The notes: generated by a model from the letters alone, not told the origin. A stretch of DNA of 64,000 nucleotides from Spirochaetia bacterium (GCA_965198005.1 CBDAOI010000004.1:416001-480000), one strand, 5' to 3'. Positions 1 through 64,000 are shown, counted from the first letter of the stretch. Program-made: numbers and translations.

Positions 1-299
1 TGCCTGTCATGATCATCATATTCAGCATCAGCGTCGGGGGGGTGATTATTGCTGAAGCCTCTCTGAGCTTCCTGGGATTCGGTCTGCCAGTCAACATTCC
101 TAGCTGGGGAGGTCTCCTCAGCCGGGAAGGGCGCAAGTACATGGAGGCGGCCCCATGGCTGGCTATCTGGCCCGGTCTTGCCCTGACTATTACCGTTTAC
201 AGTTTCAACATGTTTGGCGACGCCCTCAGGGACCTGCTCGACCCGCGGCTGCGGGGTGGCGGTGGTGGTCTCGGTGCCGGAGCCGCCGGGTCGGTTTAA
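1..299 (+). CDS. Peptide/nickel ABC permease (DppC/OppC-like), 3' part at window edge
   Basis: EASLSFLGFG..PSWG and NMFGDALRDLLDPR motifs. Confidence 0.9.
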   Translation, partial: PVMIIIFSISVGGVIIAEASLSFLGFGLPVNIPSWGGLLSREGRKYMEAAPWLAIWPGLALTITVYSFNMFGDALRDLLDPRLRGGGGGLGAGAAGSV

Positions 300-570
300 G
301 AGAGCCCGCATAGGGGCCACGCGCCTGCGCGAGGGCGTCCGCCCACCCCCGACCGACCAACGTGCGACCCGGGGCGGCGCTAGATCTCTTCGCGCTCGAT
401 CACACCGCCGCCGGCATCCTTCAGTTCCGCCACCCGCGCGCCGACCCGCGGGTGTGCGCGAACGAAGTTCGCGGCGCCGACCGGGAACTCCCGCGGTATC
501 ACGCCGGAGGTCCGGTGACCTCCACCCGTGGCTCCATCCAGGCGATGGCCTCGATCGAGTCCAAGTCGTG
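300..570. repeat. Degenerate ~250-bp dispersed element, copy 1
   Basis: Shares blocks (ccacgcgcctgcg, ctcgatcac, ggcatcctt, gacctccacccgtgg) with 9202-9445 and 13005-13260. Confidence 0.7.
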
Positions 571-627
571 AAGAGCTTCCGGCGCGAGATCACTATCGCC
601 ACACGGTGGCTGTTGCCGAGTGGATGG

Positions 628-649
628 TGTGGCCATAGACTGTGGCCAT
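628..649 (+). promoter_or_regulatory. Probable antitoxin operator
   Basis: TGTGGCCAT twice (628-636, 641-649), each with a TGGCCA palindrome, at the antitoxin start. Confidence 0.55.
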
Positions 650-911
650 GGATGTAAAAGACCACACTGTCGCCGCGGGTGAATTCAAGCAGCGGTGTCT
701 GGCGCTGCTCGATGCGGTGGCCGAGAGCCATGAGCCGCTCACGATCACCAAGCACGGCAAACCGGTGGCGCGCCTCGTCCCCCTCGAGTCTGACGCGGAG
801 ACCGAGCGCCGGATCCTGGAGCAGCTACGCGCCGGAGATGGGGCGGTGCTGGTCGACGAGGCGACGTTTCTGCAACCGACGGCGAGCCTTGCCGGCTGGA
901 AGGCAGATTGA
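648..911 (+). CDS. Phd/YefM family antitoxin
   Basis: EFKQRCLALLDAV...ITKHGKPVARLVP signature. Confidence 0.9.
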   Translation: MDVKDHTVAAGEFKQRCLALLDAVAESHEPLTITKHGKPVARLVPLESDAETERRILEQLRAGDGAVLVDEATFLQPTASLAGWKAD

Positions 912-1294
912 TCACCCTCGACACGCACACGGCCGTCTGGTGGACCCAGGATCCGGATGCTCTGAGCGCCTCGGCAACGGCAGCCCTGGCTCGGGCGCAG
1001 CAGATTCTCATTCCCGCAATCGTGTTCTGGGAGGTGGCGCTCCTGGTCCGCAAGGGACGACTCCGCTTGAGTGGGAAACAACCCCCCGGTGCGTGGGCGC
1101 GCCAGCTTCTGGCGATCCCACGGGTTCGCGAGGTTCCACTCGATCATGCGCTCGCGATAGCCGCCGATGCCGCCGATATGCATTTGGACCCGGCGGACCG
1201 CTTCATTGCCACGACCTCCATCTCCCACGACGCGCCACTGGTAACCAAGGATAAGCTGATGCGCGATCTCGGATGGCTGAATACGGTTTGGTGA
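908..1294 (+). CDS. vapC: VapC family PIN toxin
   Basis: LDTH..W, WEV, H.DPADR.I, LVTKD motifs; overlaps antitoxin stop. Confidence 0.9.
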   Translation: MITLDTHTAVWWTQDPDALSASATAALARAQQILIPAIVFWEVALLVRKGRLRLSGKQPPGAWARQLLAIPRVREVPLDHALAIAADAADMHLDPADRFIATTSISHDAPLVTKDKLMRDLGWLNTVW

Positions 1295-1392
1295 GTCAAA
1301 GGCACAGCCGCCCCCGGATGCCGATGGAGACGTGCTCTGCATCTTGACCCTCGCGTCTTGTGTCCTTGGGCCCGCGCCATGGCGCGCGTAGG

Positions 1393-2105
1393 TCACTCTA
1401 CCTCGACCGCCGCCCGGAGCGCCGCCGCCAACGAGCCGTGGTTGACGATGCCCGCGATACGCTCAGCCATCATATAGGTCGTCGCCTGCGTGTTTGCCCG
1501 CGGGCAATCCGGCATCAGGCTCGCGTCCACCACGCGCAGGCCCCTCGCCCCGAGCACTTTCCCGTCTTCGTCGCACACGGCCGTCGGGTCGGCGGGATCG
1601 CCCATTCGACACGAGCTGCTCTGGTGGTGCGACGTAATGACGTGCCTCTCGACCCAGTCGTCGAGGGCGGCGTCGGACGACTCGGCCGTCACCTCGTCCT
1701 CGGCCGGCACGATCGGACCTTCGAGGACAGTCGCCATCTCCGTGGAGGCGGCGAGCCGCAGCGCCAAGCGCAGGCCCTCGCGAAGGCGTACGCGATCGGC
1801 AGGATGCTCCAACCAGCCCATCTCGATCACGGGCATGGCCTCCATGTTTGGTGCGCCGTCTGCGAAGGGGGCCGGCATCTTCAGCGTGCCCGCGCTGAGC
1901 TCGAGCATGAGGGTCGGAATGATGACGAAAACGCGGTGGCCGGAAGAGTTGTGCCCGGCCAAGCGCTCGACCTCGCCCGCCTGGCTCTGCAGCGGTCCCA
2001 GGAAAAACAGCATGTCGTTCCTCATGGGCTCCATCCCGTCGAGCGCGTCTGCGGTGTACCGAAGGTACATCGGCATGGGGTGCGCGGAGCCGTCGACGCT
2101 TGTAC
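1393..2105 (-). pseudogene. GMC oxidoreductase, C-terminal fragment
   Basis: HH.SSSCRMG...GLRVVDASLMP...NT.ATTYMMAER; FAD-binding N-terminus absent. Confidence 0.8.
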
Positions 2106-2270
2106 GCCCTGTGCGTTCGGCTGTTTCAGGAACACGGCATCGCGGTGGCAACCGACGGCGGCTTTCAAATCAGGGCGTTTGACGCCACCACCGTGAAGGA
2201 ACCGGGCAAGACCGGAGCGCTGTGGCGCATCCACTGGAGCGTATGCCTGCCGTCGCTGGCGTGCGACTTC
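2106..2270 (+). mobile_element. IS4-like DDE transposase fragment
   Basis: IRAFDATTVKEPGKTGALWRIH resembles the first catalytic Asp block. Confidence 0.6.
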
Positions 2271-2293
2271 TCTCGCCCTCAAGACTTTTCTGT

Positions 2294-2870
2294 AGAGGAT
2301 CTTGCAAAAGCTATGGAGCGGTGAGGAGGAAGTCGGGAACGTGAGCACAAGAGGACCGATTTTGTCGCATTTGCTTGGTTGGATACGCCGTCAGGGCGTC
2401 TGCGGCACCTCGAATTGGTCAGAATCCGCCAGAATCCGCAGTTCATGCGGCGTCCATGGCAGCGCGCGGACACAACTGTCCCGTGTCTCCTGCTGAGATC
2501 GGCTTGGTCCGGTAGTACGCGGGCGGAACGAAGTCGGGTTCAGTTCACGAAGCGCAGCAACTGATCCACGGTCAACGCCAGGATGCCGAACATCAGGTGG
2601 CACAGCACCTTGCTGTGCCCGCGCACGCGTACCTGACGGGCACCGAATTCGTCCTTCAGCCGACCGTTGACGCGCTCGACCGTCGACCGCTCCCGGTAGC
2701 GCACACCCTTGGCGTACATCTGGCCGAGCGTGCGCCGCGCCTTCGCCTCCTGCTGCAGGTCTCGCTTGAGTGCGGCACTGTTGCGGGGATTGACATCGAT
2801 GATCGGCACATGTCCGAGCGACTCGCTGTGGGCTCTGATCTCGGCGGCATCATAGGCCGCGTCCATCAGG
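2294..2870 (-). mobile_element. IS remnant: DDE transposase C-terminus (2540-2870) plus right end
   Basis: LMDAAYDA...YRERSTVERVNGRLKDEFG...HLMFG (IS4/IS5/IS1182 superfamily-like). Confidence 0.75.
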
Positions 2871-2872
2871 TC

Positions 2873-2985
2873 GTCCATCGCCGAACCGGCATGCTGGCCG
2901 CCCACGTCCTTCCAGGCGACCGCAACCGTCCCGGATCCCCGCCCGCGACTAACTGCCCGCAAAACCCACCGCCTGCGTTGGCGGC
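2873..2985 (+). repeat. 113-bp near-identical copy of 4420-4532
   Basis: Direct comparison shows 2 mismatches. Confidence 0.9.
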
Positions 2986-2989
2986 GGGA

Positions 2990-3454
2990 GTTCATGGGCA
3001 CCCCGTAGTAGCGCAGGTGCCCACCCACAACCGAGCGCAGCCAGCTTCCCATCTCCGGGACCGGATCGTGCAGGCGCCGCCGAAGCTCGGTCTTCACCTG
3101 CCCCAGCTTGGCCTGCAACCGCTTCCGCATCGTCTGCCTGAGCACCGTACACCGTCCGTCGCTCCTCTTCGTCGCGCAGATGTGCGTGAACCCCAGGAAG
3201 TCGAAGGTCTCCGGCTTGCCCTGACCTCGACGCCTGCGGTTCTCAGCCGCGAACGGCCCGAACTCGATCAGGCGCGTTTTGTCAGGATGCAGCTCCAAGG
3301 CGAACTTGCTGAACCTCTCGGTCAGCTCCGCCCGACACCGCTCGGCATCCGAGCGGTGTCGGAATCCGACGACGATGTCATCCGCGTAGCGCACGACGAT
3401 CACCTCGCCACGCGCCTGCGTCTGCCGCCAGCGCCGGACCCACAGGTCGAACAC
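2990..3454 (-). mobile_element. Group II intron reverse transcriptase/maturase fragment
   Basis: VRYADD, LELHPDKTRLIEFG, FDFLGFTH, start of domain X; both ends missing. Confidence 0.9.
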
Positions 3455-3456
3455 GT

Positions 3457-3559
3457 GTACTGTTTGAACATGTTCGGCGACGCGGTGCGGGATCTGCTTG
3501 ACCCGAGGCTCAGGGGTGGCGGTGGTGCTCTCGGTGCCGGAGCCGCCGGGTCGGTTTAA
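3457..3559 (+). pseudogene. Orphan dppC 3' end
   Basis: YCLNMFGDAVRDLLDPRLRGGGGALGAGAAGSV*, near-identical to 9100-9201. Confidence 0.9.
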
Positions 3560-3560
3560 G

Positions 3561-3655
3561 GAGAGCGCGCCTGCGGCGGCCTAGGAGCCACGCGCCTGCG
3601 CCCGGGCGGCCGTCCAGCCCAGTCAGCAAGGCGAGGTGCGACGGATCGGGCCCAG
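3561..3655. repeat. Partial copy of the ~250-bp element
   Basis: gagagc..ccacgcgcctgcg..cagcaaggcgaggtgcgacgg matches 9202-9285. Confidence 0.65.
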
Positions 3656-4280
3656 TAGCAAGCTTGCCTCGCCTGGGGTCGGACGGATCGGAGATGAAGC
3701 GCCATGACTACGCGCCAGGATGGCGGCAGCGCAGTGGCCGGTGGCCGGTCATGTTCGGTGACGTCCGAGTCGTTGACAGGGTGGTCGCGCCCACGCTATC
3801 ATGCTTGGCTTGGGGCGACGGATGCCGATGAAGCGCTATGAAGACCGTCAGCGCGGTGACCGGTTGGCGGTGACGTTCGGTGACCGCGGTGACCGCTGAG
3901 TCGTTGACAGGCGCGCCGCGCCTATGCTAGCGTGCCTCGCCTGGGGTTTCGACGGATGCAGATGGAGCGCCAGGATGGCGGCAGCGCAGTGGCCGGTTGG
4001 CCGTGATGACCTCCGATGGGTTGACAGGGTGGGCCGCGGCCATGCAAGCTTGCCTCGCTTGGGGTCGGACGGAACGGTGATGACGCGTCATGACGACAGT
4101 CAGCGCAGTGGCCGGTTAGCGGTCACGTTCGGTGACCTCCGGGTCATTGACAGGTTTCCGGCCGCATGCGACGGTTCACCGCTCCGGGTTGGATGGATGA
4201 GGCGCCAGGATGGCATGATGCGACATGACGCGCCAGGATGGCGTAAGCGCTGTAGCCGGTTGGCGGTGACGCGACCGGTG
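3656..4280 (+). repeat. Tandem array of ~5 degenerate ~125-bp units with sigma70-like boxes
   Basis: TTGACAGG at 3773, 3904, 4021, 4147; recurring gcctcgcctggggtcggacgga and cagcgcagtggccgg blocks. Confidence 0.85.
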
Positions 4281-4287
4281 GATCATA

Positions 4288-4306
4288 CCCCCCCCCCCCC
4301 CCCCCC
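4288..4306 (+). repeat. Poly-C tract (19 nt)
   Basis: Homopolymer about 500 bp upstream of the binding-protein gene. Confidence 0.95.
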
Positions 4307-4609
4307 TCACATTACGAACCGAGAAACAACTCACCGCTCCGGCTGATCGCGTACGCGTACGCGACCCCGCGCACACCGTCGCCTTCACCACCGCCGTAGC
4401 TATCGGTGGCGCCCGCTCGGTCCATCGCCGAACCGGCATGCTGGCCGCCCGCGTCCTTCCAGGCGACCGCAACCGTCCCGGATCCCCGCCCGCGACTAAC
4501 TGCGCGCAAAACCCACCGCCTGCGTTGGCGGCCATTCAGACTCACTGCTGCTCAGACCACCGCCACGCGTGGCGTCGTAACGCAGATCCCGACGTAAATC
4601 TAGAGAAGA

Positions 4610-4776
4610 AGGAGGTTCGAATGATACTCAAAGAACCGCACGCGCGCGCGGCGTGAGCCGGGGTGAACCCGTTGAGTCACACGCCGCGCGCTTTTAGTGA
4701 ATTTGACTCAGACTGGTCGCCCGCGTTGCGGGCCCGAGAGTAGCCAGGGAGCGGCAATCCGCTACGCAATACTCTC
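4610..4776 (+). promoter_or_regulatory. Conserved structured leader with micro-ORF (4621-4656, MILKEPHARAA)
   Basis: AGGAGG SD; 12-bp stem 4644-4655/4680-4691 followed by TTTT; GAGAGTA/TACTCTC stem; homologous to 12446-12651 and 46169-46245. Confidence 0.7.
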
Positions 4777-4800
4777 GAAATAACATTCAAGGAAGAAACG

Positions 4801-6606
4801 ATGAAGATATTTTTTGCAAGGACCTTCGCGATTGCGTTGGTCCTGATTCTGAGCGCAACCGGCCTGTGGGCCGGTGGCGCGGAAGAGGAGCCGGCAGCCG
4901 CTGCCGACAAGAAGTATGTGACCGACCCCACCACCGGCGAGGTGGTGGTAGCACCAGAGTATGGCGGGACAATAACCTTCGCCACGCCAGAGAATCCGAT
5001 TGGTACTGACATCCTGGTCGGAGTTGCAGGCTCAATCGTACAAGCCCTAATCGATCCCGTCATCGAGAAGCTGGGCATGGCGGACTGGGCAGCGCCCAGG
5101 GACAAATTCGACTTCTTCAATGGCTTCCCCCCTCCAGAATACACGAGAGGGGCTCTGGCGGAAAGCTGGTCGCAGCCCGACCCACTCACTGTTATCGTCA
5201 ACGTCCGCCAAGGCGTTCGGTGGCATGATAAGCCGCCGATGAACGGTCGGGAGCTGACCGCCCAGGACGTAGAGTTCAACTTTCACCGGCAGCTTGGCAT
5301 GGGCAGCGGTTTCACCGAGCCTGCCGAAACTCTTACTTATGGTTTCATGTGGCCAGGTGTGAAAGTGGAATCGGTAACGGCAACCGACAAATCGACGGTC
5401 GTCTTCAAGCTGCAGGAGCCAGCGCTCACTATTCTGGATGCTATCCTCAACGAAATAGGCGGCTTTATATACCCCCCCGAAGTGATCAAGGAACACGGAG
5501 ACGCGAACGACTGGAGGAACCTGGTCGGCACCGGACCCATGATGCTGACCGACTGGGTCGAAGGCAGCTCTTGGACCTGGGACAAGAATCCTGACTACTG
5601 GGGCTACGACGAAAAATACCCGGAGAACCGCTTGCCCTATATTGACCAGTTAAGGGCACTAGTTATGACGGAACCGGCAACACGTCTGGCGGGGCTGCGC
5701 ACGGGTCAGCTTGATTTATCAGGGTTTGGGCAACTATCGACTCTCGAGCAGGTAGAAAGCCTACTGAAGACCAACCCCGGAATCCGGATATGGCCGAATG
5801 CCGGTGCGTCGACTCATAGTGTTGGCCTGAACGTTCAGGTGGAGCCGTTTGACGACATCAGGGTGCGCAAGGCACTGCAGATGGCAATCAACCTCGAGGA
5901 GATCAACAACGCCTACTATAAGGGTTATGCCGATATCATCCCTCAGGGGCAGCTGAGCCGGTTTGTTTCAGAGGCTGTCATCCAATTCGAAGATTGGCCC
6001 GAAGATGTCAAGAAGGTCTTTGACTACGACCCGGAAGCTGCCGAAGCGTTGCTTGATGAGGCTGGATACAAGCGGGGCGCCGACGGGATGAGATTTAGGA
6101 CTGACATTATGCACTACGCCCCGCGCGATTTGAACTACACGCAACTGCTCCTTTCATACTTGAAAAAGATTGGTGTCGACGTAGAGATTGATGTACAGGA
6201 AAGGGCGGGGTTTGGCCCTAGAAGAACTTCGAGAGACTTTAGAATGATGATGGCAGGGGAATCGGCCGGGAAAGTGTCCCCATTGGGTTGGGCTGGGGGC
6301 ATACGCTATTTGGCGGAAACTCAATGGAACTCCTCCAATGTCAACGACCCCTGGTATGAAGCCAAGTATAAGGAGAAGCAAGCCGCTACCACCATGGAGG
6401 AAGTTAACAGCGTAACGAAAGAGCTGAATCAGTATGCGATCGAGCAGTTCTGGACGCTATTTAGTCCTATCGCCCCGTCCTTTTCGGCGAGCCAGCCGTG
6501 GGTCATAGGTTATAACGGCGAGGCGTGGTTGGGAGAAAATCGACTTCAATCCATTTTCACCCGCCTCTGGATTGATAGTGCGCTGAAGGAAGCAATGGGT
6601 TATTAG
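4801..6606 (+). CDS. ABC transporter substrate-binding protein, family 5 (peptide/nickel)
   Basis: Signal peptide, YGGT, LAESW, VGTGP, KNPDYW, PFDDIRVRKAL motifs; 601 aa. Confidence 0.92.
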   Translation: MKIFFARTFAIALVLILSATGLWAGGAEEEPAAAADKKYVTDPTTGEVVVAPEYGGTITFATPENPIGTDILVGVAGSIVQALIDPVIEKLGMADWAAPRDKFDFFNGFPPPEYTRGALAESWSQPDPLTVIVNVRQGVRWHDKPPMNGRELTAQDVEFNFHRQLGMGSGFTEPAETLTYGFMWPGVKVESVTATDKSTVVFKLQEPALTILDAILNEIGGFIYPPEVIKEHGDANDWRNLVGTGPMMLTDWVEGSSWTWDKNPDYWGYDEKYPENRLPYIDQLRALVMTEPATRLAGLRTGQLDLSGFGQLSTLEQVESLLKTNPGIRIWPNAGASTHSVGLNVQVEPFDDIRVRKALQMAINLEEINNAYYKGYADIIPQGQLSRFVSEAVIQFEDWPEDVKKVFDYDPEAAEALLDEAGYKRGADGMRFRTDIMHYAPRDLNYTQLLLSYLKKIGVDVEIDVQERAGFGPRRTSRDFRMMMAGESAGKVSPLGWAGGIRYLAETQWNSSNVNDPWYEAKYKEKQAATTMEEVNSVTKELNQYAIEQFWTLFSPIAPSFSASQPWVIGYNGEAWLGENRLQSIFTRLWIDSALKEAMGY

Positions 6607-6952
6607 GGGTTATGAGCAGCCGACAAGACTGCATTCCAGCCGGGGAAGGACCGGCCGTACCAATTACCCGGTTCGGGTACGTAGTGATGCCACAGTTCGT
6701 GTTGGGTAACCGCACGATAGCTGCGTGGTGTATAAGGCCCTGCCGCTTTGTCAGGCACGGGACTACAAGGTGGGGGCATCCAGAGGGTCGAGCGAGCACA
6801 GGAGCCTGAACATAAAGGAATGTCACGGCTTGCGCGCGCCGCGATTCTACCCGGCCACCCCTTGTGGCTTAGCTCAGGGAAAAAGGGAGCTGGGAGGTTC
6901 AAACCTCCTGGCTCCCATACACCATGTCATTTGCGAGGCGCGCTCCCTCACT

Positions 6953-7033
6953 GTCATTCCGGGCGGAAAACCCGGAATCCAGAAAACGCAACCATTTGAA
7001 ATTACTCTGGATTCCGCCTTTCGGCGGAATGAC
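6953..7033. repeat. Palindromic REP/MITE-like element
   Basis: GTCATTCC..GGAATCCAGA ... TCTGGATTCC..GGAATGAC. Confidence 0.75.
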
Positions 7034-7087
7034 GGGAAAGGGGGATACAGGGGGATGGGGCCTTCACCAACGATGGGCTACAGGTGT

Positions 7088-7150
7088 TCTGTCCAGTGAT
7101 CCTTGAACACTGGACAGGGGGAATCAAGGGGGACACCCCCTTGATTCCCC
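7088..7150. repeat. Two adjacent strong hairpins
   Basis: ctgtccagtg/cactggacag and ggggaatcaagggg/ccccttgattcccc. Confidence 0.7.
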
Positions 7151-7358
7151 GTTTCAAAGGGGTTTCACCCCTCTGAACTCCCCAAAACGGTGAGAGGCGA
7201 GTTTCTTGGCAGGGGTCATTCGCACCTTAGAGAGTGCCGCGCCAGCCGGGCAAGGGGATGGTCTAAGTGGATTGCGGTTTTCACCGCAATGACGGGGGAA
7301 ATGGGAATGACGAGAGAGGGCTGGCAATGACGGGGGAAATCGTGATGAGGTGTATCAC

Positions 7359-8324
7359 ATGAGAGCCTATATCATCAGGCGGTTATTGCTCATAATCCCC
7401 ACCTTGTTCATATTGACGATTCTGGTGTTTCTCTCGGTCCGCTTCATCCCGGGCGATGTAATAGACGTAATGATCGACAGGCTTGGACTATCATCAGCAG
7501 TCGGTGCGTCGTTTGACCGTGAAGCCCTCGAGCATAAGCTGGGATTGGACGTGCCTGTCCACGTGCAGTATGCACGCTGGGTAGGAGATATTTTCCTGCA
7601 CGGTAGCCTTGGCGAATCACTGATGGGCCGTGGGGCGGTGGAGGAAAAGATAGTAGATAGACTGCCGGTAACCATTGAGCTTGGCCTCCTGGCGATCATC
7701 ATCGGGCTGGTGATCGCCCTGCCGGTCGGCATCTACTCGGCGATTCGCCAGGATAGCCCCGCCGACTACATAGGGCGCTCGGTCGCCATCATCGGCCTGG
7801 CCACGCCGAACTTCTGGCTCGGCATCATGGTCATGATCTACCCGGCCATCTGGTGGGGCTGGGCGCCGCCGCTGGAGCTGGTTGCTTTCACCGAAGACCC
7901 GCTGGGGAATCTGGCGATGATCATCATTCCCAGCCTGATTCTGGGGACGGCCGCTGCTGCAAGCACCATGCGGATGACGCGCACCATGATGCTGGAGGTG
8001 CTCCGGCAGGACTATATCCGCACCGCCTGGTCCAAGGGGCTCAGGGAGCGGGCCGTGGTGGTCCGACACGCCGTCAAGAACGCACTCATCCCGGTGGTGT
8101 CCCTGATCGGCCTGCAGTTGCCGATCCTGGTAGGTGGCTCCGTTATCATGGAGAACATATTTAACCTGCCGGGGTTGGGTCGTCTCTTGCTGCTCGCTCT
8201 CAATGAGAGAGATTACCCGGTGGTCTCCGGAGTAAACCTGTTTTTCGCCACTGGGGTGGTTGGGATCAATCTGCTCATCGACCTGATCTACGCGGTCTTG
8301 GACCCGAGGGTCCGCTATGACTGA
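7359..8324 (+). CDS. Peptide/nickel ABC permease (DppB/OppB-like)
   Basis: YIIRRLL, EVLRQDYIRTAWSKGL (EAA loop), RDYPVV, LDPRVRY. Confidence 0.93.
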   Translation: MRAYIIRRLLLIIPTLFILTILVFLSVRFIPGDVIDVMIDRLGLSSAVGASFDREALEHKLGLDVPVHVQYARWVGDIFLHGSLGESLMGRGAVEEKIVDRLPVTIELGLLAIIIGLVIALPVGIYSAIRQDSPADYIGRSVAIIGLATPNFWLGIMVMIYPAIWWGWAPPLELVAFTEDPLGNLAMIIIPSLILGTAAAASTMRMTRTMMLEVLRQDYIRTAWSKGLRERAVVVRHAVKNALIPVVSLIGLQLPILVGGSVIMENIFNLPGLGRLLLLALNERDYPVVSGVNLFFATGVVGINLLIDLIYAVLDPRVRYD

Positions 8325-9201
8325 TTTCTTGCGCAGGCTGGTCAAGGAGAAGCCACTGAGCATCATCGCCGGGGTCGTGATCCTGCTGTTGATACTCGTG
8401 GCGATCTTTGCCGATATTCTGGCGCCCTTTCCGCATGATGAAGTCAACATCGTAGACCGGATGCAGGCCCCCTCCGACCGGTATCTGTTGGGGACCGACC
8501 AGTTGGGGCGCGACCTGCTGAGCCGCTTGGTCTTCGGGGCTCAGATCTCACTGACCGTCGGCCTGGCGGCGACCACGGTCAACGTAGTGGTGGCGGTGCT
8601 GATAGGCGGAACATCAGGATTCTTCGGCGGTAGACTGGACCTGGCGGTGCAGAGATTCGTCGACGCCTGGATGGCGTTCCCGGGGCTGCTGCTGTTGCTC
8701 ACCATCATGTCGTTGGTGGGGCGGGGCTTGCTGCAGATCATCGTGGTGCTGCGGGTAACGGGCGGCATCGGCGGCTCGCGCGTAATCCGCGGCGCGGTTA
8801 TTGGGGTAAATGAGAACGTCTATTTCCAGGCGGCCGAGGCGATCGGCAGCACCAGGTGGCGCACCCTCATCCGCCACGTCCTGCCCAATATCGGCGCTCC
8901 GATCATCATCGTGTTCACCGTGTTCACCATCAACGTCGGGGCGGTGATCATCAGCGAGGCAGCGCTGAGCTTCCTGGGGTTCGGTCTGCCGATTTCGGTG
9001 CCCAGCTGGGGCGGGATGCTGAGCCGGGAAGGGCGTGAGTTCATGGAGGTGGCGCCGCGGCTGGCGCTGTGGCCAGGGCTGTGCCTGACGATTGTCGTCT
9101 ACTGCCTGAACATGTTCGGCGACGCGGTGCGGGATCTGCTCGACCCGCGGCTGCGGGGTGGCGGTGGTGGTCTCGGTGCCGGAGCCGCCGGGTCGGTTTA
9201 A
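8317..9201 (+). CDS. Peptide/nickel ABC permease (DppC/OppC-like)
   Basis: LGTDQLGRD, HVLPN, EAALSFLGFG, GDAVRDLLDPR. Confidence 0.93.
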   Translation: MTDFLRRLVKEKPLSIIAGVVILLLILVAIFADILAPFPHDEVNIVDRMQAPSDRYLLGTDQLGRDLLSRLVFGAQISLTVGLAATTVNVVVAVLIGGTSGFFGGRLDLAVQRFVDAWMAFPGLLLLLTIMSLVGRGLLQIIVVLRVTGGIGGSRVIRGAVIGVNENVYFQAAEAIGSTRWRTLIRHVLPNIGAPIIIVFTVFTINVGAVIISEAALSFLGFGLPISVPSWGGMLSREGREFMEVAPRLALWPGLCLTIVVYCLNMFGDAVRDLLDPRLRGGGGGLGAGAAGSV

Positions 9202-9445
9202 GAGAGCTCGCCTGGGGGCCACGCGCCTGCGTGCGGGGCCGTGCACCCCACCCAGCAAGGCAAGGTGCGACGGGGTCGGCCCCAGATGTCTTCCCACTCG
9301 ATCACTCCGGCGCTTCCATCCTTCAGCTTCGCCGCCGCCCCGCCGACCCGTGGGTGCGCCGCCGACCGGAGGCTCCGCCCTCGATCATGCCGGATGAACA
9401 GCGACCTCCACCCGTGGCGCCCTCCATGGCCCCACGGGTGGCATG
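9202..9445. repeat. Degenerate ~250-bp element, copy 2
   Basis: Similarity to 300-570 and 13005-13260. Confidence 0.7.
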
Positions 9446-9519
9446 CGGCTCCCCTATTTTCAAGAGTCTTGACAGCTCGGGACTAACATCCGCGTCCTAC
9501 TCTCACTACCTGGATACGG

Positions 9520-9768
9520 ATGAGCAGAGGAAACGGGAAAAGACGTGGCGCTGTGATCGCTGATACCGTGGGCCGCCAGGACGGTTGGGTCGTCCGTCGC
9601 CTTTCGCCCTTCGTGGAAGGGATGTCTTCCACCACCTCGATAGGAACGGTTCTCACGTCCGAGGACGCACTTATCTCAGATTGGGTGAAGTTGGGCGAGG
9701 ACATGCACACCAGTGCCTGGGTGATACTTGGAACCTCTGACAACGACGACCGCAGCCGATCGACTTGA
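9520..9768 (+). CDS. Small hypothetical protein
   Basis: SEDALISDWVKLGEDM resembles small ORFs recalled upstream of DUF2335 genes. Confidence 0.4.
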   Translation: MSRGNGKRRGAVIADTVGRQDGWVVRRLSPFVEGMSSTTSIGTVLTSEDALISDWVKLGEDMHTSAWVILGTSDNDDRSRST

Positions 9769-9774
9769 GCGAGC

Positions 9775-9962
9775 CACCCACCGAGCCTGCTGCAACTACG
9801 CCCAGGAGCGCCATGTACTGGATGAACGCAAACCATGCCCCGCGGTTCTCCACCCTGCGGCGATGGCTTCCTTCGGCGAAGAACTGGTCGAGTATACGCC
9901 CGGCCGAGCCAGGGACCAGCTGTTCGTACTCCCGCATGATGGACGGCGGGAGCATGGGCACC
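9775..9962 (-). pseudogene. DUF2335-like membrane protein fragment
   Basis: PMLPPSIMREYEQLVPGSAGRIL...E..HRR. Confidence 0.6.
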
Positions 9963-9974
9963 GTTACCTGGACG

Positions 9975-10235
9975 CCCAATCCGGCACGCGTGTTGGAGCT
10001 GGTTGAGCGCGGCGTCATAGCCCCTGCCTTTCGGATCGAAGAGCACGCCGCCCCCGTCTTGCGCCTGCTGAACAAGTATGCCGATCAACAGATGCAGTTC
10101 GCCGACGCTTGTCTGGTCCGCATGTCGGAGATCACCAGCGTCAGCCGCGTATTCACGATCGATCGCACTGATTTCAGTGTCTACCGACGCTTCGAGCGGC
10201 GCGTGATCCCCCTCATCGCACCACGCGAGGCCTAA
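9975..10235 (+). pseudogene. PIN/VapC toxin C-terminal fragment
   Basis: KYAD..M.FADACLV...VFTID..DF.VYR. Confidence 0.75.
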
Positions 10236-10377
10236 CGCGGCGCTGCGAAGCCGACTTGTCGCGGAGCTGTGAGAACCAAAGCTACGCGACCCCGCCCGTA
10301 GTCCCGGCTGCAACCGGCGTACAGCGGGCTGCGACGATGCCTTGCCCGATGCCACAGAATATGGTATACATGATGGC

Positions 10378-10650
10378 ATGAGAGCAACCATTGATCGTGC
10401 CGGCCGTATCGTTGTGCCCAAGGCGATTCGCGACGCAGCAAATCTGCGCGCCGGCACCGAGGTCCAGTTTCGCGTGCAGGGTGGCCATGTGGAGATCGAA
10501 CCTGTCCCGCTGACGGTCACCCTCCAGCGCCGTGGCTCGCTCGTGGTCGCGGTACCTCAGGCGAACCAGCCAGTCATGCGCACGGCAGACGTGGACAAGA
10601 CGATTGCGGAGCTCCGCAACGGACCGATGGCGCCGGAACCGACGGGGTGA
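10378..10650 (+). CDS. AbrB/MazE-type antitoxin
   Basis: MRATIDRAGRIVVPKAIR; ATGCCA/TGGCAT inverted repeat upstream. Confidence 0.9.
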   Translation: MRATIDRAGRIVVPKAIRDAANLRAGTEVQFRVQGGHVEIEPVPLTVTLQRRGSLVVAVPQANQPVMRTADVDKTIAELRNGPMAPEPTG

Positions 10651-11078
10651 CTCGCTATCTTTGTGATACCAGCGCCCTGATCGCGGCGGTGAGCTCATGG
10701 CATGAACATCACGATCGCACACGTGTCGAGCTTGAGCGCCGAAAGCGCAGCAACGAGGAGTTAGTCGTCGCCGCCCACTCCTTGGCCGAGACCTATGCAG
10801 TTCTTACGCGATTGCCGGCGCCGCATCGGCTCCGGGCTGCTGATGCCATCGCCCTTATCGAGAGGAACTGGAAGGACACGCCAATCATACACCTGACCGG
10901 ACTCGAGATGTGGAATGCACTGCGTGAAGCGCAGCAGCGCACGCTGATCGGCGGGCAGATGTATGACGTGCTCATCGCGGTAGCCGCACTGAAGGCCGAA
11001 GCATCGACGATCATTACCTGGAACGTGCGCCACTACGAAGCCTTCGTACTGAGTATCGCCGTGGAGGCACCACCATAG
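10647..11078 (+). CDS. vapC: VapC family PIN toxin
   Basis: DTS.LIA, E.YAVLTRLP, GG..YD.LI, T.N.RHY. Confidence 0.9.
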   Translation: MTRYLCDTSALIAAVSSWHEHHDRTRVELERRKRSNEELVVAAHSLAETYAVLTRLPAPHRLRAADAIALIERNWKDTPIIHLTGLEMWNALREAQQRTLIGGQMYDVLIAVAALKAEASTIITWNVRHYEAFVLSIAVEAPP

Positions 11079-11112
11079 GCATCGTGGTAAACGAACGCAC
11101 ACCTACAGATCG

Positions 11113-11141
11113 TTGACACTACGAAGCCAAACGAATACTAT
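11113..11141 (+). promoter_or_regulatory. Sigma70-type promoter
   Basis: TTGACA-N17-TACTAT. Confidence 0.75.
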
Positions 11142-11161
11142 TGAATACAGAGAGGTTCGAG

Positions 11162-11404
11162 ATGCCAAAGACCGTCACCGTCCGCCTCGACGAAGATACC
11201 TATCAGATGATTCGCAGCGCTGCCGAAGGCCAAATGCGCAGCATCTCAAACTTCATCGAGTACGCTACTCTGTCCTATCTTGCCGAGGAAGCGTTCGTGT
11301 CTGACGACGAGATGTCCGACATTCTTGCCGATACCGACTTACTGGCTACTTTGAAGAGGGCTCGATCCGACCTAGCCGGCAAACAGTACAAGATTGTCGA
11401 GTAA
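11162..11404 (+). CDS. CopG/RHH antitoxin
   Basis: KTVTVRLDE...RSISNFIE; precedes RelE. Confidence 0.85.
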   Translation: MPKTVTVRLDEDTYQMIRSAAEGQMRSISNFIEYATLSYLAEEAFVSDDEMSDILADTDLLATLKRARSDLAGKQYKIVE

Positions 11405-11666
11405 GTATTCGATCGCGGAAACAGAGACGTTTCGGAGATCCCTACGCAAGAACAAGAACTACGCCTCGCTGTCGAAGCGGATTCGAGAAGTAGTATACCC
11501 GGTTCTCCGGCGAGAGCCACACTTTGGACCCAACATCAAACGGCTGAAGGGTGAGTTCAGCGACTTCTATCGCTATCGCGTCGGTGATCACCGGCTGTTC
11601 TACACGATTGACGAAACACAGATCGTCGTACTCATTGTAGTCGGGATTCTTGGCAAAGGTGATTGA
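11394..11666 (+). CDS. RelE/ParE family toxin (last residues replaced by antisense binding-protein DNA)
   Basis: NIKRLKG...YRYRVGDHRLFYTID. Confidence 0.85.
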   Translation: MSSKYSIAETETFRRSLRKNKNYASLSKRIREVVYPVLRREPHFGPNIKRLKGEFSDFYRYRVGDHRLFYTIDETQIVVLIVVGILGKGD

Positions 11667-12431
11667 GCTGCTCTCGACCCAATCGGTCATCATGAACGGT
11701 CCGGTGCCGACCAGGTTCCTCCAGTCGGTAACGTCGCCGTGTTGCTTGATGACCTCGGGGGCGTTCATGAAGGCATAGATGTCGTCGAGCAGTACCACCA
11801 GCGCATCAAGGGGTGGCTTCCTCAACTTGAAGACGACCGTATATTCGTCGGTGGCCGTTATCGATTCGAATTGCATCCCGGCGAGTCGGGCCGCTTGGGC
11901 GGGAGGTTCGGTGAAGCCGCTGCCGGTACCGCTATAGCGGTGGAAGTTGAACACGATATCCTCGGCAACCAGCTCGCGCCCGTTCATAGGGGGTTTGTCG
12001 TGCCAGCGAACGCCCTCGCGGATGTGGAAGATGACGGTGCTGGGATCAGGCTGTTCCCAGCTTTCCGCCAGGGCCCCGGCATAGTGTTCTTCGAGCAGAA
12101 ATTCATTTGCAAGGTCATTCACGCTTCTATCTATTGCCCAGTTCCCGTGGCCTAGTTTCTCTATGACGCCACTGACCGCTTTTGATGCCCCGTACCCCGC
12201 GATCGACATGTCAGCATTCGGAGGCTCGTACTGGTAGACGAAGGTCAATGTCCCGCCGTACTGTGGCGCCACTACCACCTTGCCGTTGGTGGGGTCGGTG
12301 ACATACTTCTTGTCGGCGGCGGACGCCGACTCCTCTTCTGCGCCAGCGGCCCAGAGGCCGGTCGCGGTCAGGACGAGGACCACCGCAACCGCGAAGGTCC
12401 GTGAAATGAGCATCTTCATTGTTTTCTCCAT
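11640..12431 (-). pseudogene. Family 5 ABC binding protein, N-terminal ~260 aa only
   Basis: Paralog of 4801-6606; similarity stops at KNPDY where it meets relE. Confidence 0.85.
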
Positions 12432-12445
12432 CCAAAGTGATTATT

Positions 12446-12651
12446 GAGAGTATTGCGGAGCGAATTGCCGCTCCCTGGCTACTCTGACGCCCGCAACCGC
12501 GGGCGCGCCCGCTAACGCAGACGGCCAGTGTGAGTCAATGCTTTGAAGCGCGCGGCGTGTGACTCACCGGGTGAGCGGGAACCAGGCCCGTAGTTCGCCC
12601 GGGCTCACGCCGCGCGCGCCTACGGTTCTTTCAGTGTCATGCGAACCTCCT
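12446..12651 (-). promoter_or_regulatory. Conserved leader copy 2 with micro-ORF MTLKEP* (12620-12640)
   Basis: Reverse complement aligns with 4610-4776; AGGAGG SD. Confidence 0.7.
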
Positions 12652-12896
12652 GCTGTTCTAGATCTACGTCGGGAGCTGCGTTGCAACGCGACGCGGGGCG
12701 GTGGTCGGCCGAGCAACGCATGTGGATGACCGGCGACGAGGGCGGTCGGTTCTGTGACGGTGAGTTGGGGGGCGGGGATCCAGGACCGATGCGGTCGTAG
12801 CCGGCGGCTGCCCCCTTGCTCCCGGCGAGGGTGCCCGCCGCGGCGTGTATAGGGCGATCAGCCGGAGCGGTTAGTTGTTTGTCGGTTCGAAAAGCT

Positions 12897-12913
12897 GGGG
12901 GGGGGGGGGGGGG
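12897..12913 (-). repeat. Poly-C tract on the minus strand (17 nt)
   Basis: Same position relative to its gene as 4288-4306; flank cgaaccga.aaacaact.accgctccggctgatcgc shared. Confidence 0.95.
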
Positions 12914-13004
12914 ACCACGCACTCGAAGCTGCCGATCTTTCGGCGCCCGCCCCGCACTGTGGGCACGACCTCCTCGCACTCGTCATCCAGCGCTCCCCGT
13001 CGGG

Positions 13005-13260
13005 ATGCGCGCCTGCGGCGGCGTAGGTGACCACGCGCGGGCACGCGGATCGCCGTCCACCCCAGCCACCAATGTTCGAACGGGTCGGCATCCCAGCTTC
13101 CCTAGCGCTCGATCACGTCGGCGCCGGCATCCTTCCGCTTCGCCACGGCCGCGCCGCCCCCGTGCGTGCGCGGCCGACTGAGAGCCCCCGGGCTTGACGC
13201 CGGATGCTCGGTGACCTCCTCCCGTGATGCCCTCCCTGGCCCCACGGGTGTGCATGCGCC
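13005..13260. repeat. Degenerate ~250-bp element, copy 3
   Basis: gcgcgcctgcggcggc, gctcgatcac, ggcatcctt, tggccccacgggtg blocks. Confidence 0.65.
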
Positions 13261-14100
13261 GTCGGCTATTCCGGAGGCGCGCCCGGAACGCGCCCGACCA
13301 GGTCGACCAGCGCCGGGCCGTGTACGGGCGTGAGCTCACCGGTCAGCTCGAAGTAGCGCCTGGCATCGCAGCGTCTGCGCATCATCGGGCGCCGCAGACC
13401 GAGCCGGCGAAGTGTACCGAGTAGGTGGCCCCGTAGAGCTGGCCCCGAGAAGCGCGCCAGGTACTCGCCGGAGCGACCGGCGACCGCACCGATCTCGACG
13501 CTGATCTCTCGTCTCTCATCGGCGCACTCTCAATACTCATCGTCACAGCGAAGCCGGGCACCAGGTAACTCATCACACGACTGACGCGTCGTCCGTTCGT
13601 GGGCCCCGTCTGACGCGGTCCTCCGCGCGCACAGACACAGGCTTTCCCGTGCCATGGAGGCTGCGGGCGGTTGGGCGCGTCCGGAGTCCGCGACGATTCA
13701 GCCCAGCGGCGCCGGGCCCTCGGAGAATTGCCATCGCTCCTGAAACCGTGCCCATCCCTCTCATCGGCGGCTAGTCACGAAACTACGTGTAGCTATCACC
13801 CTTCGACGGGGTGCGGCCGGATGTGGCGACGGCGCGGTTGAGACGCCAGCCGCGTGGTGACGATTGCCGGTTGCCGGTGAGGTGAGGCTACCGGACCTGC
13901 GACAGGTCGACGGCAACGTCCGCGGGCGTCGCCATTGCCAACCGATCGGTGTGAGCGCCACGCCCCACGTGGTTACCCCGTTCCACGTGATAGGCCAAGA
14001 CCTGCTGTGCGTCGGGATCGGCTCGGCGAGATTCGCCCGACATGCTCGGTCAAGAACCGTCTGTCGAGTATGATCGGAACCTCAATTTGCGAGCACGTTG

Positions 14101-14394
14101 ATGATCACGTTTGAATGGGACGATAGGAAGGCAATCTCAAATGAGCGTAAGCACGGAGTGAACTTCTTTGAGGCAACCAGCGTGTTCGATGACCCTCTTG
14201 CCCTCACCGTTCCTGATGCACAGCACTCCACGCCTGAGGAAGAGCGATGGATCACCAGTGGACGGGCATCATCAAATCGGCTACTCGTCGTGGTCTACAC
14301 CCACGCGTACAAGAAAGAGAACGACGAGTTGATTCGGATCATCTCCTCTCGGCTGGCGACCGCCGCGGAACGAAAGGAGTATACTGAGGGGTAG
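14101..14394 (+). CDS. brnT: BrnT family toxin
   Basis: FEWD..K...N.RKHGV.F.EA..VF.DP...IRIIS.R.AT..E. Confidence 0.92.
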   Translation: MITFEWDDRKAISNERKHGVNFFEATSVFDDPLALTVPDAQHSTPEEERWITSGRASSNRLLVVVYTHAYKKENDELIRIISSRLATAAERKEYTEG

Positions 14395-14395
14395 T

Positions 14396-14674
14396 ATGGG
14401 GATGCGCGACGAATACGACTTCACAGGTGGCAAACGAGGTGTCTTCTATCGCCCCGGACAACCCAAGCGGTTTGTGATCGCTTTGGATCACGTGCCACAC
14501 CCGGCGAGCTTTGAAATCTCACAGAATGAGAACGACGAGTACACCTTTTCTCTCAAGCTCGAGACTGGGGAAGTCGTTTTTTCGCGTGGCCCATTCCGGT
14601 CTCGCGAAGAGGCCCTGCAGTGTATCGAACACCTGAGGGAGAGCGTGATCGCTGCCGAGACAATCGGGGTCTGA
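14396..14674 (+). CDS. BrnA-like N-terminus fused to a YegP/DUF1508-like domain
   Basis: MRDEYDFTGGKRG then FEI...YTFSLK..GEV......F.SRE.A...IE. Confidence 0.65.
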   Translation: MGMRDEYDFTGGKRGVFYRPGQPKRFVIALDHVPHPASFEISQNENDEYTFSLKLETGEVVFSRGPFRSREEALQCIEHLRESVIAAETIGV

Positions 14675-14689
14675 CCATTCGAGCTGCTG

Positions 14690-14968
14690 CGACAGCGGGT
14701 GCCTTCGTCGTCGGCCCAGTCGAGCAACAAGTCGAGGAGCATGGCATCGTCGTAGATGCCGTAATGGTTCGGGTGCGGCCAGTTGCTCGCCCACAGCCTG
14801 CGCTCCGGCGCGGCTCGCACGAGCTCCCGGGCCGTGGCGCGTAGATCGGCAACAGCGGTTGCCCGGCCGCAGTCGACTCGAATGGCGCCCACAGCTTGAC
14901 CCAGCACCTGCCGCCACCGACGAGGCCCAGCAACGACCGAAAGGTGCCGTGATCGACGCCGACCGGCG
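14690..14968 (-). pseudogene. Amidohydrolase_2 C-terminal fragment, frameshifted
   Basis: CWVKL.AP and APER.LWASNWPHP in different frames. Confidence 0.7.
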
Positions 14969-14969
14969 G

Positions 14970-15314
14970 CATAGCGATCAGGCGCTCCTTCTCGGCCGCG
15001 TGCGTCATCACGCTGCGCAGGTACGCCTTGATGATGGTGCGGTACTCGCCGGGCAGCGCGTCGGCCTGGAGGAACAGCTCGGCGAGCCTGAGGTCGTGAT
15101 AGCGGAAGTCGGCCTTCTGACCGACCAGCAGATACTCGAGGGGCACGTTGAAGAACTGACACAGCTTCACTGCGTTCTCGAACGAGGGCATGACGCGGTC
15201 GGCCTCGTAGGAGGCGAGGTTGTTGTGGGAGATGCCGACCGCATCGGCGAGCCGGCGGTAGGAGAGCCCTGACTGCTTTCGGAGGCCCTTGAGGTGGATG
15301 CCGAGCGAAGCCAT
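14970..15314 (-). CDS. XRE family HTH regulator (stop lost, runs into amidohydrolase fragment)
   Basis: LK.LRKQSGLS...LADAVGIS....SYE....PS. Confidence 0.8.
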
Positions 15315-15546
15315 AGCTGCAGCATACGCACAATCGTGCGAAAAATTGTACCGGAAGGGTTGCCACGCACTCCTATATAGGGTACTAATACGTCCTGTAT
15401 TGTTGCGCCGACCAGGTCGCCGAGCATCTGGCGCGCGACGAGGAGCTACGCGAGAAGCGAGAGATTTCGCTGCAGCTATGACCAAGGATGGAGAGGAAGG
15501 CTCCGTGGCGGTACCACGGAGCCGATCGAAGGGGAGTGCGACCTCG

Positions 15547-16479
15547 CTACGCGACGAGCACCAGGACTACGCCCGCCACCGCCAGCAGGGTGCCGGCCAC
15601 GGTCAGCGCGCCCGGCGGCTCGCGCAGCAGCAGGGCACTCAGAGGAGCCGCGTACAAGGGTGCCGTGGCGCCGATGATGGCGGTGAACGTGACCCCCACC
15701 AACTTGATCGATTCCACGTACAGCGTGCCGACCACCACCCAGCCAAGCAGACCGCTCAGGACGAGATACCACAGCGTGCGGCGGTTGCGGAGCACTCGTT
15801 CGGCAGCGTCGAGTGCGCCCGGACGCCGCAACGCCACGCCCAGCGAGAGCAGCGCGGCCACGGGCACGCGCACGGCGTTCACGGCCAGGGTGGTCATGCC
15901 CTCGACGGCAATGGCGGTGAGGATAACCTCCAGACCCCAGGCGGCCGCGGTGGCAGCGGCCAGCAGCAGTCCCGTCGTAAGCTGTCTCCGGGCCACGTCG
16001 GGGACATCCTTCGCCGCGGTCGGTAGCGGCTTGCGCGCCATCCCCGGCGCGCGCTCCGGCAGCGACAGCAGCGTAGCACCCCCCACCACCAGGAACGCGC
16101 CGACGATCGCCGGCGGACGCGGCGCGTCACCCCAGAGCAGAAACGCGAACAGCATGGTGAAGATGGGGAAGCTGCAGGTCACGGGGACGGTGCGCGCTAC
16201 GCCCACCAGGCGCAACGCCGTCACGCTGCAGGTGTCTCCCACCAGCCCGCCTACCACGATGGCGGCTACGATTATCAGGACTCGCGTGGGCGTGAAGGCG
16301 GCGGCTCCGGGAGTGCCGGCCACCAGGAACCAGGCCACTACCACCATCGCTCCCAGCAACGCGCGCAGCCCGTTGAGCACGAACGCGTCCAGCCGCAGCG
16401 ACAGGTGGCGCAACAGAACACTCGTGACCCCCCAGCTCACGGCGTGGGCGAAGGCGACGAAGATGCCCCATCCGGTCAT
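15547..16479 (-). CDS. DMT/EamA family transporter
   Basis: Two repeated hydrophobic halves, LLLREPP terminus. Confidence 0.85.
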   Translation of the reverse strand: MTGWGIFVAFAHAVSWGVTSVLLRHLSLRLDAFVLNGLRALLGAMVVVAWFLVAGTPGAAAFTPTRVLIIVAAIVVGGLVGDTCSVTALRLVGVARTVPVTCSFPIFTMLFAFLLWGDAPRPPAIVGAFLVVGGATLLSLPERAPGMARKPLPTAAKDVPDVARRQLTTGLLLAAATAAAWGLEVILTAIAVEGMTTLAVNAVRVPVAALLSLGVALRRPGALDAAERVLRNRRTLWYLVLSGLLGWVVVGTLYVESIKLVGVTFTAIIGATAPLYAAPLSALLLREPPGALTVAGTLLAVAGVVLVLVA

Positions 16480-16614
16480 CGGGACGGACCTCGGGACACG
16501 TCCTACCCGCGGGTGCCCCGGCGCGCGGCGCGGGTGCTCCAGGGCAGGATGAGGCGGCTCACAGGTCGCCCCAGCGCCGTTCGGCCGCGGCCTGCAGCAC
16601 GGCGTCGCACACCA

Positions 16615-17210
16615 CAATGGGCCAGCAGGTCGCCGGTCACACCGCTGCCGGCCACGCTCTTGTCCAGCCGCCACAGGGTGTTGCCGCCCTGCGGCACGTC
16701 CGGGCTGATGGTCCAGTCCTGCAGGTAGCGCGACCGGTAGTGGAACACGCGCCCGATGCGGCCCTCGTCGACGATCTGCTTGGCCAGGGCGATGGCCGGC
16801 ACCCGGCGGTAGTTGAACCACACCATGTTGGGCCGGCCGGCGGCGGCCACCGCTGCCACCAGTTGCCGGCCCTGCGCGGCGTCCATCGCCAGCGGTTTCT
16901 CGCAGGCGATCATCTTGCCCGCGGCGGCCGCGGCGCGGCCCATTTCCAGGTGCACGTGGTTGGGGGCGCAGATGTCGACCAGGTCGACGTCGGGCCGCTC
17001 CACCACCCGGCGCCAGTCGGTGTCGGTTTCCTGCCAGCCCCAGTTGGCGGCGAACGCCTCGAGCTGGTCCTGCCGGCGCGCGCTGGCTACCTTCATCACC
17101 GGCTCGTACTCCAGGTCGAAGAAGTTGCCCACCGTGCGGTAGGCGTTGGAATGGGCGCGGCCCATGAAGCCGTAGCCGATGATGGCGACGTTCAGTTTTT
17201 TCTTGGCCAT
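16615..17210 (-). pseudogene. Gfo/Idh/MocA oxidoreductase, C-terminally truncated
   Basis: [19 protein letters not shown]; similarity ends at GDLLAH. Confidence 0.8.
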
Positions 17211-17261
17211 GGCGTCCTCGGTTACAACGAATATAATGAACGCGCCAAGTCGCGCAGAAAC

Positions 17262-17921
17262 GGCACCGCCGGGCAGTGTTTCGGGAGCGCCGGTGTGGCG
17301 GGAGCCGACCACCGCGCCCATGTAGGCGTGGCTGGTGTCGAACAGCAGCTTGAAGTTGGGGTGCCCCACCGCGTCGTGCAGGCGCACCACCTCGCTCGGC
17401 TTGTTGAGCCAGAAGCCGGGCTCGAACTCCCACATCAGGGTGACGCCGTGGTCGGCCGCGGCCGCGGCCAGCGCCTGCAGGCAGCGCACGGCGTTGGCGA
17501 ACCGCGCCTCGTAGGTGGCCGCAGCCAATGGCTCCGGCGGGCTGGCCGTATCCAGGCGCAGGGCGCCGATGCCGGCGTCGCTGCAGAACCGGAGGTAGGG
17601 CCGCAGGGTGGCGACGAACTGCCGTGGGCCGGCCAGCGCGGGCGGCGCCGCCTCCAGGTCCGGCAGGTGACCGTTCACGGCGTAGCCGGACACGCCCAGC
17701 CCCCGGTCGCCGAGGCGCGTCATCAGCTCGCGGCGCTTGGCGGCGGTGTCGTACAGGTCCGGGTGGGGATGGGGCGGCACCGCGTTGATCTCGACGCCGT
17801 CGTAGCCGTGCTCGGCGGTGTAGTCGACGAACCGCTCCCAGGACCAGGGATCGGCCTCGAACGGCCCGAACGAGAAGGCCCAGCTCCCCAGGGAGATCTT
17901 GGGAATGGTGTGGAGTCGCAT
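17262..17921 (-). pseudogene. Sugar phosphate isomerase/epimerase (xylose isomerase-like TIM barrel), truncated
   Basis: GYDGVE, WEFEPGF, LLFDTSH; C-terminal metal ligands not seen. Confidence 0.7.
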
Positions 17922-18021
17922 GACGGCAATGTGCCCCGTGGACGGCTGACTCGGCAACGGCAGGCGCGGCAGGCGCGGCGCGCTGGCGACGGACGGAATG
18001 GCGTGATAGTCTGAGCGAAGT

Positions 18022-18810
18022 ATGGATCTGGAGTTGACGGGCAAGGTCGCCATCGTAACCGGCGGCAGCTTCGGGCTCGGCCGGGCGATCGCCGCGCGCC
18101 TGGCGGCGGAAGGGGCGCGGGTGGCGATTGTGGCGCGCGGCCGCGAGGACCTGGAACGGGCCGCCACCGAGATCGCCGCGGCGAGCACCGGCGAGGTGAT
18201 TGCCGTTACGGCCGACGTGCGCGACCAGGCGCAGGTCGACGCCATGGTGCGGCAGGTGATCGATACCTGGGGCGGGATCGACATCCTGGTCAACAACGCC
18301 GGCACCTCGTCCGCCGGACCGTTCGCGACGATCGATGACGCCGTGCTGCAGGAGGACCTGGACCTGAAGCTGTTCGGCGCCGTGCACTGCACGCGTGCGG
18401 CCCTGTCCGCCCTGCTGCAGCGGCGCGGCGCGGTGGTCAACATCACCACTCCTCAGGGCAAGGCGCCGCCGGCCGGCACGATTCCGACCAGCGTCAGCCG
18501 CGCTGCCGGGATCGCCCTGACCAAGGCGCTCGCGAACGAGTACGCGGCCGCCGGTCTGCGCGTCAATACGGTCTGCGTGAACGGCTTCAAGAGCCGCCAG
18601 ATACACCGGCGCTGGGAGGCAGCCCACGCGCGCGACCCCGGGTACTCGCTGGACCAGTTCTACGCGGACGCGGGCCGCGCGATCGCGCTCGGGCGCTTCG
18701 GGGAGGCGGAAGAGGTCGCCGACGTGGTGGTGTTCCTCGCCTCGGCGCGGGCGTCGTTCGTCACCGGAACTGCAATCAACGCCGATGGCGGTTCCTCGCC
18801 GGTGGTGTAG
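18022..18810 (+). CDS. SDR oxidoreductase
   Basis: TGGS.GLG, NNAG, DGG; atypical TSVSR in place of YxxxK. Confidence 0.9.
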
Positions 18811-20494
18811 CCGGCGCACCGGCCGGGCGACCGGCCGCCACGGTGCCGGCCGGTCGTGGCCACGCCGCCGACAGGGGCAGGCGTAGGGTGAAGGTCGTGC
18901 CGGGACCGTCGGTGTTGTTGGCCACGCTGATGGTGCCGCCGCTGGCGAGCACGGCCGCCTGCGCGATTGCCAGCCCCAGGCCGCTGCCGTCGTCGGCGTT
19001 GCCGCGGCGCTTGCCGCGGTAGAAGCGGTCGAAGATGTGCGGCAGATCCGCGGGCGCGATTCCCGGACCGCGGTCGCATACCTGCACCAGCGCCTCGGCG
19101 CCCGCGCAGTCGGCGCTGATCAGCACGTCGCCGCGGTTCCCGCTGCTGTAGCGGATCGCGTTGCGCATGACGTTGTCCAGCGCGATGTCGATCCCGGCCG
19201 GATCCACCTCCAGCTCCGGCTCGGCGGGACAGGACACGACCGCCACGCTCACGCCGGCCGCGGCCGCTTCGCGGGCGTGCCGCCGTTCGACCGCGCGCAC
19301 CAGGTCGTTGAGGCTGACCCGCACCGTCTGCGCCGTGGTCACCCCCGCTTGCAGCCGCGACAGATTCAGCAGGTTGGCCACGATCCATTCCATGCGTTCG
19401 ATCTGACGCCGGCAGTCGTGCAGGAACTCGATTCGGGTCGGGGCGTCAATCCGGCCCCGGGCGCCCTGCAGCAGCAACTCGTTGAAGGTCTTGAGGGCCG
19501 TGACCGGCGTGCGCAGCTCGTGCGACGCGTCGCCGATGAACCGGCGCAGGATGTCGCGTTCCTGCCGCAGGTCGTGCACGGTCGACTCCAGCTTCTCGGC
19601 CATGGCGTTGAACTGGCGGCTCAGCTCGCCGATCTCGTCGGCTTCGCCCGCCGGTGCGCGCGCTCCCAGGTCGCCGGCGCCCATTTTGAGGGCGGAGCGC
19701 GTGAGCCCTTCGATCGGGGCGGTGAGGCGGCGGCCAAACGCCAACCCCAGGATTGCGGCCAGACCGGCCGCGAGCAGGGCCGCGATCGCGAACGGACTCA
19801 AGAGGGTCTCGAGCGCTTCGGCCGGCAGGTCGGGGCTGCGCGCAATCTCGACGTATCCGACCGGGTTGTCCGGATCTCCGACCGGCTCGACGTGAATGTG
19901 GCGTACCCGGTTGCCGGCCTGCGTCGCAAACATAGCGGTCCCCGCCGCCCCGGTTTCCTCGTGCGGGAATTCGATCAGGCTGCCCCAGAGGCCGCTGCGC
20001 CGCCGCACCAGCATGGTGTAGGCGTCGGCCAGATCGAGCGTGCGCCGCGTCCGCCCGAGAATCGCGTTCAGTGCCGGGTCGGCCGAGACCGAGATCAGGG
20101 TCGCCCCTTGCAGGATGGAGTTGTCCCGGCCGCGGCCCATCGCCAACCGGATCCACACCTGATCCGGGCCGCCGGCGGACTCGGAGTCGGCGAGCACGCG
20201 ATGCTCGGGATCCAGGACGCGGATGCGCGAGTCGCTCATGAAGGCGGAGGTGCGCACCAGATGATCGAGGGTGGCCGGCTGCACGACCGGGACCAGCAGC
20301 GGCCGTACCTCGCGCGCCACCGCGGCGGCGTTCGACTGCAGGTAGGCGGTCTCGCGCCGCGCCACGAAGTGTCCGAACAGCAGCACCGACACCACGCCCA
20401 CGACGCCAATGGCCACCACCACGATGAGAATGAAGCTGCCCACCAAGCGCCAGCGGATCGATCGTAACGCGCGAATTCTGCGCCGTGCAGCCAT
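18776..20494 (-). CDS. HAMP sensor histidine kinase
   Basis: SHELRTP, NAIRY, D.GPGI, GSGLGLAI. Confidence 0.93.
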   Translation of the reverse strand: MAARRRIRALRSIRWRLVGSFILIVVVAIGVVGVVSVLLFGHFVARRETAYLQSNAAAVAREVRPLLVPVVQPATLDHLVRTSAFMSDSRIRVLDPEHRVLADSESAGGPDQVWIRLAMGRGRDNSILQGATLISVSADPALNAILGRTRRTLDLADAYTMLVRRRSGLWGSLIEFPHEETGAAGTAMFATQAGNRVRHIHVEPVGDPDNPVGYVEIARSPDLPAEALETLLSPFAIAALLAAGLAAILGLAFGRRLTAPIEGLTRSALKMGAGDLGARAPAGEADEIGELSRQFNAMAEKLESTVHDLRQERDILRRFIGDASHELRTPVTALKTFNELLLQGARGRIDAPTRIEFLHDCRRQIERMEWIVANLLNLSRLQAGVTTAQTVRVSLNDLVRAVERRHAREAAAAGVSVAVVSCPAEPELEVDPAGIDIALDNVMRNAIRYSSGNRGDVLISADCAGAEALVQVCDRGPGIAPADLPHIFDRFYRGKRRGNADDGSGLGLAIAQAAVLASGGTISVANNTDGPGTTFTLRLPLSAAWPRPAGTVAAGRPAGAPATPPARNRHRR

Positions 20495-20506
20495 TTCCTC
20501 TATACC

Positions 20507-20547
20507 ATTAAGGTACCGTCTTCCAAGATTAAGGTACCGTCTTCCAA
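20507..20547. promoter_or_regulatory. Perfect 20-bp direct repeat, 21-bp period
   Basis: ATTAAGGTACCGTCTTCCAA at 20507 and 20528. Confidence 0.7.
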
Positions 20548-20589
20548 CCCACCGTTTTCAGCCTACCGTGAAGTGCCGCGGCGGGTGCC

Positions 20590-21318
20590 TCAGGTGACGC
20601 CGCGGTCGGCGAACTTGTAGCCGTGGCCGCGCACGGTAACCAGCCGCCGCGGGTGGGTGGGATCGGCTTCCAGCTTCTCCCGCAGGTGGCGCATGTGGAC
20701 GTCCACCGTGCGGTCATAGCCGACGTCGGCCTGGTACCCCCACACCGCTTCCAGGATCTGGTCGCGGGTCACCGGGCGGTCCGGGTTGGAGATCAGGTAG
20801 CGCAACAGCCGGAATTCGGTGGGCGTCAGGTAGACGTTGCGCCCGCCCCGGAACACCTGCAACAGCTCCAGGTCGATGGTGACGTCGTCGAACGTCACTT
20901 TTTCGTTGCTGCTGCGCCGGGACAACTCCCCGTAGGCGCGGCGCAACAGGGCCCGGATGCGCGACAACAGCTCGCGCAGGTGATACGGCTTGACCACGTA
21001 GTCGTCGGCGCCCAGCTCGAAACCGAGTACCTTGTCGACCTCCTCGTCGCGTGCCGTCAGCATCAGGATCGGCTGGCGATACCCCTCGCTCCGGAGCCGC
21101 CGGCACAGGTCGAAGCCCGAGGTGTCCGGCAGCCGGATGTCGAGCACGATCAGATGCGGCGAGGATCCGGCCACCAGCTTGTGGCCGGCCGCGCCGGTCG
21201 GCGCCCAGCTCACCGCGTAGCCTTCCTGCTGCAGCGCGAACTTGAGCCCCTTCGCGACCGCGGGGTCGTCCTCGATCAGGACGATCCGCTGGTCCAGAAG
21301 GATTCGTTCTTCGGTCAT
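20590..21318 (-). CDS. OmpR/PhoB family response regulator
   Basis: IEDD, LDIRLP, GADDYVVKP, RTVDVH..LR.K, TVRG.GY. Confidence 0.95.
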   Translation of the reverse strand: MTEERILLDQRIVLIEDDPAVAKGLKFALQQEGYAVSWAPTGAAGHKLVAGSSPHLIVLDIRLPDTSGFDLCRRLRSEGYRQPILMLTARDEEVDKVLGFELGADDYVVKPYHLRELLSRIRALLRRAYGELSRRSSNEKVTFDDVTIDLELLQVFRGGRNVYLTPTEFRLLRYLISNPDRPVTRDQILEAVWGYQADVGYDRTVDVHMRHLREKLEADPTHPRRLVTVRGHGYKFADRGVT

Positions 21319-22628
21319 GCGGTTCCCAGGGCGCCCGCCCGCCGCAGCGTGGCAGCCAACTGGCGCGGCACCGTGGCGCGGATGCGATAGCCGTGTACGC
21401 CCGGCTCCTGCCGTTCGATGTGCCCGGCGGCGCGCACCGCGCCGAGCAGCTCCGCGGCGGCATACGGCACCTCCAGCTCGACCTGGACGTGGGCCGCCGC
21501 GAGGCGCCGGCGGATCTCGGCGCGTAGCGTATCGGTGCCCTCGCCGGTAACCGCGCTGACCGGGAGTTCCCCATTGAGATACAGCCGCAACGGCGAGTCG
21601 GCCGCCACCAAGTCGATCTTGTTGAGCACCGTGACGCGCGGCACGGCCGCGGCGCCGATCCGCTCCAGCACCTCGGCCACGGTCCCCTGCTGCAGCAGGC
21701 GCCGCGGATCGCCGGCATCCACCACCACCAGCAGCAGGCAGGCCGCGGCCACCTCTTCCAGCGTTGCCCGGAACGCGGCTACCAGTTGCGGCGGCAGCTT
21801 CTGAATGAACCCGACCGTGTCGGTGAGCAGCACCCGGCGGCCGGCGCCCAGCTCCCACCGGCGGGTGGTGGGATCGAGCGTCGCGAACAGATGATCGGCG
21901 GCCCGCACGCCGGCTCCCGTGAGGTGGTTCATCAGCGTGCTCTTGCCGGCGTTGGTATAGCCCACCAGCGCCAGCACCTCGCTCCCCGGCCCGCTCCGGC
22001 GCGCGCGGCCGTGGCGGCGCTGCTCGCGCAGCCGGTCGATGCGGGCGCGCAGCACGCCGAGCCGCCGCCGGATCTGGCGCCGGTCGGCCTCGATCTGGGC
22101 CTCGCCCGGACCGCGCAGTCCCACCCCTGCGCCGGCGCCGGCACGCCCACCCGCCTGCCGCGCCAGGTGGGTCCACATGCGGGTCAGGCGCGGCAGGCGG
22201 TACTCGAGCTGCGCCAGCTCGACCTGGAGCTGCCCTTCGCGGCTGCGCGCGTGGCGCGCGAACACGTCGAGAATCAGTGCGGTCCGGTCCAGCACCAGCA
22301 GCTCGCCGCCCGCCGCCTCGACGTTGCGGAGCTGCGCCGGGGTGAGCTCATCGTCGAACACCAGGACGCCGGCGCCGGCCGCGTGCGCCTGGTGCGCTGC
22401 GTCGGCCAGTCTGCCGGCGCCGAGGTAGGTGCGCGGATCGGGGCCCGCGCGCCGCTGCCAGGTCTGTCCCGCGACCGTCAGCCCCGCGGTCTCCGCCAGG
22501 CGCGCCAGTTCGTCCAGCGACTGTTCGATGCCCCACGCGGCGACCCCGGCGCGGTCGGCCGCGGTCGTATCCAGACCGACGAGGAACGCGGTCCGGCCGC
22601 GGGGCGCGGCGGCATCCCGGGCCGTCAT
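21315..22628 (-). CDS. hflX: GTPase HflX
   Basis: QVELAQLEYRLPRL, GYTNAGKST, FATLDPT, DTVGFI, NKID. Confidence 0.96.
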   Translation of the reverse strand: MTARDAAAPRGRTAFLVGLDTTAADRAGVAAWGIEQSLDELARLAETAGLTVAGQTWQRRAGPDPRTYLGAGRLADAAHQAHAAGAGVLVFDDELTPAQLRNVEAAGGELLVLDRTALILDVFARHARSREGQLQVELAQLEYRLPRLTRMWTHLARQAGGRAGAGAGVGLRGPGEAQIEADRRQIRRRLGVLRARIDRLREQRRHGRARRSGPGSEVLALVGYTNAGKSTLMNHLTGAGVRAADHLFATLDPTTRRWELGAGRRVLLTDTVGFIQKLPPQLVAAFRATLEEVAAACLLLVVVDAGDPRRLLQQGTVAEVLERIGAAAVPRVTVLNKIDLVAADSPLRLYLNGELPVSAVTGEGTDTLRAEIRRRLAAAHVQVELEVPYAAAELLGAVRAAGHIERQEPGVHGYRIRATVPRQLAATLRRAGALGTA

Positions 22629-24106
22629 GCGGTGACGGCGCTCCCGCACCCGGCCGCCCCGGCCGGGCGGTACGTCCGTGCCGGCCGCCCGAGCAGATCG
22701 GCCAGCGCCGCGGCGCCGCGCGCGGCCGCCTGCTCCACCCGCCGCCGCTCGGCCGCCACCCGCCGCCGGCAGGCGTCAAGCTCCAGCCGGCCCGCGGTCC
22801 CCAGCGCGGTGCGCCGGTCCAGCGCCGCCGCCGCCTGTTGCTCCAGCGAGCCGCTGCCGGCCGCGGCGGCCTCTACGACGGCTGGCCCGGCCGTGCTCCC
22901 GCTCACGGGTGCGGCGGCGGCGCCGGCCGCGGTCGCCCGATACGCCGCGCGAAACGCCATCCCGCGCCGGACCAGGTCGAACGCCGCGTCGGTGGCGAAC
23001 AGCTCCGGCGTGAGCGCCCGCGCCAGCGCCTGCTCGTGCACCTGCAGCCGCTCGACCGTGAGCGCCAGCACCAGGAGCTGGCTGCGCACTATCTCCAGCG
23101 CCTGCAGATAGGGACGCTTGGTCTCCTGCAGGTCACGGTGGTAGCCGCTCGGCAGGTTGCGCACGATTCCCTTCACCGCGGCCGCATGGCCGGAGACGGT
23201 GGCCGCCTTGGCGCGCACCAGCTCCAACCCGTCGGGGTTGCGCTTGTGCGGCATGATGCTGCTGCCGGTGCACAGTTCGACCGGCAGCGACACGTAGCCC
23301 AGTTCCGGCAGCGAGAACAGGATCAGGTCCTGCGCCAGCCGGCTCAGGGTCAGCGCCACCTGATCCAGGGCGTCCAGGGTAATCGCCTCCAGCTTGCCGC
23401 GGCTGTTGCCGGCCGCCAGCACGTTGTGGATCGGGCCGTCGAACCCGAGCAGCGCCGCCACCCGCTCGCGGTCGAGCGGCAGCGGCACGCCGTAGCCGGC
23501 GGCGGACCCCAGCGGCGAGCGGTTGGTCAGCCGGTAGCAGGTGGCGACCAGCGCCAGATCGTCCAGCAGCTCCTCGGCGAACGCCGCCGCCCACAGTCCG
23601 AGCGAGGAGGGCATCGCCACCTGCGTGTGGGTGCGGCCCGGCATGGTGACCAGTTCATGGCGGCCGGCGAACGCCAGCAGCGCCCCGGCCAGGTCCAGCA
23701 GGCAGCGCTGCAGCTCGGTCAGCGCCTCGCGGCCGTACAGGCGCAGGGCCGCCATCACCTGGTCGTTGCGCGACCGCCCGGTGTGGATCCGCGCCCCGGC
23801 CGCGGTGCGCGCGGTCAGGAACCGTTCCAGCGCCGTGTGGCCGTCCTCGTCGCCCGGCTCGATCGCGAACGCGCCCCGCTCCGCCTGCTCCAGCGCCGCC
23901 AGCAGCCCCGCCCGCAGCGCGTCCAGCTCGTCCGCCGTGAGCACCCCGATCTCCGCCAGCATCACGGCGTGGGCGAGCGAGGCGGCGCAATCGGCCGCCA
24001 CCAGGGCGCGATCCAGCCGATAGTCGTCGCCGACCGTGAACTGCTCGATCAACCGGTCGAGGGGCTCACTCTTGTCCCACAGCCTGGTCCCCGAGCGGTC
24101 AGCCAT
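22625..24106 (-). CDS. argH: Argininosuccinate lyase
   Basis: HTGRSRNDQ, TGSSIMPHKRNPD, GYHRDLQ. Confidence 0.95.
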   Translation of the reverse strand: MADRSGTRLWDKSEPLDRLIEQFTVGDDYRLDRALVAADCAASLAHAVMLAEIGVLTADELDALRAGLLAALEQAERGAFAIEPGDEDGHTALERFLTARTAAGARIHTGRSRNDQVMAALRLYGREALTELQRCLLDLAGALLAFAGRHELVTMPGRTHTQVAMPSSLGLWAAAFAEELLDDLALVATCYRLTNRSPLGSAAGYGVPLPLDRERVAALLGFDGPIHNVLAAGNSRGKLEAITLDALDQVALTLSRLAQDLILFSLPELGYVSLPVELCTGSSIMPHKRNPDGLELVRAKAATVSGHAAAVKGIVRNLPSGYHRDLQETKRPYLQALEIVRSQLLVLALTVERLQVHEQALARALTPELFATDAAFDLVRRGMAFRAAYRATAAGAAAAPVSGSTAGPAVVEAAAAGSGSLEQQAAAALDRRTALGTAGRLELDACRRRVAAERRRVEQAAARGAAALADLLGRPARTYRPAGAAGCGSAVTA

Positions 24107-25670
24107 ACACGCGCGCCACCGTCCCGGCGGCCACGAGGTTGAGCATCTTCTCCGTGGCCTGCGCGGCCGCCAGCACCTGATCGCTGTGCACCCCCTTGGT
24201 GGTGAACACCGCGTCCGGCTGCTCGGGATGCAGCCAGGTGATGGAGCATTGCACCAGGGCGTCGGACTTGCCGCCGGGCGGAATCGACACGTTGTAGTCG
24301 GCCAGCCGCGGCAGGCTGAGGTCGAGCCGGCGCGCGATGCTGCGCACGCTGTTCATGAACGCATCGTAGCCGCCGTCGCCCTGGGCGCTGGCCTCGTACT
24401 CGACGAACTCGCCGCCCGGCGTCGCGCGGTGGGCGAGCTTGACCGTCGCCATCGGCTTGAGTCCCATGCTCGACACCACCACGCAACTGCTCAGCACGAA
24501 GCTGCGGTCGTGGGGCGTTTCGAGCACGTCCGAGATGATGAACGGCAGGTCATCCTGGGTGATCGTCTGCTTGCGGTCGGCCAGCTCCTTGATCCGTTCC
24601 AGCACCAGCAGCGCCTGCTCCTCATCCAGCTCGATGCCGAGGTCGGTGAGATTGAATTCCAGGTTGCGCTTGCCGCTGAGCTTGCCCAGCGCGTAGCGGC
24701 GGCGGCGGGCGAACCGCTCCGGGGACAGCCGGCTGCTGTACAGGTCGCCCTTGTGGTCGCCATCGGCGTGGATCCCGGCCGTCTGAGTGAACACGTTTGG
24801 CCCGACGATCGGCTTGTTGAATGCCACCCGCCGCCCCGAGAACACCTCGATGCGCTCGCTGGCCACGATCAGCCTGGTTTCGTCCACGTTGGTGCGCAGG
24901 CCGAGAAAGTCGTGGATGCCCACCACCACCTCGTCCAGCGGCGTGTTGCCGGCGCGCTCGCCCATCCCATTGATCGTGCAGTGCACGCAGGAGGCGCCCG
25001 CCGCCACCGCCGCCAGCGTATTCGCCGTGGCCACGCCGTAGTCGTCGTGACCGTGGAAGTCGAACCGCAGCGTCGGATAGCGCCGGATCAGGCCGCCGAC
25101 GAATTCGGTTACCCGCGGCGGCGAGAGCAGCCCCAGGGTATCCGGCAGCATCACCCGCCACAGCTCGATCTCGGCCAGCTCGTCGAGCATCGCCCGCACG
25201 TAGCCGGGGGAATCGAGCATGCCGCCCGACCAGTCTTCCAGGTAGATGTTGCAGCGCACCCCGTGTGCGGTGGCATACGCCACCGTGTCGGCGATATCGC
25301 CGAAGTGCTCGGCCGGCTGCTTGCCGAGCTGGGTGGTGACGTGACGCAACGAGCCCTTGGCCAGGATGTTCATCACCGTGCCGCCGTGGGCGGTAATCCA
25401 GTCCACCGAGCGGTTGCCGTCGGTGAACCCGAGGATCTCGATCGCGTCGGTGCGGCCATGCTCGGCGGCCCAGGTCATCACCTCGCGCACCGCGTCGCGC
25501 TCGCCGGCGCTGACCAGGGCGCTGGTCAACTCCACGTGGTCGACCCGCACCTCGTCCAGCAGGACCTTGACGATCGCGAGCTTCTCGCCGGGCGTGTAGC
25601 TCACGTCCTGCATCTGCTCGCCGTCGCGCAGGGTGGTATCGACGATCTCGATCAGTCGGCTGGCGGCCAT
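24099..25670 (-). CDS. cimA: Citramalate / 2-isopropylmalate synthase family enzyme
   Basis: DTTLRDGEQ, YLEDWS, GMGERAGN, TQTAGIHADG, LeuA-type regulatory domain. Confidence 0.8.
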   Translation of the reverse strand: MAASRLIEIVDTTLRDGEQMQDVSYTPGEKLAIVKVLLDEVRVDHVELTSALVSAGERDAVREVMTWAAEHGRTDAIEILGFTDGNRSVDWITAHGGTVMNILAKGSLRHVTTQLGKQPAEHFGDIADTVAYATAHGVRCNIYLEDWSGGMLDSPGYVRAMLDELAEIELWRVMLPDTLGLLSPPRVTEFVGGLIRRYPTLRFDFHGHDDYGVATANTLAAVAAGASCVHCTINGMGERAGNTPLDEVVVGIHDFLGLRTNVDETRLIVASERIEVFSGRRVAFNKPIVGPNVFTQTAGIHADGDHKGDLYSSRLSPERFARRRRYALGKLSGKRNLEFNLTDLGIELDEEQALLVLERIKELADRKQTITQDDLPFIISDVLETPHDRSFVLSSCVVVSSMGLKPMATVKLAHRATPGGEFVEYEASAQGDGGYDAFMNSVRSIARRLDLSLPRLADYNVSIPPGGKSDALVQCSITWLHPEQPDAVFTTKGVHSDQVLAAAQATEKMLNLVAAGTVARVYG

Positions 25671-25797
25671 GCCGCGCATCATAACACTTTGCCGTCATCG
25701 CACGGAAGGCGCCGCGGAGATGACCTGCTGGCCGTGGTGCCGCACTCAATTGCCTCCCGCTCCTTGGAACGATAGAGTCAGTGCTCAGGCTACGGTA

Positions 25798-27548
25798 GTG
25801 AGCACGCCCCCCGTCCACCCGCGCATTCCCTACGGCGAGGCCGACTTCAGGCGTATCCGCCTGAACCGCTGGCTGTACGTCGACAAGACCCGATTCCTGC
25901 GGGGTCTCGAGGACGAGCGCTACGCCTTCCTGATCCGTCCGCGCCGCTTCGGCAAGTCGCTGTGGGTGTCCCTGCTGGAGAACTACTACGACCGCTTCTG
26001 GGCCGGCGACTTCGAGGCCACCTTCGCCGGCACCGACATCGGCCAGGACCCGACCGGGGAACAAAGCCGCTACGTCACCCTGCGCTTCAACTTCTCGATG
26101 GTCAACGACAAGCTCGAGACCCTGGAGCGGGAATTCGAGACCTACTGCCTCCTAGAGCTGCGGGGCGAGGCTGCGGCGCCATCCCGACCTGTTTCCCGAA
26201 GCGGCGGTGCGGCGACATCCTGGCGCCGCCCTCCATCGCCACCAAGCTATCCGAGCTGTTCCTGTACGCGGGCGACCATGACATCCCGCTGTACGTGCTG
26301 ATCGACGAGTACGACAACTTCGCCAACACCGTGCTGGCGTACCACGGCGCGGAGGCGTGCCACTCCTTCACCCACGGCGGCGGCTTCTACCGCAACTTCT
26401 TCGCCACGCTCAAGGGCGGCGCGGACCGCAGCGGCGGCGGTCTGGAGCGGCTGTTCATCACCGGCGTGTCGCCGATCACCATGGACGACGTGACCAGCGG
26501 CTTCAACATCGGCACCAACATCAGCCTGGAGCCGGACTTCAACGAGATGGTCGGCTTCACCGAGGCGGAGGTGCGGCGCCTGGTCGAGACCTACCGGGAG
26601 CTGGGCGTGTTCAACCAGGAGGTCGCGACCGCGATGGGCATCATGGGCCAGTGGTACAACGGCTACCGCTTCGCCAAGGCAGCCGAGACCGATCTGTACA
26701 ACACCGACATGGTGCTCTACTACCTGAAGCATTCGATGCCGAACCGAGAGGTGCCGGACGAACTGATCGACACCAACGTGCGCATCGACTACGGCAAGCT
26801 GCGTCACCTGCTGGTGACCGGGCGGCAGCTCAACGGCAACTTCGACCTGCTGCGGGACGTGATCGGCGAGGAGCAGGTGGACACCCGCATCCACTCGGGC
26901 TTTCCGTTGGAGGACCTCACCAAGCCGGAGAACTTCCTCTCGCTACTGCACTACTTCGGGCTGTTGAGCATCCGCGACGTGGTGGAGCGGGTGCCGCGGC
27001 TGGCGATCCCGAACCAGACCGTGAAGCGGTTGATGTACGGCTTCCTGCGCGATGGCTACCGTGACGTGGGGGTGTTTTCAGTTAATCTGTTCCGGTTCGA
27101 GCAACTGATGATGCGGATGGCCACCGAGGGCGAGTGGCGGCCGGCGTTCGAGTTCCTGAGCGAGGCGATTGCGCGGCAGACGGGGATTCGCGACTACATC
27201 GGCGGGGAGAAGGTGATTCAGGGGTTTCTGGCCGCCTATCTGAGCGTGGCCGATCATTTCGTGTTCCGCAATAACATCTGCCTGGAGCCGCTGGTGGCGC
27301 GCTACCCGCACCTGCGGCGGGGCTATCTGATCGAGCTCAAGTATCTGAAGCGCTCTGAGCGCTTGCAGCGCAACGAGTCGGTGGACGAGGCCGGGGTGGC
27401 GGCGGCGGTCGGGGAGGCGACGGCGCAGCTTGAGCGGTATCTGGCGGAGGAGCGGCTGGCGCGGCAGTTCCCGGGGGTGCGTTTCATCGGCCTGATCGTG
27501 GTGTTCCACGGCTGGGAGCTGGTATACTGCGATGCCGTGCGCCGGTGA
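25798..27548 (+). pseudogene. AAA-ATPase-like plus PD-(D/E)XK nuclease, frameshifted near 26170
   Basis: YVDKT, RPRRFGKS in one frame; LIDEYD, YNGY, IELKY in another. Confidence 0.85.
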
Positions 27549-27624
27549 CCCGGACCCATGGTACGATCGCCGTCGCCCGAGCACTTCCTCGGCATCGGTC
27601 TAACTCTAAGTGGTCGGCGGCCGC

Positions 27625-27654
27625 TTGACAGTGCCCTCGTCAGCCTGGTATGGT
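27625..27654 (+). promoter_or_regulatory. Sigma70-like promoter
   Basis: TTGACA-N18-TATGGT. Confidence 0.5.
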
Positions 27655-27858
27655 AGTTCTGAACAGGGGCCTCCACGGCTATTTGACTGTATGCCGTACG
27701 CTCGTTCAGCCCGGACGAAGGTCGTTGGCACCGGGTACTATTTCAATTTCCGTGTTTCGGATGACGGAAAGGCAAAGCCGAGGGACCTATTCAAATGCGC
27801 AAAGCGCTGAGTGCAGACTGAAACGTGAATGTCCTGGCGAGCGAAAACGATCACGCTG

Positions 27859-30801
27859 TCAACGTCGCCTGCGCCGTTCCAATTCCGCGCCGTCCGGCTC
27901 CGTCCCGCGCCCTTTCTTCGACTTCCGCAGGTTTCGTGTGTAGTCGCAAGCTGGGAAGTTCGAGCAGCCGAGGAAGCGCCCGTACCTGCCCATTTTGGCG
28001 TTCAGCCAGCCGTCGCAGACCGGACAGGCCGCGATGGCCCCGCCGCAATCGCGGCAACGGAAAGCTTCGCCGGACCTGACGGGAAGGCCGTTCCCGCAGC
28101 GGGGGCAGGCACGCGCCGTGTGCTCGCACAGCGGAAAGTTCGAGCAACCGTAGAAGACGCCTCGGCTTCGGGCGTTTTCCCGGCGCTCCAGCCGTCCGCC
28201 GGTGCATCGCGGACAGGATACGTCGCCTGCCGGCGGACGGCCGAATACCTCTACATCGTATCCGCCGTCGATCAACTCCGTCACGAATTCGGACGTCGGA
28301 CCCCCGTCGGCAAGCAGGAAGACCTGCCGTCTCGCCCGGGTGATCGCGACATAGAGCAGGCGACGCTCCTCGGCGTTCGGATGGGCCTCGGGCGCTGCCA
28401 GCACCAGATCAAGCAGCGGATCGTCGGCGATTTCGGCGGGAAACCCGTGCTTTCCCGCACTGAGGCCGAGGATCACCGCATAGTCGGCCTCGAGACCCTT
28501 TGAGCGGTGCACGGTCATCCAGGTAAAGTGAAGGCCTGGATACTGCTTCGGCAGCGCGTCCAGATTGCGGGGCCGCAGATGCCGGTAGCGGCCCAGCAGT
28601 AGCACTTCCGACGTGCCGTCGTGGCGGCGGGCATCCTCTGCGATCCGGTCGAGAGTCTCCTTCAGAAGCGAGAGTTCCGGCTCGCCGGGAAGCCCGACGT
28701 ATACCGCTGGCCGGTCCGCCTCGCGCGTCGTGCGTACGGTCTTGCGGATCTGCGCCGGGTTGCGCAACACAAAATCGGTTGCGACCACGGCAATCCGGTC
28801 GGCGCAGCGGAATGTGGTAGCGAGATCGATGCGCTCGAACGCACCGAAATGGTCCTCGAACTCTCGCATGACCGCGAAGTCCGAGCCGCCGAACCGGTAA
28901 ATCGCCTGCCAGTCGTCGCCGACCGCGAAGAGTTGCGCCCCCGGCGAGCTGTCGAGCAACGCCTTCAGCAGCCGTGCGCGAGACGGCGAGATGTCCTGGA
29001 ACTCGTCGACCAGGATGTATCCGAACGGGCTGCGGTAACGTCCTTCCTCCACGAGATCAGTCGCCCGGTTGATCATGTCGTGGAAATCGATTTCCCCTGA
29101 GGCGGCGAGCGCTTCCTGATAGCGCTCGAAGATCGGCCGGAACACCGAGAGAAACATCTCCGCCCGCTTCGGGTCACAGTGGGCGGCGACGCGTTCGGCG
29201 ATGTCGTCAAGGGACAGCCGGCTGCCCTTGAAGTGCTGCAGAAAGGTCGCCACCAGCCGCGTGAACGGATCGATCCGCCCCTGTTGTTCCAGAGAGGCGA
29301 ACATGCCCTCGCGCGAGATCGGCAAGAGAGTCACCCCGTGGGCCGAGAGTTTCTCCGTCAGATTCCGGAGCAATCTGCCGTCGGTCTGTTCGTGACTGAA
29401 GGTTTCGATCAGGACTGTGCCGTGGTCGGCATGGACGCCGCGCTTCCACTCCATGTCCCGCCAATATTGCTCCCGGTCGACGAATGGCGCCGTGTTCCCA
29501 TCGGCGTCGATCCCCAAGTGTTCGATATAGATTCCGTGCTCGCGAAGACGAAAGTCGGGCTTGTACTGACGCCTTTCCGAAGTCGCCAGATCGTGTTCAT
29601 AGGGGGCTTCGTACTCGTAGGCGACGCCGTGGGAGTAGAGAAAGTTCGCGATCTCGCATTCCTCGAAGCTGCGGACGGTTTCGCCCTTCACCGAGCGGAT
29701 GTCGAACTTGCGGATGTAGTCATAGTACTCGCCCCAGTTTCTGAACTCGTGCTCGCTCCTGTATGGCGCGAACCCCTCCTGGAACCATTGATCCAGCGTG
29801 GCCGAAAGGCCGCGGTCGGCGAGCAGACCGGCCACGATTCCCTTGAGCAGGTCGAACAGGGTCCGGTCGTTCTCCGCCGTCGCGGCGAGTGCCGGGCGCT
29901 TACCTTCGGCTTCGCCGACGATCGCCATGCCGAGGCTGTGGAAGGTGCGGACCGTCACATCGCGCGCGATTGCGGTGCCGAGACGCTTATCGATCCGCTC
30001 TTCCATCTCCCTGCGGGCATCGCGCGCGAAGGCGAGCAGCAGCAGTTCGGAGGGCTTGCGATACCCCTTTCGGACGAGCCAGCCGGTCTTGGCCACGATG
30101 ACCGAGGTCTTCCCGCTACCGGCCGCGGCGACAACGAGGTTGCGGTGCTCGTCGATCACGACCGCCCTGCGCTGCTCCTCCGTGAGCGGGCGGGCCTCGA
30201 TCCGGTCGAAGAGTTCGCGCGAGCGCACCAGCTCGTTGACGACGAACGCGTCGTTGGCCTTCGCCTTGGCATCGCCCCGCGCTTCCAGAAAGTCGAGCAC
30301 GTCCCTAAGCATCCGGATCTCCGGGGCATCCGACAACGCTTCCGGCCACCGCGGCGCCAACCCGCCGGCAACCGTTTGCACCTCAGCCTCAAGGTCGCGA
30401 AGTGCGGCGGCGGTGAGGTATCTGGGCGGATCGGCCAATGCCGTCAGCCGGTCATGCACGGAGCGAAGCGTTTCCAGTTGCGGTGCAAGCGTACGGCGCC
30501 ACCAGTTGCATCTCGCAGTTTCAAGGGCATCGGCAAGAGCGTTTGCAGCCGTTCGGGACAAGCCCGAAACATGCACGTTCCCTGCGGTATGGCGGACCCG
30601 CACGCTGCAATAAGGCCGCCCGTCCGCCACATCGACCACTTCCACGTCGCCCAACGATATGTCGGCGGGACGTGAACCGAACAGCAGCCGGACCGCTTCA
30701 GCGTTCACCGATGCCGCCCTAGCATGGCGCCGATGCAGGATCGCGAACAGGATCGTGGCGAGGCCAGTCCGCTTGGCCTCAAACAGGGTGTCCGTAGCCA
30801 A
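27859..30801 (-). CDS. UvrD/helicase IV-like SF1 helicase with inserted nuclease-like domain and C-terminal topoisomerase-type Zn fingers
   Basis: AAAGSGKT, VDEFQD, VGDDWQAIY, H.SKGLE, EERRLLYVAITRA; YKPDF..IYIEH insert; CP.C/GCSNFP repeats. Confidence 0.9.
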   Translation of the reverse strand: MATDTLFEAKRTGLATILFAILHRRHARAASVNAEAVRLLFGSRPADISLGDVEVVDVADGRPYCSVRVRHTAGNVHVSGLSRTAANALADALETARCNWWRRTLAPQLETLRSVHDRLTALADPPRYLTAAALRDLEAEVQTVAGGLAPRWPEALSDAPEIRMLRDVLDFLEARGDAKAKANDAFVVNELVRSRELFDRIEARPLTEEQRRAVVIDEHRNLVVAAAGSGKTSVIVAKTGWLVRKGYRKPSELLLLAFARDARREMEERIDKRLGTAIARDVTVRTFHSLGMAIVGEAEGKRPALAATAENDRTLFDLLKGIVAGLLADRGLSATLDQWFQEGFAPYRSEHEFRNWGEYYDYIRKFDIRSVKGETVRSFEECEIANFLYSHGVAYEYEAPYEHDLATSERRQYKPDFRLREHGIYIEHLGIDADGNTAPFVDREQYWRDMEWKRGVHADHGTVLIETFSHEQTDGRLLRNLTEKLSAHGVTLLPISREGMFASLEQQGRIDPFTRLVATFLQHFKGSRLSLDDIAERVAAHCDPKRAEMFLSVFRPIFERYQEALAASGEIDFHDMINRATDLVEEGRYRSPFGYILVDEFQDISPSRARLLKALLDSSPGAQLFAVGDDWQAIYRFGGSDFAVMREFEDHFGAFERIDLATTFRCADRIAVVATDFVLRNPAQIRKTVRTTREADRPAVYVGLPGEPELSLLKETLDRIAEDARRHDGTSEVLLLGRYRHLRPRNLDALPKQYPGLHFTWMTVHRSKGLEADYAVILGLSAGKHGFPAEIADDPLLDLVLAAPEAHPNAEERRLLYVAITRARRQVFLLADGGPTSEFVTELIDGGYDVEVFGRPPAGDVSCPRCTGGRLERRENARSRGVFYGCSNFPLCEHTARACPRCGNGLPVRSGEAFRCRDCGGAIAACPVCDGWLNAKMGRYGRFLGCSNFPACDYTRNLRKSKKGRGTEPDGAELERRRRR

Positions 30802-30969
30802 ACTCGGTCGATGCTTGGACCCTGCATCGGCGGCGACACGCTTGTCACGACCGACGGGATGATCCGCCCGCTACATGGAGCGGGTCCCGGCGCTGGGGCT
30901 GTGGCCAAGGCTGTCTCGTAGCATACACTGACCTGCGGGATGGACTGGAGCCGTCGACGCCGAGCCGGA

Positions 30970-30987
30970 TAGTGAGTAAACTCACTA
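30970..30987. promoter_or_regulatory. Perfect inverted repeat, probable operator
   Basis: TAGTGAGT-AA-ACTCACTA. Confidence 0.65.
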
Positions 30988-30992
30988 CTACT

Positions 30993-31682
30993 ATGCGTGC
31001 AGCCGAAATGCAGGCGGTGCTTGAGGCGGCCGCCCGCCTGCAAACGCTGGTGCCTGATGCGGTCCTCGTCGGTGGCACTGCGGCCGCGCACCACGCGCAC
31101 CACCGCGTATCGCTCGACGACGACCACGTCCTCGAAGACCTGCGTGAGCGCTTCGACGAGATCCTGGCCGATCTCGAGGCGACCGACGGTTGGGTAACGG
31201 CGCGGATCCGCAGGCCGGTGCTGATCCTCGGCCGCCTGGACGGCGTGGAGACCGGCATCCGGAATCTTGTGCGTCGGCGACCGCTGGAAGTCGAACAGGT
31301 TCGCGTGGGCGAACGCACCCTGCGGGTACCCACGTTGGTGGAGATCGCACGGATCAAGGCGTGGCTGTGCCTGATCCGCAACGCCACGCGCGACTATCTG
31401 GACTTTGCCGCGCTTGCCGATCGCCTCGGCGCAGCCGAATCATCCTCGGTGGTCATCACCATCGATGACTACTATGCGGATCAGCTCGGGCCCGGTGGTC
31501 GCCGCGTCGCCACCCAGGTCGCCAAGCAGCTGGCCGAGCCGCGCCCCGATGACCTTTCCAGCGTCGACCTTGCCACCTACCGCCAGCTTGACCGTCGCTG
31601 GCAGAACTGGCAAACCGTCGCCGACGCCTGCCGCAAAGTCGCCGTGCGGGTGCTGGATCAACTGGTAGAGGATTCGCCGTGA
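30993..31682 (+). CDS. AbiEii-like nucleotidyltransferase
   Basis: VLVGGTA...HR.S.D.D, K...RNATRDYLD. Confidence 0.8.
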   Translation: MRAAEMQAVLEAAARLQTLVPDAVLVGGTAAAHHAHHRVSLDDDHVLEDLRERFDEILADLEATDGWVTARIRRPVLILGRLDGVETGIRNLVRRRPLEVEQVRVGERTLRVPTLVEIARIKAWLCLIRNATRDYLDFAALADRLGAAESSSVVITIDDYYADQLGPGGRRVATQVAKQLAEPRPDDLSSVDLATYRQLDRRWQNWQTVADACRKVAVRVLDQLVEDSP

Positions 31683-32155
31683 TTCACCGCCACTCCGAGA
31701 TTCCACCAGACACCCCGGCGCGTGATCTGCCGCGTGTGGCACTCGTCGACCTACTGGAGCGCGGCGATCTGCAGGCGTGGCTGCCACTGGCCCGCGCCAT
31801 CCAGGGTGACCCGATGGGCGAACTCGCCATCACCGTCATGCGGCTGATCGACGCCTATCCCATGTATGGCACGTCTGCGTTGTGGCGCGCGTGGATCGAT
31901 CTGTGCCAGGCGCGCGCGCAGGTGGGCACGCGGCCAGCGAGCTTGGCATCGCTGCGCCGCCAGCGGGGGCTCACCCAGGCGCAGGTCGCGGTGCGGCTGG
32001 GCATGAGCCAGTCCGATGTGTCAAAGCTCGAGCGACGGCAAGACCTCCGACTCTCCACGCTCCAGGCGTACGCCCGAGCCCTTGGCGGCCGCCTCCAGCC
32101 CATGTTCGTCACCGGCGCGAACGGCAAGCGGATACCGATCGCGATCCTGCAATGA
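31679..32155 (+). CDS. Partner protein with C-terminal XRE HTH
   Basis: LRRQRGLTQAQVA.RLGMSQS.VSKLE...LSTL..Y..ALGG. Confidence 0.8.
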   Translation: MIHRHSEIPPDTPARDLPRVALVDLLERGDLQAWLPLARAIQGDPMGELAITVMRLIDAYPMYGTSALWRAWIDLCQARAQVGTRPASLASLRRQRGLTQAQVAVRLGMSQSDVSKLERRQDLRLSTLQAYARALGGRLQPMFVTGANGKRIPIAILQ

Positions 32156-32189
32156 TGCGGTCGGCCGGATCTCTGTGTCGGTCGGGCAG

Positions 32190-32375
32190 GTCTTCGATTT
32201 CTCAACCCTCGAGCCGGTGCCCGCCAGCTTCGTCCGCCACCGCTTGCGTCAGCGCCACGGTGACCTGGTCCGGCAAGTGCGCTTCCGCGGTGGCTGGTTG
32301 TACCTGTTGTTGCTGCTGGAGTTCCAATCCACCATCGAGCCCGCCATGGCGGTGCGCGTGCTGACCTTCACCAGT
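32190..32375 (+). pseudogene. Rpn/YhgA-like nuclease/transposase fragment
   Basis: DFSTLE....FV...LRQRHGDL.....WLYLLLLLEFQS. Confidence 0.75.
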
Positions 32376-32439
32376 CTGCAGCGCGAGAATCCTACCGTCG
32401 CGGGGTCGTGGCCACCGAGGGGTGTCGATTCACGGGGCG

Positions 32440-32596
32440 CTCCTTTGAGAGCCTTCTCAGCTGCTTGCTGAGCCAACCAGCAGACGTGTCGGGGAGGAAA
32501 CCTGGCCTCGGACGATAGCGCCTCGGCAACCTCGAGGTCCTCGCGAGCGAAGCGCAGCCATCGGCGAACATCGTTGAGCAGTTCACTATCGCTCAT
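32440..32596 (-). pseudogene. HEPN protein, N-terminal fragment
   Basis: WL..AREDL..A....CWLAQQAAEKALK then break. Confidence 0.8.
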
Positions 32597-32900
32597 ACAA
32601 GACCGTGCCCTCCCGCAGCGCAGGCCTCAGCACGCTGCCCACGAGATCGCCCCGACGGGAGATTTCTTCGGGCGTGGTCACCACGATGTCCTTGCTCACA
32701 GGCACATCGCCAAGGGCGCGGCGGATCTCTACGGTAGTGCTGCGCTTGTCGGTCGCCTCGCGAAGCACAACCAGCAGATCAACGTCGCTATCGGTGACGG
32801 CTGATCCCCGGGCATGCGAACCGAACAGAATGATGCGCAACGGTTGGAATCGCTGCACAACCCGCTCGACCATGGTGTCAATCGTGGCATTCACAGTCAT
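32586..32900 (-). CDS. Minimal nucleotidyltransferase (MNT)
   Basis: LFGSHARG....SDVDLLVV...EG.VLYE. Confidence 0.9.
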   Translation of the reverse strand: MTVNATIDTMVERVVQRFQPLRIILFGSHARGSAVTDSDVDLLVVLREATDKRSTTVEIRRALGDVPVSKDIVVTTPEEISRRGDLVGSVLRPALREGTVLYER

Positions 32901-33039
32901 GTGTCACTATCGGCGAGAGTCCCCAACACGTCCCGGGAGTAGATCTCGACCAGCTACCGTATGCTCGACAGTATACCTTGGGAGAGTCCGATCCGAATAT
33001 CCGTTCCATGACCTCTGCAGGCTGCTGGAGTCGCTGAGC

Positions 33040-33120
33040 GTGGTCAAGTGCGAGACCATCATCTACTGGAGCAACGACGACGAGGCGTTCATCGTTGAAG
33101 TGCCGGGGCTTCCCGGCTAA
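33040..33120 (+). pseudogene. HicB antitoxin N-terminal fragment
   Basis: IIYWSNDDEAFIVEVPGLPG*. Confidence 0.7.
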
Positions 33121-33238
33121 GGAACGCGCAGCGTTCCGTGCACCACGGGCGCCCGTATGCGGGACCAGACGAACCTGCTGTCGCTGGGTCTTCTAAGGTC
33201 TTCCATAGGCCATGATTGAGCAACACGGATGGAAGTAG

Positions 33239-33493
33239 TTGAACTACACCCTGGTTCACTCTCACGAATATACAACCGGTTTGGCGAGACTGGTGGATTT
33301 GCGACGAATGGACGAAGAGATGGCCATTATTGAGCATTCCTTAGCTCGGGTGCCAGAGGCATATTCCACTTTATATGGGCGATTCGGAATCCCTAAGGTG
33401 GTAGTAGATGGCCAAAAGCTACGCATCTTGTTTCGTATAGACCAAGAGGACCGAAGGGTTCCTTTGTTGTACATCGGGAGGGTAGATCAGTGA
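33239..33493 (+). CDS. Small protein, possibly RelE-like fold
   Basis: 84 aa, LRILFRID..RV.LL.I terminus. Confidence 0.35.
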   Translation: MNYTLVHSHEYTTGLARLVDLRRMDEEMAIIEHSLARVPEAYSTLYGRFGIPKVVVDGQKLRILFRIDQEDRRVPLLYIGRVDQ

Positions 33494-33579
33494 CCGACGG
33501 CCCTGGTTTCCCGGCAGGCGGCCCGACCACAGACAAGCGGCACCGCTTAGGTATACGCTGGTCGCGCTATGAGATCGGT

Positions 33580-34438
33580 AACCGTGATGTTATCGACGCT
33601 ATGATGGCTGAAATGATCCAAAGCTTCTCCTTGGACCGTGAACTCATTAGGCATAAGCTCGGGCTGGATGTACCAGTATATGTCCAGTATGGTCGTTGGA
33701 TTGGAGGAGTGCTGCAAGGCGACCTGGGGGTGTCACTCAGGGGAGAGCAGGCTATTACTCCGAAGATATTAGCCAGGTTTCCGGTGACGTTCGAGCTGGG
33801 AGTGTTTGCCGTCGGACTGCTGATATCGTGCCGATCGGCATCTCCCGATCATGGCCATTCGCCAGAATACCATCGGCGACTACGCCGGGCGCGGCATAGC
33901 CGTCACCTTCATCTCAGTCCCGACCTTCTGGACGGCTACCATGGTCATGCTTTACCCCGCTATCTGGTGGGGATGGTCCCCCTCGATGGAACTGATTCGT
34001 CTCACGGAGGACCCGCTCGGTAATCTGGGGATGTTTCTCGTCCCGGCCGCGATCCTGGGGACGGTCCTTTCGGGAACCACGATGCGGATGACGCGCACCA
34101 TGGCACTGGAGGTGCTGCGGCAAGACTACATCCGGACCGCCTGGTCGAAGGGACTCAGGGAGAAGATCGTCGTGATGCGGCATGTCTTGAAGAATGCCCT
34201 CATTCCGGTCGTGACCATCGTCGGCTTTCAGCTGTCCATCCTCATCGGCGGTTCGGTCATCATTGAGCAGATCTTTGTCCTCCCCGGCATCGGCACGCTC
34301 CTGCTGGACTCCATTCAAAGGCGAGACTACCCCATCGTCTCTGGCATTAACCTGTTTTTCGCGACTGCCGTGGTCCTCATCAATCTCCTGATCGACCTGA
34401 GCTACGCCTTCCTGGATCCCCGGGTCCGCTACCGCTAG
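33580..34438 (+). pseudogene. DppB-like permease, 5'-truncated and frameshifted
   Basis: Two frames each similar to 7359-8324. Confidence 0.85.
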
Positions 34439-34449
34439 GAAGCAGAGTC

Positions 34450-34980
34450 ATGATGCAATTCTTCCGGAGGCTGGTCCGGGAACAGCCGCTGGGCACCGTG
34501 GGCGGCATCATCGTGCTGCTGCTGTTCTGCGGCATCTTCGCCGATGTGCTGGCCCCCTACGGGATGAACGAGATTCACCTGATTGACCGGTACGCCCCGC
34601 CGTCATGGCAGTACCTGCTGGGTGCCGACCAGCTGGGGCGCGACATCCTCAGCCGAATCATCTACGGGGCACGCATCTCGGTAGTCGTTGGCCTGTCGGC
34701 AACCAGCATCAACCTGGTGGTGGCGCTGCTGATCGGCGCGACCAGCGGGTTCTTCGGCGGCAAGCTCGACATGGTGGTGCAGCGGTTTGTGGACGCCTGG
34801 ATGGCGTTCCCGGGGCTGCTCATTCTGATCACGGTGATGTCGCTGGTCGGCCAGGGCCAGCTGCAGATCATCCTGGTGCTGGGCATTGCCGGCGGCATCA
34901 GCGGATCGAGAATCGCGCGCAGTGCGGTGATCCGCATCAAGGAGAACGTGTACGTGCAGGCGGCGCAAGCGATTGGGGTG
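34450..34980 (+). pseudogene. DppC-like permease, 3'-truncated
   Basis: Similarity to 8317-9201 stops after YVQAAQAIG. Confidence 0.85.
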
Positions 34981-35109
34981 GGCACCGGCAGCGCGAGCCC
35001 GGACTATTCCCCCGTAGGGAAAAACAAGCATGCGGCGCGGCACCTTGGCGACAAGCCGGTTGCCGGCCAAACCGGATCTGCGCCGGCCCGGGCCGGTGGG
35101 AAGCTACTC

Positions 35110-35225
35110 AGGGCGAGCCTGACGCTGGGTGACGACACGCTGGAGCGTACCTGCCGCGAGGCGATGAACAGCGCCGGACCGGGTGACGCGCTGAGCCTGC
35201 CGCTGAGTCGCTGGGCCGCTGGGCC
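35110..35225 (+). repeat. Fragment of an AAA ATPase paralog of 41191-42789
   Basis: LRASLTLGDDTLER..AMNSAGPG.ALSL.LSRWAA. Confidence 0.85.
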
Positions 35226-35234
35226 GCTGCCGGC

Positions 35235-35427
35235 CGACGCCGCTGGTCGATCGTATGCGGATGCTCATGGACTCGCGGTCACCGGCCTTGCTGGCGTACT
35301 GCTTGCCGCCAAGAGGGCGAGCTTGGTGGAGAGCGTCAGGCCCTTCTTCGAACGATTGGCTGCGCGGGATTTCAGACTCTCGGACCAACTCGTTCAGGCC
35401 ATCCTCGAACAAGCAGGCGAAACGTGA
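35235..35427 (+). pseudogene. DUF3368-like PIN protein C-terminal fragment
   Basis: GL.VTGLAGVLL.AK......FRLS..L...IL..AGE*. Confidence 0.7.
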
Positions 35428-35475
35428 TGCGGGTCTGGGCGATAGCGCTGGTCCTAGAGCACGGCCGCTCGGTCA

Positions 35476-35661
35476 CGCCTGCATGAGCTCGATGATGAGG
35501 TTGCTGAACTTGCTGCGGGTGTCGAAGTAGACGGCGCTGCGAGAGGTCTTGCCGGCAGGGATGATGCTCAGGATGACCGGGAAACCCCGCTCCACCAGCT
35601 TGGCCGCCTCTGCTTCCGGATCGTCAACCGTGTAGGCAATGTGGCCAACCCCCTCGCCGCT
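35476..35661 (-). repeat. 186-bp copy of VOC gene 3' end (45134-45319)
   Basis: 2 mismatches on direct comparison. Confidence 0.9.
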
Positions 35662-35817
35662 TCGGCATCACCCTGGCGGATGTCCTGCCGACCCTGACTG
35701 GCGAGCGCGAGTAATCGAATCGCGACGGCGAAACTGGCTCGCCCGCCGCGCCAGGTATTCGCCGGGCAACCGTCGGCCCGGCCGGGGGTGCCGCAGGACG
35801 GAGCGCGGTGGTGGCGT

Positions 35818-37392
35818 TCAGGCCTGGTCGGCCGCCACCGCGAACGCGGTCACGTTGCGGCTCTGGCGGCTGAACTCCACCCCGATCAAGTGAATCGGTT
35901 GCCCCAGGTGGCGGTACTTGGCCGCGTAGTCGCGGCTCTGGAGCTGCGCCAGCGCGCCCCCCTCCGGCTCCATCTCCACCACCTTGAACTCGAACAGGTA
36001 CACCTGCCCGCCGGTGCGCACCGCCAAGTCCACCCGCCCGTGGCTGGTCGCGTCTTCCACCGTGAGATCATATCCCAGGGCCGCGAAATACGAGAAAAAC
36101 ACGCTCGCGTAGTAGCCCTCGTAGTCGGCGATGTGGTTGTTCGTGTACCACTGGTACGGGATGCTGGCGAAGAACGCCTGAAACAGCTCTTTCATGCCGT
36201 CGAAGTCGTTGGCCTCCAGCAGCCGGTACAGGCGGATGCGGTTGGCGGTCTGGCCGCTGGTGTCCTGCACCAACTGGCCCAGCAGTTGCTCGTTCAGGCT
36301 CTGGCGCACCTCGCGGTTGGGGTAGCGCAGCCGATACAGGACGTTGCCGCCCAGGTCCTCCTCGCCCTCGATGGTCAGGTAGCCGGTCTGGAACAGCAGC
36401 GCCTCGGTGGCGATATGCTCGGCGGCGGTGCGGCCGCCGACGTCGAACGCCCCCAGCAGCTCGGCGGTGGTCACCGTCTCGCCCAGGGTCACCGAGCTGA
36501 CCCGGCGCCGGTACAGGGTCTCCACCAGGAAGCGCGGGGTGCCGGTCTCGAACCAGTACGGGGCGAACTTGCGGCTGTCGAACAGGCGCAGCAGGTCGTA
36601 GGGGTTGTACATCTTCTCCGTGCCCAGCCAGCAGTAGCCGTTGTACCAGGCGCGGATCTGCTCTCGATCCAACCCCGGCAGCTCAGGAGCGAACACCGTA
36701 TCCAGGTCGGCGTCGGTGTAGCCGCAGATCGACGAGTAGCGCCGATCCAGGGTGATGTCGGTGAGGTTGTTCAGATCCGAAAAGAGGCTCACCTTCGAGA
36801 ACTTGCTCACCCCGGTCACGAAGGTGAACCGCACGTGCGCGTCGCTGGCCTTGATCATCCCGTACAGGCCGCGCAGGTAGTCACGGTTGGCGAGCGCCGC
36901 CTCCGGCTCCTCCAGCGCGTCCAGGATCGGCTTGTCGTACTCGTCCACCAGCACCGCCACCCGCTGCCCGCTCTCCCGGTGCAGGGCTTCCAGCAGATAG
37001 CGGAAGCGCTCAGGCGCGGTGTCGTAGCGGCCGGTCACGCCCAGCTCCCGCTCGATGCCCTCCAGCTGGGCCATCACGTTCTGGTGCAGGTAGCCCGGGT
37101 CCCTGAAGCTGCCGCCGGCGAAGTCCAGCCGCACCACCGGATGGCGCACCGACCACTCCCAGCGGTCATGGATGTACAGCCCCTGAAACAACTCCTCGCT
37201 GCCCGCGAACAGCTCCTTCAGGGTGTCCACCAGCAGGCTCTTGCCGAACCGCCGCGGCCGTGACAGGAAGTAGTGCTTACCCGCTTCGTGCAGCCGCCAG
37301 ATATAGGCGGTCTTGTCCACGTAGTAGTAGTCCTCTTCCCGGATCTCGCGAAAGGTCTGGATGCCAAGGGGCAGCCGCCGCTTACGTGCCAT
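35818..37392 (-). CDS. AAA-ATPase-like plus PD-(D/E)XK (PDDEXK_9-like) protein, copy 1
   Basis: LPLGIQTF, RPRRFGKS, VDEYDKP, GRVDL...FEFK. Confidence 0.9.
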   Translation of the reverse strand: MARKRRLPLGIQTFREIREEDYYYVDKTAYIWRLHEAGKHYFLSRPRRFGKSLLVDTLKELFAGSEELFQGLYIHDRWEWSVRHPVVRLDFAGGSFRDPGYLHQNVMAQLEGIERELGVTGRYDTAPERFRYLLEALHRESGQRVAVLVDEYDKPILDALEEPEAALANRDYLRGLYGMIKASDAHVRFTFVTGVSKFSKVSLFSDLNNLTDITLDRRYSSICGYTDADLDTVFAPELPGLDREQIRAWYNGYCWLGTEKMYNPYDLLRLFDSRKFAPYWFETGTPRFLVETLYRRRVSSVTLGETVTTAELLGAFDVGGRTAAEHIATEALLFQTGYLTIEGEEDLGGNVLYRLRYPNREVRQSLNEQLLGQLVQDTSGQTANRIRLYRLLEANDFDGMKELFQAFFASIPYQWYTNNHIADYEGYYASVFFSYFAALGYDLTVEDATSHGRVDLAVRTGGQVYLFEFKVVEMEPEGGALAQLQSRDYAAKYRHLGQPIHLIGVEFSRQSRNVTAFAVAADQA

Positions 37393-37553
37393 CGGCTCAT
37401 CCTACCCCGCGCGCGCGCTCCTTGCCACACCACCCGACCGCTCAGGGTTCATCAAGCGCCCCAGATGGCCGGCGTGTCGACAGGAGCAGGACGGGGCGAA
37501 TCAATGATTTCGACCGCACGCCGGACCGAACCTGGGCGGAAAGATCCAGAAGT

Positions 37554-37674
37554 TCGACGCCGAGCCGGGTAGTGAGTAAACTCACTACCACTATGCGTGC
37601 AGCCGAAATGCAGGCGGTGCTCGAGGCGGCCGCCCGCCTCCAAGCGCTGGTGCCTGATGCGGTCCTGGTCGGTG
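37554..37674 (+). repeat. Copy of AbiEii promoter and 5' end (30954-31074)
   Basis: Near-identical, including the operator palindrome. Confidence 0.9.
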
Positions 37675-38133
37675 AGTACTGCCGGGAGCATGAACCGCCA
37701 CCACCGCCACCACCGCGCCACTCGTGCCACTTGTGCCACCACTTGTGCCACTTGCACTTTCGTGGCGGGTATGAGAGGGTGAGGGCCTGATGCGAAGCGT
37801 CGCTAGCGAACACGGGGGCCGGTCGCGGTTGAGTGTGGCGACCGGCTTGACCACTTTGGCCGCGGCGGGTATGCCCGGATCCTGCGCACCGACGTCGTTA
37901 TTACCGGCGACCAGCCGGAATGAGCGCCGCCCGTGACCATCGGTTGACGGACGACGCCGAGAATCAGACCACCGCCGCCAGCGAGCGTATGAAGCGCGGC
38001 CAGCACTGCTGGAGACGGCGCATCCTCGGAAGATCGCAGCGAGCGTGGGCGGTTTCGGTCACGGTGACCTCGAATTCGCGACAGGTGAGCTTGGCGAGCC
38101 GTCGATGCCGAGCTTGTGCGCGGCGTACAGAAC

Positions 38134-38913
38134 TCAATGCGCGCGCCAACGCCTTGCAACAGCCGACAGTTGGTCAGCCTGGGCTCTCCAGCGATCGATC
38201 TCCAGGTTCAGGTTCCGGCGCTCCACCGGTGTGAGATCGCCGACTTTCTCTCTTCGCCAGAGCTCATGTTCAGCCAGGCGACAGTACGATTCTGCCAACA
38301 ACAGGTCGGAATCGTCTACGAACCCGAACGCTCTATGCCACGCCCTGCTCTCCTCATTACCGAGGTTGTATCGACTTTTCAACGTCCTGTGGCCGCTCTC
38401 ATACAGTTGCATGAGAGTCGCTGACACAAGGGCTGTAGCTACGCCCATTCGTTGCCACTCCGGGGTAACGAATAGTAGCTCCAACCGCACGGATTCGTCC
38501 TTCATTTCGGCTACGAGGGCAGCACCAACGACTGACTCCTGCTCGACTTCCGGATGGGCGACCAACGCTAGGCGCGACGCCGCAAGAGGCTTTCCGCGGG
38601 CGCCGGAGAAGAATCCGATCACGTTGTCTCTGGCCGGCTCGACGATTCTCGTCTCCTCCCAGTCACAATAATCGATGGTATCTCTGAAGGCGGCCACGTA
38701 AGCGGCAATCATCGCCGGCTCGTAGCTGCTTGCCGCGGGCCGGGTCCGACAAGGAGATCGGCATGGACGGGGTTCGATTTCGAGGGACGTGGAGACTGAC
38801 CGATGGGCGGGAGAGATATGCGCTTGCCCGCTCCAGTACTCATACTTCCATCCTGGCTCTCTCGCCATCAGGTGGAACTCGTCAATGGTCATGGTCAGGT
38901 GTCGGGTACGCAT
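38134..38913 (-). CDS. GNAT family acetyltransferase
   Basis: LFVTPEWQRMGVATAL...N..S..W...FGF. Confidence 0.75.
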   Translation of the reverse strand: MRTRHLTMTIDEFHLMAREPGWKYEYWSGQAHISPAHRSVSTSLEIEPRPCRSPCRTRPAASSYEPAMIAAYVAAFRDTIDYCDWEETRIVEPARDNVIGFFSGARGKPLAASRLALVAHPEVEQESVVGAALVAEMKDESVRLELLFVTPEWQRMGVATALVSATLMQLYESGHRTLKSRYNLGNEESRAWHRAFGFVDDSDLLLAESYCRLAEHELWRREKVGDLTPVERRNLNLEIDRWRAQADQLSAVARRWRAH

Positions 38914-39187
38914 CGGAGTATGGAGGAGAACAGCACCGGAGCTGACCACAATCGGCAGGGTCAGCGGGGCTCTCTACCTTTCCATCATGAGGGTACCATG
39001 ACCAATGTCAATAGTCTGCTTCGACCAGTTGCTCGGTGATCTCGAACGCTTGCAGTTGGTGCTCGACGCCATCCCCGATGAACCGCTCATGCATCAGCCA
39101 GGCTGGGCCGATGGACACGGCCAGGTATTCGCCGGGCAGCCGTCGGCCCGGCCAGGGGTGCCGCGGGCCGGAGCGCGGTGGTGGCGC

Positions 39188-40762
39188 TCAGGCTTGGTCG
39201 GCCGCCACCGCGAACGCGGTTACGTTGCGGCTCTGGCGGCTGAACTCCACCCCGATCAGGTGAATCGGTTGCCCCAGGTGGCGGTACTTGGCGGCGTAAT
39301 TCCGGCTCTGCAACTGCGCCAGCGCCGCCCCCTCCGGTTCCATCTCCACCACCTTGAACTCGAACAGGTACACCTGCCCCCCGGCCCGCACCGCCAGGTC
39401 CACCCGCCCGTGGCTGGTCGCGTCTTCCACCGTGAGATCATATCCCAGGGCCGCGAAATACGAGAAAAACACGCTCGCGTAGTAGCCCTCGTAGTCGGCG
39501 ATGTGGTTGTTCGTGTACCACTGGTACGGGATGCTGGCGAAGAACGCCTGAAACAGTTCTTTCATGCTCGTGAAGTCGTTCCGCTCCAGCAGCCGGTACA
39601 GGCGGATGCTGTTGGCGGTCTGGCCGCTGGTGTCCTGCACCAACTGGCCCAGCAACTGCCCGTTCAGGCTCTGGCGCACCTCCCGGTTGGGGTAGCCGAG
39701 CCGATACAGCGCCCTGCCGCCCAGGTCCTCCTCGCCCTCGATGGTCAGGTAGCCGGTCTGGAACAGCAGCGCCTCGGTGCCGATGTGCTCGGCGGGGGCG
39801 CGGTCGCCGACGTCGAACGCTCCCAGCAGCTCGGCGGTGCTCACCATCTCGCCCAGGGTCACCGAGCTGACCCGGCGCCGGTACAGGGTCTCCACCAGGA
39901 ACCGCGGGGTGCCGGTCTCGAACCAGTAGGCGTCGAACTTGCGGCTGCGGAACAGTTGCAGCACATCGTACGGGTTGTACATCTTCTCCGTGCCCAGCCA
40001 GCAGTAGCCGTTGTACCAGTGGCGAATCTGTGCGCGATCCAGACCGGGCAGCTCAGCCGCGAACACCGTATCCAGGTCCTCGTCCGTGTAGCCGCAAATC
40101 GACGAAAAGGGCGCATCGAGGGTGATGTCGGTGAGGTTGTTGAGCTCCGAAAAGAGGCTCACCTTCGAGAACTTGCTCACCCCGGTCAGGAAGGTAAAGC
40201 GAATATGCGCATCCGCATCCTTGATCATCCCGTACAGGCCGCGCAGGAAGCTGCGGTTGGCGCGCGCCACCTCCGGCTCCTCCAGCGCGTCCAGGATCGG
40301 CTTGTCGTACTCGTCCACCAGCACCGCCACCCGCTGCCCACTCTCCCGGTGCAGGGCGGCCAGCAGATAGCGGAAGCGCTCCGGCGCGGTGTCGTAGCGG
40401 CCGGTCACGCCCAGCTCCCGCTCGCTGCCCTCCAGTTGCGCCATCACGTTCTGGTGCAGGTAGCTCGGGTCCCTGAAGCTGCCGCCGGCGAAGCTCAGCC
40501 GCACCACCGGATGGCGCACCGACCACTCCCAGCGGTCATGGATGTACAGCCCCTGAAACAACTCCTCGCTGCCCGCGAACAGCTCCTTCAGGGTGTCCAC
40601 CAGCAGGCTCTTGCCGAACCGCCGCGGCCGTGACAGGAAGTAGTGCGTACCCTGCTCGACCAGCCGCCAGATCTGGGCGGTCTTGTCCACGTAGTAGCAG
40701 TCGTCTTCTCGGAGCGTGCGAAAGGTCTGGATGCCGAGGGGCAGCCGCCGCTTACGTGCCAT
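39188..40762 (-). CDS. AAA-ATPase-like plus PD-(D/E)XK protein, copy 2
   Basis: Same length and motifs as 35818-37392; unit 39120-40797 duplicates 35750-37427. Confidence 0.9.
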   Translation of the reverse strand: MARKRRLPLGIQTFRTLREDDCYYVDKTAQIWRLVEQGTHYFLSRPRRFGKSLLVDTLKELFAGSEELFQGLYIHDRWEWSVRHPVVRLSFAGGSFRDPSYLHQNVMAQLEGSERELGVTGRYDTAPERFRYLLAALHRESGQRVAVLVDEYDKPILDALEEPEVARANRSFLRGLYGMIKDADAHIRFTFLTGVSKFSKVSLFSELNNLTDITLDAPFSSICGYTDEDLDTVFAAELPGLDRAQIRHWYNGYCWLGTEKMYNPYDVLQLFRSRKFDAYWFETGTPRFLVETLYRRRVSSVTLGEMVSTAELLGAFDVGDRAPAEHIGTEALLFQTGYLTIEGEEDLGGRALYRLGYPNREVRQSLNGQLLGQLVQDTSGQTANSIRLYRLLERNDFTSMKELFQAFFASIPYQWYTNNHIADYEGYYASVFFSYFAALGYDLTVEDATSHGRVDLAVRAGGQVYLFEFKVVEMEPEGAALAQLQSRNYAAKYRHLGQPIHLIGVEFSRQSRNVTAFAVAADQA

Positions 40763-40945
40763 CGGCTCATCCTACCCCGCGCGCGCGCTCCTTGCCAGGA
40801 AAACGACTTCGGCATCACCCTGGCGGACGTCCTGCCGACCCTGACTGGCGAGCTGGAGTAGCCGAGCCGACCACGTCGTCGTCAGGCAGATGGCGCCAAG
40901 CTCCTACCCGCCGGCCGGACTCGTGCAGGAAGCGCTCCTTCAGTC

Positions 40946-41040
40946 GCGCGAGCCGAGGACTACATCGAAGATCTGGCCGCCCCACGGCCGGTATCACTTC
41001 ACCACTGACAATGCCGTGCAGGCGATCGGCGTTAGTGACA
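40946..41040 (+). pseudogene. AbiEi-type antitoxin N-terminal fragment
   Basis: DYIEDLA / GRYHFTT..A..A.GVS across a frameshift. Confidence 0.5.
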
Positions 41041-41190
41041 ATCGAAGCCGCCGTCAACTCGTATACCATACGGATAGCAGGAGCCGGGGGTGGCAGTCGT
41101 TAGCCGTACACCGTACGGAATGGACAAGGAGACGCTGCAAGGTTCCGACCCGCGGATGACAGCCGCGTCAAGCTCTGCGACAGTGCGCCC

Positions 41191-42789
41191 ATGGTGACCG
41201 TGCGCACGTTCAACACGGAGGGGCCCGTAGTGGCTGCGGACCATTACCACATCCCGCCGCTGGAGCGGATTGATCTCGACGCGGTGCTCGGCATGATCCG
41301 GGACAAGAAGTACTTCGTGCTGCACGCGCCGCGGCAGACCGGCAAGACCTCGGCGCTGTTGGCGCTACGGGATCTGTTGAACGGCGGCGCGCACGGCGAG
41401 TTCCGTTGCGTGTACGCGAACGTCGAGGCGGGCCAGGCGATGCGCGAGAACGTGGTGGAAGGCATGCGCACGGTACTGTCGCAGTTTGCGCTCAGGGCAA
41501 GCCTGACGCTGGGCGACGATACCCTGGAGCGCGTCTGCAGCGACGCCATGAACAGCGCCGGACCGGGTGGCGCGCTGAGCCTGACGCTGAGTCGCTGGGC
41601 CGCTGCCGACCGCACGCCGCTGGTGCTGCTGATCGACGAGATCGACGCGCTGGTGGGCGACACCCTGCTGTCGGTGCTGCGGCAACTGCGCAGCGGCTAC
41701 GACCAGCGTCCGGCCGCCTTTCCGCACGGCATCATCCTGTGCGGGGTGCGTGACGTGCGCGACTACCGCATTCACTCGACCGCCGAGAACCGGCTGGTGC
41801 TCGGCGGCAGCGCGTTCAACATCAAGGCCAAGTCGCTGCGCTTGGGCGACTTCTCGGAGCAGGAGGTGCGGGCGTTGCTGGGGCAGCACACGGCGGCGAC
41901 CGGGCAGGCGTTCACGGCGGAGGCGGTGCGGCTGATCCTGACGCGGACCGCCGGGCAGCCGTGGCTGGTGAACGCGCTGTGCCGGGAGGCATGCTTCGAG
42001 GACGAGGTAGGGCGTGACCGCGCGCGCCCGATCACGGCCCACGCCATTCTGGAGGCGCAGGAGCGGCTGATCCTGCGCCGCGACACGCACATCGACGATC
42101 TGGCGCACAAGCTGCGCGAGGAGCGCGTGCGGCGTGTGGTGGAGCCGATTCTGACCGGTGCCGACGAGCAGGCGTGGTCGACCGAGGACGTCGCCTACGT
42201 CTGCGACCTGGGGCTGGTGGCGCAGGACGCCGCCGGCCCGCCGCGCATCGCCAACCTGATCTACGCCGAGGTGGTGCCGCGGCATCTGAACTACGCGGTG
42301 CAGGCGGGGCTGCCGCAACAGGTGGCAAGATACATGGGTGCGGACGGCGGGCTGGACGTTGAGGGGCTGATCGCGGCGTTCCAGGAGTTCTTTCGTGAGC
42401 ACTCCGAGCACTGGGTACAGCGCTTCGAGCAGTACCACGAGGCCGGGCCGCAGTTGCTGCTGCAGGCGCACCTGCAGCGGGTGGTGAACGGCGGCGGGCG
42501 GCTCGAGCGGGAGTACGCGCTGGGGCGGGGGCGCACCGACCTGCTGATCGTGTGGTCGCAGGGCGGGCGCGAGCGCCGTTTCGTGGTGGGGTGCAAGGTG
42601 CTGCGCAAGGGGTTGGAGCGGACCATCGCCGAGGGGATGGAGCAGACCCGTGGCTACATGGACCGCTGCGGGGCGGAGGCGGGCCACCTGATCGTGTTCG
42701 ACCGCGCGCCGGACCGAACCTGGGCGGAAAAGATCTTCCGCCGCGCGCCGGCGGGAGCTGGCGTGCCGGTCACGGTCTGGGGGATGTAG
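41191..42789 (+). CDS. AAA (AAA_35-like) ATPase with C-terminal PD-(D/E)XK-like domain
   Basis: FNTEGP, APRQTGKT, LIDEID, REYALGRGRTDL. Confidence 0.85.
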   Translation: MVTVRTFNTEGPVVAADHYHIPPLERIDLDAVLGMIRDKKYFVLHAPRQTGKTSALLALRDLLNGGAHGEFRCVYANVEAGQAMRENVVEGMRTVLSQFALRASLTLGDDTLERVCSDAMNSAGPGGALSLTLSRWAAADRTPLVLLIDEIDALVGDTLLSVLRQLRSGYDQRPAAFPHGIILCGVRDVRDYRIHSTAENRLVLGGSAFNIKAKSLRLGDFSEQEVRALLGQHTAATGQAFTAEAVRLILTRTAGQPWLVNALCREACFEDEVGRDRARPITAHAILEAQERLILRRDTHIDDLAHKLREERVRRVVEPILTGADEQAWSTEDVAYVCDLGLVAQDAAGPPRIANLIYAEVVPRHLNYAVQAGLPQQVARYMGADGGLDVEGLIAAFQEFFREHSEHWVQRFEQYHEAGPQLLLQAHLQRVVNGGGRLEREYALGRGRTDLLIVWSQGGRERRFVVGCKVLRKGLERTIAEGMEQTRGYMDRCGAEAGHLIVFDRAPDRTWAEKIFRRAPAGAGVPVTVWGM

Positions 42790-42882
42790 CGCCAAGCTCT
42801 GGAGGAGCACCGGGCCGCGTCGACTTCCCCTGCGCCGCCGCTAGTTGCCGGAGCGACTCTGGCGTGTGAGAATGCGCCCATT

Positions 42883-43728
42883 ATGCCAGGAAGACTTGCA
42901 GACAAGGTCGCCATCGTTACTGGCGGCAACAGTGGAATGGGCGCAGGCACGGTAGAGCTGTTCGTGGCCGAGGGAGCTCGAGTCGTCATCGCCGCGCGTG
43001 GTGAGGAACTGGGCCAGGCCCTGGCCGACCGGCTCGGCGACAGCGCGCTGTTCGTCCGCGCCGACGTTTCGGTCGAGGCCGACGTAGAGGCGATGGTCGA
43101 TGCCACCATGGCCAAGTGGGGGCGCGTGGACGTGCTGTTCAACAACGCCGGCATCGGCCAGGGCTTCGTCCCCCCCGAGGATTTCGCGCTGGACGGCTTC
43201 AATCGAGTGATGATCACCAATCTCGGCTCCTGTTTCTTCGGCCTCAAATACGTCACGCCGATCATGAAGGCGCAGGGCGGAGGCAGCATCATCAACAACG
43301 GCAGCACCGCCGGGGTCACCACCGATGGCGCCGGCCCGGTCTACTCGGCCAGCAAGGCCGCGGTCATCCATATGACCAAGGTGTGGGCCACGCAGCTGGC
43401 GGAGTTCGGCATTCGCGTCAACTGTATCTCCCCGGGTGCCATCGTCACCCCCATCTTCTGGGGCGGTCACCAAACGCAGTCGGCCGAAGAGAACGCGCGC
43501 CGCGAACAGCGGCTCACCGAGTACTTCGCAGACTGGCTGCCGCTGAATCATGCCGGCACGCCCGAAGACATTGCCTACGCCGCGCTCTACCTGGCCAGCG
43601 ACGAGAGCCGGCACACCACCGGGCACAATATGATGGTCGATGCCGGCATCACCGTGCGCATGGCCGCGCAGGCGGACCTGGTCGAGGGTTTCAAGGCCAT
43701 CGGCCGCTCGGTCAGCTCGGCCAGCTGA
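42883..43728 (+). CDS. SDR oxidoreductase
   Basis: TGGNSGMG, NNAG, YSASK. Confidence 0.92.
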   Translation: MPGRLADKVAIVTGGNSGMGAGTVELFVAEGARVVIAARGEELGQALADRLGDSALFVRADVSVEADVEAMVDATMAKWGRVDVLFNNAGIGQGFVPPEDFALDGFNRVMITNLGSCFFGLKYVTPIMKAQGGGSIINNGSTAGVTTDGAGPVYSASKAAVIHMTKVWATQLAEFGIRVNCISPGAIVTPIFWGGHQTQSAEENARREQRLTEYFADWLPLNHAGTPEDIAYAALYLASDESRHTTGHNMMVDAGITVRMAAQADLVEGFKAIGRSVSSAS

Positions 43729-43772
43729 CGAATCTCGAGGTGGCCTGGCCCGCCGACCACGCTGCTTGATGC

Positions 43773-43801
43773 TTGACATCGAACATCAAACCGGGGACAA
43801 T
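43773..43801 (+). promoter_or_regulatory. Sigma70-like promoter of TA locus
   Basis: TTGACA-N17-GACAAT with flanking TTGATG/CATCAA inverted repeat. Confidence 0.6.
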
Positions 43802-43810
43802 CACGTTGCG

Positions 43811-44226
43811 ATGAGAACCACGTTGAACATCTCTGTCGAGGCAATGGCGAGGGTGCGGCCGCTTGCCGAGCAACGCGGTGCAACGCTCGGCGCTGTGGTC
43901 TCTGAATTGGTGCTCAAGGCGCTCCAGCCGGACGAAGCGCCACCGGTGCGAAACGGCGTTCCGCTGTTTCCCGCCCATCAGCATGAGACCGCCGATCTGG
44001 ATCTGGTAAACCAATTGCGCGATGAGGAGCACAGTTGTTCTGGCCGGATGACGTCGCGCTGCGCACAGCCCTGGATCGGACCATCAAGGATCGCTTGCAA
44101 GGTTACCGACAGGTCACGGACTTTCACCTTGCAGCGCTGTCTGCCGCGCGCGACGGACGGCTGGCCACATTCGACGGCCGGCTGGCGCGATCCCTTGCCG
44201 GCACGCCGCCTGGCCTCGAATCATGA
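43811..44226 (+). pseudogene. VapB-like antitoxin joined by deletion to VapC C-terminus
   Basis: MRTTL...RNGVPLFP...VNQLRDEE then FWPDD...QVTD.HL.AL...LATFD. Confidence 0.75.
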
Positions 44227-44277
44227 TGTCCGTTACCATAGCAGTTGCTGTACCAGGGTGGAAATGTGCCAGGCAGC

Positions 44278-45072
44278 GTGGAGGTTGAGATTAAGCTAGC
44301 AGGGAAGATCACCATCGTTACTGGCGCGGGTCGTGGCATCGGTCGCGCGACCGCCCTCGCGTTGGCCGGGGAGGGGGCCGATGTGGTGCTGGTGGCACGC
44401 AGCGGCGCAGAGCTCGAGGCGGTGGGAGAGCAGATTCGCAGTGTTGGCCGGGAAGCGCTTGCGGTACCGACCGACGTGACCAACAAGACCGACGTCGATG
44501 CCATGGTGCAGCAGGCCCTGGAGCGGTTTGGCCGGGTGGATATCCTGGTGAACAACGCCGGCTTCGCCGACCACAAAGCGATCCCCGATGTCAGCGAGGC
44601 GGACTGGGACGTCCAGATCAACGTCAACCTCAAGGCGGTGTTCCTGTGTACGCAAGCGGTGTTCACTCACCTGTGCGAGCAGGGCAGCGGCCACATCGTC
44701 AACGTCTCCTCACTGGCGGGAAAGTACTACCCCTACAAGATGGTGGCGTATGCCTCGGCCAAGTGGGGAGTGGCCGGGCTCACCGGGGTTACGCAAGAGG
44801 AGGGGCGTCCGCACGGGGTCCGAGCGGTGCTCATTCGCCCAGGAAACGTCGACACCCAGATGCAGCATGACAATCACGATGTCTATCCTGACAAGCTGAT
44901 GCAACCCGAAGATATCGCCGAAGCGATTCTGCACGCCGTCACCCAACACCCGCGTGCCTATACGCCGGTCGTCGACGTCTATCCCTTCGAGGACGTGCAC
45001 AAGCCGGACTCCTGGGAGGCAAAGTGGTACGGCGGCAGCAAGGCACAGAAGCGCGAGGTCTATCGAAGCTAG
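44278..45072 (+). CDS. SDR oxidoreductase
   Basis: TGAGRGIG, NNAG, YASAK. Confidence 0.9.
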   Translation: MEVEIKLAGKITIVTGAGRGIGRATALALAGEGADVVLVARSGAELEAVGEQIRSVGREALAVPTDVTNKTDVDAMVQQALERFGRVDILVNNAGFADHKAIPDVSEADWDVQINVNLKAVFLCTQAVFTHLCEQGSGHIVNVSSLAGKYYPYKMVAYASAKWGVAGLTGVTQEEGRPHGVRAVLIRPGNVDTQMQHDNHDVYPDKLMQPEDIAEAILHAVTQHPRAYTPVVDVYPFEDVHKPDSWEAKWYGGSKAQKREVYRS

Positions 45073-45121
45073 CTCCCGCGGGCGACGACGTCTGGTCCAA
45101 CTAAAGAGCGTGCGCGCGGTG

Positions 45122-45589
45122 TCAAGGCGCCGCCGCCTGCATGAGCTCGATGATGAGGTTGCTGAACTTGCTGCGGGTGTCGAAGTAGACGGCGCTGCGA
45201 GAGGTCTTGCCGGCAGGGATGATGCTCAGGATGACCGGGAAACCCCGCTCCACCAGCTTGGCCGCCTCTGCTTCCAGATCGTCTACCGTGTAGGCAATGT
45301 GGCCAACCCCCTCGCCGCTGCTCTCCAACAGCTCCTTGTGGACCGTGTGCCCTTGCACCGGTTGCAGCAACTCGATCCCCAGCGGGCCTACCTTGCCCAT
45401 TACGCCGCGAGTCTTGACCACCGGATCCGGTGTCTTCCCGTAGACCAGGTACTCGGCCATCTTGCTGCTGTCGATGGCGAATTCCGTTTGCAACGACGCG
45501 ACACCCAGGGCCTCGTACGCTTGGCGCGATTTGTCGAGATCGCGGACCGGTATGCCCAGGTGATGCAGTTTCCAGTTACTTTCCACCAC
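45122..45589 (-). CDS. VOC family protein (methylmalonyl-CoA epimerase-like)
   Basis: HHLGIPVRDL, IELLQP, GEGVGHIAY.VDD, IELMQ. Confidence 0.88.
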   Translation of the reverse strand: MVESNWKLHHLGIPVRDLDKSRQAYEALGVASLQTEFAIDSSKMAEYLVYGKTPDPVVKTRGVMGKVGPLGIELLQPVQGHTVHKELLESSGEGVGHIAYTVDDLEAEAAKLVERGFPVILSIIPAGKTSRSAVYFDTRSKFSNLIIELMQAAAP

Positions 45590-45639
45590 TCTGGCAGTCT
45601 ACACGGACCGTCTGTATATGGGAACATCACATCAGGGCA

Positions 45640-45735
45640 AGCTGGCGGGCTCGCCGAGCGTCTGCGGGCCCCGGTCATTACCAGCATCTCCGGCAAGGGC
45701 ATCATCTCCGAGCGGCACCCGCTCTCGTTCGGCGT
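45640..45735 (+). pseudogene. TPP-dependent enzyme central-domain fragment
   Basis: LAERLRAPVITSISGKGIISERHPLSFG. Confidence 0.65.
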
Positions 45736-46168
45736 CACGCCTCGGCCAAGTGGGGAGTGGCCGGGCACCCGGCTCGCACTACCGCATCGTACGGGCCGGC
45801 ACGACCACCTATCGAAACGCCTGGGTGACAGCAGGCGCTTGCTGCACGGCTCCACCCTGGGCGCCGGTGTGGGGTCAGCCGGCGCGCCCTGCCAGCTGAC
45901 CCCACGACGCTGCCTGTGCCAGGTCGCTTACCGACACCTCCGACGACACCTCACCGGGCAATCGACCGAAAATGTTCGGGGGATGACAGGGACGCGGGCA
46001 GTGTTCGGTATTCCATGACAGAGTAAGCAGATAGCTCTGCGGCACCATCGATCCGCGTGGCGCACAGCCGCCACGCGTCCGCGCGTCCAACGGCCGGCCC
46101 GGTCGGCCGCAAACTCCAGCAGTCCACGCCCGCATGCGTAGCGACGCGGCCCATCCGTGGCCGACGAG

Positions 46169-46245
46169 GGAGGTGCAAAATGATACTCAAAGAGCCGTAG
46201 GCGCGCGCGGCGTGAGCCGGGGTGCACCCGCTGAGTCACACGCCG
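46169..46245 (+). promoter_or_regulatory. Conserved leader copy 3 (truncated) with micro-ORF MILKEP* (46180-46200)
   Basis: GGAGG SD, ATG ATA CTC AAA GAG CCG TAG, same hairpin. Confidence 0.7.
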
Positions 46246-46249
46246 TGGC

Positions 46250-46877
46250 TGCACACATCAACGGGCCAGACTTTGCCCCGTTCCGAGAGGCGGTATGGGT
46301 CAAGATGGCGGGGCTCGGGCCATCGACCTCCTGGCACCAGGATGGTACGACCCACTGGGACAGCCCCGAGTTCGACGACGGCACGCACGGGTTCAACTTC
46401 ATGACCCAGCTCTACGCCACCAATCCGAGCAACGCCTTGTGGCTGGTGCCGGGGTCTCATGGCGTCGGCAAGATCGATATTCCGGCGCTGCAGGAGGCGA
46501 ATGGCGGATCGGATCGCCTACCCGACGCGGTCCCCATGGCGTGTCAGCCCGGCGATGTGGCGATCGTCAATCGCCAGATCCTGCACGGCAGCTTCGCCAA
46601 TCGGTCCGAGCACCGGCGCGTCTCGCTCACGTTCGGCTTCCATCGTCGTTCGTCAGTAATCGATGTAGTCGGCGAGGAGCCGGAGCCCTACGCTGCCCAG
46701 CGCGTTCGCGAGCGCTCGCGCGTCATCGCGATGGGCATCGACGCCCGCCGGCAGCGGTTTCCCGACGAGGCGCCCTACCGCTACCAACCTCTGGCGGAGG
46801 AGCAAGACGCCATTCACTGGAACGACACTGCCCGCGTGATGCTGCGAGGCTACAACGGCAAAGATCTGGGTATCTGA
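46250..46877 (+). pseudogene. Phytanoyl-CoA dioxygenase (PhyH) family, 5'-truncated
   Basis: WHQDG, LWLVPGSH, PGD......LHGS..N.S...R. Confidence 0.8.
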
Positions 46878-47153
46878 TTCCAGCCGAAGACGAGTGACCG
46901 CAGAGCGCCGGGAGGATAGGGACGCGCGCTATCCCTACGGCATATGGATAGTCGAGCTAACCGCTGTCCCCAGCTATCCGGACGGCATGCGGATATGGAG
47001 AGCGTTTGGCCGCAGCTCACCAAAACCGTGGCTCCGGGGCGTCCCGCATGTCGGGCGCGTATCCGAGTAATTCTAGGAACACCCAAAATATCTTGCTGTT
47101 TTTTTTCGTGACCGGCTAGAATCATTGTTCATCCATCATCTAAGGAGCTTGCG

Positions 47154-47769
47154 TTGCAGCGCTACCTAGAGGGCCCCATCCGTTCAGATCTGGCCGCAAA
47201 GATGGTCTTCGTCGCCGGGCCGCGGCAGGTCGGCGCTGGTCGCGCGAGTATCGCAGAGGACCTGGCGGTCAGCCACGACGCGGTACGCCGCTGGCTGCTG
47301 GCGCTCGAGCGGCTGTACGCGATGTTTCGCGTGAGTCCGTTTGGCGCGCCGCGTGAGTCCGTTTGGCGCGCCGCAGATACGCGCCATCAAGAAGGCACAG
47401 AAGCACTACCTGTTCGATTGGCTGCAGATCCCCGACCTGCCGGCCCGGTTCGAGAACCTGGTGGCGATGGCGCTTCTGAAGTGGGTGCACCATCAGCAAG
47501 ACACCGCCGGCCAGGATCTCGAGCTACGCTATTTCCGGGATGTGGATGGCCGGGAGGTGGACTTCGTGGTAGTCGAGCGCATGAAGCCACTGGTGATGGT
47601 CGAGGCCAAATGGGCGGATGCGCCCGTCGACCGCAGTCTTCGCTATCTGAAGGAGCGCTTTGCCGATGTGGATGCGTGGCAGCTCAGCGCCACCGGCACC
47701 AAGGACGTCCAGACTCGCGAAGGAATCCGGCTGGCTCCGGCGGCGACGTTTCTGCAGACCCTCGTGTAG
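47154..47769 (+). pseudogene. AAA_14/DUF4143 ATPase with large deletion and frameshift
   Basis: GPRQVG then jump; FENLV, YFRD..GREVDF; 22-bp tandem duplication 47329-47372. Confidence 0.8.
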
Positions 47770-47789
47770 GTTGCAGGAGTCGATGAACC

Positions 47790-47990
47790 TCCCCGCGCGG
47801 GCGCTCTGCGCATCGACTTCGGGCTCCACGCAACATCGCCCGCGGACGGCCCATTCGTCGAATTGCTCGAGCAGGCGACCGAGACCGTGCTCGACCGCCA
47901 CGTCCTCATGGTGCCCACGATCATGGTCGGCTGCACCGATTCGCGCTGCGTGCGACCGCTCGGTACGGCCGTGTATGGGTTTCAGCCGTT
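47790..47990 (+). pseudogene. M20 peptidase family C-terminal fragment
   Basis: My translation: SPADGPFVELL...VPTIMVGCTDSRCVRPLGTAVYGFQP. Confidence 0.5.
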
Positions 47991-48107
47991 GGTCCGGCCG
48001 CCGGGGCCCGCCCAACGTATCGGTTGTTGACCGTTCGCATACGCGGGATAATCATTGAGACGGAGCTTGCAGCCGGGGAGGCGAGATCGTGGGTCGACGA
48101 TTACAGT

Positions 48108-48186
48108 CTGAACATGTTCGGCGACGCGGTGCGCGACCTGCTCGATCCGCGGTTGCGGGGTGGCGGCAGCCGCCTCGGTGCCTAAC
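48108..48186 (+). pseudogene. Orphan dppC 3' end
   Basis: LNMFGDAVRDLLDPRLRGGGSRLGA*. Confidence 0.85.
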
Positions 48187-48200
48187 TGAGGGGGTTCGGC

Positions 48201-48518
48201 GTGAGCATCCGGAACACTGGCAATAGGCAAGCGCGGCCCACCCATCCGGGCGAGATGCTGCGAGAGGACTTTCTACCCGACTACCGGCTGACGATCTCGG
48301 GTCTTGCTGGCGCGGTGGGTGTCTCGCGCCAGACCATCAACGATCTTGTCCGTGAGCGTCGCGCGGTGAGCCCGGACATGGCGCTGCGTCTTGCACGGCT
48401 GTTCGGTAACTCTCCCGAGTTCTGGCTCAACGCACAGCGTGCGGTGGACTTGTGGGATGCAGCCCAGGCCATCAGAGGCGCCGTAGAGCTTATTAGGCCG
48501 TTGGTCGTTGCGAATTAA
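48201..48518 (+). CDS. higA: HigA family antitoxin (no higB seen)
   Basis: PTHPGEMLREDFL...MALRLARLFG.SPEFWLNAQ..DL. Confidence 0.92.
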   Translation: MSIRNTGNRQARPTHPGEMLREDFLPDYRLTISGLAGAVGVSRQTINDLVRERRAVSPDMALRLARLFGNSPEFWLNAQRAVDLWDAAQAIRGAVELIRPLVVAN

Positions 48519-48666
48519 GAGGAATCCAGGGAATCAGGGCTGCCACCCGTCGGGCTCAGGCGCGGACCGAGACGACGTCGTAGCACATGATCCGCTCGTC
48601 GCGTGTCAAAATCGTCAGCCCGGAGGCGCTGGCACAAACGTGGACGCTCGGGTATGTTCGTCGGCG

Positions 48667-49725
48667 ATGGCACCAATACAGAAGGGCGGCACGGTCGCAG
48701 TTACCGGCGCCGCCGGCTTCATCGGCGGCTGGGTGGTCCGGCGGCTGCTGGACAAGGGCTACCGCGTGCGCGCCTGCGTGCGCGACGCCGATGATGCAAC
48801 CCGCACCACGTTTCTGCGCCAGATGCCCGCCTACGCGTCGGGCCGACTCTCCATCCACAGCGCCGACCTAGACCAGGCCGGCTGTTTCGACCGCGCCTTT
48901 GCCGGCTGCCGCGGCGTGTGTCACGTGTCGCACGTCAGCAAGTACAACGATATGGACTACGTGCAGATGGTGTGCGATCACACCATCGCCAGCATCGACA
49001 GGTCCGAGAGCGTCGGCCGGGTGATCGTCACCTCCAGCCTGGCGGCCGTGTCGGCCGAGGTGGACCGGCAGGAGTTGGCGCCGCGTCCGGTGCTCTACGA
49101 GGACCGCTACCCGAACGAGCACCACCCGGACTGGTCGGCCAAGCGCGCCGGCTACGCGATGGGGAAGCTCATCGCCGAGCGCTCGTTCGCCCAGGCCGCC
49201 GAGCGCAGCGGGAGCTGGGAGTCGATCGCGTGCCTGCCCGCCGACAACGTCGGCCCGATCCAGTCCGCGCACCAGAAGGACATGGGGCCGTGGCAGCACC
49301 GCATCGAGATGATGCTGCTGGGTGAGTATCCGCAGACCGAGGATTACAGGCCGTGGATGCCGGTCGACGTGCGCGACGACGCCGACTGCCACATCGGCCT
49401 GCTCGAGAGCGTGCAGGTGCGCAGCGGCGAGCGCTACCTTGCCTGGGCGGCCGAGATGCACAGGGTGGAAGCAATCGACCGTCGCATTGGCCAGCTGCTG
49501 CCTGAGCTCGGGCGCGCCGAAGCTTCGGTCGCCGACAGTCAGTCTGCGGAAACGAAGGCGCAGGAGGCGGAGCTGCGAGCGATCTGGGCTGGCTGCGACC
49601 TGCGCAACGACCGCGTTCGCGCCGTCACCGGCGTCGAGTTTCGGCCGTTCGATGAGTCGCTGCGCGACTGCGTGGAGTCGTTGCTGGCGGTTGCCAACGT
49701 GCCGGCAAAGAACAGGGTTGGCTGA
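48667..49725 (+). CDS. NAD-dependent epimerase/dehydratase family
   Basis: VTGAAGFIG, TSS.AA, YAMGK, VDVRD.A. Confidence 0.85.
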   Translation: MAPIQKGGTVAVTGAAGFIGGWVVRRLLDKGYRVRACVRDADDATRTTFLRQMPAYASGRLSIHSADLDQAGCFDRAFAGCRGVCHVSHVSKYNDMDYVQMVCDHTIASIDRSESVGRVIVTSSLAAVSAEVDRQELAPRPVLYEDRYPNEHHPDWSAKRAGYAMGKLIAERSFAQAAERSGSWESIACLPADNVGPIQSAHQKDMGPWQHRIEMMLLGEYPQTEDYRPWMPVDVRDDADCHIGLLESVQVRSGERYLAWAAEMHRVEAIDRRIGQLLPELGRAEASVADSQSAETKAQEAELRAIWAGCDLRNDRVRAVTGVEFRPFDESLRDCVESLLAVANVPAKNRVG

Positions 49726-49769
49726 AATCCCCCAAGGCGCACCACGGGGACTGGCTTGACCCCCGCGGC

Positions 49770-50365
49770 ACCTGGCCGAGCGCTGGGAGCAGCCCGACCC
49801 GACCACCATCGTGTTTCACATCCGCCAGGGCGTGAACTGGCACGACAAGGCGCCGATGAATGGTCGCGCGCTCACCGCAAAGGACGTGGAGTTCAACTTC
49901 CACCGCTACCTCGGGCTAGGCAGCGGCTTCACCGAGCCACCGGAAGGCGCGGCGGCCGTGGGGCCCATAGACGACATGGGATTCACCTCGGTAACGGCAC
50001 AGGGCAACACGGTCGTCTTCAAGCTTGCGGAGCAGAACCTGGACGCTGTCAAGACGATCCTTACGCAGAACGTCCTGTTTATCTATCCACCGGAGGTGAT
50101 TCGGGCGGGGACCGGTGTCGATATCGGCGATTGGCAGAACCTGGTGGGCACCGGACCCTACGAGCTTACCGACCTGGTGGAAGGCAGCTCCGTCACCTGG
50201 GAGAAGGCTCCCAACTACTGGGCGTTCGATGAGAAGTTCCCGCAGAACCGACTGCCCTATATCGATAGCATCAACGCGCTGGTGATGCCGGAGGCGCAGA
50301 CGCGTCTGGCGGCGTTGCGCTCGGGACAGGTCGACTTCCTCGGCTTCCATGGCAGTTCTCAGGTG
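49770..50365 (+). pseudogene. Family 5 ABC binding protein internal fragment
   Basis: WHDKAPMNGR, LVGTGPY, NRLPYID, TRLAALRSG. Confidence 0.85.
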
Positions 50366-50592
50366 GTGCGCCAGGCTAACTGGCATATGACAGAGGGTGG
50401 GAGTCCCTTGAAGCGAAGGAATAACCGATCCACGCTTCTCCGCGAGCCGTGCGCTTGCACCCGCGAGGGTGCAGGCGAAGCGTCGGTAGCGGTGCGTGCG
50501 GGCGGACTATTGAGCGTCGAAAATGACATGGTCTGGAGTGCCGAGGTTTTCACTGCTGCCGAAGGCAACACCGGTTATGTCGCTATGGTGAG
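50366..50592 (+). mobile_element. Group II intron 5' end (domain I fragment)
   Basis: Starts GTGCG where coding similarity stops; gagccgtgc..gcgag..gcgaagcgtcggtag and gagtgccga..gaaggcaaca blocks. Confidence 0.75.
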
Positions 50593-50600
50593 ACCTGACC

Positions 50601-50890
50601 GGCGCTGCGCGATCTGCTGAACGGCGGCGCGCAGGGCGACTTCCGCTGCGTGTACGCCAACGTCGAGGATGGCCAGGCGATGCGGGAGAACGTGGCGGCG
50701 GGCATGCCACCGTGCTTGCCGAACTGGCGCTCCAGGCCAGCATGACGCTGGGCGAAGGGCGGCGGTACATGGAGCTGGCGCCGCGCTTGGCGCTGTGGCT
50801 CGGTCTGTTCCTGACGGTGACGGTGTACTGCCTCAACATGGTGGGCGACGCGGTGCGCGACCTGCTCGACCCGCGCCTGCGCGGGCAGAT
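50601..50890 (+). pseudogene. AAA ATPase fragment (like 41361-41515) joined to a dppC 3' end
   Basis: ALRDLLNGGAQGDFRCVYANVE then GEGRRYMELAP...GDAVRDLLDPRLRG. Confidence 0.8.
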
Positions 50891-51042
50891 CGGGCGGTTC
50901 GGCGGCGCCAGGCACGGTATCGGCCGCCGCGGCCGGGCTGAGTCCGCACTGGGCAGCACGCACCGTCCGGAGGATCGACGGATGCGGACGGTGCATGACG
51001 ACACACGCGACCTGATAATCTGGCGGCGTTGCACTTGACATC

Positions 51043-51672
51043 CTACGGCAGCACCAGCGCCCGCACTTCTCGGATGAAGAACTGCTTGCACGGCGACCAT
51101 TCGAAGGGCGCAAGCATGCGCGGCAGCGGCTCCGCTTCGGCATCGTCGAAGTAGGTCAGGCTCATCGCTACCTGATAGGGATTCAAACGGCCCGGTCCAT
51201 ACTTCCGCGGCAACAGTTGCAGGTAATCGCCGAGAGCGGGACCGGTCTGCAGGATCGAAAACAGGTCGACGAAGTCCCTGCGGCTGCCGCGATTGGTTAC
51301 CGCCAACAGCTTCATCAGAGCGATGTCGCGCACGTCGGCAACGCCGAAGAACGTGTACGGTGTCACCGGAAACAGGAACGGATCCCCAACCTGAAAGAAG
51401 GACAGCTTGACGCCTCGCATGAGCACGCTCAACGTGCGCTCATCCGAGTACAGGGTGTCGCACGCGGCCACTTCCCCCAACTTGTCGAACAGCGTCGCGG
51501 TGTCTACGCCGCGCACGCAAAAGAAGTCCAAGTCCTCGGAGATTCGGTGGCCGAGCTGCAGCGCCAACCCGGTTCCGCCGGCCAGCACCCAGCCGCAGAA
51601 CTCGGCGGCCCCGCGGCCGTTCAGCGAGGCCAGGAGCTCGCCGCTGGTTGCTGGGAGCACTTCCGTGTGCAC
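51043..51672 (-). CDS. AbiEii/AbiGii nucleotidyltransferase toxin
   Basis: LAGGTGLALQLGHRISEDLDFF, MKL.A...RG.RRDFVD. Confidence 0.9.
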   Translation of the reverse strand: MHTEVLPATSGELLASLNGRGAAEFCGWVLAGGTGLALQLGHRISEDLDFFCVRGVDTATLFDKLGEVAACDTLYSDERTLSVLMRGVKLSFFQVGDPFLFPVTPYTFFGVADVRDIALMKLLAVTNRGSRRDFVDLFSILQTGPALGDYLQLLPRKYGPGRLNPYQVAMSLTYFDDAEAEPLPRMLAPFEWSPCKQFFIREVRALVLP

Positions 51673-51944
51673 GCCACACCCTCCAGTTTCAGAACGGCGT
51701 CCCACAGCGCGGCCACCTTCGCCGATTGCATTCTGACGCCGGAGATCGTTTCCAGAAACGCGCGCCGCCCCATGACTGCCGCGAGCCCGCGTACGTCTTC
51801 CAGATCACCAAAGTGGATGACCCGCGAAACCACCCAACGGGGATACGTTTCCAAGTCGGTGGCGGACAGGGGGCGATCCCAGAACAACCTGGCCGCCCGC
51901 TGCAGAACACGATCCCTGGAGACCATCCCCCGCGGTCGCTGCAT
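51621..51944 (-). CDS. Small partner of AbiEii (DUF6922-like)
   Basis: LFWD....DL......V.SRV..FG.LED. Confidence 0.7.
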   Translation of the reverse strand: MQRPRGMVSRDRVLQRAARLFWDRPLSATDLETYPRWVVSRVIHFGDLEDVRGLAAVMGRRAFLETISGVRMQSAKVAALWDAVLKLEGVACTRKCSQQPAASSWPR

Positions 51945-52131
51945 CGTTCTGCCAGTATAGCACGAACGGAGCCTCCCCGCGTTGGAGGATCGTGCGAAGC
52001 GAGCCATGCTGGCGGCTGAGTGGCAACAGCAGGGCGCGGGCGCCGCGCCGTTCGACCGGCTGCGTGCGGTCGGCTGTGGTACCATGGACGCCATGACTGG
52101 GGACGGCGCGCCGAGCCGTAGGGCGCACGGG

Positions 52132-52386
52132 ATGCTCAGCCGCGATTCGTCGCCCGAGGTCGAGCGGCTGCAGATCGACCTCTGGCGGCGGATGTCACCT
52201 CTCGACAAGGGGCGCGCCGTAGATGGCCTGAGCCGCGCTACCGATGAGTTGGCCCTGGCCGGTATCCGGCAACGCCATCCGCACGCCCCCGAGCACGAAT
52301 GCCGGCTGCGTCTCGCCGTGCTCAAGCTCGGCCCGCAGCTCGCGGCTCGCGTGTACCCGGAGGCGGCAGCTCTGTTCGACTCCTGA
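52132..52386 (+). CDS. Small hypothetical protein, antitoxin-like
   Basis: D.SPE.ER.Q....RRMSP..K...LAGIRQRHP. Confidence 0.6.
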   Translation: MLSRDSSPEVERLQIDLWRRMSPLDKGRAVDGLSRATDELALAGIRQRHPHAPEHECRLRLAVLKLGPQLAARVYPEAAALFDS

Positions 52387-52601
52387 TGGGGCAGGGCGGG
52401 TAGGGTCAGTTACTACCGACCACTCTCCGGCGGCCCGGGCGGTCGGCAACACCAACGCGAGAACGCTGCTGCACGATGGCTTGACACGGCTCTGCCGCTG
52501 GACTATCAAGGCGTTCCCAGAACGACCTGGATGGAGGCAACGATGGAGAACGAGAAAGGTCCACCGAGGCGGACGTAGCGCAATTCAGCGCGCCGGAGAA
52601 G

Positions 52602-52985
52602 TTGACCGAGGCTACCGCGGTCAATCCGGACGACGTCGACTGGCTGTTCCTGAAGAAGCCGGGTGGCGTGGTCGACCTGGTGGAACCGGGGGATAGCTGC
52701 TTCAAAATCGTGATTCCGGGGGACAAGCTCCAGGCCGGCATCTGGCAGGCGCTGCCCGGCGAGGTATTCTGGATGGATCTGCACCCCGAGAGCGACGAGT
52801 TTTGGTACATCATCAAGGGTGAGTGCACCTTCTGGCTGCCCGACACCAAAGAGATGAAGACCGCCAAACAGGGCGAGTTCTTCTACGTTCCCGCCGGGGT
52901 GCGCCACCAGTCGATCAACCGCTCGACCGAAGAGCTGGTGCTGATCTACGCGTCCGCTCCGGTGGTATCGGCCACCCATCACTAG
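52602..52985 (+). CDS. Cupin domain protein
   Basis: HP.SDEFWYI.KG...VPAGVRH...N. Confidence 0.8.
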   Translation: MTEATAVNPDDVDWLFLKKPGGVVDLVEPGDSCFKIVIPGDKLQAGIWQALPGEVFWMDLHPESDEFWYIIKGECTFWLPDTKEMKTAKQGEFFYVPAGVRHQSINRSTEELVLIYASAPVVSATHH

Positions 52986-53008
52986 GCGCCCCGCCGCCGG
53001 AGGTAATC

Positions 53009-53834
53009 ATGGAAACTCGCGGCATCTATCTGCCGGGCAACAAGGAAGCCCACGTCAAGGAGTGGACCGTGTCCGAGCCACGCGGCGACGAGGTGCTGAT
53101 TCAGGTCAAGGCGGCCGCACTGTGCGCCAGCGACATGAGCATCTACAAGGGGAATCCCCTGATCCCGGGCTATCCTTCCGGCACGTTCATCGTCGGCCAT
53201 GAGCCGTGCGGCATCGTCGCCGGGACCGGCCCCGACGTGCGCCGGGTGCGCGAAGGCGACCGGGTGGCGATCATCGCGTTCACGAGCTGCGGCGACTGCG
53301 ACTACTGCCGCACCGGAGAGCCGATGCTGTGCGCTGAGATGGGGGTGATCGGGTTCACCGCGCACGGCGGCGACGCCGACTACCTGGTCGTGCCCGAGCG
53401 CATGTGCCTGCCGCTGCCGGACGCGGTCAAGCGACGTGGTCGGCGCCATTTCCACCGACGTGCTGGGCAACCTCTACTCCACGATGAACGAGCTGGAGCT
53501 GGGCGCGGACGACCTCGTGGCAATCGCCGGCTGCGGCCCGATGGGCCTGGCGGGCGGGAACCATGGCGTGGTCGCCCAGATCGGCGAACCGGGCGACCAG
53601 CCGATCACGATCAACCCCAGCGAGCAGTTGATCAGAAAGAAGCTCACCTACCTCGGGTCATGGTACTTCAAGCTGACCGAGTGGGACCAAATCATCGACT
53701 TCATCCTGGCGATCGGCAACGACAAGGCGGAACGGATCGTCTCGCGCCGGTACCGGCTGGAGGAGGAAGCCGCGAGCGAGGGCTTCCGCCTGTTCAGCGA
53801 GCACAAGACCCTCAAGGTCGTCTTCACTCCCTGA
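53009..53834 (+). pseudogene. Zn-dependent alcohol dehydrogenase, frameshifted and internally deleted
   Basis: C.SD, GHE, CGDCDYC; G.GPMG in a second frame. Confidence 0.8.
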
Positions 53835-53851
53835 GCGACCGCGCGCGCACG

Positions 53852-55459
53852 ATGAGCCTGTACGCTTCCACCACCCGCAGAAGGCTGGACCTGGCCGGGC
53901 TCTGGCAGTTCAATCCGGACGAGGGAGAACTTCCCCCGGAGGAGTGGCGCGACGATCTGACGATGCTGCTGCCGGGGTGTTGGAACACGCAGAATCCCGA
54001 GTACTACTACCAGCCGATCGCCTGGACCAGGAGGGAGGTGTTCGTGCCTGCCGACTGGCCGGCCGCCTGCCGGTTGTTTTGCGGCATCCACGCCTGGGAA
54101 CTGGCGGTATGGGTGAACGGCAGTCGGGCCGGCGCGCACACCGGCTATCTCTCCACCTGGCTCGAGGTCGAAGTGCAGCCGGGCAAGCTGAACACCTTCC
54201 TGCTGCGCATGGACGCGTCCGAGACGGACGACCGGATCGGTACCCGCTTCGACGTCAACAACCCAGGCGGCGTGTTCGGGGCGCTGGTGCTGGAAGCGCG
54301 GGCAGCGGTTTCGATCAGCGACTTGGGCGTGCGCACCGAGCTGGCCGGCGGCGGCGCGCTGGTGCGGGTGACCGCGCGGGTCGCGGGGCAGGGGGACGCG
54401 CTGCGGCTGAGGATCCTCGACCGCGGGCGCGAGCTGGCCGCGCACGCCACCGCGCCGGCGCGGGACTCGGTGGAGGCAGCGATCGCCGTGCCGCAGGCGC
54501 GGCCTTGGTCACCCGACGACCCGTACCTGTACACCCTTGAGGCGGAGGTCGAGGCCGCCGGCGCCGCCGTCGATCAGGTATCGCTCCAGTTCGGAATTCG
54601 CACCATCGAGGTGCGGGAGCGGGCCATCTACCTCAACGGCGCGCCCCAGTCGATCCGCGGCATGCTCACGTTCAACGATCATCCGGACACCTCGCGGCAT
54701 CTCCCGACCCACATCATTCTCAAGGACTTCTGGATCGCGAAACATGCCAACGTCAACGCCTGGCGCCACCACTACCCGGCGTCCCAGGAATTCCTCGAGC
54801 TGGCCGACCGGTACGGCTTCCTGGTGATCGAAAGCGTGCCGCTGGTGTGGAACGAGCTGGGCGTGTTCCACGACTGGTATTCGGATGAGGAGTACAAGCA
54901 GATCGTCAAGGACGTGACCCGAGAACTGCTGCGCGAGGCGGAGCGGCTGGATCCGACGCGGTTCGCGCTGTTCGCCACCGGGCTGATTCTCGATGAGCTC
55001 TGCCTGGAGCTGGAGGAAGCGCGGGTGCTGGGCATCAACCTGTACCCGCGGGTGTACGATCCGCACATCTGGAAGACCAGCGATCCGTTGGCCGCCGAGC
55101 TGCAGAAGGGCGTCGAGGTGCTGAGCTTCGTACGGCGGAAGTTTCCCGACAAGGCGATTCTGATGACCGAGTTCGGCTGGCAGACGATTCCCGGACTGCG
55201 GGACTTCCGCAACTGCAACTGGTCGGAGGACTATCAGGCGAAGTTCATCGGCAAGCTGGTGCCCGAGATGACGCGCATCGGCGTCTGCGGGTTCATGTTC
55301 TCCTGCTACGCCGACTGGATGACCCGTCCGGTGATGAAGGCGCCGATCGAGGCCGAGCGGCCGGGCGAGCTTGGGTACTGGGGAATGGTGGATCAGTACC
55401 GCCGGCCGAAGCTGGTGTACAACACGATACGGGACCTGTACGGAGCAATGAAGTCATGA
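53852..55459 (+). CDS. Glycoside hydrolase family 2 (beta-glucuronidase-like), apparent internal deletion
   Basis: L.GLWQF, W.PD.PYLY, FGIRTI, R.HYP, TEFG, SEDYQ. Confidence 0.8.
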   Translation: MSLYASTTRRRLDLAGLWQFNPDEGELPPEEWRDDLTMLLPGCWNTQNPEYYYQPIAWTRREVFVPADWPAACRLFCGIHAWELAVWVNGSRAGAHTGYLSTWLEVEVQPGKLNTFLLRMDASETDDRIGTRFDVNNPGGVFGALVLEARAAVSISDLGVRTELAGGGALVRVTARVAGQGDALRLRILDRGRELAAHATAPARDSVEAAIAVPQARPWSPDDPYLYTLEAEVEAAGAAVDQVSLQFGIRTIEVRERAIYLNGAPQSIRGMLTFNDHPDTSRHLPTHIILKDFWIAKHANVNAWRHHYPASQEFLELADRYGFLVIESVPLVWNELGVFHDWYSDEEYKQIVKDVTRELLREAERLDPTRFALFATGLILDELCLELEEARVLGINLYPRVYDPHIWKTSDPLAAELQKGVEVLSFVRRKFPDKAILMTEFGWQTIPGLRDFRNCNWSEDYQAKFIGKLVPEMTRIGVCGFMFSCYADWMTRPVMKAPIEAERPGELGYWGMVDQYRRPKLVYNTIRDLYGAMKS

Positions 55460-56160
55460 GTGGCAACGGCAGCAACGGCAGCAACTGGGAGACCGTGACG
55501 GTGCAGGGGGCGCCGATGCGCACCTTCGTCGCGCGGCCGGCCGCACCGGTCGCGGCGCCGGGGATCCTGGTCGTCCAGCATGCCCCGGGAGTGGACCGGT
55601 TCGTGCAGGAGATGACGGCGCGCCTGGCCGCCGCCGGCTACGTGGCCGCGGCCCCCGACCTGTACCACCGGCAGCATCCGGCGCCGGCGGCGCCGCTGGC
55701 GCGCATGGCCCGGCTGCGAGACGGCGAGATCATCGACGACTGCAACGCCGTGCTCGACCATCTCGCGGCACGGCGGCTGGGAATCGTCGGCTTCTGCATG
55801 GGCGGGCGCGTGGCCTACCTGATGGCCGCGGCCAGCGACCGGCTGCAGGCGGCGGTGGCGTTCTACGGCGGCAACACGCGGGTGGCGTGGGGTGCGGGCG
55901 CCGCGCCGTTCGACCGGCTGCGTGCGGTCGGCTGTCCGGTGCTGGGTCTGTTCGGCGGCCGCGACGAGAACCCCTCCCCCGAAGACCGCGACGCCATCGA
56001 CGGCGAACTGACCCGCCACGGCGTGCCGCACACCTTCCATACCTTCGCCGCCGCCGGTCACGGGTACATGGACTTCAGCAATCCGCAGCGCCACGACCCG
56101 GCCGCCGCCGCTGCCTCCTGGCCGCTCACGCTGGAGTTCCTGCAGCGCTATCTCAAGTGA
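55456..56160 (+). CDS. Dienelactone hydrolase family
   Basis: APDLY, GFCMGG, AGHG. Confidence 0.92.
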   Translation: MSGNGSNGSNWETVTVQGAPMRTFVARPAAPVAAPGILVVQHAPGVDRFVQEMTARLAAAGYVAAAPDLYHRQHPAPAAPLARMARLRDGEIIDDCNAVLDHLAARRLGIVGFCMGGRVAYLMAAASDRLQAAVAFYGGNTRVAWGAGAAPFDRLRAVGCPVLGLFGGRDENPSPEDRDAIDGELTRHGVPHTFHTFAAAGHGYMDFSNPQRHDPAAAAASWPLTLEFLQRYLK

Positions 56161-56224
56161 TCCCAGCGATCCGCGGACGCTTGATCGATCAATTCGAGCG
56201 CGCGTACTTGGTCGCGGGCGATAG

Positions 56225-56320
56225 TCAGCAGCTCGCTGGCGGCGAGCAGGAAGGCGCCGACGCCGTATTCCATCGTGTGCTCGCGCCGGGCGCCGGGCAG
56301 TCCCGACCTTTGCCCGACGA
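56225..56320 (-). pseudogene. GH88/GH105 C-terminal fragment
   Basis: YGVGAFLLAASE. Confidence 0.5.
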
Positions 56321-56367
56321 ACGGGCGGAATAGTCCCGTGCCGAGGTGAAACGCCAACGTCGTGACG

Positions 56368-57597
56368 CTACTCGTGGCGCAGCGCCTCGACCGGGTCCAT
56401 GCGGGCGGCGCGGCTGGCCGGGTAGAGCCCGAACACGAGGCCGGTCCCGAACGACAGCAGGAACGCCAGGCGCACGGTGGCGAGGGAGATCAGACCGGGC
56501 CACTGCGTGAGTTGCGCCACGCCATAGATCACCGCCGCCGCCAGGCCGATGCCGGCCAGCCCGCCGCCGCCGCAGATCAGCACCGCCTCCACCACGAACT
56601 GGTTGAGGATCGCCGCCGGCTGGGCGCCCAGCGCCTTGCGCGTGCCGATCTCGCGGGTCCGCTCGCGCACCGATACCAGCATGATGTTCATCACGCCGAT
56701 GCCGGCCACCGCCAGCGCGATGATGCCCAGGATCGAGACCAGGGCGGTGATGGTTCCCGTGGTGGATTCGATGGTGGCCAGCAACTGCGCCCAATCGTGC
56801 ACCACGAACTTGTGATGCACGCCGTCGAACCGGCCGTGGTTGGCGTCCAGGATCGCCAGGATCTGCCGCTTGGCGTCCTCGATCGTGCGCAGGCTGTCGG
56901 CCTCGCCCCAGAGGATCGATATCACGTCCATCCCCGTGACCCGCTCCACCGTCGAGATCGGCACGTAGACCCGCTCGTCGGCCGTGAATTCGTCGGTCAC
57001 GGAGAGCACCGAGCGCTCCTCGGGGGCGAGTACCCCGATCACCTCCAGCTCGACCTGGTTCTCGAGCGAGATCAGCGCGCCGAGCGGCGGCTGGTCCGGG
57101 AACAGGGCGTCCGCCACCTCGGCGCCGAGCACCGCCACCTTGCGCTGCAGGCGGTCGTCCTCCGGGTGCAGGAAGCGCCCGGCGGCCACGCTGATCTGCC
57201 CGGTCTCCAGATAGTGGTGCAGGGTGCCGTAGATCTCGACTGCCCGCGTGCGCTCGCCGTGGCGGGCGGAGAACCCGCTCCAGGTGAGCTGCGGCGTAAC
57301 CGCGCGCACGGCGTCCGCCTCGGCGTTGATGCGGGCGACGTCGGTGCGCGTGAGCGAGGGCCAGTCGTAGCGCCCGTCGCTGGCTTCGATGATCTGGTAG
57401 TTGGGCAGCACCATCAGCGAACCGGCGCCGAAGCTGGAGATGGCGTCGCGCACCACCAGCTTGGCGCCGTCGCCGAGGCCGACGATGGTGACCACCGAGC
57501 CGACGCCGATCAGGATGCCGAGCAAGGCCAGGGTGGTGCGCGAGCGGCCGTCGGCGATGGCCGCCAGCGCGGCGAAGATCAGCGCCCCCGGCCCCAT
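56368..57597 (-). CDS. MacB/FtsX-type ABC permease
   Basis: GIGVMNIMLVSVRERTREIG.RKALGA, P.EALRHE. Confidence 0.93.
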   Translation of the reverse strand: MGPGALIFAALAAIADGRSRTTLALLGILIGVGSVVTIVGLGDGAKLVVRDAISSFGAGSLMVLPNYQIIEASDGRYDWPSLTRTDVARINAEADAVRAVTPQLTWSGFSARHGERTRAVEIYGTLHHYLETGQISVAAGRFLHPEDDRLQRKVAVLGAEVADALFPDQPPLGALISLENQVELEVIGVLAPEERSVLSVTDEFTADERVYVPISTVERVTGMDVISILWGEADSLRTIEDAKRQILAILDANHGRFDGVHHKFVVHDWAQLLATIESTTGTITALVSILGIIALAVAGIGVMNIMLVSVRERTREIGTRKALGAQPAAILNQFVVEAVLICGGGGLAGIGLAAAVIYGVAQLTQWPGLISLATVRLAFLLSFGTGLVFGLYPASRAARMDPVEALRHE

Positions 57598-57609
57598 GTC
57601 CCGGTTCTT

Positions 57610-58827
57610 TCAGTCACGGCTCATGGCGACCACCGGCGGCAGCCGCGCCGCCTTGACCGCCGGATAGACGCCGAAGAACAGGCCGGTCGCCACCGCCGTG
57701 GCCAGGCCGACCACCGCCACTTCCGGCAGGATCAGGTCCCAGCCCAGCGCCAAGGCCACGGCCACGGTGCCGCCGAACCCGAGCAGCACCCCGCACACTC
57801 CGCCCAGCAGGCAGATCACCACCGACTCGATCAGGAACTGTCCGAGAATGTCGCCGTCGCGGGCGCCGACCGCCTTGCGCAGGCCGATCTCGCCGGTGCG
57901 CTCGCTCACGCTCACCAGCATGATGTTCATGATCCCCAGGCCGCCGACCAGCAGCGAAATGCCGGCGACCAGGGTCACCACTGTGGTGATCACCCTCAGC
58001 ACCCGCGCCTCGGTCTCGATCCGCGCCTGATCGGTCGCCGCCACGAACGGCCGCACCGACGGCGACCCCGGCAGCACCCGGTCGAGGAACCGTTGCACGC
58101 GCGTGATCGACTCGCCGAGCCGCGCCGAGTCGCGCGCGCGCAGGGTTATCGCCGGAACGTGCGGTCCCACGGCGCGGTCCCACGGGTAGACGGTGCGGTA
58201 GAGCGCGTGCGGCAGGTAGCAGGTGCGCTCGTCGGCGCCGTCGCCGGTGGACCGGGCGTCGCGCGCCGCCAGCACGCCCACCACCTGCAACTGCAGGCCG
58301 CCGGCGCTCACGACGCTGCCGACCGCGCGCTCGGGACCGTCGAACAGGCTGTGCGCGATGCGGTCGCCCAGCACGATCACCTTGCGCCGCTGCAGCCGAT
58401 CCTGCCGGTCGAGAAAGCGGCCGGCCTGGACCGGCACCGGCCACAGCTCCGGGTACTCGGGACCGACGCCGAACAGCCTGGCCGGCGCGGTGCGGTCGCG
58501 GTAGCGTAATTCGGCGTCGCCGCGCAGGATCGGGCTCAGCCAGCTCGTGTCGGCCACCAGCGCGGCGATCGCCTCCAGGTGCTCCAGGCGCAGGTGCTGG
58601 TCGCGCCGTTGATCCTCCCAGCCCCCGTCCTCCGGCTCGATCCAGTACAGCGCCCCGCCGAGGGAGGCGATGTCGCCCATCACCGCCCGGCGGCCCATGA
58701 TCCCGATCGCCATCACCGCGATCACCGAGGCGACGCCGATCACGATGCTGAGGATGGTCAAGGCGGTGCGCAGCTTGTTGTGGCGCACGGTGTCGAACGC
58801 CTGGCGGACGCCTTCGGTCAGCCGCAT
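57610..58827 (-). CDS. MacB/FtsX-type ABC permease
   Basis: NKLR..LT, GIMNIMLVSVSERT.EIG.RKAVGA. Confidence 0.93.
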   Translation of the reverse strand: MRLTEGVRQAFDTVRHNKLRTALTILSIVIGVASVIAVMAIGIMGRRAVMGDIASLGGALYWIEPEDGGWEDQRRDQHLRLEHLEAIAALVADTSWLSPILRGDAELRYRDRTAPARLFGVGPEYPELWPVPVQAGRFLDRQDRLQRRKVIVLGDRIAHSLFDGPERAVGSVVSAGGLQLQVVGVLAARDARSTGDGADERTCYLPHALYRTVYPWDRAVGPHVPAITLRARDSARLGESITRVQRFLDRVLPGSPSVRPFVAATDQARIETEARVLRVITTVVTLVAGISLLVGGLGIMNIMLVSVSERTGEIGLRKAVGARDGDILGQFLIESVVICLLGGVCGVLLGFGGTVAVALALGWDLILPEVAVVGLATAVATGLFFGVYPAVKAARLPPVVAMSRD

Positions 58828-58854
58828 GGCGGGTGGCGGTGGCCGGCCTGCGGC

Positions 58855-59565
58855 CTACGGGACCGGCGCGGCCTGCGCAGCCGGCCGCGCGGCGCGCTGG
58901 TCCCGGATCACGCGTCCGTCGCGCAGGTGGATGACGCGGTGGGCGTGCGCGGCGATCTCGGCATTGTGGGTTACCAGGAGGATCGTGGCTCCCGCCCGGT
59001 GCAGATCGACCAGAAGCTGCATGATCTCGGCACCGTGGGTGGAGTCCAGGTTGCCGGTCGGCTCGTCCGCGAACACCAGCGACGGATCGTTGACCAGGGC
59101 CCGCGCGATGGCGACCCGTTGCCGCTGGCCGCCGGACAGCTCGGTCGGGCGGTGGCGCATGCGGTCGGCCAGATTGACCCGTTCGAGGGCGCGGGCGGCC
59201 CGTTCGCGGCGGGCGCGCCGGGTCACGCCGGCGTAGATCAGCGGCAGCTCGACGTTGCGCAGGGCGGTCAGGCGCGGCAGCAGATTGAAGGTCTGAAAGA
59301 TGAACCCGATGCGGCCGTTGCGCACCTGCGCCAGCTCGCGGTCGGTCATGCGGGCGACGTCGGTGCCGGCCAGGAGGTAGCGGCCGGCGGTGGGCCGGTC
59401 CAGGCAGCCGATGATGTTCATCAGCGTCGACTTGCCGGAGCCGGACGGGCCCATCACCGCCACGAACTCATGCTCGTCTATGTCCAGCTCCACGCCCGCC
59501 AGCGCGGTCACCGTGACGCCGGTGCCCATGTCGTACACCTTGCTGATTGCGGACAGGCGGATCAC
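58855..59565 (-). CDS. ABC ATP-binding protein (LolD/MacB type)
   Basis: [26 protein letters not shown]. Confidence 0.95.
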
Positions 59566-60893
59566 GGCGCCGCCTCTTCCGCGGGGGCGCCCGGCGGCGC
59601 GCCGTCGTCGGGCGCATCGGGCTCCAGGGTTACCGTCAGCCGGTCGCGCAGCAGGGACAGGTTGCCGACTACCACCAGCTCTCCCGGCTCCACGCCGGCG
59701 GTCAGCTCCACCTCGTTGACGCTCGACAAGCCCAGTTCCACCGTGCGCAGCTCGAGGCGGTGCAGCGTAGCGTCCTCGCCTGCGGGCACCGCCACGAACA
59801 CGATGCTCCCACCCGGCCGCTCCTGCAGCGCGGCAAACGGCACCGCGGTGACGTCGCGTTTCAGCTCCGCTTCGATGCGCGCCCGGCACGAGGCGCCGGC
59901 GCGCAAATGGGCGCCGGCGGGCAGCCCGCCCTCGTCGACGTCCACCTGGATCGTGACCACGTGGTCGGCCATGCTCGGGGGGATCAGCACGATGCGCCCC
60001 TGCAACTCCGCGTCGCGCACGCTGTCGGTGGTCAGCACCACGGGTTGGCCGAGCTGGATCTTGCCGATGTCGACCTCGTCGATCCGTACCTCCGCCAGGA
60101 TGTCGTCCAGCGTCGCCACGGTCGCCACCGCGGTGCCGGCGCCGACGTGGTTCCCCAGCGACACGCCCAGCGCGGTAACGGTGCCGGCGAGCGGCGCCAC
60201 CACGGTGGCGCTGGCGAGGTCGAGCGTCGCCTGGTGCGCGGACAGGCGCGCCCTGATCACTTCGGGGGAGGCGGCGACCAGCGCGTCGTCGGCACCCGGA
60301 TCGGCGTCCGGCGCGGCATCCGGCGGTCGGCCGGCAGCCAGGTTGATCTGCTCGCGCGCCGAGCGCAGCTCGCCGGCGGCATCATGCGCTGCGTGCTCCG
60401 CCTGCTCCAGTTCGTCGCGGGTGATGCTGCCGGCGCGCCAGAGCTGCCGGCTACGTTCGAGCGCGGCCCGCGCCCGCTCGTCGCCGGCCCGCGTCGTACG
60501 CAGGCCGGCGTGCAGGTTGGCGAGGTTGCGCCGCACGTCCAGTTCGGCCGAGCGGTGCGCCAGTTCCGCCTCGCGCAGCGCCACCTGCAGGTCCCGGCGC
60601 TCGAACTCGACCAGCTCCTGTCCCGTGCTTACCAGCTCGCCCACCCCCGCGGGTATGCCCAGCACCAGGCCGCCGGTGTCACTGACCACCGTGATGCTGC
60701 GGCGCGGGCGGAAGGTGCAGCTTCCGACCACCCGGGTCTGCAGGGTCGTGGTACGGGCGGCCTCGACGGTCACCGGAATCGCGTCCGCCGCCGGGTCGCT
60801 GCCGAAGATCTGCCACAGCGCGACGCCGGCGGCGATCAGCAACAGCAGGGCCAAGCCGCCCAGGCGCAGGCCGCGGCGGGTCCGGGGTTTCAT
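59562..60893 (-). CDS. Efflux periplasmic adaptor (MacA/HlyD-like)
   Basis: N-terminal TM, lipoyl halves flanking coiled coil, IDEVDI..I..GQ. Confidence 0.88.
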
Positions 60894-61690
60894 GCCAGCA
60901 CCGCCCAGCGGCCCCCGGTCGCGGTATCGAACAGCGTCCACAGGACGGCGATCGTGGCGGTCAGGGCGAGCGCGCGCGGCGCCGGCAGCCGCAGCAGCGC
61001 CGCGCTGCCCGCGGCCAGCACCGCCAGTGCCCACAGCCCGAACGGGTCGGTGAGCAGGGCGGCGCCGCGTTCCAGGAAGGGAGGCGGGGTCCAGTCAGCC
61101 AGGGCCGCCAGGTCGAAGCGCACGATGGTGCGCGCGCGGTAGTCGGCGACGGTGGTGGCGTTGGCGGCGGCGGCGGGGTCGATCGCCAGGGTGGCGCCCG
61201 CGGCCAGCAGGCGGCGCAGTGCCAGCGGCACGAACGCGGCCGCGGCCAGCCGGATCGAGGCGCGCGGGCGGCCCGGCAGGCGCCGCTCTTCGCCGCCGAA
61301 GAACTGCGCCAGCACCAGCAGCGCCACCCAGGTCGACAGCGCGGCCGCCACCAGCGTCAGGCTGGAGAGCAGGACGTGCGCGCTCTTGGCCACGGGGCCG
61401 GACGGTGCGGTGAGCCGGCGATAGGCCGCGGTCTGGCGGCGTTCGACCGCCTCGGCGTCGTCGAAGGAGGAGGACCGTTGGAGCGCGACGTGGCGCGCCT
61501 CGACCAGGGCGATCTCGCGCATGGCGGGCGTTCCGAGGTGGCGGAGGATGAGCGTTTCGCCGGCCGCGGTGGCGGCGAACAGCAGCAGCAGCAGCCCGAA
61601 CAACGAGAACGAGGGCGTGGCTTCGGCAGCAAAGGCCCGCTCGGGGGTCACCGTGGCCCGCACTATGGCGCCGAAGAACCGCACGCTCAA
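60890..61690 (-). CDS. YIP1-like membrane protein
   Basis: P..AF start, DPFGLW motif, operon position. Confidence 0.6.
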   Translation of the reverse strand: MSVRFFGAIVRATVTPERAFAAEATPSFSLFGLLLLLFAATAAGETLILRHLGTPAMREIALVEARHVALQRSSSFDDAEAVERRQTAAYRRLTAPSGPVAKSAHVLLSSLTLVAAALSTWVALLVLAQFFGGEERRLPGRPRASIRLAAAAFVPLALRRLLAAGATLAIDPAAAANATTVADYRARTIVRFDLAALADWTPPPFLERGAALLTDPFGLWALAVLAAGSAALLRLPAPRALALTATIAVLWTLFDTATGGRWAVLA

Positions 61691-61696
61691 AGGTGC

Positions 61697-63097
61697 CTAC
61701 CGATCGCGCGTGCTCAAAACGCGTCCCGGCGAGCGCGGCGTTCGGCGCGGCGGCAACCGGACGCTGGCGAGCGGATCGACGTCGGTGAGCGCGTCGATCT
61801 CGAGCCTGAGCTGCCAGCGCTCGACCTGCAGGATGCGCGCGTCAAGCTGCAGCAGGATCAGGTCCAATACCGCCTGCTCCACGTCCGCCGGGGTGGCGGC
61901 GCCGGCGGCCAGCGTGGCGCGGGCCTCGGCCAGCTTGAGCGCGGCCAGCCGGATGCGCTGCCCGTTCTCCCACGTGCGGTGCTCCTGGTCGCGAATGTCC
62001 CGCTCCGCCTGCGCCAGGGCGTCCGCGAACGCCTGCCGCGCCGCAGCCAGCGCCAGCTCGGCGCCGGCACGGTCGTTGGCGAGCTGCTCCGCCGTCAGCG
62101 CATGCGCGCCGCTGTCGTAGAGGTTGACCGAAAAGTTCATGCCGGCGCTGAACGCCTCGTTCTCCCAGTCGTACTCCGCGCTCAGTCCGACGCCGGGCAG
62201 CCGCGTACGCCGGTGCTCGGCGATCCTCAGGCCGGCGACGCGCAGCTCGACGGCGGCGTCGACCACGTCCGGCGCCCGCCCATCGCGCTCGACTGCCCGG
62301 AGCCGGAGTCGGGCTCTACCGAGCTGGGCGAAGTCGCGGACACCGCTCTGTTCCTCCAGGTCGGCGCGTTCCTGCTCCAGGTTGGTCCTGGTCTCCGCAT
62401 GGGTGCGGCGCACCCGCTCGCGATCGAATTCGAGGGTTCGGAAGGCGTGGCTCCGCCGGTTTTCCTGCTCGATGCGCATGCGCGTGATCGAACGCCCGAG
62501 CGTCGTCTGTTCGTGCGCCTGCCGGGCCGCGCTCTTCCGCAGCTCCAGGATCGCCTGCATGGTGTCGAGCAGCCGGCGGGCGAGGGCGCGCGCCCGGGTG
62601 CGCATGGCGCGCTCCGCGCGCACCACGGCGTGCGTCGCCGTGAGGTCGGCCGACTCGGTGGCGTCGAGCCCGAGCAGCGGCCCGAGCGGTTGGGTGATGC
62701 CGGTGGTAGGAGCCTGCACCGCGGGTTCTTCGAGCAGGGTTACGGGCAGCGAAGCGGTGAACGTACCGAACGGATGGGGCAGGCCGGCCTCCAGGCCGAT
62801 CGTCGCGCCGAGGGTGCTGGCGTGAGTGCCTTGGTGGCCATTCTTGCTCGGCGGTCTCGCGTAGCCGTAGTCCAGCCGCGTGCGGAAGTCGATCGACAGC
62901 CCCTTGCCGGCCGCGTCCCGGGCGAGCGCGAGCTGGCGGGTGTGCCACGCCAGCTTCAGGCCGGCCAGTTCGGGATCCCGCGCCATCGCCGCCCGCAGCA
63001 GGCGCTCCAGGCTCGGCGCGTCGTTCGCCGTAGTCTGGGCCGCGGCGATCGCCGTCGCCACGAACAGGAGCACCGTTGCGCCGAGTCCGAGTCGCAC
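61697..63097 (-). CDS. TolC-like outer membrane efflux protein
   Basis: Signal peptide, SLE.LL.AA...P, helical repeats, operon position. Confidence 0.6.
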   Translation of the reverse strand: MRLGLGATVLLFVATAIAAAQTTANDAPSLERLLRAAMARDPELAGLKLAWHTRQLALARDAAGKGLSIDFRTRLDYGYARPPSKNGHQGTHASTLGATIGLEAGLPHPFGTFTASLPVTLLEEPAVQAPTTGITQPLGPLLGLDATESADLTATHAVVRAERAMRTRARALARRLLDTMQAILELRKSAARQAHEQTTLGRSITRMRIEQENRRSHAFRTLEFDRERVRRTHAETRTNLEQERADLEEQSGVRDFAQLGRARLRLRAVERDGRAPDVVDAAVELRVAGLRIAEHRRTRLPGVGLSAEYDWENEAFSAGMNFSVNLYDSGAHALTAEQLANDRAGAELALAAARQAFADALAQAERDIRDQEHRTWENGQRIRLAALKLAEARATLAAGAATPADVEQAVLDLILLQLDARILQVERWQLRLEIDALTDVDPLASVRLPPRRTPRSPGRVLSTRDR

Positions 63098-63176
63098 CCG
63101 CCCAATGTATGGCGGCGGCTCGGCCGTGGAAAGCTCCGTTTGCGGCACTGCGGCACTGCGGCACCGGCTTCCGGCG

Positions 63177-64000
63177 TCAGTCGGCGCGGCGCGCGCCCAT
63201 CACGCGCCGGAAGTAGCGCAACTTGTCGACCAGCGAGATGCCGATCAGCAGTGCCGCCGCCACCTCCGCGACCTGGAGCACGCGCGCGAGCGGCGGCGTC
63301 CCGTCGCCGGCCGCGCCCAGCAGGTGGGCCAGCAGTTCCAATCCGATCACCGCCATCGCCGCCGCCACCGAGACCTTGCCCCAGGTAGTCGGTCCGACCA
63401 CGCCGGCGCCGTGCCGCAGCACGACCAGCCCCATCGCCGCCGCGTGCAGCACCAGCCGCGCTACCAGCAGCCACGCCAGCCACGGCGGCATGATCCCCTT
63501 CACTCCCAGGAGCACGGCCAGTGACAGCAGCACGAGGTAGTCGCTGCCGGAATCGAGATAGCCGCCGATGCGGGTCACCTGGCCGCGGCTGCGGGCGAGG
63601 GCGCCATCCGCCAGATCGGTCAGGAACACCAGCGCGATCACCGCCACCAGCACCGGCGCGGTCCCGGTGCGCGGGCCGTGCGCCACCAGCAGCGTGAGGG
63701 TGGGAATCGAGCTGAGCCGGAACAGCGTCAGCAGGTTGGGCAGCTTCAGGCTGGCCGCGCTGCCGCCCGCGACGCCCCCGCCGCCGCCGGCCCCGAGCCG
63801 ATCCGCGGCGCCGGACGGATCCGCCGGCCGCAATGGCGCGAGCTCCGCGTGCCGCCAGAACAGAAACCCGCCGATCAGCACGTGAAACACGGCGGCAACG
63901 TTCAGGAACAGGTCCCAGCGCACGCCCGTTGCCGGTGCCAGAGCGCCGTAGAGGAGAACCTGCAGCAGCCCCAGGCCGACCACCGTCAGACAGATCTGCC
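63177..64000 (-). CDS. CDP-alcohol phosphatidyltransferase family (5' end may lie outside window)
   Basis: PNLLT..R, TD.ADG.LAR...VT.IG.YLD..D. Confidence 0.88.
   Translation of the reverse strand, partial: QICLTVVGLGLLQVLLYGALAPATGVRWDLFLNVAAVFHVLIGGFLFWRHAELAPLRPADPSGAADRLGAGGGGGVAGGSAASLKLPNLLTLFRLSSIPTLTLLVAHGPRTGTAPVLVAVIALVFLTDLADGALARSRGQVTRIGGYLDSGSDYLVLLSLAVLLGVKGIMPPWLAWLLVARLVLHAAAMGLVVLRHGAGVVGPTTWGKVSVAAAMAVIGLELLAHLLGAAGDGTPPLARVLQVAEVAAALLIGISLVDKLRYFRRVMGARRAD

What the first reader, a model, noticed from the sequence alone, without database searches (positions are those of the whole stretch)
4610..4800. Candidate leader-peptide attenuator: micro-ORF M-x-L-K-E-P(-stop) plus switchable RNA ahead of ABC binding-protein genes
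Seen: three copies (4610-4776 +, 12446-12651 -, truncated 46169-46245 +). Each has GGAGG followed by ATG-(ATA/ACA)-(CTC/CTG)-AAA-(GAA/GAG)-CCG. Two then stop (TAG); copy 1 has CAC and reads on five codons. The Leu and Glu differences are synonymous. Directly after the ORF is a stem GCGCGCGGCGTG/CACGCCGCGCGC (followed by TTTT in copy 1). An overlapping alternative pairing TGAGTCA/TGACTCA extends to GTGAGTCA/TGACTCAC in copy 2. A further AGAGTA/TACTCT stem encloses a hairpin that stays paired despite substitutions. Established: Pro-stop and Glu-Pro-stop slow termination (TnaC, YbeL), and leader peptides drive attenuation. Inference: ribosome dwell at EP-stop toggles the structure and controls this expanded transporter family. 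I do not recognise the motif as a described leader.
Basis: partly seen in the sequence, partly recalled or inferred. Interest (0 to 1): 0.82.

Follow-up and report, generated by a model that had tools for sequence, protein, structure and literature searches.

The report
Tiny leader gene before transporter operons
A six-to-eleven-codon mini-gene followed by a rigid RNA hairpin sits in front of about 75 nutrient-uptake operons of a sponge-associated spirochaete, and the way it varies shows that it is translated, so ribosomes reading it probably tune all these transporters together.

Summary
The three window copies belong to a ~170-nt leader. It occurs 81 times in this 4.9-Mb genome and in 7 of 10 other genomes of the genus. 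It was not found in 0 of 13 sister-genus genomes or 0 of 146 other genomes of the class. SBP_bac_5-like sequence follows 78 of 81 copies, and a permease follows 71 of 81.

The micro-ORF behaves as coding sequence. In 133 copies, codons 3-6 depart from consensus 4, 9 and 87 times at codon positions 1, 2 and 3, and 86 of the 87 third-position changes are synonymous. A canonical start is kept in 128 of 133 and GGAGG/GGGGG in 113 of 133.

The conserved unit is x-L-K-E-P, not Pro-stop. Only 19 of 133 stop after Pro; most read on to a TGA inside the hairpin arm. The 12-bp hairpin never covaries, and covariation neither supports nor refutes the TGAGTCA/TGACTCA pairing. The 3' hairpins do covary. Most copies lack a U-tract, and no unmasking of the main ribosome site is predicted.

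Best reading: a translated leader peptide whose ribosome gates the hairpin and read-through of the leader. The mechanism is inferred. Scan note e1-1235108 described sister leaders elsewhere in this genome.

The parts
4611..4615 (+). Shine-Dalgarno GGAGG of the micro-ORF, copy 1, 5 nt before the ATG
   Evidence: GGAGG or GGGGG is present in 113 of 133 copies, 5-6 nt from the start in 106 of those 113.
4621..4656 (+). Micro-ORF copy 1: MILKEPHARAA, TGA stop at 4654-4656 at the top of the hairpin's 5' arm
   Evidence: The codon-periodic, synonymous variation of codons 3-6 in 133 copies is shown.
4644..4691 (+). P1: 12-bp all-but-one G-C hairpin (5' arm 4644-4655, 3' arm 4680-4691). Its loop holds a small hairpin (4658-4671) and TGAGTCA (4673-4679).
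   Evidence: 98.4% of cells are paired, and 0 of 12 pairs change on both sides. Loop length varies through deletion or a 22-nt insert while the arms stay fixed.
4704..4710 (+). TGACTCA, complementary to the loop TGAGTCA (candidate pseudoknot, or a sequence motif)
   Evidence: The GAGTC/GACTC core is almost invariant and the terminal pairs are often broken.
4719..4733 (+). P3 hairpin GCCCGC-GTT-GCGGGC
   Evidence: 5 of 6 pairs show a compensatory change somewhere in 91 distinct rows.
4737..4775 (+). P4 domain: AGAGTA/TACTCT stem enclosing the inner hairpin GGAGCGG-CAAT-CCGCTAC. A homologous domain closes the other leader classes of this genome.
   Evidence: 6 of 6 and 7 of 7 pairs show compensatory changes. 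Homologous GAGAGTAG...TACTCTC is seen in other leaders.
4801..6606 (+). Family-5 solute-binding protein gene (601 aa) controlled by copy 1. DppB/DppC-like permease genes follow at 7350-8324 and 8317-9201.
   Evidence: Pfam SBP_bac_5 at E 5e-68; BPD_transp_1 at E 2e-32 and 3e-23.
4300..4610 (+). Subfamily-specific, C-rich upstream part of the leader, beginning at a C7 tract
   Evidence: It is conserved from the poly-C tract to the SD in a 12-member subfamily. C is about 99 and G about 68 per 250 nt. An RNA-library contig spans 4545-4649.
12446..12652 (-). Copy 2 of the leader: micro-ORF 12640-12620 (MTLKEP, TAG), a 22-nt insert in the P1 loop and a duplicated P3, ahead of a truncated binding-protein gene (11442-12431)
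   Evidence: Model match 154.7 bits. Truncated SBP.
46168..46246 (+). Copy 3, a remnant: SD, micro-ORF 46180-46200 (MILKEP, TAG), P1 5' arm 46203-46214, loop, and the first 7 nt of the 3' arm. Unrelated sequence follows.
   Evidence: No SBP-like sequence lies downstream.

Best explanation
The element is the core of a long, modular 5' leader of Dpp/Opp-type ABC importer operons. It holds a genuinely translated 6-11-codon leader ORF whose conserved product is (M)-x-L-K-E-P. A sequence-invariant 12-bp G-C hairpin (P1) begins 5 nt after the Pro codon, and two covarying hairpins (P3, P4) lie just before the binding-protein ribosome site.

Proposed working (inferred): a ribosome that initiates at the strong SD reaches K-E-P with its leading edge at the base of P1. 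How long it dwells there, drops off there, or goes on to the TGA inside the 5' arm decides whether P1 can fold behind RNA polymerase. In turn, P1 folded or unfolded sets how much transcription continues through the roughly 500-nt, C-rich, otherwise untranslated leader into the operon. Control would run through Rho in most copies and through hairpin-plus-U termination in the minority with a T-run. In this way one translational signal would be imposed on about 75 operons at once.

Shown: the ORF is under selection as coding sequence; the element is tied to these operons; P3 and P4 are RNA helices.
Inferred: ribosome pausing at K-E-P, the role of P1, and the termination step.
For: Coding signature. 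The 133 copies were collected by the P1 arms, not by the ORF.
- Non-consensus counts at codon positions 1/2/3 of codons 3-6 are 4/9/87. The four third positions are the four most variable of the 12 sites (chance 1 in 495).
- 86 of 87 third-position changes are synonymous. Pro is CCG 110, CCC 8, CCT 8, CCA 6, with one TCT.
- Parsimony events on a tree built from the downstream leader are 4/8/74.
- The start codon is ATG 115, GTG 9, TTG 4, CTG 2, other 3.
- GGAGG or GGGGG is present in 113 of 133, at 5-6 nt spacing in 106 of those.

Association with the operons.
- 78 of 81 copies precede SBP_bac_5-like sequence on the same strand. 67 of these look intact, and the spacer from the P4 end to the start codon has a median of 24 nt.
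- 71 of 81 have a permease gene 1.8-5 kb downstream.
- The 3 copies without an SBP are truncated remnants.

Constraint. Leader nucleotide identity has a median of 86% among 60 paralogs whose mature proteins are 48% identical. In 17 cross-genome pairs the leader stays at 86-94% while protein identity falls from 92% to 54%.

Geometry. The ORF stop (TGA 4654-4656, or TAG two nt before the arm) lies within a ribosome footprint of P1's 5' arm. The P1 arms stay fixed while the loop is 15, 27 or 49 nt long, which fits a hairpin and not a double-stranded DNA site.

Structure. P3, P4 and P4-inner have compensatory changes in 5 of 6, 6 of 6 and 7 of 7 pairs, and 0 of 500 shuffles reach the observed values.

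A long leader and Rho. Upstream homology extends 320-400 nt within subfamilies and is C-rich. A Rho gene is present.

Precedent. The MgtL leader peptide begins with an acidic-plus-proline EPDP motif. Ribosome destabilisation at that motif switches access to a Rho-dependent terminator, and a designed NKDEPD motif behaves alike (passages read in PMC11282234).
Against: - No nucleotide-resolution expression data exist. The RNA runs are held only as contigs and cannot show starts, ends or pauses.
- P1 never covaries (0 of 12 pairs), so its role as RNA rests on stability and loop tolerance alone. Its invariance could equally mean sequence-specific recognition by a factor.
- No mutually exclusive alternative helix is supported.
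- Only 37 of 138 copies have a T-rich tail.
- The C-rich upstream part is only moderately G-poor (about 39% C and 27% G), so a rut site is a guess.
- A simulated ribosome on the ORF leaves the main ribosome site unchanged (median change -0.001; 1 of 60 up, 1 of 60 down).
- 5 of 133 copies lack a canonical start.
- Sister leader classes in the same genome carry quite different tiny ORFs (MxPKTGYD, MxN), a bare ATG-TAG, or only the SD. This suggests ribosome loading may matter more than the peptide.
- One Glu-Pro is a much weaker motif than MgtL's EPDP.
- Gene conversion is reported for related cassettes (scan note e1-5095043, not tested here) and may add to leader uniformity.
Confidence: 0.5

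Rival explanations
1. The leader is chiefly a docking site for a trans-acting global regulator, either an RNA-binding protein or a small RNA. That regulator would recognise the invariant P1 sequence, the GAGTC/GACTC motifs or the P4 domain. The strong SD and micro-ORF would serve only to load a ribosome that stabilises the mRNA or keeps Rho off, much as the STAB-SD element does (recalled).
For: P1 and the GAGTC/GACTC cores are invariant in sequence rather than covarying. The P4-type domain is shared by leader classes with unrelated tiny ORFs, with a start-stop, or with the ORF lost but the SD kept. One common leader on about 75 operons suits a single regulator.
Against: It does not explain why L-K-E-P is kept at the amino-acid level while third positions drift, nor the fixed 5-nt distance from the Pro codon to P1. 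No candidate factor was identified.
Confidence: 0.2
2. One reading: slow termination at Glu-Pro-stop (as with TnaC or YbeL) holds the ribosome and toggles between the hairpin and the TGAGTCA/TGACTCA pairing.
For: 19 of 133 copies do end in E-P-TAG, spread over several upstream subfamilies. Pro-stop is known to slow release (recalled).
Against: 114 of 133 copies read a sense codon after Pro. The alternative pairing has no covariation and is not exclusive with P1. No rut-like tract follows the stop.
Confidence: 0.07
3. erm/cat-type translational attenuation: a ribosome stalled on the short ORF melts a structure that hides the binding-protein ribosome site.
For: It has a short ORF of 6-11 codons, like drug-inducible leaders (recalled). 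A small local hairpin pairs the binding-protein start codon in many copies.
Against: The ORF lies about 145-180 nt from the main start. P3 and P4 fold alike with or without a ribosome footprint, and predicted accessibility of the site does not change.
Confidence: 0.05
4. DNA-level control: the palindromes TGAGTCA and TGACTCA and the G-C inverted repeat are operator sites for a transcription factor, and the ORF is incidental.
For: Each heptamer is itself a palindrome and is invariant in sequence.
Against: The spacing of the inverted-repeat arms varies among 15, 27 and 49 nt. The ORF shows coding-type selection. RNA-library contigs cover the stretch. No sigma-70-like promoter was found nearby.
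Confidence: 0.05
5. It is a mobile or selfish repeat (MITE/REP-like) that happens to sit in intergenic DNA.
For: High copy number (81 per genome), a G-C-rich hairpin, and truncated remnants such as window copy 3.
Against: Place and orientation are fixed in front of one gene family in 78 of 81 copies. There are no terminal inverted repeats or target duplications at its ends (read). Conservation continues into the signal-peptide coding region. The element is not found in congeners that lack the gene-family expansion.
Confidence: 0.03

Closest known systems
mgtL leader ORF of the mgtA leader (E. coli/Salmonella)
   Same: Both are a short ORF in the middle of a long leader, far upstream of the main start. 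Both have an acidic residue followed by proline close to the N-terminus. In mgtL the ribosome's fate on that motif re-folds the leader and sets access to a Rho-dependent terminator (passages read in PMC11282234). A Rho gene is present here.
   Different: There is one E-P here against EPDP in MgtL. No alternative helices or rut site could be shown here. There is no sequence similarity. One leader serves about 75 operons per genome instead of a single gene.
tnaC leader of the tna operon (recalled; also named by scan note e1-1235108)
   Same: Both have a conserved nascent peptide ending in Pro, and a ribosome held at the end of a leader ORF could block Rho.
   Different: Pro-stop is present in only 19 of 133 copies. 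The peptide is far too short to span the exit tunnel. No C-rich tract lies next to the stop.
Classical amino-acid attenuators (trpL, hisL, pheL; recalled) and the ribosome-mediated attenuator bmrB of B. subtilis bmrCD (PMC4191407, listing and abstract start only)
   Same: Both have a leader ORF with its own SD that overlaps the 5' arm of a stable hairpin ahead of transport or biosynthesis genes.
   Different: There is no run of regulatory codons, no demonstrable terminator/antiterminator pair, and a U-tract in only a minority of copies.
Drug-inducible short leader peptides (ermCL, catA86 leader MVKTD, cmlA leader; recalled)
   Same: The leader ORF is very short and could act only near the peptidyl-transferase centre.
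   Different: Those unmask an adjacent ribosome site, and that is not predicted here. The genes controlled here are nutrient importers.
Rfam motifs upstream of binding-protein genes (e.g. Corio-PBP RF02945)
   Same: Both are a structured RNA upstream of an ABC binding-protein gene.
   Different: The only hit is 15.3 bits against a gathering score of 63.5, on the opposite strand and outside the element. It is not a member.

Membership tests
Leader-peptide transcription attenuator (trp/his type) | Short ORF with its own SD and start codon in the leader | tested here: met
   128 of 133 copies have ATG/GTG/TTG, and 113 of 133 have GGAGG/GGGGG. Variation is coding-type.
Leader-peptide transcription attenuator (trp/his type) | Clustered regulatory codons for the amino acid sensed | tested here: not met
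   Leu, Lys, Glu and Pro each occur as a single codon, with no repeats.
Leader-peptide transcription attenuator (trp/his type) | Mutually exclusive antiterminator and terminator helices | tested here: inconclusive
   Only P1 overlaps the ORF. The TGAGTCA/TGACTCA pairing does not covary and is compatible with P1 as a pseudoknot.
Leader-peptide transcription attenuator (trp/his type) | Intrinsic terminator (hairpin plus U-tract) before the structural gene | tested here: not met
   Only 37 of 138 copies have 4 or more T in the 8 nt after P1. The consensus scan calls no + strand terminator in 4200-4900.
TnaC-type arrest at Pro-stop with Rho antitermination | Pro codon directly before the stop codon | tested here: not met
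   19 of 133 copies.
TnaC-type arrest at Pro-stop with Rho antitermination | Rho present, and a rut site beside the leader stop | tested here: inconclusive
   A Rho gene was found. The C-rich stretch lies upstream of the ORF, not beside its stop.
MgtL-type destabilising leader peptide | Acidic-plus-proline motif within the first residues of the leader peptide | tested here: inconclusive
   K-E-P at residues 4-6 is conserved, with K-D-P in one copy. It is a single E-P, not EPDP (PMC11282234 passages).
MgtL-type destabilising leader peptide | Ribosome pause or drop-off at the motif, dependent on Mg2+ or EttA | not testable with these tools
   This needs toeprinting or in-vitro translation.
erm/cat-type translational attenuation | Leader-ORF ribosome frees the sequestered ribosome site of the next gene | tested here: not met
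   Median change in unpaired probability is -0.001 across 60 copies, with 1 up and 1 down.
MITE/REP-type repeat | Terminal inverted repeats or target duplications, with insertion at unrelated loci | tested here: not met
   78 of 81 copies sit in one fixed context. The ends, AAGGAGG... and ...TACTCTC, are not complementary.
Any Rfam 15 family | Score at or above the family's gathering threshold | tested here: not met
   Nothing was found at the element in the whole-window gathering search. At E up to 10, only two chance-level hits appeared.

The most novel reading that the evidence does not exclude
The x-L-K-E-P mini-gene is a ribosome-intrinsic sensor. A very short nascent chain carrying K-(E/D)-P would pause or destabilise the ribosome exactly as it meets an invariant G-C hairpin. 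One physiological variable (Mg2+, energy charge or aminoacyl-tRNA supply) would then gate about 75 importer operons at once. The sister leader classes of the same genome carry other tiny ORFs (MxPKTGYD, MxN, bare start-stop). Together they would form a 'leader-peptide code' that sorts more than 140 transporter operons into separately tuned sets.
Probability: 0.2. Interest if true: 0.85.

Novelty: new variant of a known kind. Interest (0 to 1): 0.62.

Why it matters
Leader peptides are textbook regulators, but they are known as single-locus devices. Here one leader ORF has been copied with its operon about 75 times in a 4.9-Mb genome and is kept across species of a sponge-associated spirochaete genus. 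Sister leaders with other tiny ORFs sit on the remaining paralogs.

If the peptide really sets ribosome dwell at the hairpin, this would be a regulon defined by a nascent peptide rather than by a transcription factor. It would also show how a symbiont that devotes a large share of its genome to peptide and oligosaccharide importers coordinates them.

The peptide is only 6 residues long, which would make it one of the shortest conserved regulatory nascent chains. It can be tested in vitro without culturing the organism.

Tried and rejected
RNA evidence.
- Four RNA-library runs of two studies, three of them labelled sponge metagenome (the fourth's organism label is coded), are held only as contigs. 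They cannot give starts, ends, strand or level.
- Depth is low at 4168-4301 and higher from about 4302 on. The leader bins are also deeper than the coding bins. I give neither any weight, because paralogs sum and holes prove nothing.
- What can be said: one contig (X17 record 13, 105 nt, 1 other letter) runs from 4545 to 4649. Others run from P4 into the gene (X6 4747-4835, X12 4780-4844, X17 4771-4844).

Searches and tests that led nowhere.
- The sigma-70 scan of 4200-4900 found 0 sites.
- P1 as a canonical terminator is rejected for most copies.
- Ribosome-site unmasking is rejected by folding. Pseudoknots are not modelled there.
- Pseudoknot covariation: the terminal pair 98-146 is broken in 31 of 91 distinct rows and pair 104-135 in 17 of 91; the core never varies.
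- Within-genome covariation alone was uninformative: 1 of 31 pairs.
- I looked for a proto-leader upstream of the 44%-identical ortholog in a congener that lacks the element. None was seen.
Those from other phyla are chance hits, and 3 of them passed the arm filter and were then dropped.
- Scan look-ups by sequence and by words returned nothing.

Rows dropped.
- Of 138 copies with both P1 arms, 5 were left out of the codon table. Three are unrelated taxa, one has an in-frame duplicated micro-ORF, and one has no micro-ORF.
- The codon table required 5 or fewer mismatches to the 18-nt consensus, which could hide very diverged ORFs.

Literature (listings only unless said otherwise).
- 'MILKEP' gave 0 papers.
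- Sponge + Spirochaet + binding protein gave 0.
- Sponge + Spirochaet + symbiont + ABC transporter gave 13, none on leaders by title or abstract.
- Leader peptide + stalling + ABC transporter gave 33, none on binding-protein leaders.
- 'Corio-PBP' gave 0.

Not used: the metagenome collection scan, and the structure or complex predictors, which are not relevant to a 6-11-residue peptide.

Full report
OBSERVATION.
- Copy 1 has GGAGG at 4611-4615 and a micro-ORF at 4621-4656 (MILKEPHARAA, TGA).
- Its stem is 4644-4655 paired with 4680-4691, followed by TTTT.
- TGAGTCA lies at 4673-4679 and TGACTCA at 4704-4710.
- The AGAGTA/TACTCT stem (4737-4742 with 4770-4775) encloses a hairpin.
- An SBP_bac_5 gene follows from 4801 (Pfam E 5e-68), then two permease genes.
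- Copy 2 (- strand, 12652-12446) and copy 3 (46168-46246) end the ORF with TAG after Pro.
- Copy 2 precedes a truncated binding-protein gene. Copy 3 is a remnant with nothing behind it.

SCALE AND DISTRIBUTION. The window shows 3 of 81 copies in a 4.89-Mb, 66% G+C genome. blastn gave 87 HSPs that merged to 83 loci, and a fuzzy anchor with filters gave 81 copies.
- A covariance model built from 29 copies finds the leader in 7 of 10 other genomes of the same genus, with dozens of matches in five of them.
- It finds none in 0 of 13 genomes of the sister genus and 0 of 17 from seven other families of the order.
- An even sample of the class gave 3 of 4 congeners and 0 of 146 genomes from 86 other genera. 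The model is narrow (effective sequence number 1.07), so distant relatives could be missed.
- Record titles of four relatives read 'MAG: Spirochaetia bacterium'.
- Three of the four RNA runs laid are labelled sponge metagenome; the fourth's organism label is coded.
- Two congeners without the leader also lack the gene-family expansion. Each has one homologue at 43-44% identity and the rest at 32% or less. The region upstream of that homologue shows no such leader.

CONTEXT.
- Of the 81 copies, 60 have a complete leader and an intact binding-protein ORF of 450 aa or more. In these the median leader is 167.5 nt, the median spacer to the start codon is 24 nt, and the median protein is 601 aa.
- Seven more have a single full-length tblastn HSP. 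Eleven precede truncated or frameshifted genes. Three are truncated remnants with no such gene.
- 71 of 81 have a same-strand DppB-like permease 1.8-5 kb downstream. These are therefore operon leaders.
- The family is huge, with 143 N-terminal tblastn hits. 75 have this leader within 450 nt and 68 do not.

IS THE MICRO-ORF TRANSLATED? To avoid circularity I collected copies by the two hairpin arms. This gave 138 copies from the window's genome and from loci of relatives. Five were dropped: three chance hits in other taxa, one in-frame duplicated ORF and one without an ORF.
- In the remaining 133 (72 from the window's genome, 61 from others), codons 3-6 depart from consensus 4, 9 and 87 times at codon positions 1, 2 and 3.
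- The four third positions (29, 6, 29 and 23 copies) are the four most variable of the 12 sites, which has a chance of 1 in 495.
- 86 of the 87 third-position changes are synonymous. All four Pro codons occur (110/8/8/6), with a single Ser.
- Parsimony on a tree built from the downstream leader gives 4, 8 and 74 events. That tree is poorly resolved, so the absolute numbers are inflated, but the ratio stands.
- The first base of the start codon varies among A, G and T (115/9/4, plus CTG 2). Its second and third bases hardly vary at all.
- GGAGG (92) or GGGGG (21, a G-U-compatible change) precedes the start by 5-6 nt in 106 of those 113.
- This is the signature of a translated ORF whose product x-L-K-E-P is under selection.
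- Codon 7 is free: His 93 (CAC 92, CAT 1), stop 19, Tyr 9 (TAC 8, TAT 1), then Trp, Glu, Arg, Gln, Thr and Leu in the remaining 12.
- Codons 8-11 vary at first and second positions. They are constrained as the hairpin arm, not as codons.

RNA STRUCTURE. RNAalifold and single-sequence folds agree on P1, P3, P4 and an inner P4 hairpin. I counted pairs on 103 model-aligned copies, 91 of them distinct. This alignment is fitted to the model and so leans toward its structure.
- 96.3% of cells are paired, against 24-58% when partners are slid.
- 21 of 40 pairs show a both-sided change, and 0 of 500 shuffles reach the observed values.
- The compensatory changes sit in P3 (5 of 6 pairs), P4 (6 of 6) and P4-inner (7 of 7).
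- P1 has none (0 of 12). It shows only rare G-U pairs or mismatches.
- The TGAGTCA/TGACTCA pairing keeps an invariant 5-bp core. Its terminal pairs are simply broken in 31 and 17 of 91 rows.
- Topologically this pairing is an H-type pseudoknot with P1 and not an exclusive alternative.
- The P1 arms stay fixed while the loop is shortened or carries a 22-nt insert. This favours a hairpin over a double-stranded DNA site.
- The leader as a whole stays at a median of 86% identity among paralogs whose mature proteins are 48% identical.
- In 17 cross-genome pairs it stays at 86-94% whether the proteins are 92% or 54% identical.
- Gene conversion, reported for related cassettes by scan note e1-5095043, may contribute. 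It would not produce the codon-periodic pattern.

HOW IT MIGHT WORK. Three simple models fail or weaken.
- Intrinsic termination at P1: only 37 of 138 copies have 4 or more T in the next 8 nt.
- Unmasking of the main ribosome site: a footprint on the ORF with Pro in the P site changes the predicted unpaired probability of that site by a median of -0.001. One of 60 goes up and one goes down by more than 0.1.
- A terminator/antiterminator pair: no supported alternative helix was found.

What remains is geometry. P1 begins 5 nt after the Pro codon. A ribosome decoding K-E-P therefore has its entry channel at the base of a 12-bp G-C helix. It must melt the whole helix to reach the majority TGA, whereas in TAG variants it stops at the foot.

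The leader is long. Upstream homology runs 320-400 nt within subfamilies and is C-rich, at about 97 C against 70 G per 250 nt. One RNA-library contig is continuous from 4545 to 4649. The genome encodes Rho.

The nearest precedent I could read is mgtL. There an N-terminal acidic-plus-proline motif (EPDP) destabilises the ribosome, and this re-folds the leader and sets access to a Rho-dependent terminator. A designed NKDEPD motif acts alike (passages in PMC11282234). A bioRxiv abstract defines such destabilising sequences as acidic runs with intermittent prolines (10.1101/2021.02.02.429294, listing only).

I therefore commit, at about 0.5, to a ribosome-position switch. Dwell, drop-off or passage at K-E-P decides whether P1 folds, and P1 decides read-through of the leader. 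Control would be Rho-dependent in most copies and hairpin-plus-U in some. Amino-acid-level conservation would also fit sensing of charged tRNA for Leu, Lys, Glu and Pro, which would make sense for peptide importers. I cannot separate the two.

THE WIDER SYSTEM. The 42 near-full-length paralogs without this ORF (of 107 examined) mostly carry analogous leaders, in four forms:
- a strong SD plus M-x-P-K-T-G-Y-D-stop;
- M-(Q/R/E)-N-stop;
- ATG-TAG;
- an SD with the ORF lost.

These are followed by a homologous GAGAGTAG...TACTCTC domain just before the gene. Several have long poly-C tracts. This agrees with scan note e1-1235108, which described tiny upstream genes, a C-rich repeat and a conserved fold elsewhere in this genome. 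It cuts both ways. It supports translated tiny ORFs as a design principle. It also shows that a bare SD or start-stop can stand in the same place, which feeds the main rival: ribosome loading plus a trans-acting factor on P1 or P4.

COMPARISON AND NOVELTY. The element is not in Rfam 15. It fails defining features of trp-type attenuators (no codon run, no U-tract in most copies), of TnaC (Pro-stop in 19 of 133) and of erm/cat leaders (no ribosome-site unmasking). It also fails the tests for a MITE. It works most like mgtL-type leaders, but it is not a member by sequence or by a demonstrated switch. My literature searches found no description; they cover open-access full text only. I rate it a new variant of a known kind. 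Its unusual features are the copy number, the genus-wide conservation, the 6-residue conserved product and the invariant hairpin.

VERDICT. The coding nature of the micro-ORF and its tie to the importer operons are well supported. The regulatory mechanism is inferred and testable in vitro. Interest 0.62.

Noticed in passing
window 50400-50623 (+): Group II intron domain match (Rfam RF02005, 130.4 bits, E 9e-37). It was the only gathering-level RNA family in the window.
   Followed up: no
G000 genome-wide, e.g. C4:1651156(-), C2:758653(-), C4:944800(+), C2:465247(-): Other binding-protein paralogs carry different leaders: a strong SD plus tiny ORFs M-x-P-K-T-G-Y-D-stop (8 exact-pattern copies, with synonymous variation at Thr and Gly), M-(Q/R/E)-N-stop, ATG-TAG start-stop, or an SD with the ORF lost. 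Each is followed by a GAGAGTAG...TACTCTC domain like P4.
   Followed up: partly
window 4300-4306; G000 C4:340104, C2:248247, C2:465247 upstream regions: Homopolymeric C tracts of 7 to about 22 nt lie at the 5' edge of the conserved leaders, where the promoter might be. Their length differs between paralogs, which suggests slippage-prone tracts.
   Followed up: no
G000, about 350-500 nt upstream of the SD in the 12-member subfamily that includes window copies 1 and 2: A repeated motif of the form GTCATGAAGCGTCACGATGACAGGCAGCGCAGTGACCGGTTGGC occurs twice upstream of the poly-C tract. It may be an operator or promoter module.
   Followed up: no
G000 genome-wide: The motif GTGTCGCCCTCGCT (2 or fewer mismatches) occurs 117 times. 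In the sister leaders it is complementary to GCGAGGGG inside the P4-like domain, a possible pseudoknot.
   Followed up: no
G000 genome-wide: This is an extreme transporter load for a 4.9-Mb genome: 143 N-terminal tblastn hits of this binding-protein family and 233 DppB-like permease HSPs.
   Followed up: partly
window 4783-4806 and equivalents in the L001-L030 alignment A2: A small hairpin pairs the binding-protein start codon with a segment just upstream. The stems differ between subfamilies: CATACG/CGTATG, CATCG/CGATG, ATGG/CCAT. Counts were not made.
   Followed up: no
window 12600-12575 (-) and 12525-12500 (-): Copy 2 carries a 22-nt insert in the P1 loop and a duplicated P3 hairpin. The same two inserts recur in several other copies.
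   Followed up: partly
L124 (relative G001): One copy has an in-frame internal duplication of the micro-ORF (V-M-L-K-E-V-M-L-K-K-P-stop), so the frame is kept despite the duplication.
   Followed up: no
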